The translations under genes and the position numbers were made by a program. From a virus (Duplodnaviria > Caudoviricetes), in the IMG/VR virus record IMGVR_UViG_3300030099_001449, positions 1 to 56,039 of that record: 56,039 bases of DNA; one strand, given 5' to 3'. Shown here piece by piece: positions 1 to 56,039 of this stretch. The notes beneath the pieces were generated by a model. It was not told where the DNA came from, did no database searches, and was given only the letters and a program-made list of their open reading frames with translations. Every line of letters begins with the position of its first letter. The first letter of the stretch is position 1.

Positions 1-84
1 ACGCAACTTGGTACATGTAGCACGATCTATCTTAGTAATCTTTGTCATCTTTGTCTCCTTGTTATAATTAAAAGTAATATAATT

Positions 85-113
85 AATCTAATTGTTGTTT
101 GATTGTAAGTCAA
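85..113 (-). promoter_or_regulatory. Sigma70-like leftward promoter (repeat copy of 55817-55845)
   Basis: Minus strand TTGACT-N17-TAGATT, followed by AAGGAG RBS and ATG. Confidence 0.6.
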
Positions 114-120
114 CCCCTAT

Positions 121-293
121 GTTTACAAATTTACACTATTTACAGTTTCACCAGAAAAAATAAAAAAAAATTTTTTTGAGTGGTTTTGCTTGTAAATCTT
201 GTAAACAGTGTAAACACCCCCAATAAATTAAGGCTCAAACATGCCCTCACCTGTTTACAAGTGTTTACGTTGTTTACACTTTTTCTAGTAAAT
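121..293. repeat. Iteron-like GTTTAC/GTAAAC clusters; candidate origin or packaging site
   Basis: RTTTAC at 121, 129, 138; GTAAAY at 192, 201, 210; GTTTAC at 253, 263, 272; A/T tracts in between. Confidence 0.6.
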
Positions 294-367
294 ATGCTAA
301 AAAGAGGGTTCTTGAAAAAAAACATTTTTTGTAATAATCTTGTTGCCAATAAACAACTGAGGTTGAT

Positions 368-910
368 ATGAAAAATAAACTTACGAATAGACAAAAGACT
401 TTTGCTAGAAAAATCGTGGAGGGTATCTATAGTAATGCAGAGTGTGCTAGGTTGGCAGGATATTCTGAGGAACGAGCCAATGAATATGCTTCCAGACTTT
501 TGAATGGTCGAGACTATCCCCACGTTCTTGAATACATTACCGAACTTCGACAAGAAAAAGAAAGAAAGTATGGGGTCACTCTCATTGGTCAACTCGAAAG
601 ATTGCAGAAACTTTCTATTGGTGCAGAAGAAGAGGGTCAATTTTCGGCAGCTATCAATGCTGAAAAAATTAGGTCTGCCTTGGGTGGACTCACTATTGAT
701 AGAAGAGAAACAACTCATAACATTGACCAGCTATCTAGAGATGAAATAGTTGCAAGGTTATCTGACTTGCAGAAAAAATATCCACAAGCATTTGTGGTTG
801 ATGGTAAATATAAGGACATTACAAATGAGCAGAGGAATGGAAGCAAATCTTTGGAAACAAATGAGGTCGAACTTACCATCAAACATGATAGCAACGAGGA
901 TAGAAAATAG
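368..910 (+). CDS. terS: Terminase small subunit
   Basis: N-terminal LTNRQKTFA...ECARLAGYS...ASRLL HTH typical of TerS; GAGG RBS. Confidence 0.8.
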   Translation: MKNKLTNRQKTFARKIVEGIYSNAECARLAGYSEERANEYASRLLNGRDYPHVLEYITELRQEKERKYGVTLIGQLERLQKLSIGAEEEGQFSAAINAEKIRSALGGLTIDRRETTHNIDQLSRDEIVARLSDLQKKYPQAFVVDGKYKDITNEQRNGSKSLETNEVELTIKHDSNEDRK

Positions 911-1292
911 AGTTGGTGGTGGTATTCCAGATGTGCATTTGCTTTGGTCTGGTCTGCCATTTTGGATGGAATTAAAAACAACAAAAAACAGTAGCGTAAA
1001 AATCTCCCCTCATCAAATCGCTTGGAATTACAAGTATTCTGTAAATGGTGGCTTAAATTTCTTCTTGGTAAAGCACCTCTTTTGGGGTGATCTATTTTTA
1101 TTTCGTGGGGATCAAGGTCCAAGGCTCTTGGATCAAGGACTTTGCGACCTTGCGCCCTTTTATACTCTGCGAGTTTGCGACTTTGCGTCTTTCTTTGCGG
1201 CTCTGCGACCCATTGTGATGGATCATTATAAGAAGAAGCTAGAAAAAGAAAACCCCGGTGCTTGCACCGGGGCCAAGGAAGTAACTGTTTAA
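825..1292 (+). CDS. PD-(D/E)XK nuclease, VRR-NUC/Holliday-junction-resolvase-like
   Basis: E...GIPDV...WMELK...SPHQIAW motif order; start moved from 750 to ATG 825 (AAGGA RBS). Confidence 0.75.
   Translation: MSRGMEANLWKQMRSNLPSNMIATRIENRVGGGIPDVHLLWSGLPFWMELKTTKNSSVKISPHQIAWNYKYSVNGGLNFFLVKHLFWGDLFLFRGDQGPRLLDQGLCDLAPFYTLRVCDFASFFAALRPIVMDHYKKKLEKENPGACTGAKEVTV
1141..1210. repeat. Cluster of seven YTGCG units (TTGCGAC-like)
   Basis: TGCG cores at 1143, 1151, 1168, 1176, 1184, 1196, 1205. Confidence 0.7.
1241..1272 (-). terminator. Intrinsic terminator for the leftward 1296-1976 gene
   Basis: CCCCGGTG-cttg-CACCGGGG stem with an A-rich run on its left (U-rich on minus strand). Confidence 0.7.
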
Positions 1293-1295
1293 ACA

Positions 1296-1976
1296 TTAAT
1301 GTTCTACTATTGCTATTGATTTTGCTAGGCTAGACCCTTTACATAATTTACAAGCTGTACATTGAACCCGTCGTCCAGCTTCTTTTGACGCCGGACATAA
1401 CGCTTCATGTTTTTTATCTAATTCGCCAAGGTCCGCTATAACTCTAAACGTTCTGTTACCTTGCTTCCATTGCATCTTTGCTTGTGTATAATTGTCGGCC
1501 GATTGCATCGCTATATCTGGCCTCCAGTTTGTACGATGTGTGTAAGCCGTCCACGTTGCAGCTTCACTTAATAATTCATCCCAAATATTTTGGGGTACGG
1601 CTCCAGGATCTCCATAGGTCCCAACTCTAACAAAGCGACCCCGACCCATTTCTTGAGGATCACCTGGTTTATAATTACCTTTTACATAAGACTTGTAAAC
1701 AATTGTAGGACCTTGACCCAAGTTAACATAACAACGCCTATTCTTTGCTTGCTTGCGTTTTGGATCTCTTGTTGTATCACCTCTCATAATGCAATCACCA
1801 CATATAGAAAAGTCTGCACCAGTTTTGCTTGCTTCAAGTGGTGGTATTCCATCGACTAAAATATAAGTCTGCACCACTGGTCCAGTCTTTGTATTTGCTT
1901 TTGAAAACATCGCTATTGCTACAATGGGCTTTCCATCGATAACACTAGGACCTTTATATAATATTGCAGATTTCAT
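1296..1976 (-). CDS. Cys-rich phage protein, DUF7227/gp88-like, possibly Fe-S or Zn binding
   Basis: NTKTG, CGDC...CYV, RVGTYGDP, TAYTH, CPA...CTACKLC motifs; has its own promoter, RBS and terminator. Confidence 0.6.
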   Translation of the reverse strand: MKSAILYKGPSVIDGKPIVAIAMFSKANTKTGPVVQTYILVDGIPPLEASKTGADFSICGDCIMRGDTTRDPKRKQAKNRRCYVNLGQGPTIVYKSYVKGNYKPGDPQEMGRGRFVRVGTYGDPGAVPQNIWDELLSEAATWTAYTHRTNWRPDIAMQSADNYTQAKMQWKQGNRTFRVIADLGELDKKHEALCPASKEAGRRVQCTACKLCKGSSLAKSIAIVEH

Positions 1977-2009
1977 TTTACTTCCTTGTAATAATTAAAA
2001 CGTAAATTT

Positions 2010-2038
2010 ATTTTAGTTTATTTATTGTTTGCTTGCAA
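2010..2038 (-). promoter_or_regulatory. Sigma70-like promoter
   Basis: TTGCAA-N17-TAAAAT on minus strand; -35 lies inside palindrome GCTTGCAAGC. Confidence 0.65.
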
Positions 2039-2056
2039 GCTTTTATTTTGAAAAGC

Positions 2057-2096
2057 TTGCGACCTTGCGACCTTTATTCTTTGCGACCTTGCGACC
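2057..2096. repeat. Four TTGCGACC octamers in two tandem pairs
   Basis: Exact copies at 2057, 2065, 2081, 2089. Confidence 0.85.
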
Positions 2097-2108
2097 CTAT
2101 CCCTATAT

Positions 2109-2133
2109 AAAAAAGAGGGTCGTTAGACCCTCT
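2109..2133 (-). terminator. Intrinsic terminator
   Basis: AGAGGGTC-gtta-GACCCTCT stem with A6 on its left (U6 on minus strand). Confidence 0.75.
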
Positions 2134-2137
2134 CATT

Positions 2138-2347
2138 TTAACACCCATTCTCATAGCCATCTGATTTTTTAAATTCGTTACCAAACCATTTATCTTTGTT
2201 GGCATTGTTCCATTCAAGCATATCTTCAAGTTCTTCATCATCAAAGACACCATAGCATTGATGACAAAGAACATGTTCATTTTGTTCAAGTATGGCTCTT
2301 TCATCTTTGTTGAAAGAGCCACATAATTCACATGAAATACTAATCAT
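2138..2347 (-). CDS. Small acidic protein with CxxC...CxxC zinc finger
   Basis: CELC and CHQC; ATGA overlap with upstream ORF. Confidence 0.6.
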   Translation of the reverse strand: MISISCELCGSFNKDERAILEQNEHVLCHQCYGVFDDEELEDMLEWNNANKDKWFGNEFKKSDGYENGC

Positions 2348-2721
2348 GATATCATGTTCCTAGTCGCAGACTTTTCAATAGTATCTTGCGATTTTTCCCA
2401 CATCTTTAATTGTCTTTCATACTCTTCTTTTTCGTATTCCATTGGTCTAGTCCAGATAGAAACTTTTGTTTCTTTTACGATCTCTTCTAAACTATCAGAA
2501 GTGAGACACCACCCACCAATTCCATATTCTGCTTCTAAGAATATATAAAATCTTTGAGAGTTTTCACCAACTTCTCTTTGTTCTGGGTCTTTATGATCAA
2601 CAAAGATTTGATAACCATTAGTGTAAAAGCTAGGGCAAGCATCATTGCCATAGCTACAATTAACCCAACCTTCTGGAATTGTTAGATCTTCAATACATTC
2701 TTCAAAAAAACTTTTAGCCAT
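2344..2721 (-). CDS. Hypothetical early protein
   Basis: Acidic ORF in a coupled operon; SYGNDACPSF motif; start at 2721 or 2727. Confidence 0.65.
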   Translation of the reverse strand: MAKSFFEECIEDLTIPEGWVNCSYGNDACPSFYTNGYQIFVDHKDPEQREVGENSQRFYIFLEAEYGIGGWCLTSDSLEEIVKETKVSIWTRPMEYEKEEYERQLKMWEKSQDTIEKSATRNMIS

Positions 2722-2887
2722 TATCATTTTCCCTTGCTACAAAGATTCCAAAAACAAAAACGATTAAACCAACTACACCCATAATCATACATATGTGTAA
2801 AGGAAGGTCGCTATCTGAAGCAATGGCACTCATATACACAAGTGCCATTCCACAAAAGGACATTACATATCCTAAGAAATTAAGCAT
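2714..2887 (-). CDS. Small two-helix membrane protein, 57 aa (not in ORF track)
   Basis: Manual translation MLNFLGYVMSFCGMALVYMSAIASDSDLPLHICMIMGVVGLIVFVFGIFVARENDNG; fills the operon gap with overlaps at both ends. Confidence 0.6.
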   Translation of the reverse strand: MLNFLGYVMSFCGMALVYMSAIASDSDLPLHICMIMGVVGLIVFVFGIFVARENDNG

Positions 2888-3053
2888 TACTATACTCTTT
2901 CCATTGCTCTAGAATATATTCTGCATAAGTCTTACCATATGAGCCATATTGTTGCTCTATCATATTGAGGGCAGACTCATAAGGCATATCTTGAATAAGA
3001 TCTCCAAGATCTTGCTCAATATCTATTGCTTGATTATTTGAAAATTTTCCCAT
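2880..3053 (-). CDS. Hypothetical early protein
   Basis: Start MGKFSNN after AAGGA RBS. Confidence 0.6.
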   Translation of the reverse strand: MGKFSNNQAIDIEQDLGDLIQDMPYESALNMIEQQYGSYGKTYAEYILEQWKEYSNA

Positions 3054-3078
3054 TGTTTCTTTCCTTATTATATTAAAA

Positions 3079-3345
3079 TTAACTGTATTCTTTTTTCCAG
3101 TCTTCAGTTGCATCAACTAATGAACCATATGTGAGAATATCTTTTACATATGTATCACCATATTCAAAAGAACCATCTTGCATTAATGGTGATGTCGCAG
3201 AAACAAACCACCTAGCGTATTGATCCTTTTTCTCATTTTCTGGCTTTTTATAAGTCTTTAAGACTTTCCATACCCAACCTTGAGAATTAGCATAGATTGC
3301 ATATGGTTCACTTTCTTTTCTAGTTTTTCCAAATGGATTACTCAT
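3079..3345 (-). CDS. Hypothetical phage protein
   Basis: AAGGAAGG RBS; aromatic-rich globular sequence. Confidence 0.7.
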   Translation of the reverse strand: MSNPFGKTRKESEPYAIYANSQGWVWKVLKTYKKPENEKKDQYARWFVSATSPLMQDGSFEYGDTYVKDILTYGSLVDATEDWKKEYS

Positions 3346-3374
3346 AATATATTCCTTCCTTATTAAATTATTGA

Positions 3375-3411
3375 GTGGTTAGATTGTACTAAAAAAACAA
3401 TCTAACCACAA
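3375..3411 (-). promoter_or_regulatory. Promoter embedded in a 13-bp perfect inverted repeat
   Basis: TTGTGG-N17-TACAAT on minus strand; arms GTGGTTAGATTGT (3375-3387) and ACAATCTAACCAC (3397-3409). Confidence 0.55.
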
Positions 3412-3419
3412 GCGATTTA

Positions 3420-3647
3420 TTATTTAAATGTAAATATTTTTTTAGTAAAGGCTTTTACTGTGTATCCATCAACTTCTTGAGTAGTTACAGTTGCCAAACC
3501 TTTTTGAACCATATCTTCTTTAAAAGCCTTTTCAGTTTTCTGTAAATTCTTGATTAGTTCTTTCAATAACTGGTGATGCTCTTTGGCTTGCTCCAGTTTT
3601 AAATCAAAGTTTTGAAAGTACTTATTAACTCTTTTTGTATTTATCAT
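3420..3647 (-). CDS. Hypothetical coiled-coil early protein
   Basis: AAGGAAGG RBS downstream of a strong promoter. Confidence 0.65.
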   Translation of the reverse strand: MINTKRVNKYFQNFDLKLEQAKEHHQLLKELIKNLQKTEKAFKEDMVQKGLATVTTQEVDGYTVKAFTKKIFTFK

Positions 3648-3679
3648 AACTGATTCCTTCCTTATTAAGATAATAATTT

Positions 3680-3708
3680 ATCTTAACTACTTTTAAACAA
3701 TATGTCAA
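3680..3708 (-). promoter_or_regulatory. Strong sigma70-like early promoter
   Basis: TTGACA-N17-TAAGAT on minus strand; 9-bp inverted repeat (3665-3686) overlaps the -10 box. Confidence 0.75.
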
Positions 3709-3977
3709 CAACCCAACAACAATTAATTTACATCTATTCATTTGTTCACCTTTTGTTCCATAGGGGTTACTTGGCTCGTTCGAGCCAAGATTTTAGTTTT
3801 AAGTTTTGGGGGGCAACCCCCCTTTTGGGGTGCGTATGTTGCACATGTGACCTATATGTTTGGTTTTGTAAATTCATTTGAAAATAATTTCATTGCTAGG
3901 TTCCCTAGCCTCCTCTAAAAATTATGGGTGTATTTTCATTTGAAAATTAGTTATACTACCAACAAGGAGCGAGGAAC

Positions 3978-4646
3978 ATGCCATCAGAAGATAGTGTAAC
4001 GTTAAAATCTGTTGCTAGAAAGTTAGCGGAGAGGCGTGGATTAGACCCAGATTTATTTGTTCGTATGATTAATCAGGAGAGTGGTTTTAATCCAAATGCA
4101 AAGAATGAAAAGTCTGGAGCAACGGGCATAGCGCAAGTTATGTCTGAAACTGCGTTTAATCCCGGTTTTGGTATTAAGCCTTTGGAGGATCGGAATGATC
4201 CTTATGAAAGTTTACGATTTGCCGCTGATTATTTAAAGAAGATGTTGGATATGTTTGGTAATTACGAATTAGCCTTGGCTGCGTATAATGCAGGGCCTGG
4301 GAACGTGCAGAAAGCAGGAGGGGTTCCTGATTTTCCAGAGACAAAGAACTATGTAAAATTGATATTGGGTAATACAACTGAAACTACTCGACCCTCTATT
4401 TCCAGTTCGGATCCTGCACAAGGCACTGAAAAGATAGACATAGCTGCGATGATTGAAGATGTATTTGGAGATGATACTTCTAAACTACCTAGACCACCGG
4501 GTTTATCGAGAACGGGCAGAATGAGTAAGATGAGTCCATTAAGTCGTATGCGTGTACCGGGTTTAAGTAATATTGATAGGTTTTCATCCCCTGCTGGTAT
4601 AGCAAGTTTGTTAAGAAAAACACCAAGTAAAAAGAGAGTGATATAG
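3978..4646 (+). CDS. Lytic transglycosylase (SLT domain)
   Basis: QESGFNPNA (catalytic Glu), GIAQVM and AAYNAGPG motifs. Confidence 0.9.
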   Translation: MPSEDSVTLKSVARKLAERRGLDPDLFVRMINQESGFNPNAKNEKSGATGIAQVMSETAFNPGFGIKPLEDRNDPYESLRFAADYLKKMLDMFGNYELALAAYNAGPGNVQKAGGVPDFPETKNYVKLILGNTTETTRPSISSSDPAQGTEKIDIAAMIEDVFGDDTSKLPRPPGLSRTGRMSKMSPLSRMRVPGLSNIDRFSSPAGIASLLRKTPSKKRVI

Positions 4647-4647
4647 C

Positions 4648-7600
4648 ATGGTATGGAATTTAAATGATCAAGGATCTTTGGAAAAAGCTTTTGAAAGGGC
4701 GAATGCTGTTTATGGAGATGCTGGTGGTTCTTTTAGTTTTCAAGGTAAGACATACACCGTTGGTGGTGGTTCTGCACCTACTCAAGACACTGGTGCAAAT
4801 GTTGACACAGGTACTCAACAGAAAGCTCCAACAGACGTATATCTGAAAGCTAACAAACCTGGTTTTAAAAGCATAAGTTCAATACCGGGTGTTCAAGGTC
4901 AACCTGAAAAATTATATTTTACGGATGATCAAGGTAAATCTTATGTCTATGATGTAGATGATGGCGAATATGATTTTGGTACACCTCCATCTGGTGTAAA
5001 CTTGAAACTTACGAATGTTATCTCTGCATCAGGAGATAGTGAAGATAGAAAATTTTTTTCTACCGACATTGATCCAGATGAATTTAGTTTTGCTGGGTTT
5101 ATTGATCCAGAAACCTCTGATCAACAGGCGGCTGAAGCGGCTAGAGAACCCGGATATGAGAAGGGGGCAGCTCAAGAAACACAAGATGCGATTGTCGCCT
5201 ATCAACTTGGACTGACTGATTCGATTGGTGGACAACCCACTGGTGCTTTTGGTGGTGGATCTGGAACCAAGGTACAGTTATCGAGTACGGGTGCGAATGT
5301 TGATAATTTAATGGATCCATTAGCGAATATTATGGAGACATTTACGACTAATCCTTTAACGGATAGTAAGTCAGACGAATATTATCTAGATCAGGTTATT
5401 ACGCAATATAACACGATGGGTGGTCAACAGGCTCAAGATCGTTTTAATTATCTGAAGCAATCTGGTTTGATTGATGACATGTCGAAGTTGGATAGTGTTG
5501 GTGTTCAGCTTGGTTTGAATACGTATACGGGATCTGCGAATGATGGCACGTATACATTTAATCCTGATGCTGATGTTTTTGTTCCTCAACCAGTGGTGAC
5601 ACCAACGGTAACGACAACTCCTGCTACTGATGACTTGCCCCTTGGACCTGAGGACTTTGCTCCTTATCCTACGTTTATACCTACGGGTGGTCCGGGAACT
5701 TTTACGCCTGGTGCTTTACCCGGAACTACAGTCATACCTTCTGGAGTGAGTGGTGATGATCCTTATGATGAGGTAGGAGTGGGTTATGGTGATGAGTTCT
5801 CCATACCTACAGGTGGGGTGATTGGTTTTCCTACTCCAGATTTTTCACCTATTACGATGCAGACGATTGGAACTCAAGATCCAGATACTGTATATGAAAA
5901 AAACTTGATGGGAACTTTTGATACGATACCCATAGGTCCAGAAAGTTTTGCTGAAGTGCCTCCAGACTCTCAACTTTTACAACAAGTTCCACCTGGTTTA
6001 GAATCTGGTGAAGCTAGAACACCTGGTTTTATTAGAGATAGTTTATTTGGAAAAGGTATACAAGACTTTATAACAAATGTTCTAGGAGCATCATCATCAG
6101 CATTAAATGTGGGTGCAAGACCAACTTTTCTTGATGTTGTAAATGAATATGCTAAGACGGGAACATTTCCTACTTATGATCCTAGTATTCAAGGTCCTGG
6201 TGCAGAATTTCTTCAAGATCTTTCTGATCAATCTGCGGAATTTGCTCAACAAAAGTATAAAAGTTTGTCACCAGAAACTAAAGAAATATACGAAAGACCA
6301 GTGTTACCTATTGACTATACAGAAGATCCTCTAGCTTTTAGGGATGCAATGGCTGCTGGCTTAGATCCAGAGGGTCCTCCTGGTTTTTCAATTCCAGATT
6401 TTCTTCCTTTTGGAGGTAGAAGAATAGACCCTAAAGCCTTGAGTTACAAAATTGCTGGATCTGGACCCTCGTACGCTATTCCACTCGCCACAACAGTTTT
6501 CAATCCACCTGCGGGTATAGCACTTGGTGGTCTGGGAGCTGGTGGTGATGCAGCAAGAGATGTTAAGAATACTTTAAACGAAGCTTTTGCTGATGGAGAG
6601 TTACAGAAAACAGATCAATACAAAAAAACTTTACAAATAATAAATGAGTTGCCTGGTTCTGCTGGTTTTTCTGAGGAAGAAAAATCAGCCAAAGCACTTC
6701 AAGCATTAAAAAATGATGTAGATGTGACTACCACAGGTCCAGTTGGTGCGATAGGAGCCTTTTCAACTTATATTCCTTTTATGAAAGTTCCTGGTATAAC
6801 TAAAATAGCATCTCTCTTTCCAAAAAATCCATTTGCTAAAGGTGTTGCTGGTGGTGTTAAGGCTGGAGGAGGCGAATCGTTGACTGAAGGAACAGAATTA
6901 TATGCAAAAGATGTGCTAGGTGTAAAAGGTACAGGGGGGTTAGGTGATGAATACACAACTCCTCAACAACAATACGAGGATGAAATGCTCGCTGCTGCTG
7001 GAATTGGACTTCTTACTGGTCCTTTTTTTAGTGGAGGATCTCCTTCTTCTGCTAATGTTGGTGCTGTTGGTGGAACACCAGAAACAACAACGGAAGAATC
7101 TACGATTTATGATCCAACTAAATCTCCTACGGCTGGAGCTACTGCTACTGCGCCTGCTGGGATTAAAGCGGCACAAGATCAAGTTCCAGAGTTTGACGTT
7201 CAGCCAACTTCATTAGATTTTTTTGCAGCTAAACAAATCATTGAAAACGAAGTAAGCGAAACAGGTTCTTTATCTAACGATACTTTAATAAAATTAACAC
7301 AAGCCACTGGAATACCTATGCAGAATTTAGCTAATATTGCAGAAGGAGGAATGGGTCTTCCATTATCACAAGCCACAGGCACTGGTGAAACAACAGGCAC
7401 TGGTGAAACTCCTATAAAGGATGCAAAAGGAATTATGTCTCTTGATATGAGGGGTATGTTTACTCCAGATGCAAAAGCAAAAGCAGAAGAAAGTTTACAA
7501 CAGGAAGTTGAAGCAGATCAAGTTTTTGAAACAAAGCCAGAGGAAGTTGTAACTCCAGTAGAGGAGACCACAACAAAACAAACTAAAGGAGTAAATCAAG

Positions 7601-9009
7601 AAGCAGCTGATCTTCTGAATAAGTTAGAGTCCAAAAAAGTAAATCTTGGAAGTATATCTACTACTATGACTAATAACTTAAAAAAGATTCTAACAGATAA
7701 TGGAATTAAAGTTACTTCAGACATGTCACCACAAGAGGGCATCAATGCTCTTAGAGAAAAAGCGGAGACCTCTGAAACAGTAATTCAAACAGAAGATGCA
7801 CAAACTAAGACAGTTCCTTTTAAAAACATAATTGCTTATGAAAGTGTGCATGGAACAGGAGTAGGTGATAGTACAGGTTTAGGGGTAATAGCTGAAGGAG
7901 GAAGTTTAGGAAAGTCTGGGGGTTCTGGAAGAGGTTTTGCAACAGAATTTGGTAGGTCAGATGCTAATAAACTCACTAGCGTTTTTTCTGGTGATCCAAA
8001 AAAAGTAGGATCAGTTTATCAAGGAATTATAAGTAAATCAAAAAATACTGGAGAACCTGGTTCCGATGGTAAACTTTATGATGTATTTGTTACGGGTGTG
8101 ACAGTAACAGAGGGAGGAGGTAATAGGACTGGATTTTTTGGTGCTTCAGTGGCCTTAGAATCAGGAACATATTCAGAAGCAGAAAAACAACTAGCTTTAC
8201 AAAGATCACAGGAATTATTTAATGCAAACGTAGATACTCATGTAAATAAGAATGAAACTGGAAATTATAATAAAGTTAAACAAACTAATAGAATCACGTT
8301 TAAGAACATAATACCAACAAGTAACGTTCAGTCAAATGTCTTAAATAAAGATGCAACGCAGACAACAAAAGGGATTAAAGAAGAAACAAAAACAACATAC
8401 ATAGCTACAGATAGTTCAGTAGAAGAAGATGTTGTTGTAGAAGAAGAAACTCCAGTTAAAAAAGAAGAAGATGTTGTTGTAGAAGAAGAAACACCAGTTA
8501 AAAAAGCAGAAGAAGAAACAGATCTAGATGTTATTGTAGAGGAGGAAAAGAAGACTACACCACCAAAGAGTAAAACGATTACTAGAAAAACAACAAAGAA
8601 GAAAAAATCAGATGTTATAATTAATAAAGATCCTAAAAAACAAACACAAAAAGATAGTAGTCCTGATACAAAAGTTCCCGTTACAATAGATACACCAGAA
8701 GTGGATAAGGATGAAGATGAGGATCTAGAAGTAGAAATAAAAGAAGAAGAGGAAGCAAAAGAAGAAGTAAAAACAACTGCTGAAGAAGAGTTTGAAGTGC
8801 AAGTTGTGGAACCTTCCGATACAGATGACGATGATGATGACGAGGAGACAGAGGTTATTGTCGATGACGATGACGATGATAAGGAAGATAAGTATAAATA
8901 TGCTTATGTAGGAAGACCTACAATCGCCATCAGTCCTTATCTATCTAGAAAAGGTTTTGCTGGTAAAAATCCAAACAGAAGAACAATTAAAAAAGTAAAA
9001 ATATTGTAG
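4648..9009 (+). CDS. Large acidic low-complexity protein, 1453 aa; possible internal virion protein
   Basis: Long ORF coupled to the SLT gene and TerL; D/E/T-rich C-terminus; function not recognised. Confidence 0.7.
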   Translation: MVWNLNDQGSLEKAFERANAVYGDAGGSFSFQGKTYTVGGGSAPTQDTGANVDTGTQQKAPTDVYLKANKPGFKSISSIPGVQGQPEKLYFTDDQGKSYVYDVDDGEYDFGTPPSGVNLKLTNVISASGDSEDRKFFSTDIDPDEFSFAGFIDPETSDQQAAEAAREPGYEKGAAQETQDAIVAYQLGLTDSIGGQPTGAFGGGSGTKVQLSSTGANVDNLMDPLANIMETFTTNPLTDSKSDEYYLDQVITQYNTMGGQQAQDRFNYLKQSGLIDDMSKLDSVGVQLGLNTYTGSANDGTYTFNPDADVFVPQPVVTPTVTTTPATDDLPLGPEDFAPYPTFIPTGGPGTFTPGALPGTTVIPSGVSGDDPYDEVGVGYGDEFSIPTGGVIGFPTPDFSPITMQTIGTQDPDTVYEKNLMGTFDTIPIGPESFAEVPPDSQLLQQVPPGLESGEARTPGFIRDSLFGKGIQDFITNVLGASSSALNVGARPTFLDVVNEYAKTGTFPTYDPSIQGPGAEFLQDLSDQSAEFAQQKYKSLSPETKEIYERPVLPIDYTEDPLAFRDAMAAGLDPEGPPGFSIPDFLPFGGRRIDPKALSYKIAGSGPSYAIPLATTVFNPPAGIALGGLGAGGDAARDVKNTLNEAFADGELQKTDQYKKTLQIINELPGSAGFSEEEKSAKALQALKNDVDVTTTGPVGAIGAFSTYIPFMKVPGITKIASLFPKNPFAKGVAGGVKAGGGESLTEGTELYAKDVLGVKGTGGLGDEYTTPQQQYEDEMLAAAGIGLLTGPFFSGGSPSSANVGAVGGTPETTTEESTIYDPTKSPTAGATATAPAGIKAAQDQVPEFDVQPTSLDFFAAKQIIENEVSETGSLSNDTLIKLTQATGIPMQNLANIAEGGMGLPLSQATGTGETTGTGETPIKDAKGIMSLDMRGMFTPDAKAKAEESLQQEVEADQVFETKPEEVVTPVEETTTKQTKGVNQEAADLLNKLESKKVNLGSISTTMTNNLKKILTDNGIKVTSDMSPQEGINALREKAETSETVIQTEDAQTKTVPFKNIIAYESVHGTGVGDSTGLGVIAEGGSLGKSGGSGRGFATEFGRSDANKLTSVFSGDPKKVGSVYQGIISKSKNTGEPGSDGKLYDVFVTGVTVTEGGGNRTGFFGASVALESGTYSEAEKQLALQRSQELFNANVDTHVNKNETGNYNKVKQTNRITFKNIIPTSNVQSNVLNKDATQTTKGIKEETKTTYIATDSSVEEDVVVEEETPVKKEEDVVVEEETPVKKAEEETDLDVIVEEEKKTTPPKSKTITRKTTKKKKSDVIINKDPKKQTQKDSSPDTKVPVTIDTPEVDKDEDEDLEVEIKEEEEAKEEVKTTAEEEFEVQVVEPSDTDDDDDDEETEVIVDDDDDDKEDKYKYAYVGRPTIAISPYLSRKGFAGKNPNRRTIKKVKIL
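8422..8505 (+). repeat. 42-bp tandem duplication (EEDVVVEEETPVKK x2)
   Basis: Two near-identical copies read directly. Confidence 0.85.
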
Positions 9010-10473
9010 ATGAACTTACAAGCGTTACCAGAAGAAGCTCTAAAAGAGATACTAGCTCTTACAGAAGCAAAGAAAAAGCTAGATATTAGAGAAAAAGCAC
9101 AAGAATATTTTATGTCTTTTGCTCATTATGTGTACGATAATTTCATTGAAGGCGCACATCATAGAGTTATTGCAGAAAAACTAGAGAAAGTAGCGAAAGG
9201 TGAGATCAAAAGATTGATAATTAACATGCCACCTCGTCATTCTAAGTCTGAATTTGCAAGTTATTTGATGCCTGCTTGGTTTTTAGGTAAGAATCCAAGA
9301 CTAAAAATCATACAAGCCACCCACAATACAGAACTAGCAGTAAGATTTGGTAGAAAAGTTAGAGACTTAATCGCTGATCCACAATATAAAGACATCTTTC
9401 CAACAACTAATCTAAAAGAAGACAACAAAAGTGCAGGTAAATGGCAGACAGATGTTGGTGGAGAGTACTTTGCGGCAGGTGTAGGTGCAGCTGTAACAGG
9501 TCGTGGTGCGGATTTATTCGTAATTGATGATCCACATAGCGAACAAGACGCTATGAGCGAGTCTGCTTTCGATAATGCGTATGAATGGTACACCTCTGGA
9601 CCTCGTCAACGTCTACAACCGGGTGGATCTATCATTATTGTTATGACTAGATGGGGAAAAAAGGACTTAACAGGTAGATTAATTGCTGCACAAGGGTCAG
9701 ATATGTTGGCAGATCAGTGGGAAGTGGTAGAATTTCCTGCAATTTTGCCTTCAGACAAACCATTATGGCCTGAATTTTGGAGTAAAGACGCATTATTAGG
9801 TATTAAAGCTTCTTTACCTGTACAAAAGTGGTCAGCACAGTGGCAACAAGAGCCAACAAACACAGAATCAGCTATTGTTAAACGTGATTGGTGGCAACTT
9901 TGGGAGAAAGAAGAGATACCTCCCTGCAAATACATCATTCAATCTTACGATACTGCGTTCTCTAAAAAAGAATCATCAGACTTTTCTGCAATTACAACTT
10001 GGGGTATATTTGAACCAGATGAAGGGGGTATTGACAACATTGTTTTGTTAGATGCACAAAGAGGTAGGTGGAATTTTCCAGAACTAAAGGAAAAAGCTTA
10101 TGAAGAACATGAATATTGGGAACCAGATATGGTAATTATTGAAGCAAAAGCAACAGGAACACCGTTAATTGATGAGCTTAGACTACGTGGAATACCTGCT
10201 TTGGGTTTTTCTCCCGGTAAAGGTAAAGATAAGATAACACGTATGCATATGGTAGCACCTTTGTTCGAAGCAGGTGTGGTATGGGCCCCAGAAAACAAAA
10301 AGTTTGCAGAAGAATTAATCGAAGAGGTTGTGTCATTTCCAAATGGAGACTATGATGACTTCTGTGATAGTATGACTTTAGCACTTATGCGTTTTCGTCA
10401 AGGGGGTTTTATATCTTTAAATGGCGAAGATGATCAACAAGACTTTTATCGCCCTAAAAGGGAGTATTACTGA
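9010..10473 (+). CDS. terL: Terminase large subunit
   Basis: Walker A MPPRHSKS, Walker B FVIDDP, nuclease motifs YDTAF and DDFCD. Confidence 0.95.
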   Translation: MNLQALPEEALKEILALTEAKKKLDIREKAQEYFMSFAHYVYDNFIEGAHHRVIAEKLEKVAKGEIKRLIINMPPRHSKSEFASYLMPAWFLGKNPRLKIIQATHNTELAVRFGRKVRDLIADPQYKDIFPTTNLKEDNKSAGKWQTDVGGEYFAAGVGAAVTGRGADLFVIDDPHSEQDAMSESAFDNAYEWYTSGPRQRLQPGGSIIIVMTRWGKKDLTGRLIAAQGSDMLADQWEVVEFPAILPSDKPLWPEFWSKDALLGIKASLPVQKWSAQWQQEPTNTESAIVKRDWWQLWEKEEIPPCKYIIQSYDTAFSKKESSDFSAITTWGIFEPDEGGIDNIVLLDAQRGRWNFPELKEKAYEEHEYWEPDMVIIEAKATGTPLIDELRLRGIPALGFSPGKGKDKITRMHMVAPLFEAGVVWAPENKKFAEELIEEVVSFPNGDYDDFCDSMTLALMRFRQGGFISLNGEDDQQDFYRPKREYY

Positions 10474-12926
10474 TGGCTGTAGAACCTACAATTAAAACTG
10501 ATGACTTACCTCAATCCCCTATTGATGTGCCTCTTCCTCAAAACGCAAACTTTGAACAAGGTGCAGAGGTTATTGAAGATGGACAAGGAGGTGCAGTTGT
10601 TCAAGAACTTATGGAAATGGCTACTGGTCAGCCTAATTTACCGGGTATGGATCATAGTGCAAACCTTGCTGAGAATATGGATGAGGGTTATCTTGGTGAA
10701 TTATCAACCACACTTAGGGGAGCATATGAAGAAGACGTTGAGTCTAGATCTGAGTGGGAAGACACTTATACCAAAGGTTTAGATCAATTAGGTGTTAAGC
10801 ACGAAGAGAGATCTCAACCTTTTGAAGGAGCTTCTGGAGTTACTCATCCTCTGATTGCAGAAAGCGTTACACAGTTTCAAGCACAAGCTTATAAAGAACT
10901 CTTGCCAGCAGGAGGACCTGTTCAAACACAAGTGTTAGGTGTTCAAGATGTTACGAAGGAAGAACAAGCTTCCAGAGTTAAAGACTTTATGAATTATCAG
11001 ATTACAGAAGTCATGGAAGAATTTGATCCAGATATGGATCAGTTATTGTTTTATTTACCTTTGTCTGGTTCTACCTTTAAAAAGATTTATTATGATGAGG
11101 GCAGACAAAGGGCAGTCTCTAAGTTTGTTCCGGCACAAGATTTAGTTGTTCCTTATTCTGCTTCTGATTTACAATCTGCTTCTAGAGTTACACACGTTCT
11201 TAAAATGGATGCAAATGAAGTCCGTAAAATGCAGGTTGCAGGCTTTTATCGTGATGTAGTTTTGTCTAAATACGAAGAGGGTGAGGATGAAGTTAGACAA
11301 AAAGTAGATGAGATACAAGGAACATCTAAGACATATACAGATGAGATATACACTATTTTAGAAATGCACGTTGACTTAGATCTCGAGGGATTTGAGGACA
11401 TGTCACCAACTGGAGAACCAACGGGTATAGCTTTACCTTACATTGTAACTATTGATGATGGTTCTGGAGAGGTTCTATCTATTCGTAGAAACTTTGAAGA
11501 GGGAAGCGACTTAGCCAGAAAAACACAATATTTTGTTCACTATCGTTTTATGCCTGGTTTAGGTTTTTATGGTTTTGGATTAATTCACATGATTGGTGGT
11601 CTTGGACGAGCAGCTACTAGTATTTTGCGTCAATTAGTTGATGCAGGAACACTAGCTAATTTACCTGCCGGTTTTAAGGCTAGGGGTGTAAGGGTAAGAA
11701 ATGATGATGAGCCTTTGCAACCGGGTGAGTGGCGGGATATTGATGCACCAGGTGGAAACATTAGAGACTCTATTATTCCTCTTCCATACAAAGAACCATC
11801 TGGAACACTAGCTCAACTTCTTGGATCTTTGGTGGAGGGAGGAAGACGTTTTGTTGCTTTAGCGGATCAACAGACAAGTAATATGAATCAAGAAACACCC
11901 GTAGGCACAACTGTTGCTATGTTAGAACGTGGCATGAAGGTTATGTCTGCTATTCATAAAAGACTACATTACTCTCAAAAAACAGAGTTTAGAATCCTAG
12001 CCAGAATATTTTCTGAGAATTTACCCCCTGTTTATCCTTATGAAGTAGCAGGAGCATCTAGAGAAATTAAAGCACAAGATTTTGATGGTCGTGTAGATGT
12101 TGTTCCTGTAAGTGATCCTAATATATTTTCAATGGCACAAAGAGTTACGTTAGCACAAACACAATTGCAGTTGGCTCAGTCAAACCCTCAACTTCATAAC
12201 TTACATGCTGCCTATCGTAGAATGTATCAAGCTCTCGAGGTTCAAAACATAGATGAGATTTTACCTCCACCACCTGCGCCTGAACCACTTGATCCTGCGA
12301 TTGAGAATGCAAGAGCTATGCTTGGAGAGATACTTAGCACCTTTCCAGAGCAAGAGCATGATGTACATATTCGTATTCATATGGCGTTTATGAAAACACC
12401 AATTGTAGCCACTTCTCCTCAAGTGGTTGGAACTTTTATTGCACATATCATGGAACATATTTCTCAAAAGGCTAGAAAGATGGTTGTTCAAGAAATACAG
12501 AGCATTATACAACAAGCACAGAGAGCTGCTCAAGCAGGTAATATTAATCAAGATGTAGCCATGAGACAGATAGCAGACGTTCAAAAAAGTATGCAAGATC
12601 CAGAACAGTTAGAGCGTTTAGTCTCTGTGCAAGAAGAAAAACTTCTACAAGAATTACTACCTCAGATTATGCCACAAGGTAATGATCCTATGTCTGATCC
12701 TCTCGTTCAGATTAGAATGCAAGAACTGGCATTAAAGCAACAAGAGTTACAAAGAAAGACAAACGAAGATCAAGCTGAATTAATGGTGGAGTTTGCTAAA
12801 ATGCAACAAAGAGCTGCTACCGATTCAGCGAGGATAGAAAGTCAAGAAGAGATTGCAAGCAATAGAAATAAAGTCAATAGAGAAAGAATTGCTTCACAAA
12901 GACGAGCAGCTAATCGGAGAAACTAA
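10473..12926 (+). CDS. Portal protein
   Basis: 817 aa directly after TerL; [10 protein letters not shown] and FYGFG motifs; coiled-coil C-terminus as in P22-like portals. Confidence 0.85.
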
Positions 12927-13120
12927 TGCCCTTAAAAAAAGGAACCTCTCAAGAAACAATTAGTTCAAACATTAGAAAGTTAAAAAAAGAGGGATATCCT
13001 CAAAAACAATCCATAGCCATTGCATTAAACAAAGCAGGTAAACAGAAAAAAGCAAATGGTGGAATTGTAAAAACATTTAGTCCTATTGCTAGACCACAAA
13101 GGTTTAGAGGAACTTTCTAA
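12926..13120 (+). CDS. Small basic protein
   Basis: MPLKKG..ISSNI...QKQSIAIAL; carries KKANGGIV. Confidence 0.7.
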
Positions 13121-13609
13121 ATGTTTGATCCAGCTAGTATTACTGCGGCTGTTAGTCTTAGCACGGTGGCTTTCAACAATTTGAAAAAAGCGTTTGCGAT
13201 GGGACGGGATATAGAACAGATGGGGTCTGATCTCTCAAGATGGATGAATGCCTCGAGTGACATAGACAATGCCGTCAAAACCTGCAAAAACCCACCTTTT
13301 TATAAAAAGATGTTGAGCGGTGACACGGTAGAAGAAGCCGCCATGAAGTCTTTGGTTGCACAAAAAACCCTTGAAAAACAAAGATATGAGTTGCAACAGT
13401 ACGTTAAATTTAAGTTTGGCGTTAAAGCCTGGGAAGATTTGTTGAAGATGGAGGGTACTATTCGTAAAAAAAGACAAGAGCTTATTTACAAGCGGCAAGA
13501 ATTACAACAGAAAATCATAGAAGGTGTTTTTGTTATCATACTGGTATGTTCTATTATAGGACTAATATTCTTTGCCATTTGGTTAAAAAAACAACAAGAT
13601 AATGTCTGA
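13121..13609 (+). CDS. Hypothetical protein with C-terminal transmembrane helix
   Basis: Hydrophobic stretch VFVIILVCSIIGLIFFAIW. Confidence 0.7.
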   Translation: MFDPASITAAVSLSTVAFNNLKKAFAMGRDIEQMGSDLSRWMNASSDIDNAVKTCKNPPFYKKMLSGDTVEEAAMKSLVAQKTLEKQRYELQQYVKFKFGVKAWEDLLKMEGTIRKKRQELIYKRQELQQKIIEGVFVIILVCSIIGLIFFAIWLKKQQDNV

Positions 13610-13694
13610 AAAAGATTTGATATTTATATTTATTGTTCTTGCTGCTTTTTACGCCACAACTATCTTTCCCCCAAAATGGTTGTTTATAAAGTAG
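13602..13694 (+). CDS. 30-aa membrane peptide (not in ORF track)
   Basis: MSEKDLIFIFIVLAAFYATTIFPPKWLFIK fills the gap between coupled genes. Confidence 0.4.
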   Translation: MSEKDLIFIFIVLAAFYATTIFPPKWLFIK

Positions 13695-13698
13695 TGTT

Positions 13699-14262
13699 AT
13701 GGGTAAACGTTCTGATTTTGAAAGAAAACCAAGGGATTTTTATCCCACACCTTTACAAGCTATCTGTCCTTTAGTTCCTCATCTTCAAAAGCTGAAAACA
13801 TTTGTTGAACCTATGGCTGGAGATGGTGCTTTATTAGATGGTATAGAAAAACTAACCAGTATGAAATGTATTTGGAAATCTGATTTGGAACCACAAAGAA
13901 AAGATATTAAGGAAGCAGATGCTTTTGACTTAATACTTAGAGATTATACCACGACATGTGATGTAATTATCACAAATCCTCCTTGGTCTAGAGGTTATTT
14001 ACATAAAACAATCATGTGGTTTTGTGTAATACGACCTACATGGTTGTTACTAGACTCTGATTGGGTACACACAAAACAAAGTGTTCCTTATATTCAGTAC
14101 CTTCACAAAGTTCAAACTGTTGGTAGAGTAAAATGGTTTCCTAATAGTAGACATCAGAGTAAAGATAATGTAGCATGGCATTTATTTAGTGGACAGCCTA
14201 AACAAGATCCACACAAATTTAAATTCTATTCAAGGGGATATCATGCCAGCTACTATAATTGA
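13699..14262 (+). CDS. Orphan amino (probably N6-adenine) DNA methyltransferase
   Basis: DFYPTP, SAM-binding EPMAGDG and catalytic TNPPW motifs. Confidence 0.85.
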   Translation: MGKRSDFERKPRDFYPTPLQAICPLVPHLQKLKTFVEPMAGDGALLDGIEKLTSMKCIWKSDLEPQRKDIKEADAFDLILRDYTTTCDVIITNPPWSRGYLHKTIMWFCVIRPTWLLLDSDWVHTKQSVPYIQYLHKVQTVGRVKWFPNSRHQSKDNVAWHLFSGQPKQDPHKFKFYSRGYHASYYN

Positions 14263-14458
14263 TGACTATAAAGTTTTTCCAAGAATAATGATGGCAGTAG
14301 TAACGATTCTTACTTATCAAAGTGTTCATTGGTTTATGAGTTTGGACTCTCCAACTTTAGAACAGGCAGGTTTAGTATCTGTCTGTATGGGCGCACTTAC
14401 TGGCTCGTTTGGTATCTGGATGAATGGAGAAAAATCTAGTAAATCAAAAGGGGAATGA
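14243..14458 (+). CDS. Two-helix membrane protein, possibly holin-like
   Basis: Start MPATIID after AAGGGG; two hydrophobic helices. Confidence 0.6.
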   Translation: MPATIIDDYKVFPRIMMAVVTILTYQSVHWFMSLDSPTLEQAGLVSVCMGALTGSFGIWMNGEKSSKSKGE

Positions 14459-14464
14459 TAAATC

Positions 14465-15178
14465 ATGGCTAATATATACACACCAAAAGACGAAGAAGAA
14501 ATCTTTGCACCATTTAGTCCTATCATAGGATATAAAAAAATGTCACCTAGCTTTGTAGATAAACTTAATGATGCTATGGACGAGAATATGGAGGACTGGT
14601 CGCCCAACTTAGTTGGCAAGGTAACTCAAGAATTAAAATTTACTAAGGAGTTAGATCAAGTTTGGGCAAAGGAAATGGGTACTTTTTTAATGAAGTATCA
14701 AAGCCATGCTGAATTGTATACCTCTTTAGGTAAAAGAAATATACAACCAGACATTTTTGATTATAGGATAGATGTTACAAGCGGATGGTTTGTTCGTCAG
14801 TTTGAAAATGAGTATAACCCTATTCATGTTCACTTAGGGTCGTATTTATCCTGTGTAGGATATTTAAAGTTGCCTGAAGGCATTGATGAAGAGTGGGATG
14901 AAGATTATAAAGATCACCATCCTGCTAATGGACATATACAATTTGTTTATGGACACGCAGCTAATCATACGGGATCTAATTGTTTGATGAAACCACAGGT
15001 CGGAGACTTCTATGTCTTTCCGGCTCACTTACATCATTGCGTTTATCCTTTTAAAACAAAGGGTGAAAGACGTAGTTTTAGTGTAAACTTTACGATTTCA
15101 GCTACTTACAAGGACAAAAGCCAAGAGTCAAAATCTTATGCAGATCAAGAAAAAGAAATGTTAGTAGAGAAAGCATAG
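14465..15178 (+). CDS. Putative 2OG-Fe(II) oxygenase
   Basis: NPIHVH...SCVGYL...GDFYVFPAHLHHCVYP...RRSFSVN (HxH...H triad plus RxS). Confidence 0.8.
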   Translation: MANIYTPKDEEEIFAPFSPIIGYKKMSPSFVDKLNDAMDENMEDWSPNLVGKVTQELKFTKELDQVWAKEMGTFLMKYQSHAELYTSLGKRNIQPDIFDYRIDVTSGWFVRQFENEYNPIHVHLGSYLSCVGYLKLPEGIDEEWDEDYKDHHPANGHIQFVYGHAANHTGSNCLMKPQVGDFYVFPAHLHHCVYPFKTKGERRSFSVNFTISATYKDKSQESKSYADQEKEMLVEKA

Positions 15179-15191
15179 AGTTTATTTAAAA

Positions 15192-15482
15192 ATGGCAAAA
15201 CGTAAAGATCCAAAAGTAGGAACAGGAAAAAAACCTAAAGGGTCTGGAAGGAGATTATATACCGATGAAAATCCTAAAGACACTGTATCAATTAAGTATG
15301 CTACCGTGGCAGATGCTAGGGCTACTGCTAGGAAAGTTAAAAAAATTAATAAACCTTACGCTAGGAAAATTCAAATCCTTACTGTCATGGAGCAAAGAGC
15401 TAAAGTATCTGGGAAAAAAGAGCAAGCTCAAATTGCCAAGAAAGCCAAAGAACAACTTAAAAAAGAAAACAAAAAAAGATAA
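15192..15482 (+). CDS. Small, highly basic protein
   Basis: K/R-rich; in operon orientation. Confidence 0.7.
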   Translation: MAKRKDPKVGTGKKPKGSGRRLYTDENPKDTVSIKYATVADARATARKVKKINKPYARKIQILTVMEQRAKVSGKKEQAQIAKKAKEQLKKENKKR

Positions 15483-15485
15483 AAA

Positions 15486-15887
15486 ATGAGTTTACTCACT
15501 ACACTTATAGAGCCTGCTACCAAATTATTAGACAAAGTTATTGAGGATAAAGATCAGAAAGCTAAGTTGGCACATGAATTGGCAACTATGGCTGATAAAT
15601 TAGCTCATGAGCAACGACTCGCACAAATGGCAATTAATAAGGAAGAAGCTGCTTCTGGAAGCATATTTAAAGGTGGCTGGCGTCCTTGCATTGGTTGGAT
15701 CTGTGGGATTGCTTTTGGCTATCACTTTGTTCTTCAGCCTGTTATTATTTTTATAGTAGCATTAGTTGGTATAGAAATACCAGATTTACCAAAATTTGAA
15801 ATGAATACACTTCTTACGGTTTTAGCCGGAATGCTAGGAATCGGAGGATTACGGACGTATGAGAAGCAGAAAGGATTAACAAAATGA
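15486..15887 (+). CDS. Holin (3TM, GTA-holin-like family)
   Basis: GWRPCIGW and GMLGIGGLRTYEK motifs; directly precedes the endolysin. Confidence 0.85.
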   Translation: MSLLTTLIEPATKLLDKVIEDKDQKAKLAHELATMADKLAHEQRLAQMAINKEEAASGSIFKGGWRPCIGWICGIAFGYHFVLQPVIIFIVALVGIEIPDLPKFEMNTLLTVLAGMLGIGGLRTYEKQKGLTK

Positions 15888-16339
15888 GTTTTAAATTAAG
15901 TCAAAGATCTTTAGATAAATTAGAGGGTGTACATCCAGATATGGTAAAGTGTGTTACCTCTGCTATAGAGTGGTCTAAGGTGGATTTTGGTGTGATTTGC
16001 GGTCTCCGTACGGAAGCAGAACAAAAAGAACTTGTTGCCAAAGGTGCAAGCCAAACAATGCGATCAAAACACCTTGAAGGTTTGGCTGTCGACCTCATGG
16101 CCTTTGTTGGTTCGAGGGCATCATGGGAGTTGAATCTTTACGATGATATTGCCGATGCGATGGCTAAAGCTGCTAAAACACATAACGTTCCAATCAAATG
16201 GGGTGCAGCGTGGAGTATAGGAAATATAGCCCAATGGAATAGTAGCATGGAAGGTGCTATGAACAGTTATATTGATCAAAGACGTAGCGAGGGTAGACGG
16301 CCTTTTATTGATGGACCTCATTTTGAGCTAATAAAATAA
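15884..16339 (+). CDS. Endolysin, M15 peptidase
   Basis: SKHLEGLAVD and DGPHFEL zinc-ligand motifs. Confidence 0.9.
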   Translation: MSFKLSQRSLDKLEGVHPDMVKCVTSAIEWSKVDFGVICGLRTEAEQKELVAKGASQTMRSKHLEGLAVDLMAFVGSRASWELNLYDDIADAMAKAAKTHNVPIKWGAAWSIGNIAQWNSSMEGAMNSYIDQRRSEGRRPFIDGPHFELIK

Positions 16340-16349
16340 GGAGTTATTT

Positions 16350-16520
16350 ATGCCACATTATACAAAACCTCTTAAAAAAGTTATTGGTGGATTAAAAAAA
16401 GCATCTAAGTTACATGCTAAACAGGCTAAATCTTTAAGTAAAATAGAAAAAGATCAAAGAACAAGATATAAAAATAAACACGTTTCAAAAACAAAATCTA
16501 GAGCTAGAAGACGAAAGTAA
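16350..16520 (+). CDS. 56-aa very basic peptide (not in ORF track)
   Basis: TAAGGAG RBS; MPHYTKPLKKVIGGLKKASKLHAKQAKSL...RARRRK. Confidence 0.65.
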   Translation: MPHYTKPLKKVIGGLKKASKLHAKQAKSLSKIEKDQRTRYKNKHVSKTKSRARRRK

Positions 16521-16521
16521 T

Positions 16522-16722
16522 ATGTGGATGCCTATACTTTTAGTTTGTAGTAGCATGTTTGCACAAGATTGTTTGGTGGTAACAAGAAACTGGGAATTTC
16601 ACGAAACTCTAGATAAGTGTTTAAAGGTGTCTGTAGAGAAAGCGAGGATCTTACTTGAAGAACCTAGTGTGTTTCATGTGAAACCTTTATGTCAAAAAAT
16701 CAAACTTAATGTAGAAACTTGA
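16522..16722 (+). CDS. Small Cys-containing protein with hydrophobic N-terminus
   Basis: ORF track; four Cys; coupled position. Confidence 0.55.
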   Translation: MWMPILLVCSSMFAQDCLVVTRNWEFHETLDKCLKVSVEKARILLEEPSVFHVKPLCQKIKLNVET

Positions 16723-16733
16723 GGATTAATTGT

Positions 16734-16946
16734 ATGGATGTTGTTGACTTATCAAAATATTTATATAATAAGTTAAAAGAGAGAGAGGAAAATTTAAGTT
16801 CCGCTCTTGCTTCTGGTTCTGTTTCGAACTGGGAGGAGTATAAAATGACAGTGGGAGAAATACGGGGTCTTTCTCTTGCACGTGAGGAAATCAAGGCCCT
16901 GCTGGAGAATAACGCAGATTATGACGAAGACACTTTATCTTCCTGA
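16734..16946 (+). CDS. Hypothetical protein upstream of GroES
   Basis: GAGGA RBS before MDVVD; EYK..VGEIRGL motif. Confidence 0.7.
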   Translation: MDVVDLSKYLYNKLKEREENLSSALASGSVSNWEEYKMTVGEIRGLSLAREEIKALLENNADYDEDTLSS

Positions 16947-17388
16947 CAATGTTGCGCAGCGATTAAAAAAACAGAGAAAAGAAAAATCTGTAGACAAAGC
17001 GTATGTCGAACCTGGAAACAGGGTGTTAGACCCTTCACTTCTAGATAAATCCTTACTTGATAGATTACCCCAACCAACTGGTTGGCGTGTTCTTGTTATG
17101 CCATATCAAGGCAAAGCTAAAACTTCTGGAGGACTTTTCGTTCCAGATGAGATTAGAGAACGAGAAGCGTTGGCCACTGTTGTTGCTTATGTTTTAAAAG
17201 TTGGTCCCGTAGCTTATATGGACAAAGAAAAATTTGGTAGTAAACCTTGGTGTCGAGAAAAACAATGGGTTTGCATTGGAAGATATTCTGGATCTCGTTT
17301 TAAGATAGATGGCGGCGAAGTTCGAATCATTAATGACGATGAAGTCATTGCAACAATTATTAATCCAGATGATGTTGTAAGTGTGTAA
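16921..17388 (+). CDS. groES: Co-chaperonin GroES (Cpn10)
   Basis: PTGWRVLV...KTSGGLFVP...VLKVGP...RIINDDEVIA; start at ATG 16921. Confidence 0.85.
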   Translation: MTKTLYLPDNVAQRLKKQRKEKSVDKAYVEPGNRVLDPSLLDKSLLDRLPQPTGWRVLVMPYQGKAKTSGGLFVPDEIREREALATVVAYVLKVGPVAYMDKEKFGSKPWCREKQWVCIGRYSGSRFKIDGGEVRIINDDEVIATIINPDDVVSV

Positions 17389-17398
17389 AGGATAAATC

Positions 17399-18310
17399 AT
17401 GGCAGAAGAGCAAGAAGTAAAAGAAAAAGAAGAAATTGAAACTGAGGTCGAGACTGAGGTCGAGACTGAGGTCAAGACTGAGGTTCAGACAGAAACTGAA
17501 GAACAACCAAAAGCAGAAACTGTAACAGAAGAAACTAAAGGTAAAGAAGAAGAGTTAGAGCAATACAGTAAAGGTGTTCAAGCTAGAATAAAAAAATTAA
17601 CTGAAAAATATAGACAGGAAGAAAGAGATAAGAACGAAGCTGTTACTCTTTCTCAAAAACTTATTGAAGAGAATCAAAAGCTAAAAACGAGAGTTCAAGC
17701 TCTAGACTCTGGATTTGTCACAGAATATGGAACTCGTCTGGCGGCTCAAGAGGAGCAAGCTAAAAGGTTATACAAAGAAGCTTATGAAGCTGGTGATGCA
17801 GACAAAATGTCTGAAGCTAATAAAATGTTGGCAGGTGTTGCAGTTGAACAACAAAAGTATAATACAGCTAAAGTTAGGTTGGAACAGCAAGCAAAACAAC
17901 CTCAACAAACAGAACAACAAACCCAGACTCAAGCGCAAACCCAGACTCAAGCACAACCAGATCCAAGAGCGCAAAAGTGGGCCTCTGACAATGACTGGTT
18001 TGGTAATGATAAAATTATGACTACGGCTGCGTTTACCTTACATAATATTCTTACAAATGAAGAAGGGTTTGACGCACAGTCAGAAGAGTACTATAATGAA
18101 ATAGATAAAAGAATACGTTTAGAATTTCCTCATAAATTCTCAACGCCAAAGAAAACGAATGGAACTACACAGGTCGCTTCTGCTGGTAATTCCGCATCTC
18201 GCAGTAGTAAACAGGGGCGCAGGGTGGTTAGGCTAACGCCATCACAAGTTGCAATAGCTAAAAAGCTTGGATTAACACCTGAACAATATGCTAAACATGT
18301 GAAGGATTAG
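17399..18310 (+). CDS. Putative capsid scaffolding protein
   Basis: Acidic N-terminus with ETEV 12-bp repeats, coiled coil and C-terminal LTPSQVAIAKKLG; lies upstream of the capsid gene. Confidence 0.7.
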   Translation: MAEEQEVKEKEEIETEVETEVETEVKTEVQTETEEQPKAETVTEETKGKEEELEQYSKGVQARIKKLTEKYRQEERDKNEAVTLSQKLIEENQKLKTRVQALDSGFVTEYGTRLAAQEEQAKRLYKEAYEAGDADKMSEANKMLAGVAVEQQKYNTAKVRLEQQAKQPQQTEQQTQTQAQTQTQAQPDPRAQKWASDNDWFGNDKIMTTAAFTLHNILTNEEGFDAQSEEYYNEIDKRIRLEFPHKFSTPKKTNGTTQVASAGNSASRSSKQGRRVVRLTPSQVAIAKKLGLTPEQYAKHVKD

Positions 18311-18312
18311 AC

Positions 18313-18774
18313 ATGACCGAACAAAGAGTAAATAGAACTAATGAGACTCGAGATAAACAAACTCGCAGAAAACCTTGGAAACCACCACAGATGTTAGAAG
18401 CACCTAACCCACCAGAAGGATATGTGCATAGATGGATAAGAGTTGCAATGCGTGGAGAGGAAGACAAAATGAATGTTCATTCTAAACTACGTGAAGGATG
18501 GGAACCTGTTCGTGCTGACGAATATCCAGATTATGAAATACCAATTATTGATTCTGGTAAATATCAAGGTGTAATAGGACAAGGTGGTTTGATGTTATGT
18601 AGAATACCTGAAGAAACGGCTCGAGAAAGAAACGAGTATTACGGGGGCCGGACCCGCGAACAAATGACAGCTGTCGATCAGGACTTAATGAAGGAACAAC
18701 ATCCTTCAATGCCTATTAGTAATAGTAGGCAAAGTCGTGTAACCTTTGGAGGAGCAAAAGGCGAATCCAAATAA
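18313..18774 (+). CDS. Hypothetical head-module protein
   Basis: P.PPEGYVHRWIR...REGWEPV motif; position between scaffold and capsid genes. Confidence 0.7.
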   Translation: MTEQRVNRTNETRDKQTRRKPWKPPQMLEAPNPPEGYVHRWIRVAMRGEEDKMNVHSKLREGWEPVRADEYPDYEIPIIDSGKYQGVIGQGGLMLCRIPEETARERNEYYGGRTREQMTAVDQDLMKEQHPSMPISNSRQSRVTFGGAKGESK

Positions 18775-18794
18775 CTTTATAGGAGTGCTTATTA

Positions 18795-19439
18795 ATGGCA
18801 AATTCTAATGGTGCTTTCGGTTTAAGACCGATAGGTAAACTTGGTCAATCGACCAACTCCGTTGGTTTGACTGAATATCGAATAGCCTCAGATAACTCTA
18901 ACCCTATATTTCAGGGGATGGCAGTTATACCTTTAGCAGCTGGTGTAATAGATGACTTACAAGCGGCAGCTGGTGGTACAGTTTCTATCGTAGGAGTTTT
19001 CAATGGTTGTGAGTATGTTTCGTCAACTACTGGAGAGACAGTATTTTCAAATTTCTGGCCCGGTTCTGGTGCAGACTCTAATTTTCCAGTAAGAGCTTTT
19101 TTGTATGATGATCCCGATCAATTATTCGTGATTGCTACATCTAATGTTCAAACAGGTAATGACACAGAGGCTGAACTTAGAACGGCTGTTTTCTCTAATA
19201 TTCAGTTAGCAAATGGAAATAGTGGATCTACTACTACAGGTATTTCTTCTGCGACAGCAGATCTAAATACTGTTGCAACCACCAACTCGCATGCTCTCAG
19301 AATTATGGGTATTCAAGATGATGAATACAATTCTGATTTTACTGCAGCTGGTATCCCTTTAATCGTTCGTATAAACAACCATTTCAATGCACCTACAGGG
19401 TCCATTGCTCAAGGTACTGTTTCTACGACAGGCGTATAG
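18795..19439 (+). CDS. Putative capsid decoration/cement protein
   Basis: FGLRP N-terminus, VFNGCEY and DDPD motifs; AGGAG RBS; immediately before the major capsid gene. Confidence 0.6.
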   Translation: MANSNGAFGLRPIGKLGQSTNSVGLTEYRIASDNSNPIFQGMAVIPLAAGVIDDLQAAAGGTVSIVGVFNGCEYVSSTTGETVFSNFWPGSGADSNFPVRAFLYDDPDQLFVIATSNVQTGNDTEAELRTAVFSNIQLANGNSGSTTTGISSATADLNTVATTNSHALRIMGIQDDEYNSDFTAAGIPLIVRINNHFNAPTGSIAQGTVSTTGV

Positions 19440-19450
19440 GAGACTAAGTA

Positions 19451-20362
19451 ATGGCTATATCTAGAGCGCAATTAGCTAAAGAGCTAGAACCTGGTCTTAA
19501 CGCTTTGTTTGGACTAGAGTACGACAGATACGAAAATCAACATGCTGAAATCTACACAACTGAATCTTCAGATCGTGCATTTGAAGAGGAAGTAATGTTG
19601 TCAGGTTTTGGATCAGCACCAACCAAATCAGAGGGTTCTGCTGTAAATTTTGACGAGGCTAATGAAGCATTTACGGCTCGTTATAACCACGAAACTATCG
19701 CTTTGGCTTTTTCAATTACTGAAGAAGCTATCGAAGACAATCTTTATGATCGTCTTGGATCTCGATACACACGTGCGTTAGCTCGTTCAATGGCACACAC
19801 TAAACAAGTAAAAGCTGCAGCTATTTTAAACAATGCTTTTACAGCCGGTGCTTCAGCCGGTGGAGATGGAGTAGCACTTTGTGCAACAAATCATCCACTT
19901 AGCACTGGAGGAACGTTTGCCAATGAACCATCAACAGCAGCAGATCTAAACGAAACATCTCTCGAGGATGCTTTAATTAGTATTTCTGGTTTTGTAGATG
20001 AGCGTGGTTTAAAAATTGCTTTAAGAGGTATGAAACTTGTTGTTCCAAGACAGTTACAATTTGTAGCTGAAAGGTTATTAGTTTCAAATCTTAGAGTTGG
20101 CACAGCAGACAATGATGTAAATGCTTTGAGATCTATGGGAATGTTACCACAAGGATATACTGTGAACGACTTCCTTACAGATACAGATGCTTTTTTCATT
20201 ACAACTGATGCGCCAAGAGGGTTCATTCATTTTGAACGCTTGGCATTGGCTACTAATATGGAAGCAGATTTTGATACAGGAAACATGAGATTTAAAGCTA
20301 GAGAAAGATATAGCTTTGGTTTTTCTGATCCTCGTTGTGTTTTTGGTTCTCCAGGAGCGTAA
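19451..20362 (+). CDS. Major capsid protein
   Basis: MAISRAQLAKELEPGLNALFG...KARERYSFG; 303 aa; AGGAG RBS; followed by a terminator. Confidence 0.9.
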   Translation: MAISRAQLAKELEPGLNALFGLEYDRYENQHAEIYTTESSDRAFEEEVMLSGFGSAPTKSEGSAVNFDEANEAFTARYNHETIALAFSITEEAIEDNLYDRLGSRYTRALARSMAHTKQVKAAAILNNAFTAGASAGGDGVALCATNHPLSTGGTFANEPSTAADLNETSLEDALISISGFVDERGLKIALRGMKLVVPRQLQFVAERLLVSNLRVGTADNDVNALRSMGMLPQGYTVNDFLTDTDAFFITTDAPRGFIHFERLALATNMEADFDTGNMRFKARERYSFGFSDPRCVFGSPGA

Positions 20363-20413
20363 TCTGTGTTAACATGGGAAAGTGATTAAGAATCATATCT
20401 CCCTATGATGTTG

Positions 20414-20442
20414 AGGGGGTGTTATAAGACACCCCCTTTTTT
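20414..20442 (+). terminator. Intrinsic terminator after the capsid gene
   Basis: AGGGGGTGT-tataag-ACACCCCCT stem followed by a T run. Confidence 0.85.
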
Positions 20443-20497
20443 ATTTTAAAATAAAACTAGAACTAATTCTTTTTTTCTTGTATAGTTTTTATATTAA

Positions 20498-20542
20498 CTT
20501 CTGACAATCACATGGTGTGATTGACTATTGCCAAGACAGGAG
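20498..20542 (+). promoter_or_regulatory. Candidate cis-regulatory RNA structure covering an RBS
   Basis: Inner stem CAATCACA/TGTGATTG; outer stem CTTCTG/CAGGAG; ATG at 20551. Confidence 0.45.
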
Positions 20543-20550
20543 AGTATATT

Positions 20551-21267
20551 ATGGCTGTACATTTTACTGGACCGATTCTTTTCGCAGGGAAAGATGGTCA
20601 AAAGAAGTGGTTTGAAAACCTACCAATAGATACAAATCCAGATTACATGGTTTACATGGATGATTTTACTGGTGTTACCTTAGACAGTACGAACGATTGG
20701 ACTGTTGTAAAAGACAGTAGTGCATCTGTAGCGATAGCAGCAGATGTATTTGGTGGTGCGATAACTATGAGTTCTCAAGCCACAACTGATAACGATGGTT
20801 CCTCTATACAAGGAAATGAAATATTTGCTGTAGCTACAACTAGAGACATTTGGTTTGAAACTAAAATTACCCCAACAGATGCAGAGGGTGATGCAATGGA
20901 CATTTGCATAGGGTTAACTGTAAACTTTGCAACAAATCCAGAGGCTATGCTTACTGCAGCTGATCGTATTGTTTTTCAAATTGATGATGGGGATAGTAAC
21001 ATTGACTGTGTAACTGAAAAAGATGGAACGGCAACCACAACAGATTCTGGTATAGACATTGCTAGTGGGACGGCAGTTACTCTTGGTTTTCATGTGAAGG
21101 GAACAGGTAGTGTTGAGTTTTTTGTTAATAGAAACAAAGTTGCAACTCATACTGCAAATATTCCTGATGATGAAAATTTAGCTTTAGGAGCTATGCAACT
21201 ATCAGGTTCCGCTACTGGAACTAAATCAATGAACGTTGACTATATGTTTGCTGCTCAAAATAGATAA
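20551..21267 (+). CDS. Putative virion structural protein, beta-rich
   Basis: Start MAVHFTGP after CAGGAG; T/D/A-rich; follows the capsid gene. Confidence 0.65.
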   Translation: MAVHFTGPILFAGKDGQKKWFENLPIDTNPDYMVYMDDFTGVTLDSTNDWTVVKDSSASVAIAADVFGGAITMSSQATTDNDGSSIQGNEIFAVATTRDIWFETKITPTDAEGDAMDICIGLTVNFATNPEAMLTAADRIVFQIDDGDSNIDCVTEKDGTATTTDSGIDIASGTAVTLGFHVKGTGSVEFFVNRNKVATHTANIPDDENLALGAMQLSGSATGTKSMNVDYMFAAQNR

Positions 21268-21275
21268 CGGAGGAT

Positions 21276-21503
21276 ATGATGGCTAATAAAAAAAGAGCCA
21301 GAACTGAGTCTGGAAAATTTATTTCCGATAATCCAGATACTCCTAACGTCAATGAAGCTTGGATTACACAAGCAGAAATTTCACCAGAAGGAACTTTGGT
21401 AAAAAATAAATCCTCTATGAGCAAACCGATTACATCTGCGCTTCCTCCCAAAGGAAGCGCACAGTATAAGGCAATGCTTTTAAGGGGAGAGATAAAGGAG
21501 TAA
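21276..21503 (+). CDS. Hypothetical protein
   Basis: GGAGG RBS; RAR..GKFI.D.P.TP.VNEAW motif. Confidence 0.65.
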   Translation: MMANKKRARTESGKFISDNPDTPNVNEAWITQAEISPEGTLVKNKSSMSKPITSALPPKGSAQYKAMLLRGEIKE

Positions 21504-21506
21504 AAC

Positions 21507-21779
21507 ATGGCAGCCTCTATATTTGCAAAAACAGCAACTGCGACAGGAACCTTACAAGGTGGAAGAACTCGGTTAAAAGCATTCTATGTTAAGACAGCTG
21601 GTAGCGGTTCTCCTGCTGTTGTGTTCAAGAATGGAAGTAGTGGTAGCACTTTGTTGTCTATGGTATTTCATCAATCAGATGACAATCAGATAACTATTCC
21701 AGATCATGGAATAATTTTTCCTGATGAGTGTCACGTAACTCTTACCAACATTGACTCTATAACTGGATTTTTTGGCTAG
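21507..21779 (+). CDS. Small putative structural protein
   Basis: AAGGAG RBS; operon position. Confidence 0.7.
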   Translation: MAASIFAKTATATGTLQGGRTRLKAFYVKTAGSGSPAVVFKNGSSGSTLLSMVFHQSDDNQITIPDHGIIFPDECHVTLTNIDSITGFFG

Positions 21780-22082
21780 ATGGCTGAGAAAAGTAAAAAA
21801 GGAAAACAGATACGCAGAACGACTAAAGGAAAGAGTGCCAACTATAGACCCACGAAGAAGGGTGCTGGCATGACTAAAAAGGGAGTAGCTGCGTATCGAA
21901 GAAAAAATCCTGGTTCTAAGTTACAAACTGCTGTAACTGAAAAAAATCCAAAAGGTAAAAGAGCAGCAAGGAGAAAATCCTACTGTGCTAGATCTTTAGG
22001 ACAATTAAAAAGAAGTTCTGCGAAAACTAGGAATGATCCTAATAGCAGAATAAGACAAGCAAGGAGAAGATGGAGATGTTAA
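21780..22082 (+). CDS. Small basic protein (DUF6321-like)
   Basis: GMTKKG...NPGSKL...RRKSYCAR...ARRRWRC. Confidence 0.7.
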   Translation: MAEKSKKGKQIRRTTKGKSANYRPTKKGAGMTKKGVAAYRRKNPGSKLQTAVTEKNPKGKRAARRKSYCARSLGQLKRSSAKTRNDPNSRIRQARRRWRC

Positions 22083-22312
22083 AACAAATATCCATATCCA
22101 TTTTTGTTTTATCTGTTGGTGGCGTTGGAACTATATTCTACACGTGGGGATCTTGGACTACAGAAACCTTAATTAAAGTTGACAAAAGAACTGAAGTTAT
22201 GGAAATTAAACTTAGTAATATAGCAGAACGTCTAAAGGAGATGAAAATTGGCTATATCCAGAAGTCAAATGAAAACTCAAATATCAAAGTCACCTTCACG
22301 GAGGAGAACTAA
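22070..22312 (+). CDS. Small membrane-anchored protein
   Basis: AAGGAG RBS; N-terminal hydrophobic helix. Confidence 0.55.
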   Translation: MEMLKQISISIFVLSVGGVGTIFYTWGSWTTETLIKVDKRTEVMEIKLSNIAERLKEMKIGYIQKSNENSNIKVTFTEEN

Positions 22313-22403
22313 TGCCAAAAGACGCATGTTATCACAAGGTAAAAGCAAGATACAAAGTATTCCCATCAGCTTACGCAAGCGGAGCAATCGCAAAGTGTCG
22401 TAA
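22248..22403 (+). CDS. Hidden TTG-start basic ORF, 51 aa, beginning (M)AISRSQ
   Basis: AAGGAG 7 nt upstream of TTG; open to TAA at 22403; overlaps two other ORFs. Confidence 0.4.
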   Translation: MAISRSQMKTQISKSPSRRRTNAKRRMLSQGKSKIQSIPISLRKRSNRKVS

Positions 22404-22602
22404 AGTAGGAGCCGCTAATTATGGAACTGGTGGTAAGAAAAAGAAAAAGAAGAAAACAATCAAGAAAGCTGAAGGTGGTATTATTGCTGCGATAGATAAT
22501 CCTAAAAGACCACCACCCAAAAAATTTAAACCGGGTGGTGTAGTAGCTGCTGGTTGTGGTGTAGTTGATTCAAGTAAGAGAAAAATAACGAGAACGTTTT
22601 AA
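22312..22602 (+). CDS. Small basic protein
   Basis: GGAGGAG RBS; KDACYHKVK...PSAYASG, poly-Lys, KAEGG and FKPGG motifs. Confidence 0.75.
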   Translation: MPKDACYHKVKARYKVFPSAYASGAIAKCRKVGAANYGTGGKKKKKKKTIKKAEGGIIAAIDNPKRPPPKKFKPGGVVAAGCGVVDSSKRKITRTF

Positions 22603-22883
22603 TGGCTGTGCGAAAGACAAAAGAAGGACTAGCATTAAAGCGTTGGTTTAAGGAAGATTGGAAAGATGTTAAAACAGGGAAAAAATGTGGACGTAGCAAG
22701 GGTGAAAAACGAGGTACTCCATATTGTAGACCTTCTAAAAGAGTTAGTTCTAAAACCCCAAAAACCACTTCAGAAATGACGGCAAGTGAAAAAAGATCCA
22801 GGATTCGACAAAAGAATAAGCTCGGACAACCTGCAGGAAAACCTAGAAGAGTGAAATCATTAAAAAGGAGAAAGAAAAAATGA
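22602..22883 (+). CDS. Small basic protein
   Basis: LKRWFKEDW..V.TGK.CG...PYCRP; TAATG coupling. Confidence 0.75.
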   Translation: MAVRKTKEGLALKRWFKEDWKDVKTGKKCGRSKGEKRGTPYCRPSKRVSSKTPKTTSEMTASEKRSRIRQKNKLGQPAGKPRRVKSLKRRKKK

Positions 22884-23158
22884 TGAGAAAAATGAAAACC
22901 AAAGGTATGCGTGGCGGTGGTAAAGTAAAAACCAAAGGCATGAAGAATGGTGGTAAGGTAAAAACCAAAGGTATGCGTAATGGTGGTAAAGTTATGACCA
23001 AAGGTATGCGTAATGGTGGTAAAGTTATGACCAAAGGTATGCGTAATGGTGGTAAAGTTATGACCAAAGGTATGCGTAATGGTGGTAAAGTGGGTATGTC
23101 ATTGCCGCAACTTAGAGCTGCTGCCAAAAATATGGGTTATAAGATATCTAAAGTCTAA
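22880..23158 (+). CDS. Basic tandem-repeat protein (TKGMRNGGKV x6)
   Basis: AAGGAG RBS; six 11-aa units. Confidence 0.75.
   Translation: MMRKMKTKGMRGGGKVKTKGMKNGGKVKTKGMRNGGKVMTKGMRNGGKVMTKGMRNGGKVMTKGMRNGGKVGMSLPQLRAAAKNMGYKISKV
22895..23092 (+). repeat. 33-bp tandem repeat x6
   Basis: ACCAAAGGTATGCGTAATGGTGGTAAAGTTATG unit; the later copies are essentially identical. Confidence 0.95.
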
Positions 23159-23841
23159 TGTCATATTTAATAAGTAACATTCCACATTTTAAATGTTGGG
23201 TGCGGAGAGAGTTTACATGTAATCATCTTGATTATCATGGAGAATTTCTACATGGATTAGCGATTGCTGTTAATACGATACCTGATAGATGTCTAAGTTT
23301 TCAAGTTGTGTTTACTGGATGTGAGCCAGATGGTGAGCCAGAGGATACAGTCCATGGAGGAGCAATGTGGGCCAGAATGCCTATTACAGCTTTAGTAGCA
23401 GATATACCTCTACAAGAGTGGCCCACCCTCATGGAAACACATTTGGTGCAACCTTGGGATTGTAGCTCTCGTCATCATTCTGTAATTAACATGGAAAGAG
23501 TAAGTTCCTCTCCTTGGATATGTAAAATTGATGGTGAGTTTTATCAGGGTAAATATTTGTTTACTGTTGACTATACAGATAGTCACATTGCAGATGATCC
23601 TGCCCAACACAAACAAAGTCATGTGTTGCAGTTAATGGATGCGGGAGAGTGGACAGGAAATATTGTAGCTTTACCTAACAATAGAGTTAGAGCAACAAGT
23701 CCTGCTTTATGGGAAACAGGAGAAGGACCACCTGATTTTAAACCAAGTCAGCATCTCCACGCTGCAGAAATTCATAATAGTTATCTTGACCCAAGAACAA
23801 CTTTTGATAATTTATATGCAGATTATGATGAGGATGATTAA
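23158..23841 (+). CDS. Cys/His/Trp-rich enzyme-like protein of unknown function
   Basis: HGGAMWARMPI, QPWDC, YLFTVD, HKQSH and PNNR motifs; TAATG coupling. Confidence 0.7.
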   Translation: MSYLISNIPHFKCWVRREFTCNHLDYHGEFLHGLAIAVNTIPDRCLSFQVVFTGCEPDGEPEDTVHGGAMWARMPITALVADIPLQEWPTLMETHLVQPWDCSSRHHSVINMERVSSSPWICKIDGEFYQGKYLFTVDYTDSHIADDPAQHKQSHVLQLMDAGEWTGNIVALPNNRVRATSPALWETGEGPPDFKPSQHLHAAEIHNSYLDPRTTFDNLYADYDEDD

Positions 23842-23842
23842 T

Positions 23843-24067
23843 ATGATAAGATTTTTAAAAAATATATTAATATCAATATCGGACACACTTATGTCTATAG
23901 CTGCATCTTTACCGGGGGTAAAGAAAAAAGAAAACGATGAGCCTAAGTATTTAGGTGGTGGTGCTAGCACAGAAGTTCCACAATCTTTTCATGTAGATAA
24001 AGAAAAATTAAAACGAGGAAGACCAAAAGGAGTTAAAAATGACAAAAAAGTTAAAACCCGTAAATAA
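23843..24067 (+). CDS. Hypothetical protein with AT-hook-like KRGRPK
   Basis: GAGGA RBS before MIRFLK. Confidence 0.5.
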   Translation: MIRFLKNILISISDTLMSIAASLPGVKKKENDEPKYLGGGASTEVPQSFHVDKEKLKRGRPKGVKNDKKVKTRK

Positions 24068-24227
24068 AATGGAAAACCCCGGATTGGCTAAATTACCTCC
24101 AGATGTTCGTAATAAAATGGGTTATATGAAAAAAGGCGGTGTAGTCAAAGGAATGAGGGGTGGAGGAATAATACAAGGAACTCCCAAGATACAATTATCT
24201 GGAAAGATGTTTAAAGGAATATTTTAA
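24039..24227 (+). CDS. Small basic protein with two MxxGG motifs
   Basis: AAGGAG RBS; NPGLAKLP..VRNKMGYMKKGG...MRGGG. Confidence 0.7.
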   Translation: MTKKLKPVNKMENPGLAKLPPDVRNKMGYMKKGGVVKGMRGGGIIQGTPKIQLSGKMFKGIF

Positions 24228-24895
24228 TGACTACTTCTGGTTCAAGAGATTTTAATCTAGATGTTGGTGAAATTATTGAAGAGGCATATGAAAGGTGTGG
24301 CTTAGAGGTAAGAACTGGTTATGACGCTAGAACTGCTAGACGATCTTTAAATTTGATGTTTGCAGAGTGGGCCAATCGTGGTCTAAATCTTTGGACAGTT
24401 AAATCAGAAACATTGTCTTTAACTAAAGGAACCTCTTCGTATACCTTTACAGCAGACGACATAGTCGATTTATTAGAAGTTACTTTGAGAAGAAATGGCA
24501 CTGATTTTGATTTACAAAGAATTAGTAGAGGAGAGTATGCTACGATACCAAACAAAACGACACAAGGAAGACCTAGTCAATATTACTTTGATAGACAAGT
24601 AGCACCAATTATAAACTTGTGGTCAGTTCCAGAAAACTCTACTGACACAATAGAATATTATTACGTTCGAAGAATACAAGACGCTGATACATTAACGAAT
24701 ACCACGGATATGCCCTTTCGTTTTTTCCCTTGCATGGTAGCAGGGCTAGCTTACTATTTATCTTTAAAACGTGCGCCAGAACGCATACAAATTTTAAAAA
24801 CAGTATATGAAGAAGAGTTTCAACGTGCTGCAGATGAGGATGAGGGTAGAACGCCTTTAAAACTTCAACCTAGTCTAAGTTATTTGAGGGTATAA
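24227..24895 (+). CDS. Putative head-tail adaptor protein
   Basis: ARRSLNLMFAEWANRGLNLW and GRPSQYY motifs; position. Confidence 0.65.
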   Translation: MTTSGSRDFNLDVGEIIEEAYERCGLEVRTGYDARTARRSLNLMFAEWANRGLNLWTVKSETLSLTKGTSSYTFTADDIVDLLEVTLRRNGTDFDLQRISRGEYATIPNKTTQGRPSQYYFDRQVAPIINLWSVPENSTDTIEYYYVRRIQDADTLTNTTDMPFRFFPCMVAGLAYYLSLKRAPERIQILKTVYEEEFQRAADEDEGRTPLKLQPSLSYLRV

Positions 24896-25434
24896 TGCCA
24901 TATGCTAGTGGTAAAAGAGCTTTTGGAATATCAGATAGATCTGGATTTAGATATAGATTAAGAGATATGAAAAAAGAGTGGACTGGATCTTTAGTAGGTC
25001 CAGATGAGTTTGAGTCCAAACATCCACAGTTAACACCACCTAAAGTTTACCCTGATCCACAAGCTTTAAGAGATGCTCGTCCAGAACCTAATCTTGTTGA
25101 GGAAAGGTCAATACAACATGGATTTAATCCTGTAGGATTTAGAGACATAATTGGACTAACTCCTTTGAATAATCTTGCTCCTATAGGAGAGGTGGGAGAT
25201 ATAACTATTACAATAACTCCTTTTATTGGAAACACAGCAAATGTTACGGGAGTTCAAGGTGCTTCTGCAATAGGAACTGTTGACATAACTGTTCCAGATG
25301 AAGATGAAAATGTAAATGTAACAGGTGTTTCAGCCACTAGTGCAGTGGGATCGACAACAATATCTGCAGCACCGTCTTTTGATAGCACTGTAGTAACACT
25401 TGATTCAACAACTGATACTTTTGACGAGGGATAG
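24895..25434 (+). CDS. Tail-region protein
   Basis: ISDRSGFRY N-terminus; VTGV repeats; C-terminal FDST..TLDST..TFD. Confidence 0.65.
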   Translation: MPYASGKRAFGISDRSGFRYRLRDMKKEWTGSLVGPDEFESKHPQLTPPKVYPDPQALRDARPEPNLVEERSIQHGFNPVGFRDIIGLTPLNNLAPIGEVGDITITITPFIGNTANVTGVQGASAIGTVDITVPDEDENVNVTGVSATSAVGSTTISAAPSFDSTVVTLDSTTDTFDEG

Positions 25435-25436
25435 AA

Positions 25437-26090
25437 ATGGCAAAACAAACAGTAGGAATAGGAAGCAGTGCTAATGATGGCACAGGAGATACTTTAAGAA
25501 ATGGTGCAGATAAAATTAATGATAATTTTAATGAAATCTATGCTGCTTTGGGAAATAGTTCTAATGTTTTAACTGATATTATTGATAGTGCAGGTCTTTT
25601 TGACGTTAGTTCTGGTGCAAATAAAATTGTATTTTATTATGCTAATCTTAGTGATTTACCCAGTGCTTCAACCTATCACGGAGCTGTGGCTCATGTCCAT
25701 GCTACAGGGGGTTTATACTTCGCACATGGGGGGGCATGGATAAGGTTAAATGATGAGACAACAGGGCCTGTTACTAAATACACGGCAGGTGTTAATGGTT
25801 CTTCAGCTTACACCTTTACTGGTCCCGGAGCTACTTCAGGAGACAATCCCAACTTTACTTTTTATAAAGGACATACTTACCTTATAGATAATACGGCTAA
25901 TGTTGGAAGTCATCCACTAAAAATTAGAACGTCTTCAGGTGGATCTGATTTTACTACAGGTGTTACAGAAAACTATAACTCAACTACAGGACTCACTCAA
26001 TTTATTGTGCCACATGAGCCTTCTGATACCTCCTTGGTATATCAGTGTTCAAATCATTCAAGCATGGTAGGAAACATAACGATAGTGTGA
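25437..26090 (+). CDS. Structural protein with T4-like baseplate/fibre N-terminal motif and cupredoxin-like C-terminus
   Basis: ANDGTGDTLR...KINDNF.EIY; HP...YQCSNHSSM. Confidence 0.65.
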   Translation: MAKQTVGIGSSANDGTGDTLRNGADKINDNFNEIYAALGNSSNVLTDIIDSAGLFDVSSGANKIVFYYANLSDLPSASTYHGAVAHVHATGGLYFAHGGAWIRLNDETTGPVTKYTAGVNGSSAYTFTGPGATSGDNPNFTFYKGHTYLIDNTANVGSHPLKIRTSSGGSDFTTGVTENYNSTTGLTQFIVPHEPSDTSLVYQCSNHSSMVGNITIV

Positions 26091-26094
26091 TATT

Positions 26095-26955
26095 ATGAGC
26101 TTTACTTTAACAACACTTAGAACTGCATTAAAAGAATATACTGAAAACACAGAGACTAGTTTTGTTAATAATCTAGATTTATTTATTAGACTAGCCGAAG
26201 AAAGAATATTAAAGAATGTACAATTAAATGTTTTTGAAAAAAATGTTTCTGGAAACATGTCGGCAAGTAATCAGTATCTAGCTTGCCCTAGTGATTTTTT
26301 AGCACCAAACTCTTTAACAATTACGAATAGTAGCAATTATACCTACTTACAATTTAAAGAAAAAGAATTTGTACAAACATACACACCAAATCCTGCCACA
26401 ACTGGTGTGCCAAGGTATTACGCACAATTTGATGTAGATAATTTTGTGATAGCACCTACTCCCGATAGTGGATATACAGTTGATTTAAGTTATTTTTATA
26501 GACCTTCAAGTTTAACAGATAGCACAATTACTCTTACTTTATCAGATCAATCTAGTGGATCATCTCCAATAACTTTAGTTCCAGGAACAATTACAGGTAA
26601 TACGAGTGGTGCAGTAGCCACAGTTACGGGTATAACTGGATTTGATTATACAGTTTCAGTTCCAACAACATCTTTTACCGCAGGAGAAACAGTAACATCT
26701 AATATCTCTCAAACAGCCACCCTCTCTTCATTTACCTCAGACACTACAGAATCCTGGTTAAGCACAAACGCAGAATTAGCTTTACTTTACGGATCTTTAA
26801 TAGAATGCTATATTTATATGAAAGGTGACGCAGATGTTATGACTATGTACAATAATAGATTTATAGAAGCGATAGCCAGATTAAAGAATTTAGGGGAAGC
26901 AAAAGAAGTTATGGATGAATATACAATGGGTCCAATTAGAAAGGCTAGATCATAA
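26095..26955 (+). CDS. Putative connector/tail tubular protein
   Basis: FIRLAEERI, G.PRYYA, APTPD and LLYGSL motifs, with a T/S-rich insertion. Confidence 0.65.
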   Translation: MSFTLTTLRTALKEYTENTETSFVNNLDLFIRLAEERILKNVQLNVFEKNVSGNMSASNQYLACPSDFLAPNSLTITNSSNYTYLQFKEKEFVQTYTPNPATTGVPRYYAQFDVDNFVIAPTPDSGYTVDLSYFYRPSSLTDSTITLTLSDQSSGSSPITLVPGTITGNTSGAVATVTGITGFDYTVSVPTTSFTAGETVTSNISQTATLSSFTSDTTESWLSTNAELALLYGSLIECYIYMKGDADVMTMYNNRFIEAIARLKNLGEAKEVMDEYTMGPIRKARS

Positions 26956-27248
26956 TGTTTACAGAGTCTCTATCCATGGGTAACAATTTTTCTGTGCAAA
27001 TACAGACAACAAATAATAGAGGACAAACTCCAGAGGAAGTTGCAGAAAGATGTGTCAATAAAATTATTGGAATTTCAGATAATGCTCATCCTGCTATTAG
27101 AGATCAAGCTCATGCTTATCGAAAAGAAATGGAGAAAATTATTGCAATATATATGAAGCAAGCTATTAAAAGTGATAGAACAACTGTATATAATGCGATT
27201 AAAGATTCAGGCAACCCCAAACTAGCAGAATATATAAGGAGAATGTAA
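26955..27248 (+). CDS. Hypothetical tail-module protein
   Basis: Coupled ORF; TT.NRG.TPEE.A motif. Confidence 0.7.
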   Translation: MFTESLSMGNNFSVQIQTTNNRGQTPEEVAERCVNKIIGISDNAHPAIRDQAHAYRKEMEKIIAIYMKQAIKSDRTTVYNAIKDSGNPKLAEYIRRM

Positions 27249-27249
27249 T

Positions 27250-27687
27250 ATGGCTTTTACGGGAAACTTTTTGTGTACTTCTTTTAAAACAGAACTTTTA
27301 AAAGGTGTTCATAACTTTACAGCAACAACTGGTAATACGTTTAATATAGCACTATATGATAACAATGCTTCTTTTACTGCGTCTACCACAGCTTATACCT
27401 CCAGTAATGAGATTAGTGGAACTAACTACTCAGCTAAAGGTCAAGCACTTAATCCTGTTACACCTACTGCAAGTGGAACAACAGCATTGGTAGATTTTGC
27501 TGATGAGACATTTAGCAATGTCACTATTAGTGCAGTAAGAGGTGCTTTAATATTCAATGAGACTGCAACAGGAGATCCTTCCGTTGCTGTTTTAGATTTT
27601 GGTGCAGATAAAGCAGCCAGTAGTGGTGACTTTACAATTGTGTTCCCTACGGCTGATGCAAGTAATGCAATTATAAGGATTGCTTAA
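27250..27687 (+). CDS. Putative tail structural protein
   Basis: AAGGAG RBS; CTSFK.ELL.G.HNF...VAVLDFG.DK. Confidence 0.7.
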   Translation: MAFTGNFLCTSFKTELLKGVHNFTATTGNTFNIALYDNNASFTASTTAYTSSNEISGTNYSAKGQALNPVTPTASGTTALVDFADETFSNVTISAVRGALIFNETATGDPSVAVLDFGADKAASSGDFTIVFPTADASNAIIRIA

Positions 27688-28367
27688 TGGCGACAGTTGT
27701 TGCGTTTAAAGGATGGAATAGCTCTCTAACTGCTTGGAATACAGGCACTTGGAATGGTGAGGGTGTTTTTCCTAGTGCAACAGCTTCCGTTGGCTCTGTA
27801 GCCATTACCGGCGAGGGTGAGATTGGTGTTTTTGGGGTTGCAGGTACAAGTGCTATTGGCACGGTTTCCATCACCGCTAATTCAAACCTTTCTGTAACGG
27901 GTGTTGCGGGAACATCTGCTATAGATTCTGTTAATGCCATAGGCATAGGTAATGTTGCAGTGACAGGAGTTGCAGGTACAACTGCTTTAGGTAATGTGTT
28001 TGAAACGCAGACAGGAGTAGCAGGAACGTCTGCCGTTGGCTCTGTAACCGTAACTGGTGTAGCTAACGTTTCTGTAACTGGTATATCAAGTACATCTGCA
28101 ATTGGTAATACTTTTGAAACTTTAAATGGTGTAGAGGCTACAGGTTCGGTTGGTACGGTTACTATTACAGGTTTTGCTAATATTTCGGTTACTGGTGTTG
28201 TAGGCACTATGGCAATTGGTAGAACAACAGAAACAATCATACCAACTTGGGGTGAGATTATACCAGATCAAGATGCTAGTTATAGCACAGTGACGCCAAG
28301 TCAAACACCAAGTTACAGTACAATAACCCCAAGTCAAGATCCGTCTTGGCTTGATAAAGCAGCATGA
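27687..28367 (+). CDS. Repetitive fibre-like tail protein
   Basis: Repeats of VTGV.GT.A.G.V. Confidence 0.7.
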   Translation: MATVVAFKGWNSSLTAWNTGTWNGEGVFPSATASVGSVAITGEGEIGVFGVAGTSAIGTVSITANSNLSVTGVAGTSAIDSVNAIGIGNVAVTGVAGTTALGNVFETQTGVAGTSAVGSVTVTGVANVSVTGISSTSAIGNTFETLNGVEATGSVGTVTITGFANISVTGVVGTMAIGRTTETIIPTWGEIIPDQDASYSTVTPSQTPSYSTITPSQDPSWLDKAA

Positions 28368-28376
28368 GGTTAAAAA

Positions 28377-31300
28377 ATGAGTGTATATACCAATGATTTA
28401 AGATTAGAAGAGATTGGATCTGGTGAACAATCAGGAACGTGGGGTGATACCACGAATACCAATCTTGAGTTAATAGCAGAAGCTTTTAGTTTTGGAACGG
28501 AAGCAATTACAACAAATGCAGATACGCATACCACTACGATAGCGGATGGTGCAACAGACCCCGGTCGTTCTATCTATTTAAAATATACAGGTACATTAGA
28601 TTCTGCTTGTACTATTACATTAGGACCAAACACTGTAAGTAAAGTCTGGTTTATTGAAAACGCTACCTCTGGGTCACAAAATATTATTATAAGTCAAGGT
28701 TCTGGAGCCAATGTCACAATAGGTAATGGCGCAGTTAAAATGGTTTATAGTGATGGTGCAGGATCAGGAGCCGCCGTTGTTGATGCTTTAGTTGATTTGG
28801 ATCTTACAGGAACTACGACAGTGTCGTCTTTGATTGTTAACGAAGACGGTTCAGATGTAGATACTCGTATTGAAAGTAATAACAACGCAAATATGTTCTT
28901 TGTTGATGGTGGTAATGATGCAGTTGTTATAGGACATAATGATGCAAATGATGGGTCTGTTTCTAGTGCTTTTTCTTTGCAGAATATAGGGACAGATTAT
29001 AATTCAAGCTCAATAGGGTTAGCTAGATTTTCTGCTGATGTAAACGCTCCTACAGTGGCTTTTCATAAAAGTAGAAATGCCTCTATTGGAGGTGACACAG
29101 TTGTTGCAGATAATGATGAATTGGGAAGAATAAGATTTTTTGGTAATGATGGAACTGATTTTGCTGAAGGTGCAAGAATTACAGCTTTGGTAAATGGAAC
29201 TCCGGGTAGTGGTGATATGCCTTCTGAGTTGGTTTTTTCAACTTCTGCTGATGGTGCAGAAAGTCCAACGGCTAGAGTAACAATTAATAGTTCGGGTGAT
29301 CTTATAATTAATTCTACTGGTGGTACATTACAAACAGCTACAGCAGGAACATCAAACTTTCGTGCAGGTGTCAACGCAGGTAATTCTATTACTTCTGGTG
29401 GTAATTATAATGTACTTATAGGTGATGAAGCAGGAACAGCTATTACAACAGGTGATAATAATGTAGCTGTAGGGTATACAGCAGGTGACGCTCTTACCAC
29501 AGGAGGGGTCAACGTAGCGATTGGTCACAGTGCTTTAACAACAGATACTAAAGGAAAAAATAGTATTGCCATTGGGTTTAGTGCCTTAGAAAATCAAAAT
29601 TTTAGTACAGAAACAGATGCTTACAATGTTGCAGTTGGCTCAAAAGCAGGTGAAGCAGTCACAACAGGTATATATAATACTTTAGTTGGTGGACTAGCAG
29701 GAGATGCCTTAACTGATGCTGATTATAACGTAGCGATTGGTGGAAATGCTTTAGGTGCAAATACAGTAGGAAGTAGAATAGTTGCAGTTGGATATGGAGC
29801 TTTAACTTCACATAACCCTGCTACTGCAACAGATTCTTACAATACAGCAGTGGGTATGTTAGCAGGTGAAAATGTTACAACAGGCATAAAAAATACTTTA
29901 ATTGGTGGTTTATCAGGAGATGCACTAACTGAAGGAGCTAATAATACAGCAGTGGGATTTCAAGCATTAACCTCCGATACATTAGGTAGTAGATCAGTTG
30001 CCATTGGACAATTTGCTTTAAACAATCAAAATTTTACCACTGCTACCACTGCGTATAATACGGCTATGGGTTATAATGCAGGTGTAGGTATTACAACAGG
30101 TATACAGAACACTCTAATAGGTGGTTTAGCAGGTGATTCTTTAACAACTGCTGAAAGCAATGTGTGTGTTGGAGTTGGTGCTTTAGGAGCAGAAACAGTA
30201 GGTAGTAGAAATGTTGCTATTGGTGAAAATACTCTTTCGGCTCAATCTAGTGCAACTGCAACTAGTAATTATAACGTAGCAGTCGGTTATAATGCAGGTA
30301 GATATGTCACAACAGGTGTAAGAAATACTATTATAGGTGGACTGGCAGGTGACGCACTTACGGATGCTGATGATAATGTTGCTATTGGTCAATTTGCTCT
30401 GTCCACAGAAACATCAGGCAATAAAACTACTGCAATAGGTACAAATTGTTTAAGTCTTCAACAAGTAGCAGGTGATAGTCATAACGTAGCTGTCGGTTAT
30501 TTTACAGGGTATGCACTCACATCAGGCACTTATAATACACTTATGGGTAACTATGCAGGATATGACCTTCAAACTGGAAATACTAACGTAGCTATTGGCT
30601 ATGGTGCAATGCAAAATGAAGAGGATGGTGATAGGAATGTTGCTGTAGGTTATAATACTTTAGCTACTCAAAAAAATACTACAACTACAGATGTTTACAA
30701 CGTAGCTATTGGTTATCAAACAGGTTATGATATTACAACAGGATTAGAAAATACACTTATTGGTGGTCTTGCAGGAGATAATATCACCACAGGTAGTTAT
30801 AATGTGGCTGTAGGAGTTGGAGCTTTAAGCACAGATCAATTAGGAAGTAAAAGTGTAGCAATTGGAAATGCCTCTTTATTTTCTCAAAATCCTGGAACAG
30901 CAACAGCCATGTATAATGTTGCTGTTGGTCATGTTGCAGGTGAATCTATTACAACAGGAGTTCAAAATACTCTCATAGGTGCGCTTGCAGGAGATGCTTT
31001 AACAACAGGAGCAGCTAATGCGGCTTTAGGTCATGTAGCTTTAACCTCAGACACAAAGGGAAGCAGAGCTACAGCTATTGGTTATGGTGCATTATATGCT
31101 CAAAATTTTACCACTGCCACTGACAATTACAATACAGCAGTAGGGTATGATGCAGGTGGTGCTATCACAACAGGTTTTTATAATACTGTTATGGGTGGGA
31201 TTGCAGGTAATGCACTTACAACTGGTAATTACAATGTGGCAATAGGTACAGATACATTAGGTGCAGATACAAAAGGTAGTAGAACAACTGCCCTAGGTTA

Positions 31301-32282
31301 TGCTGCTTTAAATAGTCAGAATTTTACAACAGCATCAAATACCTATAACACAGCAGTTGGTTTTCAAGCAGGACTTAATGTTACTACAGGAAGTCAAAAC
31401 ACTTTTGTAGGTGGTGAAGCAGGTGAGGCAATTACAACAGGTAATTATAATAATTATTTTGGGTATAATGCAGGTACTTCAACTACTATTGGAGATCACA
31501 ATGTTGGTTTAGGAAGGAGTGCTTTATCAAGTAATGTAGCAGGTAATAAATCAATAGCTATTGGTGATAATGCTTTAGGTAATCAAACAAGTGGAACATC
31601 AGCTGATATGTATAATGTTGCTATTGGTCATCATTCAGGTATTAATGTTACATCAGGAGTAACAAACACTTTTGTAGGTGGTAATTCAGCGGCAGGAAGC
31701 ACATTAACTGGATCAAATAATACTTGTGTAGGGTATGCATCAGGTCATGCTCTTACCTCTGGTAGTAATAATTTATGTTTAGGACATGACGCAGGAAGGG
31801 CAACTTCACCTAGTGGTAATATTACTATAGGCAGTGATACAATTTGTTTAGGTGACAATGACATAAATGATTTGTTTTGTGCAGACACAAGTATTTCTAG
31901 CTCAGACTCTAGAGACAAAACAGATGTCACTAACTTCACTGGTGGTTTAGATTGGGTTAAGGCACTTAGACCAGTTACATATAAGTGGGATAAACGCTCA
32001 TGGTACGGTAATGACGATAATCCTATGGGAACACCTGATGGTTCTAAGAAAAGAAATAGGCTTCATGTTGGATTTCTAGCGCAAGAAGTTTTAGCAATAG
32101 AACAAGATCATGGTTTTGCTGATACGAATGACACAAGCCTTGTTGTTAGAAATAACTTAGACGGAAACAGTTATGGTCTAAAATATGAAAGACTTGTTCC
32201 TGTTCTTGTAAACGCAATTAAAGAACTATCAACAAAAATAACAACTTTAGAAGACGAAATCACTAAATTAAAAGGAGAATAA
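28377..32282 (+). CDS. Tail fibre/receptor-binding protein with beta-helical repeats and C-terminal S74 intramolecular chaperone
   Basis: GTWGDTTNTN anchor; dozens of N.A.G..A repeats; SDSRDK...L.PV.Y.W...GFLAQEV...LVNAIKEL. Confidence 0.9.
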   Translation: MSVYTNDLRLEEIGSGEQSGTWGDTTNTNLELIAEAFSFGTEAITTNADTHTTTIADGATDPGRSIYLKYTGTLDSACTITLGPNTVSKVWFIENATSGSQNIIISQGSGANVTIGNGAVKMVYSDGAGSGAAVVDALVDLDLTGTTTVSSLIVNEDGSDVDTRIESNNNANMFFVDGGNDAVVIGHNDANDGSVSSAFSLQNIGTDYNSSSIGLARFSADVNAPTVAFHKSRNASIGGDTVVADNDELGRIRFFGNDGTDFAEGARITALVNGTPGSGDMPSELVFSTSADGAESPTARVTINSSGDLIINSTGGTLQTATAGTSNFRAGVNAGNSITSGGNYNVLIGDEAGTAITTGDNNVAVGYTAGDALTTGGVNVAIGHSALTTDTKGKNSIAIGFSALENQNFSTETDAYNVAVGSKAGEAVTTGIYNTLVGGLAGDALTDADYNVAIGGNALGANTVGSRIVAVGYGALTSHNPATATDSYNTAVGMLAGENVTTGIKNTLIGGLSGDALTEGANNTAVGFQALTSDTLGSRSVAIGQFALNNQNFTTATTAYNTAMGYNAGVGITTGIQNTLIGGLAGDSLTTAESNVCVGVGALGAETVGSRNVAIGENTLSAQSSATATSNYNVAVGYNAGRYVTTGVRNTIIGGLAGDALTDADDNVAIGQFALSTETSGNKTTAIGTNCLSLQQVAGDSHNVAVGYFTGYALTSGTYNTLMGNYAGYDLQTGNTNVAIGYGAMQNEEDGDRNVAVGYNTLATQKNTTTTDVYNVAIGYQTGYDITTGLENTLIGGLAGDNITTGSYNVAVGVGALSTDQLGSKSVAIGNASLFSQNPGTATAMYNVAVGHVAGESITTGVQNTLIGALAGDALTTGAANAALGHVALTSDTKGSRATAIGYGALYAQNFTTATDNYNTAVGYDAGGAITTGFYNTVMGGIAGNALTTGNYNVAIGTDTLGADTKGSRTTALGYAALNSQNFTTASNTYNTAVGFQAGLNVTTGSQNTFVGGEAGEAITTGNYNNYFGYNAGTSTTIGDHNVGLGRSALSSNVAGNKSIAIGDNALGNQTSGTSADMYNVAIGHHSGINVTSGVTNTFVGGNSAAGSTLTGSNNTCVGYASGHALTSGSNNLCLGHDAGRATSPSGNITIGSDTICLGDNDINDLFCADTSISSSDSRDKTDVTNFTGGLDWVKALRPVTYKWDKRSWYGNDDNPMGTPDGSKKRNRLHVGFLAQEVLAIEQDHGFADTNDTSLVVRNNLDGNSYGLKYERLVPVLVNAIKELSTKITTLEDEITKLKGE

Positions 32283-32283
32283 A

Positions 32284-32556
32284 ATGGCAGAAACAAGAAC
32301 AGATGCTGAAATAGCACAAAACTACAAAGCTATGGGAGATAGTGTAGATCTTATACAATCTATTGTCACAGCAAAGAAAGGTGCTGATGGTAAGTTGATG
32401 GTCATGCAAGATGCTACAGATGCTGAAAAGAAAGAAAGAGTCAATATTAATGTAGGGTATATTGAATACATGAAAGCATTGACTGACTGGAAGGGCAATG
32501 AAGATTGGACAGATGTAGACAAAGCCATTACAGATGGTAAGGCTTATGTAGGTTAA
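32284..32556 (+). CDS. Small protein after the tail fibre (possible assembly factor)
   Basis: AAGGAG RBS; position. Confidence 0.65.
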   Translation: MAETRTDAEIAQNYKAMGDSVDLIQSIVTAKKGADGKLMVMQDATDAEKKERVNINVGYIEYMKALTDWKGNEDWTDVDKAITDGKAYVG

Positions 32557-32561
32557 CATGT

Positions 32562-34487
32562 ATGCCTTTAACAAAACTACAATTCAGACCAGGAATAAAT
32601 AGAGAATCTACCTCTTATTCAAATGAAGGTGGGTGGTTTGATTCTGAAAAAGTAAGATTTCGTTTTGGTTTTCCAGAAAAAATAGGTGGTTGGACTAAAT
32701 ATACTGTTACATCTTTTTTGGGAACCTGTAGATCATTACATTCTTGGGTAGCTTTGGATGGAACTTTGTTTTTGGGAGTAGGCACACATTTAAAATATTA
32801 TATAAATCAAGGTGGAGGATACAATGATATTACTCCTATACGTGCAACAACAACTAATGGTATTACTTTTGCCGCAACTAATGGATCTTCCACAATAACA
32901 GCGACAGATAGTAGTCATGGTGCTACAGAGGGTGACTTTGTAACTATTTCTGGTGCTGTTTCATTAGGAGGTAACATAACGGCTAATGTATTAAATCAAG
33001 AATATCAGATAGATAAAATCGTTGATACAAATACTTATCAATTTACAGCTAGACTTGAAAATACAACAATAAAAAGTATAACCACTACCACTGGTTTAAA
33101 CCCTACACCTGTTTTAGCTAACAGTAGTGATACAGGTAATGGTGGATCTGGGGTGGATGGAGAATATCAAGCAACAGTAGGACTAGACACTTCTTTAACA
33201 GGCACAGGTTGGAATGCAGGAGTATGGGGTCGTGGTACATGGAACTCTAGCGCAGATTTATCTGTTGATGGTGCTACTCTTAGAATTTGGTCACACGATA
33301 ATTTTGGTGAAGATTTAATTATAAATGCAAGAGATGCAGGTATTTACTATTGGGATAAAACATCTGGAGTAGGCACAAGATCAGTATCTTTGTATTCATT
33401 AAGTGGTGCTGATAAAACTCCGACAATTGCTAAAAAAGTAATTGTTTCTGACAGAGACAGACATGTCATAGCTTTTGGTTGTGATGGTGAATTTTCGATT
33501 GGAACACAAGATCCTTTGCTCATTCGTTTTAGTAGTCAAGAAAGTTTAACTGATTGGGCGGCTAAACCTACAAATACAGCTGGAGAACTTAGGATAGGTT
33601 CTGGTTCAGAAATCATTACAGCTATAGAAACAAAACAACAAGTTTTAGTTTTTACTGATGTATCGTTACATGCCATGCAATTTTTAGGACCACCTTTTAT
33701 ATTTGGAATAGCCACTATTTCAGAAAATGTAACGATTATGGGACCGTTAGCTGCTATAGCGGTAGAGGACATGGTTTTTTGGATGGGTCAACAAGAGTTT
33801 TACATGTATGGTGGAAGAGTTCAAAGACTACCTTGTACGGTAAGAGATTATGTGTTTAATGATTTTAATATATTACAAGGAGAAAAAGTAACAGCTGCTA
33901 CAAATACTGCCTTTTCAGAAGTATGGTGGTTTTATCCCTCTGCCAACTCTGAAGAAAATGATCGTTATGTTATTTATAATTATCAACAACAAATCTGGTA
34001 TTATGGTACATTAAATAGAACTGTTTGGTTGGACAGAGGTATAATAGAGAACCCTATAGCCGCATCAACAGATCACTTTTTGTATAGACATGAACAAGGT
34101 TTAGACGATGGTAGCACGGCTCCTGCTTCTGCAATAAATGCACACATAGAATCTAGTCAAATGGACGTAGGAGACGGTGATAAGTTTTTATTTATAAATA
34201 GGATATTACCAGACATTACATTTAGAGATTCTACTGCAAGTTCTCCATCTGCTACACTAACGTTAAAAAGTAGAAATTTTGCTGGTGGAAATTATTTACA
34301 AACAGAAAACGCAACTACTACACAATCTGTTGCCGGATCAACATCTGTTGTTGAACAGTTTACAGAGACAGTTAGCGTAAGATTAAGAGGTCGTTCCTTT
34401 GCTTTGAGAGTTGCTTCAACAGAAACTGAAGTTACTTGGAGACTTGGAACGCCAAGAGTTAATTTAAGAACAGATGGTGGTCGTTAA
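32562..34487 (+). CDS. Putative tail nozzle/DNA-stabilisation protein
   Basis: 641-aa beta-rich protein; IRFSSQE and EVWWFYPS motifs; precedes the ejection genes. Confidence 0.65.
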   Translation: MPLTKLQFRPGINRESTSYSNEGGWFDSEKVRFRFGFPEKIGGWTKYTVTSFLGTCRSLHSWVALDGTLFLGVGTHLKYYINQGGGYNDITPIRATTTNGITFAATNGSSTITATDSSHGATEGDFVTISGAVSLGGNITANVLNQEYQIDKIVDTNTYQFTARLENTTIKSITTTTGLNPTPVLANSSDTGNGGSGVDGEYQATVGLDTSLTGTGWNAGVWGRGTWNSSADLSVDGATLRIWSHDNFGEDLIINARDAGIYYWDKTSGVGTRSVSLYSLSGADKTPTIAKKVIVSDRDRHVIAFGCDGEFSIGTQDPLLIRFSSQESLTDWAAKPTNTAGELRIGSGSEIITAIETKQQVLVFTDVSLHAMQFLGPPFIFGIATISENVTIMGPLAAIAVEDMVFWMGQQEFYMYGGRVQRLPCTVRDYVFNDFNILQGEKVTAATNTAFSEVWWFYPSANSEENDRYVIYNYQQQIWYYGTLNRTVWLDRGIIENPIAASTDHFLYRHEQGLDDGSTAPASAINAHIESSQMDVGDGDKFLFINRILPDITFRDSTASSPSATLTLKSRNFAGGNYLQTENATTTQSVAGSTSVVEQFTETVSVRLRGRSFALRVASTETEVTWRLGTPRVNLRTDGGR

Positions 34488-34780
34488 TGTCTCGTAATTT
34501 AGTTCTACCATTTTTTCCAAATGCTCCTCAACAATATGATTCTGCATACATGTCGGAAGTTACCAGAGCTTTTGCGGTTTATTTAAATCAGATGCAAAAT
34601 CCAGGTGAAGGCAGAAATACAGAACTAGTATTAACAAATTTACAAACAGACGATTTTAATTTAGAACTAGGAAGCTTGTTTCAAGTCGATGGTTCTGTTA
34701 AGATTACAATAGCAAACAAACCTCACGCTAGAAGTCAAGTAGCAACGGGTGCAGTTGGAACAGTGACAGTGACAACATGA
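34487..34780 (+). CDS. Hypothetical tail-module protein
   Basis: Coupled ORF (TAATG). Confidence 0.65.
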   Translation: MSRNLVLPFFPNAPQQYDSAYMSEVTRAFAVYLNQMQNPGEGRNTELVLTNLQTDDFNLELGSLFQVDGSVKITIANKPHARSQVATGAVGTVTVTT

Positions 34781-34798
34781 CAAACGGAGACCTTAAAC

Positions 34799-35545
34799 AT
34801 GTCTAAAGATATTTTTTCCAAAGTAGGTGCGCTTCTTGGTTTAGTAAGCGGTGGTGGAAACCCAATAATGGCAGCGGTAGGATCTGGAATAGGATCGTTA
34901 TTGGGTGGTGGATCTATGCAAGATGCTTTTGAGTCTGGCATAGGTAGTTTATTTACGGCAGGAACAACAGGAAAAGTAGGACTAGCTCTTGATATGTTTG
35001 CTAAAGATGCTGGCCCAAGTGGCAGAGGTAAAACAATAATGGACATGTTCTCTCAAAATGAGGGAAAACGTAAACAAGCAGAAATGATGATGGCAAAAAA
35101 CATGAACACAGGGTTTATGGGTGGAGACATGGGACCTGGTGGTGGTATTCTTAATAATATGTTTGATCCAAACTCTCCTGTATCTCCAATCCTGCAATCT
35201 CTAGCGATTAATTTAATGACACAAAATAGAAATCCCATGACAGATTTAGAAAAAGCACAGTTTGCAACTGGAGAAAGAAGACCGGATTTTAGAGGTGTTG
35301 CTTTACCAGATACACCAACTGTTGTTCTTCAAGAAGGAGGCATGATCCAAGGTCCCGGAACAGGTAAAAGTGATTCGATTAAATCTATGATCTATCAAAA
35401 TGGTCAACCAGTTCAAGAAGCTCGCCTCTCGGACGGTGAGTTTGTAATGACTGCCGATGCAGTCAAGGGTGCAGGAAATGGTGATCGAGCCAAGGGAGCT
35501 GCAAAAATGTATCAAATGATGAATAGATTTGAGGGGATGGCATAA
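34799..35545 (+). CDS. Putative internal virion/ejection protein
   Basis: Gly/Met-rich; GGMIQGPGTGKSDSI...RLSDGEFV motif. Confidence 0.65.
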   Translation: MSKDIFSKVGALLGLVSGGGNPIMAAVGSGIGSLLGGGSMQDAFESGIGSLFTAGTTGKVGLALDMFAKDAGPSGRGKTIMDMFSQNEGKRKQAEMMMAKNMNTGFMGGDMGPGGGILNNMFDPNSPVSPILQSLAINLMTQNRNPMTDLEKAQFATGERRPDFRGVALPDTPTVVLQEGGMIQGPGTGKSDSIKSMIYQNGQPVQEARLSDGEFVMTADAVKGAGNGDRAKGAAKMYQMMNRFEGMA

Positions 35546-36744
35546 TGTCTGACGTTATGAAAAGTATGACACTACTTCCTGATTATCAGGAAACGTTTCT
35601 AAAAAATTTACTAGCAAATATTTATCAAGTTGGAGAAGATGGAAAGACCATCACAGGAATAGCCGCAAAGAGTCCTCTAGAAGGAACGGCTATGACAGAT
35701 GCAGAGGGTAATCCACTATATGAAAAAGCCGATGGCACTGGATTTACAACAGATCCTACACTTGCAAAGACAGATCAATATGGAGATCCTGTTCAAGGTT
35801 TTGAAGGAGGAGTAGCAGCACCAGATATTATTAAATTTACGGATGCTCAGAAACAAGCCCTTCAAATGTTTGGTGGACAGTATGATGATCAAGGTAATTT
35901 AATAGCGGGAACTGGTGGAATTGGTTCATATAAACCATTTTTAGATCAGGCAAAACAGACTCAAGCACAAGGACTAGCTGCTTTTCAACAAGCTGTAGGA
36001 ACACCTTTATTTGATTCTGAAGGTCAACCTATTTATCAAAAAGATGAACAAGGAAATGTTATTTATGATTCAGAAGGTAAGCCTGTTCAACAAATGCAAG
36101 GTGGTTTTGCAGATCCTAGTCAATATAAAAAATTCTATGATCCATACGTAGAGTCTGTCATAGACACAACACAAGCTGACATACAAAAAGCAGGTGATAT
36201 TTCAAAAATAGCAGATCGAGCAAAGGCAGTTGGGGCAGGAGCTTATGGTGGTTCTCGTCAAGCCTTGGTTGAACAACAAACACAAAGTGATATTGAAGAT
36301 AGAAAAGCACAAGTTGGCGCACAACTTAGATCAAAAGCTTTTGGACAGGCTATGGATAGAGGTCAAAGCGCAGCGCAACTGTTTGGACAACTTGGAAAAG
36401 GTCTTGGGTCACTAGGTATTCAGCAAGGTGCATTAGGAGAAGCCGCACAATCTCAATTATTAAAAGACGTAAATGCTTTATTTAACGTAGGTTCTTTAGA
36501 GCAAGGTCAATTACAATCTGAATTTGATGTACAAAGAGCCGGTCAACTAGAACAAGCTTACGAACCCTTTGGTAGATTTGCTTTTATGAGAGATATTCTA
36601 AGTGGAGTTCCAACAGGTCAGTCTTCTTTTGCTACAACTTACACACCACAAATCAATCCAGTAGGAAACATTTTTAGTATGGCACAAAACATAGCGCAAA
36701 CAGGTCAAAGTCCATTTGGTCTTGGATCTTTTATGGGGGGTTAA
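35545..36744 (+). CDS. Putative ejection (DNA pilot) protein
   Basis: Q/A/G-rich helical sequence; DPY...V and GAYGGSR motifs. Confidence 0.65.
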   Translation: MSDVMKSMTLLPDYQETFLKNLLANIYQVGEDGKTITGIAAKSPLEGTAMTDAEGNPLYEKADGTGFTTDPTLAKTDQYGDPVQGFEGGVAAPDIIKFTDAQKQALQMFGGQYDDQGNLIAGTGGIGSYKPFLDQAKQTQAQGLAAFQQAVGTPLFDSEGQPIYQKDEQGNVIYDSEGKPVQQMQGGFADPSQYKKFYDPYVESVIDTTQADIQKAGDISKIADRAKAVGAGAYGGSRQALVEQQTQSDIEDRKAQVGAQLRSKAFGQAMDRGQSAAQLFGQLGKGLGSLGIQQGALGEAAQSQLLKDVNALFNVGSLEQGQLQSEFDVQRAGQLEQAYEPFGRFAFMRDILSGVPTGQSSFATTYTPQINPVGNIFSMAQNIAQTGQSPFGLGSFMGG

Positions 36745-36746
36745 AG

Positions 36747-37784
36747 ATGTATAAACCACAAGGTCCAGGCATTTATAACATGGGTTTATTTGAAGCTAAA
36801 ATGAGACCAGCTAGAAATAAACTTGCTTCAATGGGTGGTATTATGGCTTCTTCACCAGAACTTATGCAAGCGGCTAGTCCACCTCCTATGAAACCTCCTA
36901 TAAAACCTCCCATGATGCCACCTATGATGCCACCATCTCCTCCACCTATGATGCCACCATCTCCTCCACCTATGATGCCATCAAATCCCATGTCTATGAC
37001 TCAAACACCTGCACAACCTCCCGTTAAGATGAGTCTTGGAGGATTAGCTACAGCAGCTAGAACTTTGACCTCTCCTTCTGTACAACAAAAAGCATTTGGT
37101 GCAGCTAGGCAACTAGGTTTAGCTCAGAACATGTCTGCTTTTCTTGATAAAGTCATGGGAGATGCCGATGAAAGAGTTAAAAAAGCTGCTGCAAATGAAC
37201 TTACTGATAAATTAAAAGGCATAAACAGTGCTACCACTGAAGAAGAAAAAATAAATAAAACAGCTAATTTATTGGGAACAAACAATACTAAAGAGGATAT
37301 AGCTAAAACTATGGGTGGTATTCTTGGTGGAGATGTTTCTAATCTTAATATTGATCAACTCAATAACATGATGATGAAAGTTCTTGTTAATACGTCCATA
37401 GCAGATAAAGGAAGTGTAGCTGAAAAATTTGGTAAGAGTTTACTTGCTGGATTAGGACTTGCCAGAAGCACTGCAGCAGCAAGAGCAACACCATCAACAA
37501 AAACTAATACGTATACACCAGAAAGATTAAGACAAGCAATACTAGAAAAACTAACTCCAGAACAATTAAGAGAATTAGCTATTATAAATGAAGATGGAAG
37601 TGTTAATACTTCAAAGTTAGAGACATACGTTAAGACAATGTTACAAGCAGGTCTTGGTGCGAATGTACAAGAACCTAGCACCTCAACTAAAACTAAATTG
37701 ACTCCTGGTCAAATAATTATACAAGGTGGAAATAAATTTAAAGTAGATGAAAATGGAGTTCCTCAACCTATTGGATCAGCATAA
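36747..37784 (+). CDS. Putative internal virion protein with PPMM repeats
   Basis: Pro/Met tandem repeats followed by KMSLGG; position among ejection genes. Confidence 0.65.
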   Translation: MYKPQGPGIYNMGLFEAKMRPARNKLASMGGIMASSPELMQAASPPPMKPPIKPPMMPPMMPPSPPPMMPPSPPPMMPSNPMSMTQTPAQPPVKMSLGGLATAARTLTSPSVQQKAFGAARQLGLAQNMSAFLDKVMGDADERVKKAAANELTDKLKGINSATTEEEKINKTANLLGTNNTKEDIAKTMGGILGGDVSNLNIDQLNNMMMKVLVNTSIADKGSVAEKFGKSLLAGLGLARSTAAARATPSTKTNTYTPERLRQAILEKLTPEQLRELAIINEDGSVNTSKLETYVKTMLQAGLGANVQEPSTSTKTKLTPGQIIIQGGNKFKVDENGVPQPIGSA

Positions 37785-40700
37785 TGTCTGATACTCCAAT
37801 CTTTGATCCTAACGCTCCTTTTACAGTACAAGAAGATAAAAGTATAGAATTTGATCCTAATGCTCCTTTCAAATTAGAAGAAGTAAATACGTCAGAAGGT
37901 GTTGTTCAAGAATTTGCAGAAGGTGTTGCGTCTGGTCTTACAAAGATACCACAAGGGGTTTTTGAACTTGGAGCTAGTGCTATAGATATAGTTGCAGACA
38001 CAGACTATTCTCCAAAAGTCACACAAAGATTTGAAGATTTTAGAGAAAAATATGGTATTGATCCAGAGGGAGTAGCTGGAACAATAGGAGAAGTAGGCGC
38101 ACAGTTTATTTTACCGGGATTGGGTGCTGCAAGGTTTGCTACTTCTACACTGGGTAAACTAGCTGCCGCTGGTGCAGCAGACGCTATTGTGGCTACAGAT
38201 GATACAGGTAGTTTAACAGATGTAGTTGTTGATTGGTATGATGGTGAAGCTACTTCAGCACAAGATGACATAGGACTACAAGGTCAAGAAGAAGCAAAAA
38301 GAAGATTACTTAATAAATTTAAAGTAGGAGCCGAGGGAGCAGCAGGAGTTATAGCTGCACCACTATTGGTTAAAGGAGCTTTGAAAGCAACAGCACCAAT
38401 AGCCGCTCCCATATTATCCCCTGCCGCTAGAGCAGTTAAAGCAGGTAGTGAAAAGGTGGGTGATTACATGAGGGGTTTAGATCAAAAGATCATTGATAAA
38501 GAAGTAAATGTTTTTGAAAAAGCAATAGGTGAGACTTTATCGTTTTTAAGATACAGAGGTATTCTTCCACAAAATATAGCTGAAACTAGATCCTTGGTAG
38601 AGGGTTTTATAGAGTCTGAAGCAAAAGGAGCTAAACAAATAATAGGAAGATTACAAAAAAGCTTAGATGATGCAGTATCAAAAGGATTTAAGCTTACAAA
38701 AGAGGGTACACCCCTAACGAAAAAAGATATGTTAAATAGTATAGATCAGTATTTAACTACAGATAGTTTTGGAAAAGCACAAGCACTTGGTAGATTACCA
38801 AAAGAAATACATGGTGATTTAAAAGTTATGAGAGATCAAGTTGATTTTCTTAGTAATAAGATTATGGATAGTGATTTTATAAAAAAGAACGATATGATTC
38901 CTGTAAAAGACTCTGAAAAAACTTTAAAGGAAACCATTAGAGATAACTTAGGTCAATACCTCCGCAGACGTTATGCTATTTTTGAAGACGCAAATTACAA
39001 ACCTAGTGATGAAACATTTGAACTTGCCAAAGCTGAATTTAAAGGTAACAAAAAACAAGTTGAAGATCTATTGGGTATAGAGATTAAGGGACCTATAACA
39101 GATGATATAGCTACAGAGGCCACTAATGCATTTTTAGCTAAGTATCAAAATGTAAGAAAAAAGGGAGGTGATTTCATAGGTAAAGTTCCTTTACTAAAAC
39201 TTTCCCCCGGTGCGTTATTAAAAAAACAAAACCTAACACAGACTCAAAAAGCTTTGTTAGGAGAGATTAAAGATCCTTTAGAAAATTATGTGGCAACGGT
39301 GGCTGATCTTGCAGAGTTTTCAGCAGTAGATAATTACTTTGGAAAGATAAGGAAATTATCACAAACAAATCCTGGAATAGCTAAATTGTTTAGAAACACA
39401 GAGGGCATGAGTCCTAACGCTGAAAAAAAACTTCAAAATGAGGGTTTTGTTATTTTAGGAAAATCAAGAGGATCTAGTAAGGCAGATATGGAAACTCCAG
39501 ATGATGTTTTGACTTCTGGTTGGGGATCTTTGTATGGATACGCTGTTCCTAATAGAGTTTATAATGATCTTACTAGAAATGTGATTGGTGATTTAGGGTT
39601 TGCAGGAAATATAGGAAGATCTTTATACTCTGGATTTTTACGAGCAAAGGGTGCAACTCAATATGGTAAAACAGTTTTGTCTCCTATTACGCAAATAAGA
39701 AACGTAAGCACTGCTGCTTTATTTGCCACTATGCAAGGAAACGTGGGTCGTGGATCTAACTTATTAGAGTCCATGAGATTAGTTAAACATAACATATTGG
39801 ATAAACCAGACTCTTTAGATCATTTAAAAAAGTTGCAAAGACTTGGCGTTATTAATAGTCAAGCTGAGTTGAAGGAACTTCAATCTTTAATTTCAAAAGG
39901 ATTTGGATACACAGATGATGCAACGGTTGAAGGTTTACCAACAGCCAGAAAATTTGGATCTAAACTAACAGATAATCCCGTTGGAAAGTTCGTTAGAAAT
40001 ATTGGTAAAAAAGCAGAGGACTTATATCAAGGTGGTGATGATATTTGGAAAATATATAATTTTGAGTTTGAAAAAAACAAACTTAGAAATGCTTTGGGTA
40101 AGATGTCGTCAGATCAAAAGGCTTCTTTTTTACAAAGAAAAACAGGTTCACCTTTTGTAGATCAAAAAGCAATAGATAATTTTTTAGATGATGAGGCTGC
40201 TAGAATTGTAAGAAACACAGTTCCAAATTACAATCTTGCTCCTGAATTTATTAAGTCTTTAAGAAAACTACCAGTGGGTAATTTTATTGCTTTTCCTTAT
40301 GAAATTGTAAGAACAAGTATTAACACTGTGGGTCGAGGAATAGATGAATTAGCAGATGCAAATCCCGCCATACAGGAAATAGGATTAAGAAGATTAATAG
40401 GAGCGTTGACAACATCAGTTGTTCTTCCAACTACTTTGTCAAAAATGGGGCATCAGTTTTCTGGCGTAACAGAGGATGAAATGGAAGCACTGCAAAGATC
40501 TGGCGTTCCAGATTGGGAAAAGAATGCTAGATTAGTACCAACAGGTAGAAATGAAGATGGTACTCCTAAGTATATTAATTTTAGTTATTCCAACCCTTAT
40601 GATATTCTAGAGAAGACAGTTATAGCTGCTTTAAACAAAATGGAAGAGGGTAAGAAACTTGGCAAAAGTGGATCCGAGATAGCATTTGAAGCAGGCATGG

Positions 40701-41761
40701 AATCTTTAAATGAATTTTTTGCTCCATTTACTGAAGAAAGCATTGTGGCAGCAAAGGTTAGAGATGTTCTTGATCCACAAACAAAAATACCAGGATTAAA
40801 GATTCTTTCAAATATTGCTGTTGGCAGAGGAGGAAAAACTGTAACTGGTGCAAAGGTATATAGAGACACTGATGATAGGGGAACCAAAGCTGCAAAAAGT
40901 TTTGCTCACATATTAGATGCAATTATTCCAAGTTTAGTACCGTTAGATGTAAGAGGAGGAGAGTTTCAAGTTGGTAGATTTCCTAGAAGTTTAATTAATT
41001 CTTTAGATTTAAATGAAGAGTTAGGTATTTCAGAAAAAGACTCAAGGGGAATAGAAAGAGATTTAACTGAAGAATTGTTTAGAGCTTTTAGTGGTATTAC
41101 CGAATCAGAAGGAACGTTTGATAAAACGTTAAAATATAAAGGATTTGAGTTTTCTAGTGATAGAAGAAGTGCTTCTGGTAAGTTTAACACAGAAGCTAGG
41201 AGACCAAACACGACCACATCTGATTTACTAGAAACTTTTAAAGAAGCTAATGAAGATAGATTTAGAGTTTATAATAAATTTTATACTGTCATAGAAGATT
41301 TTAGAACTTTAGGTTTTAAAGACTCCAAAATAAAAAAGATTTTAAAGGATGCAGGTGTGGGTGACTATAAAGATCTAATGAGAGGTAGATATAATCCATT
41401 ACCTTTTCCAAGTGACTCTGTATTAAAAGACATGAGGTCAAATGAAACTATTAACTTACTTCCAAGAAAAGAAATACAATCTTACATTAATGAACAAAGA
41501 AAAAGAAAGTTTGGAGAATCTTTTACACCAGACTCTCCTAAATTTAATTTTAATCAACCCTTTGAAGTAGAAGATCAATCAAGTATCCCAACCCCTGCTA
41601 ATGTAAACATTGCATCTGTCAGTCCTAATCTTGCACCTAGTACTCCCAACGTTGCACCTACAAACATTCAACCAAGCGTTCAGTCTGCTACGGTAACTCC
41701 CTCTGTACTAAACTATAATCCTAAAGACATAGAGATAGCTCAGAGACTTGGTAAAGTTTAG
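37784..41761 (+). CDS. Large putative ejection protein, 1325 aa
   Basis: Last late gene; FDPNAPF repeats; large and helical, like podovirus internal proteins. Confidence 0.65.
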   Translation: MSDTPIFDPNAPFTVQEDKSIEFDPNAPFKLEEVNTSEGVVQEFAEGVASGLTKIPQGVFELGASAIDIVADTDYSPKVTQRFEDFREKYGIDPEGVAGTIGEVGAQFILPGLGAARFATSTLGKLAAAGAADAIVATDDTGSLTDVVVDWYDGEATSAQDDIGLQGQEEAKRRLLNKFKVGAEGAAGVIAAPLLVKGALKATAPIAAPILSPAARAVKAGSEKVGDYMRGLDQKIIDKEVNVFEKAIGETLSFLRYRGILPQNIAETRSLVEGFIESEAKGAKQIIGRLQKSLDDAVSKGFKLTKEGTPLTKKDMLNSIDQYLTTDSFGKAQALGRLPKEIHGDLKVMRDQVDFLSNKIMDSDFIKKNDMIPVKDSEKTLKETIRDNLGQYLRRRYAIFEDANYKPSDETFELAKAEFKGNKKQVEDLLGIEIKGPITDDIATEATNAFLAKYQNVRKKGGDFIGKVPLLKLSPGALLKKQNLTQTQKALLGEIKDPLENYVATVADLAEFSAVDNYFGKIRKLSQTNPGIAKLFRNTEGMSPNAEKKLQNEGFVILGKSRGSSKADMETPDDVLTSGWGSLYGYAVPNRVYNDLTRNVIGDLGFAGNIGRSLYSGFLRAKGATQYGKTVLSPITQIRNVSTAALFATMQGNVGRGSNLLESMRLVKHNILDKPDSLDHLKKLQRLGVINSQAELKELQSLISKGFGYTDDATVEGLPTARKFGSKLTDNPVGKFVRNIGKKAEDLYQGGDDIWKIYNFEFEKNKLRNALGKMSSDQKASFLQRKTGSPFVDQKAIDNFLDDEAARIVRNTVPNYNLAPEFIKSLRKLPVGNFIAFPYEIVRTSINTVGRGIDELADANPAIQEIGLRRLIGALTTSVVLPTTLSKMGHQFSGVTEDEMEALQRSGVPDWEKNARLVPTGRNEDGTPKYINFSYSNPYDILEKTVIAALNKMEEGKKLGKSGSEIAFEAGMESLNEFFAPFTEESIVAAKVRDVLDPQTKIPGLKILSNIAVGRGGKTVTGAKVYRDTDDRGTKAAKSFAHILDAIIPSLVPLDVRGGEFQVGRFPRSLINSLDLNEELGISEKDSRGIERDLTEELFRAFSGITESEGTFDKTLKYKGFEFSSDRRSASGKFNTEARRPNTTTSDLLETFKEANEDRFRVYNKFYTVIEDFRTLGFKDSKIKKILKDAGVGDYKDLMRGRYNPLPFPSDSVLKDMRSNETINLLPRKEIQSYINEQRKRKFGESFTPDSPKFNFNQPFEVEDQSSIPTPANVNIASVSPNLAPSTPNVAPTNIQPSVQSATVTPSVLNYNPKDIEIAQRLGKV

Positions 41762-41967
41762 TGCCTAGTTTCTATATTAATACCATTCCCACCAAGCAAT
41801 TGAATTAAATCGTCAGCAGATTCTTTTACTGCTTCTATTGCTGATTCATCTTCTAATGCTGCCGCAACTGCTAAACTTACTCCTATAAGATTCATAAGAG
41901 CGTCTAGTTGCATGGGGTGCATCTTCTTTAAACTAAGTACCTTTTTACTATGTTCTGTGTATTTCAT
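41758..41967 (-). CDS. Hypothetical protein
   Basis: Start MKYTEH coupled to the polA stop; GAGG RBS. Confidence 0.55.
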   Translation of the reverse strand: MKYTEHSKKVLSLKKMHPMQLDALMNLIGVSLAVAAALEDESAIEAVKESADDLIQLLGGNGINIETRH

Positions 41968-43874
41968 TAATCTACCTCTCCCCAATTATTAGCAAGAACG
42001 TCATCTACTTTAGATGGCACTTTTAGTATATCATTTAATCCATTTTCCATAATATCTTTTATTTTTTTAGCTTGATTCTTATCTTGTACTGAGAAGCATA
42101 ACTCATCATGCACTGTTAACATAGGTAGTAATCCCTCCTTATAACAATCAGCCATAGCTTTTTTTGTTTGATCTGCAGCTGAACCTTGTATCAATTTGTT
42201 TAAAGCCTTGTATGTAAACGCTCTTCTTAGAGGTTGACCATACTCTTTCATAGCATCTTCATATAATAATGGTTTGTTATAACCAAAAGACTTTGGTTCC
42301 CATAAATGAAAATGACAACGTCTACCTAGCAAAGTTCGAATCACTCCATAGTCTAAAGCTTGTTTGGATGCTATGTCGGCTAAGTCTTTTACAAAAGGAA
42401 CTTTAGACTTGTGTGTGTTCAATATGTCAGAGGCTTCTTCTAAAGATACCCCTAACTGATTCGCTAGTTTACCTTTACCCATACCATACATAATACCAAG
42501 ATTTACTGTCTTTGCTTCCTTACGACTAATCCCGGCAAAGTCTGCAACCATCTGATGTAAATCAACGTCACCATTATGATACTCCTCTACAATACCATCT
42601 ACCATTTCATGTTTTCTTTTACCAAGACTCGCAGCAAAGTGAACCAAGAGCCTTGGTTCCTGACTAGAATAATCAAAGGATCCCCACTTGGTGTCCTCTT
42701 CTGGTAAAAACAAACCACGTATCATCTTTCTGATCTCTGGATCTCTAGCCGGTATCTGTTGCAGATTAGGATTAGATGAAGAGAACCTACCTGTCACAGT
42801 TCCACCATCATCACTTCTTAACTGGTGGAACTCTGCATGAATGCGTCCTTTGTGTGCATGAGTTTTAATTGTATTAATAAAAGTAGAACCTGCCTTATCA
42901 AACTCTCTGACCTTTACAATTGCTTGACATACTTCATGTGGGTGATTCGCTAAGAATTGTTTTGTAAAAGAAGGAGACCCTATTTCTGTTTTAGGATATT
43001 TTAAATTAAGTTTATCAAAAACTTGTCTAACCGAATCACTTGCCCAGGGTTTGATATCAATACTAGTTTTTAATTTTATCCATTCCTTTAGTTCTTTTAC
43101 TTTGTGAGATAAAGAAACATCTATTTGATCTGCCTTGTCTAAATTAACACGAACTCCATGCGTTCTCATATCTAGCATGGTGGGTATGAGACTTGTTTCT
43201 AACTTCCAGATATTCCATAGATCTTGTTTCTCAATCTCTTGTTTTAATCGCTCCCAAAGTTTTAGTGTCATAACAGCATCTTGTTCTGCATAAGCACCTA
43301 CCTTTGCTGGTGGTAGTATCCACATGTCTGCCTTTGGATCTATGCCCCAGTCTTTTGCAGTAGCACGTAATAGTTTTTCATCCTTACGCATGTTAATCCA
43401 ATCTCTTCCTAGATTATCCAAGCTATAAGAAAATCTATTTTCATCTACGATAGCACCAGTGACCATAGTATCAATGACTCTTCCTTGTACCTCGATACCC
43501 TCGGCTCGTAACCAACCCAGATCATAGGTAGCATTGTGCATAATCTTATCTACATTTGGAGTTTCCATCTGTTTTTTAAACCAACGCATTGTTATTTTAG
43601 GATCTAAGTTATGTCCATTCTTGTGTCGGATAGGGAAGTATCCATAGTAATCACCAGCTGCAACTGCTATGCCTACGATAAAACCATCTTTTCTACACCA
43701 TCCGGGACCTAGTTCCTTGATCCTTGGATCATGCGTTTCTAAATCAACCGCTACTTGTCTATACTGTGAAAGATCTGGATAGTCACAAGGAATATTCCAA
43801 TCTTTATCTATGACATCAATCTCTAATCTATGAAAATAATCAATAGTGCTTTTGTCTTTTCTATCTCTTGCCAT
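41967..43874 (-). CDS. polA: DNA polymerase family A (3'-5' exonuclease plus polymerase)
   Basis: DLET, HNATYD, YAEQD, TGRFSS.NPNLQ, DYSSQEPR, KTVNLGIMYG and VHDE motifs. Confidence 0.95.
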   Translation of the reverse strand: MARDRKDKSTIDYFHRLEIDVIDKDWNIPCDYPDLSQYRQVAVDLETHDPRIKELGPGWCRKDGFIVGIAVAAGDYYGYFPIRHKNGHNLDPKITMRWFKKQMETPNVDKIMHNATYDLGWLRAEGIEVQGRVIDTMVTGAIVDENRFSYSLDNLGRDWINMRKDEKLLRATAKDWGIDPKADMWILPPAKVGAYAEQDAVMTLKLWERLKQEIEKQDLWNIWKLETSLIPTMLDMRTHGVRVNLDKADQIDVSLSHKVKELKEWIKLKTSIDIKPWASDSVRQVFDKLNLKYPKTEIGSPSFTKQFLANHPHEVCQAIVKVREFDKAGSTFINTIKTHAHKGRIHAEFHQLRSDDGGTVTGRFSSSNPNLQQIPARDPEIRKMIRGLFLPEEDTKWGSFDYSSQEPRLLVHFAASLGKRKHEMVDGIVEEYHNGDVDLHQMVADFAGISRKEAKTVNLGIMYGMGKGKLANQLGVSLEEASDILNTHKSKVPFVKDLADIASKQALDYGVIRTLLGRRCHFHLWEPKSFGYNKPLLYEDAMKEYGQPLRRAFTYKALNKLIQGSAADQTKKAMADCYKEGLLPMLTVHDELCFSVQDKNQAKKIKDIMENGLNDILKVPSKVDDVLANNWGEVD

Positions 43875-44124
43875 CTAACTCGCCCCCTAAACCTGCATAT
43901 CCACAGATATCAACCCATGAATCTTCTTTATCCTCATGCACAAGACGAGCTAATTTTAAGGCAATCATACAAAGATACACTTGTTTTACAGTTACTTCGT
44001 GACCAAAAACAACAGACCAAATATCTGCTATTCTTTTATGATTAACATAAGCATCACCATAATCTTTTGCTCTGTCACCATTAATTAATCTTTCTGCCTC
44101 TTGTAATATTTTTTCTCTTTTCAC
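43861..44124 (-). CDS. DUF6378-like protein
   Basis: DRAKDYGD...IADIWS...M..LKLAR...DSWVDICGYA. Confidence 0.75.
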   Translation of the reverse strand: MKREKILQEAERLINGDRAKDYGDAYVNHKRIADIWSVVFGHEVTVKQVYLCMIALKLARLVHEDKEDSWVDICGYAGLGGELDGKR

Positions 44125-44276
44125 TGTATCTTCTCCTTTGGATCAATGTATCTACCACACTCTACACACTGGTCTTTAGAGTATTTATCCCAATAAGTTT
44201 TCCATGTGTATCCACAAGGACATTCATAGTTCAACAGAAACAATGGTTTCTGAACTCGTCTTTTTTTATTTTTCAT
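44121..44276 (-). CDS. 51-aa zinc-ribbon protein (not in ORF track)
   Basis: MKNKKRRVQKPLFLLNYECPCGYTW...QCVECGRYIDPKEKIQ; 4-nt overlaps with both neighbours. Confidence 0.6.
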   Translation of the reverse strand: MKNKKRRVQKPLFLLNYECPCGYTWKTYWDKYSKDQCVECGRYIDPKEKIQ

Positions 44277-45802
44277 ATTATGTACCTGTATTTTTTATCT
44301 GATTCTATTAAGTATAAGTTTTGTTTTGCTCGAGTAACTGCTACGTAGAATACTCTATGTTCGTCCTCTGGATGTTTACCCTCTGCACAAGCTTGAGTTG
44401 AACCCAAATAAACGGCAACGTTATCATCCTCCCCTCCTTTCATAGCATGGATGGTTGATAGTTTGATACGAGGAATACCCTCTATAGACTCTCCTCTTCT
44501 TTCAAGAGCTGCTATATACAACTTCTCTTCTTCACTTAGTCTGACTATGTCCTTTGCATCTCGACTCAAAGGGGCAAGCATACCAAAATCTTTTACGAGT
44601 TCTGCATGTGTAACATCCGCATCTGGAGCCAACATATCAAGTAAAGATGCAGAACCTCTAGCCACAACTGCATCCTTCCCCATTTTAGGAACGGACTTAT
44701 AAAATCTTTTTATCGTATCAACTGGTAAAGCATAGTAGTTTTGTAAATACTTCCATATAGACATGACATCTAAGTGTTCTTGTTTTATAGATGATCTCCC
44801 TTTTATGGAATAAAAATAACCTAACGACCTTAAATCTTCTGCCATGTCTCTTACAAAGTTATTTGTTCTTGCCATGATAGTCCAAGAACCTTGATCTAAT
44901 GGTAGGTCTTCAACTCTCCATACCCAATCTACTTTTCCTTCCTCCTCTCTTGGATAAAACTCTTTAGCTATTCTGTTAGGTATGCGTCTAGATATGCGCT
45001 CAGACAACGCCCAGACACTACGTGGTAGGCGAAAAGATTTATTAAGTACTTTTATATTGTCAGAGGAATTGGCAAATCTCTGGACGTTTACGCCTGTCCA
45101 ACGATGGATTGCCTGATCATCATCACCAGCAATAATAATTTGATCAGAATTGTTTGCCATCTTTTCCACCATTGTCCACTGCAAAGGAGTTAAATCTTGT
45201 GCCTCATCTACAATTAAAAGATCAAGATAGGGTGGATCTACATCCTCTATGTACTTCTTTATCATGTCAGAAAAATCTAGTTTGTTAGCGTTACCCTTAT
45301 ATAATAAAAGTTGATTAGATATCTGGACTAATTTTTCAAAGTACAAGGTATAATCACTAGCGTTACTATACTCAACATCAAGTGGTACTTCTTTGTAAGT
45401 TGCTCTCATTATCATCTGTAAATACTTGGAACCTGAACCACCAATCGTAGGAATAAGAACTCCTTCATCCGGGGATGTCGCATCTGCACCCTCAAAGTCC
45501 ACACCAAGCATATTACTTAACGTTCTGTAATCCTCTCTTCCCATTACATCGGCAGAGTCTAAACCTAGTCCATGAAACCCAGTAGCATGTAACGTTCTAA
45601 AGTGTGGAAAGTCATCCTTTGTAAGATTAAACTCTGCACATGCCCTATCAATAAACTCTCTTATGGCTTTGGTCGTGAATGAAACCACTCCAATACGAGA
45701 AGGACTTATCCCATCAGCAAGAGCATTCTTCACTTCTTGTATCAAAGTGTAAGTTTTACCACATCCTGGTGGACCTAGTATTAGTTTACTATTCTCTATC
45801 AT
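44273..45802 (-). CDS. UvrD/Rep-like SF1 helicase
   Basis: GPPGCGKT, VDEAQD, GDDDQAI, STIHAMKGGE and YVAVTRAK motifs. Confidence 0.9.
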   Translation of the reverse strand: MIENSKLILGPPGCGKTYTLIQEVKNALADGISPSRIGVVSFTTKAIREFIDRACAEFNLTKDDFPHFRTLHATGFHGLGLDSADVMGREDYRTLSNMLGVDFEGADATSPDEGVLIPTIGGSGSKYLQMIMRATYKEVPLDVEYSNASDYTLYFEKLVQISNQLLLYKGNANKLDFSDMIKKYIEDVDPPYLDLLIVDEAQDLTPLQWTMVEKMANNSDQIIIAGDDDQAIHRWTGVNVQRFANSSDNIKVLNKSFRLPRSVWALSERISRRIPNRIAKEFYPREEEGKVDWVWRVEDLPLDQGSWTIMARTNNFVRDMAEDLRSLGYFYSIKGRSSIKQEHLDVMSIWKYLQNYYALPVDTIKRFYKSVPKMGKDAVVARGSASLLDMLAPDADVTHAELVKDFGMLAPLSRDAKDIVRLSEEEKLYIAALERRGESIEGIPRIKLSTIHAMKGGEDDNVAVYLGSTQACAEGKHPEDEHRVFYVAVTRAKQNLYLIESDKKYRYII

Positions 45803-46017
45803 TCGAATAAACTTCTAGCTCTCTTTTCTTCTAACCATTTTTCAACGTCCTCTCGAATCCATCTGGCTGACATTCTTTTTGTATTGTCATCACCAAACTT
45901 AATTGGTTTTGGAAAACGTTCCTCCTTCACCCATTTGTATATGGCTGACTCCGATACGTTTAACCATTCTGTTATGTCGCCAATCCTCATTAGCTTAGAA
46001 GGGTATTTCGTCATCAC
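45799..46017 (-). CDS. alpA: AlpA/excisionase-like winged-HTH protein
   Basis: VSESAIYKWV...FPKPIK...RW...V..W. Confidence 0.8.
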   Translation of the reverse strand: MMTKYPSKLMRIGDITEWLNVSESAIYKWVKEERFPKPIKFGDDNTKRMSARWIREDVEKWLEEKRARSLFE

Positions 46018-47530
46018 CTATTTCCTCTGTTTCTAGTTTCACTTCTTCTCCTTTAAATTCTGGAACCCACCATACTCTTATTGTTGTTCGATCCCCCGAT
46101 TCCTTTCGTATGCTCTTGTGTCCACTGCAATCATTGTCCTCATTTAGTTTCTTCAACTGTTCTTGTATCTGCGCTCTGGTGAAATGTGTGAACTTACGAT
46201 TGTTCAAAAACTCTACGAGACCAGACATAGTAAACATGGTTAATCCCTCATCTGTCCAAGGCTTACCATGTATAAGTTCCTCTGGATGTATGGCTCGTAT
46301 TCTGTTCGTACAATAAATACGTAGAAGCTCTGTAAACTGACCAGATACTTTCAGTTCCTCCGGAACCTCAAGCTTTGTTGCATCTTTTAGCAGTTGAGAT
46401 ATGGTTTGATGCCACTTGTTTGGACGCATGGTAGGTGGCATTTCAAGTATCTGCTCCATGCAAGCACGTTGAAATAAAGTTTGATTTTGCAATTGCTCTG
46501 TGGATAGTTGCACTCTTTGTCCAGCAACATCTAAAAAATAAAGTCTTGGTTCTGATAATAAGATAGTCAAACTACCAATGGCAGGCATCTCTGGTCCTTG
46601 ATCACCCACGCCATACTTTCTTGTTACACAAAGCTGCTTGTCACAATAACTCTTGAATGGTTCTTGTTCACACGTGTAAAAATATTCCTTCTTGTCCAAA
46701 GATTTCTGTAAGTTCATCACTTCTTTGGCATCTAGTGGAGTTGTAAACATTTGACGATTCATTGTCTCGAACTCCTTGACCCAGTCATCTGGAGTCTTCA
46801 ATCGACAGTATACTCCACACATAAATAACTTTTTATTTCGGTCCTCGCTACTTGGACCATCTGCAAATAAATGTTCCAGACATGGTGGGCCATCTGTAAA
46901 ATATTTTCTTTTACCGGAAACAGAACTTTTCTCTAGCTTATCTATAGATATTCTGCTTTTCTGCATGAACTCTACAAACTCATCAAGCTCCATTGCCTCC
47001 CCTTTTTTGTTAAAGCAATACCGTTGTGTAAGTTCTGCTTTGAAATAAGGTAAGTTAATAAAGTTACCTACATCTCCACGTTCTGACAGTATCTTATCTT
47101 GCTTTGGAAATATCTCACATCCACTATGACCCAAAGCCACCGCCATTTCTAATAAATATTCTCTAACAATAGACGCTTGTTCGTAGTGTGATAAGAACAA
47201 GAACAAGTGCGCTCCCCCGGATTTAGACCTACAATGCACCAGAGGTAGTTTTAGTTTTTGTATTTTCTGCTGCAGTGTTTGATGATCTAGGTCATAAACA
47301 TCCACATCCAAGGCCCCCCATTTGCACTCGTTCTTGTCATTGATGGGGATAGCACCTACCCCCTTTTGACCATTGAGATGGCCCTTTAATAACTCAATGG
47401 TCAATGGCTCACGCACAATGCGACTATCCGCATCGGCCTTGCCATTCCTACCAATTCTCCCCACGTTGGTAGTACCATGTGCCACCTTCGATCCCTCAAA
47501 GGTGGCAAGCATTTGTTGAGCTAGTGACAT
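45995..47530 (-). CDS. Primase (AEP/prim-pol type)
   Basis: WGALDVD, RSKSGGAH and GN.INLPY motifs; Cys-rich middle domain. Confidence 0.8.
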   Translation of the reverse strand: MSLAQQMLATFEGSKVAHGTTNVGRIGRNGKADADSRIVREPLTIELLKGHLNGQKGVGAIPINDKNECKWGALDVDVYDLDHQTLQQKIQKLKLPLVHCRSKSGGAHLFLFLSHYEQASIVREYLLEMAVALGHSGCEIFPKQDKILSERGDVGNFINLPYFKAELTQRYCFNKKGEAMELDEFVEFMQKSRISIDKLEKSSVSGKRKYFTDGPPCLEHLFADGPSSEDRNKKLFMCGVYCRLKTPDDWVKEFETMNRQMFTTPLDAKEVMNLQKSLDKKEYFYTCEQEPFKSYCDKQLCVTRKYGVGDQGPEMPAIGSLTILLSEPRLYFLDVAGQRVQLSTEQLQNQTLFQRACMEQILEMPPTMRPNKWHQTISQLLKDATKLEVPEELKVSGQFTELLRIYCTNRIRAIHPEELIHGKPWTDEGLTMFTMSGLVEFLNNRKFTHFTRAQIQEQLKKLNEDNDCSGHKSIRKESGDRTTIRVWWVPEFKGEEVKLETEEIGDDEIPF

Positions 47531-48321
47531 TAGAATGGAATCTCGTCACTGTCCTTATCAACTTTTGTTTGTGTTTGTTCAGGTGAATCTGTTTTAACTT
47601 CACCCTTGGCACTTGAGACATGCAAAGTCTTAGCCTGGTTAAAAAGATTACCATCTTGAATCAAACCAACTTTAGTAACAGAATAGTTAAAGTAAGTTTG
47701 ATTTTGTTTATTTGTCTCCTCTACAGTTTTAAGCATCCAAATGTTACCAAAGATAGGACATGGAGCAATCTTATTAGTCTTTGGATGAGTGATTGTCTGT
47801 AAGTTGATCTGTGTTTTCCACCTACGACTAACCTTGAGTGCTGTACTTTTCATATCAAGAACAGCTGGTGTCCAAGAACCATCACTAGATTTTACCAACA
47901 CAACATAGTTATCTGCCTTAACAACTTCATTGCCATTTGGTAAAGTTTCTGTTGCTCCTTCTCTTGTTGTCTGTGTAAGTACAGAATCTTTGGGATCTAT
48001 CTCACCTACAAATCCACCACCATCATCAAGAGATACCCATTCGGTATATTTAGTCTGAACGTAGCAAGGCACGATCTCTACACCTTTATCCCAATATTCT
48101 TGAGTAAGATTATTAAAGATATCACCTTGTCCACAACCATCTATAAACTTAGCATCAGACTTCTTAATCTCTGGTGACATGGCTTGTGCAATACGAATAA
48201 AAGGCATTTGCATTTCATCACTTGCAAAATCGGCCCCTGCACCTGCCATACTAAATAAATCATCAGCTAATTCTGTAGAAATTACTCCGTCCTTAACTGC
48301 ATTTGCTACTGCGTTTGCCAT
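47530..48321 (-). CDS. Putative single-stranded DNA-binding protein
   Basis: Position in the replication operon; acidic C-terminus DSDEIPF. Confidence 0.6.
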   Translation of the reverse strand: MANAVANAVKDGVISTELADDLFSMAGAGADFASDEMQMPFIRIAQAMSPEIKKSDAKFIDGCGQGDIFNNLTQEYWDKGVEIVPCYVQTKYTEWVSLDDGGGFVGEIDPKDSVLTQTTREGATETLPNGNEVVKADNYVVLVKSSDGSWTPAVLDMKSTALKVSRRWKTQINLQTITHPKTNKIAPCPIFGNIWMLKTVEETNKQNQTYFNYSVTKVGLIQDGNLFNQAKTLHVSSAKGEVKTDSPEQTQTKVDKDSDEIPF

Positions 48322-48890
48322 TATGCTTTCCTCCCTATACTAGCAACGTTTCTTACATAACCTCCCAACAAATCTAGATCTAAAGAAATGCCTTTCTCTA
48401 ATCCATCTTTGATGAAACTTTTTAATGTACTTGCATGAACTGAAGTCTTTTGAACTGGATCAAAACCTTTATCTTGTAAAAGACCAATCACATCACCAGC
48501 TAAATTATCTTCACCTTTTGAAAAGGACATGGTTACATCATTCTTAATAATACCATCATGTCCATTCTCTCGGAGCCATGCAAATGCAGCTTCTTTATTT
48601 GCTTCCGTAATCCTTGCATCAATTTTCTGCACAAGTTTTACCTCGACACCATTAAACGTGCCTCTGGTTTGACCCATTTCTTCCATCAATGCAGGTATAC
48701 GTTCTGTCTCAAGTTGATATTTAATTTTATTCAAACGTTTCAACTCTGTCTCCATATTTGAAATTTGATCATTCACGTCCTGGACTTGAGATACCAAGGA
48801 GCTAAGATCTTTACCAGTTTCTACGTTTACATCTTTTAATGCACTGGCTACATCAAACATGTCATCAAATATTTTTGTATCTGTATTCAT
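48321..48890 (-). CDS. Replication-module hypothetical protein
   Basis: Start MNTDTK after GGAG; AFAWLRENG..IIKN and VHASTLK motifs. Confidence 0.7.
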   Translation of the reverse strand: MNTDTKIFDDMFDVASALKDVNVETGKDLSSLVSQVQDVNDQISNMETELKRLNKIKYQLETERIPALMEEMGQTRGTFNGVEVKLVQKIDARITEANKEAAFAWLRENGHDGIIKNDVTMSFSKGEDNLAGDVIGLLQDKGFDPVQKTSVHASTLKSFIKDGLEKGISLDLDLLGGYVRNVASIGRKA

Positions 48891-48923
48891 TAAACACTCC
48901 ATTGTTTTTGTTTCAGATAAGGA

Positions 48924-48952
48924 TTGACAAATCATTTCGTCATCCGTAATGT
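48924..48952 (+). promoter_or_regulatory. Sigma70-like promoter for the SNF2 helicase
   Basis: TTGACA-N17-TAATGT. Confidence 0.55.
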
Positions 48953-48973
48953 GGAGTATAGTGGAGATATATA

Positions 48974-50446
48974 ATGAATGTCAACTACAAATATAAAACA
49001 AAACCATATAAGCACCAAGAGATTGCTTTGCAGAAGTCTCAAGGTAAAAAAGAGTATGGATATTTTATGGAGATGGGAACCGGGAAGTCTAAAGTTTTAA
49101 TAGATGAACTAGGTATTTTGTATTTAAAAGGTGAAATAAATTTTGCTCTAATCATAGCACCAAAGGGTGTCTATCGGAACTGGGTATCCAAAGAGATACC
49201 AGAACATATGTCTCAAGAGGTTCCTCATAGAGTGATTCGTTGGGTAGCTAATCCAAATAAAACACAACAAACAGAACTACAATCCATCAAAAAGTCCTTT
49301 TCCGGTCTAACTATATTCGTCATGAATGTAGAAGCCTTCTCAACTATAAAAGGTAAGAAGGCTGGAGTTTGGTTAGGTGGTGCGCTTGGCAGCTTTGGTC
49401 TTATAGCTATTGACGAATCAACCACAATCAAAAACCACAAGGCCAAACGCTCAAAAAATTTAGTAAATATTTCAGAAAAATTCAAGTACAAAAGAATATT
49501 AACTGGATCTCCAATAACAAGATCACCTCTGGATATCTATCAACAATGTGAATTTTTAAGACCAGGACTCTTAGGACATGAAAACTATTATAGCTTTCAA
49601 GGCATGTATGCTGTTATTAATAGAAGATCTATGGGATCTCATTCCTTTCAACAAGTTGTAGGATACCGAAATCTCGATACTTTAACCTCGCTTCTTGATT
49701 TGTACTCTTATCGTGTACTCAAAAAAGATTGTTTGGATTTACCGGAAAAACTTTATACTGCTAGGTACGTTAGTCTCACTGATGAACAAGCCAGAATGTA
49801 TTCCAAACTTAAAAATGAAGCTATGGTTTTACTTGATAAAGGTGAACTGGTTACTGCACCAGCTATCATCACACAAATGTTACGGCTCCAACAAGTCATG
49901 TCTGGTCATTTAAAAACAGATGATGGTGAAATGGTTTACTTTCAATCCAAAAGAATGGATGCCTTGGAAGAAATACTAGAGGAACATGATGGTAAGTCTA
50001 TTATATGGTCAAGGTTTCGATACGATATCATACAGATAACAAAACGTTTGAATGAAAAGTTTGGACCCAATTCTGCAGCTTCGTTCTTTGGTGATACACC
50101 AGATGAAACGAGACAAAGAATTATTGAGAACTTTCAAAACCCAAATCATCCTTTAAGATTTTTTATAGGTAATCCTGCTACTGCTGGATATGGATTAACT
50201 TTGACACAAGCTAACCTTGTCATTTATTATGCAAATGATTTTAATTTAGATACAAGGATGCAATCAGAAGATAGGTGTCATAGAATAGGTCAGAAAAATT
50301 CTGTAACTTATATTGATCTAATTTCAGAGGGAACGATAGATGAACAGATTGTAAAATCACTTCGTAATAAAATTAATTTAAGTGCAAAAGTATTAGGAGA
50401 GGAAGCAAGGCAATGGCTAAGTCTAAAACCCAAGAGCAATTTATAG
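48974..50446 (+). CDS. SNF2-like SF2 helicase
   Basis: EMGTGKS, IDES, LTGSP and QSEDRCHRIGQ motifs. Confidence 0.9.
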   Translation: MNVNYKYKTKPYKHQEIALQKSQGKKEYGYFMEMGTGKSKVLIDELGILYLKGEINFALIIAPKGVYRNWVSKEIPEHMSQEVPHRVIRWVANPNKTQQTELQSIKKSFSGLTIFVMNVEAFSTIKGKKAGVWLGGALGSFGLIAIDESTTIKNHKAKRSKNLVNISEKFKYKRILTGSPITRSPLDIYQQCEFLRPGLLGHENYYSFQGMYAVINRRSMGSHSFQQVVGYRNLDTLTSLLDLYSYRVLKKDCLDLPEKLYTARYVSLTDEQARMYSKLKNEAMVLLDKGELVTAPAIITQMLRLQQVMSGHLKTDDGEMVYFQSKRMDALEEILEEHDGKSIIWSRFRYDIIQITKRLNEKFGPNSAASFFGDTPDETRQRIIENFQNPNHPLRFFIGNPATAGYGLTLTQANLVIYYANDFNLDTRMQSEDRCHRIGQKNSVTYIDLISEGTIDEQIVKSLRNKINLSAKVLGEEARQWLSLKPKSNL

Positions 50447-50658
50447 AAGCAGTTTGTGATTATAAAAAAGGTTGGACCAATCTAACAAATGCTTCTGCCG
50501 CGATAACAGAAATAAGTGGATTGTCTCCAGAAATAGCTAAAACCTTTTTAAAATATATGAAACGTAACAACGTTACACAAATACGTGGCTACTCGAAAGA
50601 GCCAGAAAGATTATTAAAAGGTAAGAAGGGTAAGCCTAACGAACTTAAATCACGTTAA
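50413..50658 (+). CDS. Hypothetical protein
   Basis: ORF overlapping the end of the helicase gene, same strand. Confidence 0.6.
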   Translation: MAKSKTQEQFIEAVCDYKKGWTNLTNASAAITEISGLSPEIAKTFLKYMKRNNVTQIRGYSKEPERLLKGKKGKPNELKSR

Positions 50659-50680
50659 CGGCGTTAGCGTTAATGTTTTT
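50655..50680 (+). terminator. Weak intrinsic terminator
   Basis: TTAACG...CGTTAA stem followed by TGTTTTT. Confidence 0.4.
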
Positions 50681-50685
50681 AGAAT

Positions 50686-50771
50686 AAAAAAAGGGAAGGT
50701 CATGGAGAGAACCTTCCCTAGTTAAATCCCCACGGGCAAACGAGGGGATTGTTCGGAGGGAAATGTGAACA
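50686..50771 (-). ncRNA. Candidate three-hairpin sRNA with anti-Shine-Dalgarno loops, ending in a terminator
   Basis: Minus-strand stems UGUUC/GAACA, AAUCCCC/GGGGAUU and AGGGAAGGU/ACCUUCCCU plus U-tract; loops ACAUUUCCCUCC, UUUGCC and UCUCUCCAUG. Confidence 0.5.
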
Positions 50772-50785
50772 TGTATCCAAGCATA

Positions 50786-50968
50786 TCATCCTTTTTGATT
50801 CTTGTCTTTTACTATTTCATACAAACTTGTATCAGATTTTATATTCCAAGGGTTATAGCATTGCTCTCCTTGACAACAATCATCTATGATTTGTCTGCAC
50901 ATTTCACATTGTGTGTGACCATGAACGTATAAAGGGTCTCCTTCATGTCCACATCTATTACATAACAT
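50786..50968 (-). CDS. Small Cys-rich protein
   Basis: CNRC...VHGH.QC..C...CC. Confidence 0.7.
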   Translation of the reverse strand: MLCNRCGHEGDPLYVHGHTQCEMCRQIIDDCCQGEQCYNPWNIKSDTSLYEIVKDKNQKG

Positions 50969-51186
50969 TACTCTCTGCCCCCACTAACTGATCTCCATAA
51001 TTCATCCGGTCTCCCCGGTATTGGTTCGTGAACATATTTAAAAGACTTCCAACATCCACCCTCTACATAAGCATCTTTGTGAGCAATTTTTGAAGCAGCT
51101 TCACAGTCTGCTTCAGTCTCAAAATTAAACACCATCAACATACTATACAAGACTACTTGTTTTCCTATAACCGCTCCTTCAAACAT
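50968..51186 (-). CDS. Hypothetical protein
   Basis: Coupled ORF; F.TEADC motif. Confidence 0.6.
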   Translation of the reverse strand: MFEGAVIGKQVVLYSMLMVFNFETEADCEAASKIAHKDAYVEGGCWKSFKYVHEPIPGRPDELWRSVSGGRE

Positions 51187-51349
51187 TTTTTCTAAACTTT
51201 AAATCGTGATATTCTCTGCGGATGATTACAGATAGTTGTCTTGTCATAGTTCTTTGATCCAAGTCTGCAAGTTCTTTTAACTTTTCGTGATCATCCGGGA
51301 GCAAAGCCACATTCCTAAATGGTTGTTCTTTTTTTTCGTCCTTTTTCAT
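51179..51349 (-). CDS. Ribbon-helix-helix DNA-binding protein, 56 aa (not in ORF track)
   Basis: AAGGAG RBS; FRNVALLPDDHEKLKELADLDQRTMTRQLSVII fits the Arc/CopG pattern. Confidence 0.7.
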   Translation of the reverse strand: MKKDEKKEQPFRNVALLPDDHEKLKELADLDQRTMTRQLSVIIRREYHDLKFRKNV

Positions 51350-51479
51350 TTCAATCTCCTTTTAAAACTGTCACACCACTTTTTTCTTTTTTTGTATATT
51401 TTATTTATTTAAAAAAGAATAAAACTAACTGTGACACCTACTAGTTGTAGTTTTGTTATAAATAACTTGTTTATAGGAG

Positions 51480-51731
51480 TCAAGCATCCTGAAATATAGG
51501 TGCAATATTAGTAGCAGCTTTTACTCTCATGGCTCGATACTTGATCATGTCTCTCTTGTCTGCATAGTTTAGCAAGACATGTGCATCAAAGATATCTCCC
51601 GGCTGCACATCCATGCGAGTTACGAGTCGTTCTGATAGAAAGACTTGGTCTCCTTGTTCAGTAATTGCAAATGCACTACCACTATCCGTCAAATACTCTA
51701 CAAGTATTTGTTTTGTTTTTTCTTCATTCAT
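51480..51731 (-). CDS. Hypothetical protein, possibly OB-fold-like
   Basis: GSAFA....GDQVF; ATGA coupling. Confidence 0.65.
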   Translation of the reverse strand: MNEEKTKQILVEYLTDSGSAFAITEQGDQVFLSERLVTRMDVQPGDIFDAHVLLNYADKRDMIKYRAMRVKAATNIAPIFQDA

Positions 51732-51907
51732 ATATCTATTCCTTTCTTTCTAAGATTATTTATGTATTCTTTTAATTCTTCTGTGGCTATTGCCAGTTTA
51801 CTCTCTGCATTTGGATCTTTATCTCTGAGCCAATCCGTTTGATACTTATCCACCTCGCTCCTAAGATGTTTCAAAGCATACTCCTCACCTAGACTTGGTT
51901 TTGCCAT
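51728..51907 (-). CDS. 59-aa hypothetical protein (not in ORF track)
   Basis: AAGGAG RBS; MAKPSLGEEYALKHLRSEVD...LRKKGIDI. Confidence 0.6.
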   Translation of the reverse strand: MAKPSLGEEYALKHLRSEVDKYQTDWLRDKDPNAESKLAIATEELKEYINNLRKKGIDI

Positions 51908-52067
51908 TTTTATTTGCTCCTTTTAAAAAAGTTCTAAGTGCCTCTGGTATATGTTTACCACCATTTCTCCATCTATGTTGGTTCGCCCACCTATTTGCGT
52001 GTTCTTTTTTCTTATCATAAAATTTATGTATACCAAATTCCTCTTGCATTTTTTTACTCACGTTCAA
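51885..52067 (-). CDS. Hypothetical protein
   Basis: AAGGAG RBS; 4-nt overlap with the upstream ORF. Confidence 0.5.
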   Translation of the reverse strand: MNVSKKMQEEFGIHKFYDKKKEHANRWANQHRWRNGGKHIPEALRTFLKGANKNGKTKSR

Positions 52068-53317
52068 GCTCCTTTTTTATTTAATACGTATTCTTTGTGT
52101 ACTCTACCCATAGATAAGTTTCCTCTCTCATGTGGCTTCACCCAAACTTTTCTACCATCTTTTAAAACTCTTATGTGTCCTCGAACTTCATGTCTTCTTT
52201 TAGCTATGCCAGTTCCACCAAAAATTTGATCTTTAATCTGATATCCCTTCTCTTTTGGTAAGTCTATCTCTACAATTTCAAACGTATCTCCCTTTGGTGG
52301 GTGTATAAAATGTTGTTTACTCCCTTCACTTTCTATGACTTTGTTGGGAGCTATCCAATCGTAGTTAAGAGTTTGTAATAATGAGAGACAATTCTTCACA
52401 TCCTTTGCGTAAATCTCTTCATACTCTTTCATTTTTTCCTCTACTCCTGGTTGATCCCAAAAGTTATCAATTAACTCTTTGTTCACAACGTATTTATAGA
52501 AGTCATCTTTCTTCGACCAAACTTGCTTCCCCGGTTTACCTAAAAAATCAACTTGAATAATGATAGGTAGCTGGTATTCAAACCCTTCTTTATCAAAATA
52601 AATTCTTCTAAAATTGTAGACTAATTCTGCGTTCTTTTTAGGAAAAATATGAAACCCAACTTTAGGATAAATTTTAGTTTGTGTTTTTCTACAGAGTATG
52701 GGGTCATTACAAAATTCAATAAACAAGTTATCAAAACATGGTAACATATCATCTATCTCATTTGGAAAAATAGGAGTGTTCTTAGTACCCTTTATAGTAA
52801 AGTCATCATGTTCTAATTGATCTTGCCAGTCTTTGCCTAGTATTTTGGTTTCGTATACCCAATCCATCAAATTATTGTTAGCTGCAAACTTCTTACTGTG
52901 CCTTAACTTTATCTTCTCTTTCATCAATACTTGTTTCATTTCTCTAGGGTTATCTATGCCATGCCTCCTTAAATAACCAAGAGACTTTGACGCATTGTTT
53001 ACAATGGTTTGAAAGTACATATCAAAAACACTTTTATCTCCATCCTTGAATAGCATTGGAGTTCTGTTATCAAATTCAAAAAAAGATAGGGCAGCAGAAG
53101 TAAATCTAATCTTCTCATCAGTTGAATTTTTAAACCTTTGAGAAGGAGTGGTTGGGGTAAAGTTGGTGGAAGTATAATCTCCCACCAAGCCAGAAGTAAA
53201 AGCTCTGTCATCATAAGTTTTTTTGTCAAGTTTACCTTTTCCTAACTTCTTTTGGAAGTTGCCTCCTCTCCATTTGACACCCGTTTTTTTAAATCCTCGC
53301 TTTACTGCCACTGTCAA
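52064..53317 (-). CDS. Hypothetical 417-aa protein with His-rich C-terminal motif
   Basis: RRHEVRGHIR...VWVKPHERG; AAGGAG RBS with TTG start. Confidence 0.7.
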   Translation of the reverse strand: MTVAVKRGFKKTGVKWRGGNFQKKLGKGKLDKKTYDDRAFTSGLVGDYTSTNFTPTTPSQRFKNSTDEKIRFTSAALSFFEFDNRTPMLFKDGDKSVFDMYFQTIVNNASKSLGYLRRHGIDNPREMKQVLMKEKIKLRHSKKFAANNNLMDWVYETKILGKDWQDQLEHDDFTIKGTKNTPIFPNEIDDMLPCFDNLFIEFCNDPILCRKTQTKIYPKVGFHIFPKKNAELVYNFRRIYFDKEGFEYQLPIIIQVDFLGKPGKQVWSKKDDFYKYVVNKELIDNFWDQPGVEEKMKEYEEIYAKDVKNCLSLLQTLNYDWIAPNKVIESEGSKQHFIHPPKGDTFEIVEIDLPKEKGYQIKDQIFGGTGIAKRRHEVRGHIRVLKDGRKVWVKPHERGNLSMGRVHKEYVLNKKGA

Positions 53318-54452
53318 TCTCCTTTTTTATAGCTAATCCTATTTGCATGGCAATTTGTGGAACGATTGCATTGCCTAGTCCTTTAAGTCTGTCCACCCTT
53401 TTGGGTATCCCATTAGCCACTCGACCCACATTGGGTTCAGCGAACCAGATGCCTTCGTCTGTGTAGACTCTACCATTCGATTTTCCACCATGTCCGGTAA
53501 AGAGTTCGTTGGAGTCCTTCCAGATTTCTTTAGGGCCTCTGGTTTCCTCGATCCCTTGTAATCCCTCGCCATTGGCGTTGGCCACATGTGAACTGGCTCT
53601 GGATCTTCTGCGTCCTTCACTGCTGAAATCAAGTTGATCTGATGGTTCTTCTCGATCAAATTCTCCTTGGACCTCGGTCCTCTGTTCCCATCCCAAGCAT
53701 TTGGTGTAGGCCATAGTTTCATGGTCTCCTCGTCCACTTGCTCCCTCAAATTGCTTGGCTTGGATCTCCCCTTTCTGTGACCCTCTTGCATCTTCCTCGT
53801 TGCTTCCTCTGATCTGGGTGGTAGATGATCCATTGTGTTGGGTGTCGCCCATAGTTGTTCGTGTTGAACTTGTGCGAATAGATTGTGCTTCTTCGCTTTC
53901 TGTTCCCCCAACCTTTTCTTCGCTGACTCGAAACTCTCCTCGCCCCCCACTCGAGGAGTCGCCCACATTCTTGCAGACGATCCAGAGTCTGTCTCTCCTA
54001 TGGGGCGCATTTTTGGCACAAGCTGGTACAATAAACGTCCTTGTGGCGTAGCCTTGGTTTTCCATGTCAGATAACACTTTGTCGAGACCCAAGGCAACGT
54101 GACCATAAACGTTTTCGAAAACGCACCAAGAGGGTCTTTTGAATGTAACAATTCTAAAGATGTACGGCCAGATGTGGCGGTCATCTTCTTCTCCTTTCCT
54201 AAGTCCTGCGACTGAGAATGGTTGACATGGGTATCCGGCAGTGAGGATATCGTGGTTGGGAACAAGTCTTTCTGGGTCATCTGCTAACTCCTTTACGTCT
54301 GTAGCTATTGGTGTATTTGGAAAATTCTTTGCGAGTATTTGTCTGCACCACTTCTCTGTGTCACAGAACATAATGGTCTTGGATAGTTCAGCCCAAGAAA
54401 ATCCCAAGCTGAACCCACCAATTCCAGAACATAAATCTACATGTCTAAGCAT
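53289..54452 (-). CDS. DNA (cytosine-5) methyltransferase, catalytic chain
   Basis: Motif I LCSGIGG, IV GYPCQ, VI ENV, VIII RRDR, X RLKGLGNA; motif IX not evident in this frame. Confidence 0.9.
   Translation of the reverse strand: MLRHVDLCSGIGGFSLGFSWAELSKTIMFCDTEKWCRQILAKNFPNTPIATDVKELADDPERLVPNHDILTAGYPCQPFSVAGLRKGEEDDRHIWPYIFRIVTFKRPSWCVFENVYGHVALGLDKVLSDMENQGYATRTFIVPACAKNAPHRRDRLWIVCKNVGDSSSGGRGEFRVSEEKVGGTESEEAQSIRTSSTRTTMGDTQHNGSSTTQIRGSNEEDARGSQKGEIQAKQFEGASGRGDHETMAYTKCLGWEQRTEVQGEFDREEPSDQLDFSSEGRRRSRASSHVANANGEGLQGIEETRGPKEIWKDSNELFTGHGGKSNGRVYTDEGIWFAEPNVGRVANGIPKRVDRLKGLGNAIVPQIAMQIGLAIKKEIDSGSKARI
53375..54280 (-). CDS. Alternative-frame partner chain of the C5 methyltransferase
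   Basis: AAGGAG 7 nt before ATG; four W(A/P)TP repeats; motif IX-like LNPMWVEWLMGYP. Confidence 0.75.
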   Translation of the reverse strand: MTQKDLFPTTISSLPDTHVNHSQSQDLGKEKKMTATSGRTSLELLHSKDPLGAFSKTFMVTLPWVSTKCYLTWKTKATPQGRLLYQLVPKMRPIGETDSGSSARMWATPRVGGEESFESAKKRLGEQKAKKHNLFAQVQHEQLWATPNTMDHLPPRSEEATRKMQEGHRKGRSKPSNLREQVDEETMKLWPTPNAWDGNRGPRSKENLIEKNHQINLISAVKDAEDPEPVHMWPTPMARDYKGSRKPEALKKSGRTPTNSLPDMVENRMVESTQTKASGSLNPMWVEWLMGYPKGWTDLKD

Positions 54453-54621
54453 TTGGATCGTACTCCTCTATGTCTGTATACGCATCTACACCATCATTCA
54501 TTCTGTCGAAAACAGATTGTTCTGCTTTGGTGTGTGCCTCAACTATGTTTTTAGCTTTCACCTCAACAAAATCTTCATAGGTTACTCGAACTCTAAGATA
54601 ATATTTTTTCTTTTTACTCAT
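54445..54621 (-). CDS. 58-aa hypothetical protein (not in ORF track)
   Basis: MSKKKKYYLRVRVTYEDFVEVKAKNIVEA...; overlaps both neighbours. Confidence 0.6.
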   Translation of the reverse strand: MSKKKKYYLRVRVTYEDFVEVKAKNIVEAHTKAEQSVFDRMNDGVDAYTDIEEYDPNA

Positions 54622-55027
54622 CATTCATCCCCACATCTACGTCAAGATAACCACAGAACATGTCTGCCTCGTCACGATAAAACCATCTGCAATACTCAAT
54701 CTTATCGCCAAACTTTTCATTAATCTTTTCTAAGATAGGTTGAGGTGGGGACCATGCAGTAAAAAATTCCATGCGAACATAACTGTCATCATCATCCTCA
54801 ATGGTAACTTTATCACCAAACTTGTAGGCATCCCATTTCGTACCCCAATTATTACAACACCAATCGTAATCCCATTCGCCATTTGGCAATGGTACAATTG
54901 CATTGAACGTAAAAGGTATCTCCTCTCCCTCTTGGTCTTTGCCTTTTACAAATTCAAGAAACTTTTCTGTCGTTCCTCGATCCTTGAAACTTATATACAC
55001 TTCGTTTGTACAATGATTAGGCATCAC
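54614..55027 (-). CDS. YubB/DUF1281 ferredoxin-like fold protein
   Basis: MPNHC.N, YDW...NWGTKW and F.TAWSPP motifs. Confidence 0.8.
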   Translation of the reverse strand: MMPNHCTNEVYISFKDRGTTEKFLEFVKGKDQEGEEIPFTFNAIVPLPNGEWDYDWCCNNWGTKWDAYKFGDKVTIEDDDDSYVRMEFFTAWSPPQPILEKINEKFGDKIEYCRWFYRDEADMFCGYLDVDVGMNDE

Positions 55028-55224
55028 TTCTCTCCTTCAATAAATAAAAATCCACCACCATTTCCCTCTGGGTCTTGAGAAACTACAAGATCAAGTTTCT
55101 CATCTCCTCTTTGTACTTTTAAAACAGTAAAGGGATCAAAGTCACTTTCCTCAACATCAACTCCAATAATCCTAAACCCAATCAAAGGTTCAACATGTTT
55201 CCTATAACTATCTAATTTTGTCAT
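55024..55224 (-). CDS. Hypothetical protein
   Basis: SQDPEGNGGGFL motif; coupled ORF. Confidence 0.7.
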   Translation of the reverse strand: MTKLDSYRKHVEPLIGFRIIGVDVEESDFDPFTVLKVQRGDEKLDLVVSQDPEGNGGGFLFIEGEK

Positions 55225-55394
55225 TACTTTCTCCCCTCTAAAAATCTAAATAAATCCATTTGAATATTTACCAAAGACATCTCGTCTTCCAACTTACGCA
55301 AATGCTCCTCTGCTTCTGCATAAGTATCAAAGGTCTCGTGAGTGGGATCAATCTCCCACTCACCTACACCATTCTTGCAAGGCACTATCCTCAT
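55224..55394 (-). CDS. 56-aa acidic early protein with QMDLF motif (not in ORF track)
   Basis: MRIVPCKNGVGEWEID...VNIQMDLFRFLEGRK; ATGA and TAATG coupling. Confidence 0.6.
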   Translation of the reverse strand: MRIVPCKNGVGEWEIDPTHETFDTYAEAEEHLRKLEDEMSLVNIQMDLFRFLEGRK

Positions 55395-55780
55395 GATGCT
55401 TTCCTAAAATAAGTATCAATATCTTTTTGAGATAAACTATAATCAGAACCATCATTCTCATTACGACATACCCAAGGCTTTGTCCTTGCCCTAGATCTAT
55501 AACCAACAATCTTAAATAAATACTTACCCAACTTAACTTGTTTATCAAAGTCAATGTGAGACATAAAAGGTTTGATATCATCCAAGGACTTTTCGTTCTC
55601 GCTCCTCGCACCCTCAATCTCAATACGACATTTGAAAGTAACTGAGTCCTCATTATAAGAAGCATTACCAAAGTCTAAGGTAATACCTAGTTCATCTTTA
55701 AACATGTCAGAAAGTTTTTTATTCAAATGCTCACGCAACTTGGTACATGTAGCACGATCTATTTTAGTAATCTTTGTCAT
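55391..55780 (-). CDS. Hypothetical early protein
   Basis: First gene after the promoter; AAGGAG RBS. Confidence 0.75.
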   Translation of the reverse strand: MTKITKIDRATCTKLREHLNKKLSDMFKDELGITLDFGNASYNEDSVTFKCRIEIEGARSENEKSLDDIKPFMSHIDFDKQVKLGKYLFKIVGYRSRARTKPWVCRNENDGSDYSLSQKDIDTYFRKAS

Positions 55781-56039
55781 CTTTATCTCCTTGTTATAAT
55801 TAAAAGTAATATAATTAATCTAATTGTTGTCTGATTGTAAGTCAACCCCCTATGTTTACAAATTTACACTATTTACAGTTTCACCAGAAAAAATAAAAAA
55901 AATTTTTTTTGAGTGGTTTTGCTTGTAAATCTTGTAAACAGTGTAAACACCCCCAATAAATCAAGGCTCAAACATGCCCTTACCTGTTTACAAGTGTTTA
56001 CGTTGTTTACACTTTTTCTAGTAAATATGCTAAAAAGAG
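55733..56039. repeat. Terminal direct repeat, right copy
   Basis: About 98% identical to 1-306. Confidence 0.95.
55817..55845 (-). promoter_or_regulatory. Sigma70-like leftward early promoter
   Basis: TTGACT-N17-TAGATT on minus strand. Confidence 0.6.

Follow-up and report, generated by a model that had tools for sequence, protein, structure and literature searches.

A putative small RNA gene between convergent operons in uncultured marine phages distantly related to HTVC023P

Introduction

The AbcR and CcsR (cuckoo) small RNAs (sRNAs) act through C/U-rich motifs of the anti-Shine-Dalgarno (anti-SD) type. MicL and DapZ represent another arrangement, with a promoter of their own at the 3' end of an operon and a terminator shared with the mRNA; known examples of such sRNAs come from enterobacterial temperate phages or chromosomes. 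To our knowledge, hardly any phage-encoded small RNAs have been described outside the temperate phages of enterobacteria and a few model lytic phages.

The phage- or prophage-derived sRNAs DicF, StxS, AsxR and P1 c4 are all, according to passages of one source (PMC12197685), from enterobacterial phages, and passages of another (PMC7143759) describe MmgR as an Hfq-dependent trans-acting sRNA of 77 nt with a predicted anti-SD motif. For HTVC023P-type phages and pelagiphages, titles and abstracts in the literature yielded no small RNA.

Here we analysed an intergenic element of a marine phage that an initial annotation had proposed to encode an anti-SD small RNA. On balance, we read this element as a gene for a small non-coding RNA of 70–90 nt on the minus strand (from about 50773 to 50686), and we compare it below with its relatives in other uncultured phages and with the systems just named.

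Results

Genomic setting of the element

The window, that is the whole stretch of DNA analysed, is an entire IMG/VR virus record of 56,039 bases (estimated completeness 96%) with PHROG matches to a DNA polymerase, a primase, two helicases and a DNA methyltransferase. By helicase identity, the closest deposited phages were 023Pt_psg01 (51.7%), DSL-LC04 (49.8%), HTVC023P (45.2%) and HTVC027P (42.3%); judged by such sequence comparisons, the source clade is one of uncultured marine phages that are distant kin of HTVC023P-type pelagiphages. They are related to lytic podoviruses, and their nearest cultured relatives infect SAR11. The element region showed no DNA similarity to deposited phage genomes, and in the closest cultured phages (helicase 42–52% identity) the downstream gene layout differs and leaves no space for the element. 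Elsewhere in the window, a 1301-aa protein (28377–32282, plus strand) carries a C-terminal Peptidase_S74 (endosialidase chaperone) domain and is probably a tail fibre or spike.

The element lies within the replication gene block between a plus-strand and a minus-strand unit that converge on it, as had been proposed. The plus unit comprises a helicase (48974–50446) and an 81-aa gene (50413–50658) whose product has a basic tail; the minus unit contains a small 56-aa gene (51179–51349) upstream and ends with a Cys-rich (CxxC..CxxC) 60-aa gene (50786–50968, stop codon 50786–50788). Because the plus unit possesses its own terminator-like hairpin, found by a consensus scan outside the predicted RNA (hairpin 50652–50670, with its T-run 50652–50680, plus strand), the two hairpins A and B described below are unnecessary for ending plus-strand transcription.

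Both flanking small genes are conserved. The 81-aa protein was found in 80 loci at 51–93% identity to that of the window (100% in the single locus L202), its gene being always convergent with the RNA, and it had no family match in Pfam or PHROGs. The 56-aa protein likewise had no match in either collection; by eye, it resembles a ribbon-helix-helix regulator. In the main clade of relatives, the gene directly upstream of the RNA is a homologue of this 56-aa gene (blastp E 1e-10 to 1e-30); the -35-like element considered below overlaps the final codons of this homologue. Only in the window's subclade do two or three small genes separate the 56-aa gene from the RNA. In the window itself, the 60-aa gene and a 72-aa gene occupy this interval (50786–51186, minus strand), and they look like an insertion that displaced the original promoter context of the RNA.

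Fold and parts of the predicted RNA

The predicted RNA measures about 88 nt (50686–50773, minus strand), its 5' end being placed from the -10-like element (within 2 nt on either side) and its 3' end lying within the U-run. The 88-nt sequence folded at -29.8 kcal/mol (z = -4.38), and none of 200 shuffled sequences did as well; for a longer stretch of 111 nt the energy was -30.7 kcal/mol (z = -3.09), with one of 200 shuffles equally good.

Hairpin A (50692–50719, minus strand; loop UCUCUCCAUG) was called by the consensus scan as the stem-loop of an intrinsic terminator. With 10 pairs (5 of them G-C), an 8-nt loop and TTTTTTT directly after, it has the anatomy of a Rho-independent terminator, and the claim of a minus-strand terminator with a U-tract was borne out. 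The seven U, recognised both in the sequence and by the scan, occupy 50686–50692 on the minus strand (seven A on the plus strand). Over 50300–51500, the scan found two terminator-like sites where 0.5 were expected. Hairpin B (50725–50750, minus strand), a stem AAUCCCC/GGGGAUU closing the loop UCGUUUGCCCGU, appeared in both the minimum-free-energy and the centroid structures. The window's copy presents GCCCGU inside a 12-nt loop, three bases longer than that of its close relative L014, and the relatives present GCCUGU in 9–10 nt.

Towards the 5' end, a weak hairpin C of 4–5 pairs (50751–50770, minus strand; GUUC/GAAC) carries the 12-nt loop ACAUUUCCCUCC. It formed in the 88-nt fold, was missing from the 111-nt centroid and did not form in the five relatives folded from the window's subclade or the main clade (among them L014, L003 and L207). 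The same ACAUUUCCCUCC, read from the sequence, is a C/U-rich 5' segment (50755–50766, minus strand) with an anti-SD-like CCCUCC at 50755–50760. The initial annotation had described three consecutive hairpins: A and B stood, while the remaining one (its hairpin 1, our hairpin C) is marginal, confined to the window and represented in relatives by a free 5' segment. What the window RNA and eight folded relatives have in common is a 5' tail, a hairpin, a linker and a terminator (z = -3.3 to -5.4).

Relatives and covariance models

Relatives were drawn from 80 IMG/VR loci fetched by the helicase and 80 fetched by the 81-aa gene, and reading of their DNA showed that the intergenic layout is shared far beyond close kin. 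In the main clade, the minus strand runs from TTGCnG-17 nt-TAnnnT at the upstream stop codon, through A-CUGCUCG about 7 nt further on and a hairpin with the loop CAYGCCUGUGG, to a linker that often contains CCUC and ends in AACUAG, followed by the terminator hairpin and the U-run. The closest copy, in L014, is 96% identical to the window over 50640–50738, then diverges inside hairpin B; it lies at the same place and was recognised by the model described next.

Whole-element MAFFT alignments gave no RNAalifold structure for hairpin B, the stem falling out of register. Because loop lengths differ, such alignments lose the hairpin, and a gap-free seed was built instead from 10 relatives with 9-nt loops and a 6-pair stem. 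The resulting covariance model (R1) gave 20 matches at E ≤ 1 among the 80 sources of the helicase set (window included). In the 81-aa set, with E ≤ 0.5, it matched 51 of 80 loci. All matches within that limit were on the strand that does not code for the helicase, immediately past the 3' end of the 81-aa gene. Close relatives of the window scored 36.8 (L014), 35.0 (L003) and 20.9 bits (L004).

A second model (R2), built from the 51 R1 matches, was run over the whole window with filters off and gave no match at 50686–50773, all six of its matches (E 1.5–9.9) being elsewhere. Since R2 missed the window copy, it was assigned to the family by its position, strand and architecture and by its near-identical neighbour L014; like the other members, it directly follows the 81-aa gene, converges with that gene, uses the family's strand and ends at a shared terminator. 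We read the window element as a divergent copy of the phage RNA family.

A strict three-part pattern of the element matched 11 viral contigs and none of the bacterial and archaeal genomes searched (185,579 species). A loose pattern scan of viral contigs returned 117 loci, mostly due to chance; the six that proved on reading to be true members were used as extra examples only.

Two variants of the element were noticed on reading. The minus-strand copies in L064 (5662–5766) and L208 (1737–1830) lack hairpin B but have kept the terminator, the promoter-like site and C/U-rich sequence on the 5' side (CUGCUCG in L064, CACUCACUCUCGCC in L208), so that this hairpin may be a dispensable scaffold. In six other relatives (L223:1734–1785, L066, L072, L073, L229 and L258), a conserved insert of 22–30 nt (..GGCUAGG..GCACUGCAACG..) stands between the arms of the terminator hairpin, which makes a much longer terminator stem-loop.

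Covariation and strand

In two alignments that were fitted to the model and therefore favour pairing, hairpin B was paired in 93.2% of cells against 74.6% in shuffles (none of 500 shuffles reaching this value; all six pairs changing on both sides) and in 93.1% against 77.1% (again 0/500; five of six pairs changing on both sides), with 30–63% pairing in slid controls. A check that did not depend on the model agreed: the two arms of one sequence formed 7.1 bp on average, versus 4.6 (sd 1.5) when arms were combined across sequences, and stems of at least 6 pairs were found in 32 of 39 sequences versus 24% of the cross pairs. The 39 sequences contained 26 distinct inner arms.

Wobble pairs pointed to the strand. 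Among 27 distinct model-aligned sequences, G.U cells outnumbered A.C cells by 22 to 6, as fits the minus strand; a count over longer stems showed a weaker bias in the same direction (25 G.U, 12 A.C). An impression of plus-strand G.T pairs, gained from a few related sequences, was reversed by these larger counts (25 vs 12; 22 vs 6). The U-run is present on the minus strand only, and together with the G.U excess and the promoter-like element it supports the minus strand as the functional one, as the initial annotation had assumed. That annotation had also looked to conserved loops on covarying stems as a check; hairpin B showed both (its stem and its GCCYGU loop), and hairpin 1 had no counterpart in the relatives. 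Its further claim, that the element is more than a plain terminator, finds support in the covarying stem, the conserved loop and the promoter-like element of the relatives.

A promoter-like element at the upstream stop codon

In the window, the best promoter-like pair upstream of the RNA is AAGACA-17 nt-TATGCT, a weak one (score 8.5; four of six matches in each hexamer) that the consensus scan did not call (8 of 12 matches, threshold 9). The -35-like AAGACA (50803–50808, minus strand) falls within the last codons of the 60-aa gene and the -10-like TATGCT (50780–50785, minus strand) directly past its stop codon (50786–50788). The counterpart in L014 is AAGACA-17 nt-TACAAT, and the main clade has the same layout as the window, a stop codon followed by TAnnnT. 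Promoter-like scores of at least 8 were reached by 22 of 37 distinct elements versus 8% of 2000 random positions. In 14 of the 37, moreover, CUGCUCG follows the end of TAnnnT at exactly 7 nt, and the predicted start is an A. Because the -35 part falls on the final codons of the upstream gene, coding partly accounts for its conservation; the -10 part is found at the stop codon or past it. From this arrangement, the RNA looks independently transcribed, from a candidate sigma-70-like promoter of its own, rather than 3'-UTR-derived as initially proposed.

Conserved motifs and the anti-SD-like segment

Two motifs are hallmarks of the whole family: the hairpin B loop GCCYGU (almost invariantly GCCUGU) and the 5' CUGCUCG. 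Among 39 aligned distinct elements, GCCYG was present in 35, GCCTGT in 31 and CTGCTC in 26. CCUCC or CUCCC in the 5' part was limited to five of the 39 (the window, L014, L003, L004 and L273, in the last of which it stands upstream of CUGCUCG) and was also seen in L207. Anti-SD loops are therefore not a family feature, contrary to what the window alone had suggested; by its distribution in the alignment, the anti-SD-like 5' segment is a feature of the window's subclade, at the place where the main clade has CUGCUCG. The window, L014, L003 and L207 have the terminator-loop core UCUCCAU in common despite their differing stems, which hints at constraint within this narrow group.

A separate observation concerns a hairpin of the minus-strand operon whose loop contains GACAGGC (L051:7050, L052, L057:6152 and L059:6939), its place being conserved in these four loci. 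GACAGGC is complementary to six bases of the conserved loop of the RNA and could be a kissing-loop partner or a product of chance.

The plus strand

On the plus strand, positions 50755–50768 of the window read GGAGGG, AA, ATG TGA, that is a strong SD-like run, a start codon and an immediate stop, so that GGAGGGAAATG opens a frame of one codon. The corresponding frames have 2 codons in L014, 34 in L004 and 20 in L207; in L003 the frame reads ATG AAA TAG by eye (2 codons), and L014 and L003 both have ATG AAA and then a stop at the same place. The initial annotation had raised the possibility that the plus-strand GGAGGGAAATG is a real translation start; frames of 1, 2, 34 and 20 codons, with no conservation, speak against it. 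The SD-like run and ATG may be a by-product of the minus-strand motif.

Comparison with known RNAs

A search of the window region against Rfam at E ≤ 10 gave nothing near a cut-off, and 11 related loci gave nothing at the gathering score. Five short and 20 longer loci searched at E-value thresholds gave sub-threshold matches only, the best to suhB at 31.4 bits. This nearest family (RF00519, suhB/MmgR; gathering score 41) was matched over the full model by that one relative. Elsewhere, suhB scores were 15.0 bits for the window and 18.3 and 17.3 bits at the element of two relatives; of two further relatives' records, one had a weak match away from the element and the other no match, and 20 further loci had none at E ≤ 10. 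Scores below 20 bits are meaningless here, because all control genomes also gave weak matches.

In anatomy, the phage RNA resembles MmgR/suhB (alpha-r8) of alphaproteobacteria, which has about 77 nt, a hairpin, a U/C-rich single strand with an anti-SD motif and an intrinsic terminator. It differs in that the GCCUGU loop and the 5' CUGCUCG are absent from the suhB consensus, and in being encoded by a phage rather than a chromosome. With AbcR and CcsR it shares C/U-rich unpaired motifs able to pair with SD sequences, but the phage motif stands in the 5' tail instead of repeated hairpin loops and is not conserved across the family. The likeness to AbcR/CcsR put forward in the initial annotation was not upheld, neither RNA being matched through Rfam in the window (E ≤ 10) or in the relatives.

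Like sRNAs of the MicL/DapZ type, the phage RNA would combine a candidate promoter in or just past the upstream coding sequence with a shared intrinsic terminator and a small size, and like DicF, StxS, AsxR and P1 c4 it is of phage origin. Unlike all six, it comes from uncultured marine phages, and it has no sequence or model similarity to any of them.

Titration of an RNA-binding factor, also proposed initially, does not fit for the CsrA type. GGA motifs, the mark of CsrA/RsmA-titrating RNAs (RsmY/Z), occur on the plus strand only, opposite to the predicted RNA, and the RsmY matches of 15–17 bits are restricted to the part of the model that represents the terminator. A likeness between type I-E CRISPR repeats and the terminator stem seen in the main clade was considered and discarded: the stem of the window is unrelated, and a U-run follows.

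Possible targets and expression

SD-like 4–6-mers stand upstream of 44 of 79 ORFs selected by our own simple ORF filter; the host therefore reads SD sequences, and an RNA that carries CCUCC could meet ribosome binding sites. Perfect complementarity to the RNA elsewhere in the phage reached at most 10 nt, at two places, where about eight were estimated by chance, and the best duplex with a phage start region (-15.9 kcal/mol) was equalled or bettered by 88 of 100 shuffled seeds. In the main-clade loci, a search for a second conserved CGAGCAG site gave nothing consistent. No RNA runs are listed as containing the window's stretch, and four metatranscriptome contig sets yielded two short pieces of relatives matching elsewhere in the window and none on the element.

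Discussion

Taken on balance to be a gene, the element would give an RNA of about 90 nt whose 3' end lies at the U-tract; this prediction, originally made from the window, is our best reading of the covarying stem, the conserved loop and the promoter-like element. In the mechanism that we propose, a sigma-70-like promoter at the stop codon of the last minus-unit gene would start a transcript that ends at the intrinsic terminator of the unit. The RNA would consist of a free 5' tail, a stable hairpin with the conserved loop (GCCUGU; GCCCGU in the window), a short A/U-rich linker and a terminator hairpin with a U-tail. It may pair in trans with other RNAs by means of its unpaired, C/U-rich stretches: for the window's subclade, these would be the anti-SD-like CCUCC of the 5' tail, possibly aided by the UCUCCAU terminator loop, and in the main clade the 5' CUGCUCG with the CCUC linker. 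The conserved loop would offer a second contact, for an RNA or a protein.

Structure, conservation, covariation and strand, as well as the promoter-like and terminator elements, come directly from the computations; we infer that such an RNA would accumulate, act in trans and block ribosome binding sites. The anatomy of scaffold, linker and terminator appears to be that of chaperone-dependent sRNAs, and it is from this anatomy that the mechanism is drawn. That the element works as an anti-SD repressor is less likely than that it is a small RNA gene.

Several other explanations bear on the same observations. One is a structured 3' end of the minus operon with no function in trans, serving for exonuclease protection, as a processing mark or for insulation of the converging units. 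It would suit the position of the element at the operon's 3' end, the terminator common to both, the weakness of the promoter-like element in the window and the target searches, which found none. We consider this unlikely, since a stabiliser requires a stem and not a sequence, yet the loop GCCYG (35/39) and CTGCTC (26/39) are kept while the stem varies freely; 14 of 37 elements share a 7-nt spacing between TAnnnT and the motif, and L064 and L208 retain promoter-like site, C/U-rich part and terminator without hairpin B. Chance hairpins around an ordinary terminator are scarcely credible: AT-rich intergenic DNA often folds and hairpin C is weak, but the z-score of -4.4 (0/200 shuffles) and a homologous element at the same place in 51 of 80 loci, with covariation, are hard to reconcile with chance.

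Hairpins that proteins recognise typically combine a covarying stem with a loop that hardly varies, and in the replication block the element is flanked every time by one and the same pair of small conserved genes. It might then be a binding site for a phage protein, with the 81-aa or the 56-aa product as candidate, in the form of an RNA hairpin operator or of a DNA hairpin or cruciform in the control of replication or transcription. This appears improbable. The excess of G.U over A.C (22 vs 6) points to an RNA made from one strand and not to duplex DNA, the promoter-like element and the terminator frame the element as a transcription unit, and protein binding is unsupported because neither small protein has a detected domain. 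Very improbable, finally, is a functional plus strand, in which GGAGG and ATG would open a mini-ORF or the frame of a short hydrophobic type I toxin, with the RNA of the minus strand as antisense antitoxin. In its favour, the window, L014, L004 and L207 (and, by reading, L003) all have a start codon behind an SD-like run, the frames are hydrophobic (53–55 codons in the window, depending on alternative starts, and 18–20 codons in L207 and L014), and the predicted RNA would overlap the SD-like run and the start. The frames, however, share no conserved product such as a type I toxin-antitoxin ORF would have, and the window frame is presumably hydrophobic because it is the codon-for-codon antisense of the Lys/Glu-rich tail of the 60-aa gene. 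The main clade has no SD-like start on the plus strand, no plus-strand promoter was found, and plus transcripts meet the terminator at 50652–50670.

Returning to the small RNA, which remains our preferred reading, a more speculative and rather improbable extension is that of a riboregulator family of abundant marine phages mimicking the 3' end of 16S rRNA, through CCUCCU in the window's subclade and CACCUC or GAUCACCUC in the linker of some relatives. If this were true, the mimic would bind SD sequences and shift translation from host to phage messages, and the subclades would have swapped the seed while retaining the scaffold.

The element would thus represent an RNA gene family of uncultured marine phages that is supported by comparative genomics and absent from Rfam, a compact unit of promoter, seed, scaffold hairpin and terminator. 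With a seed that differs between subclades, it would offer a natural experiment on the retargeting of a phage riboregulator, and, should the anti-SD reading hold, it would be relevant to the way in which host translation is taken over by these phages.
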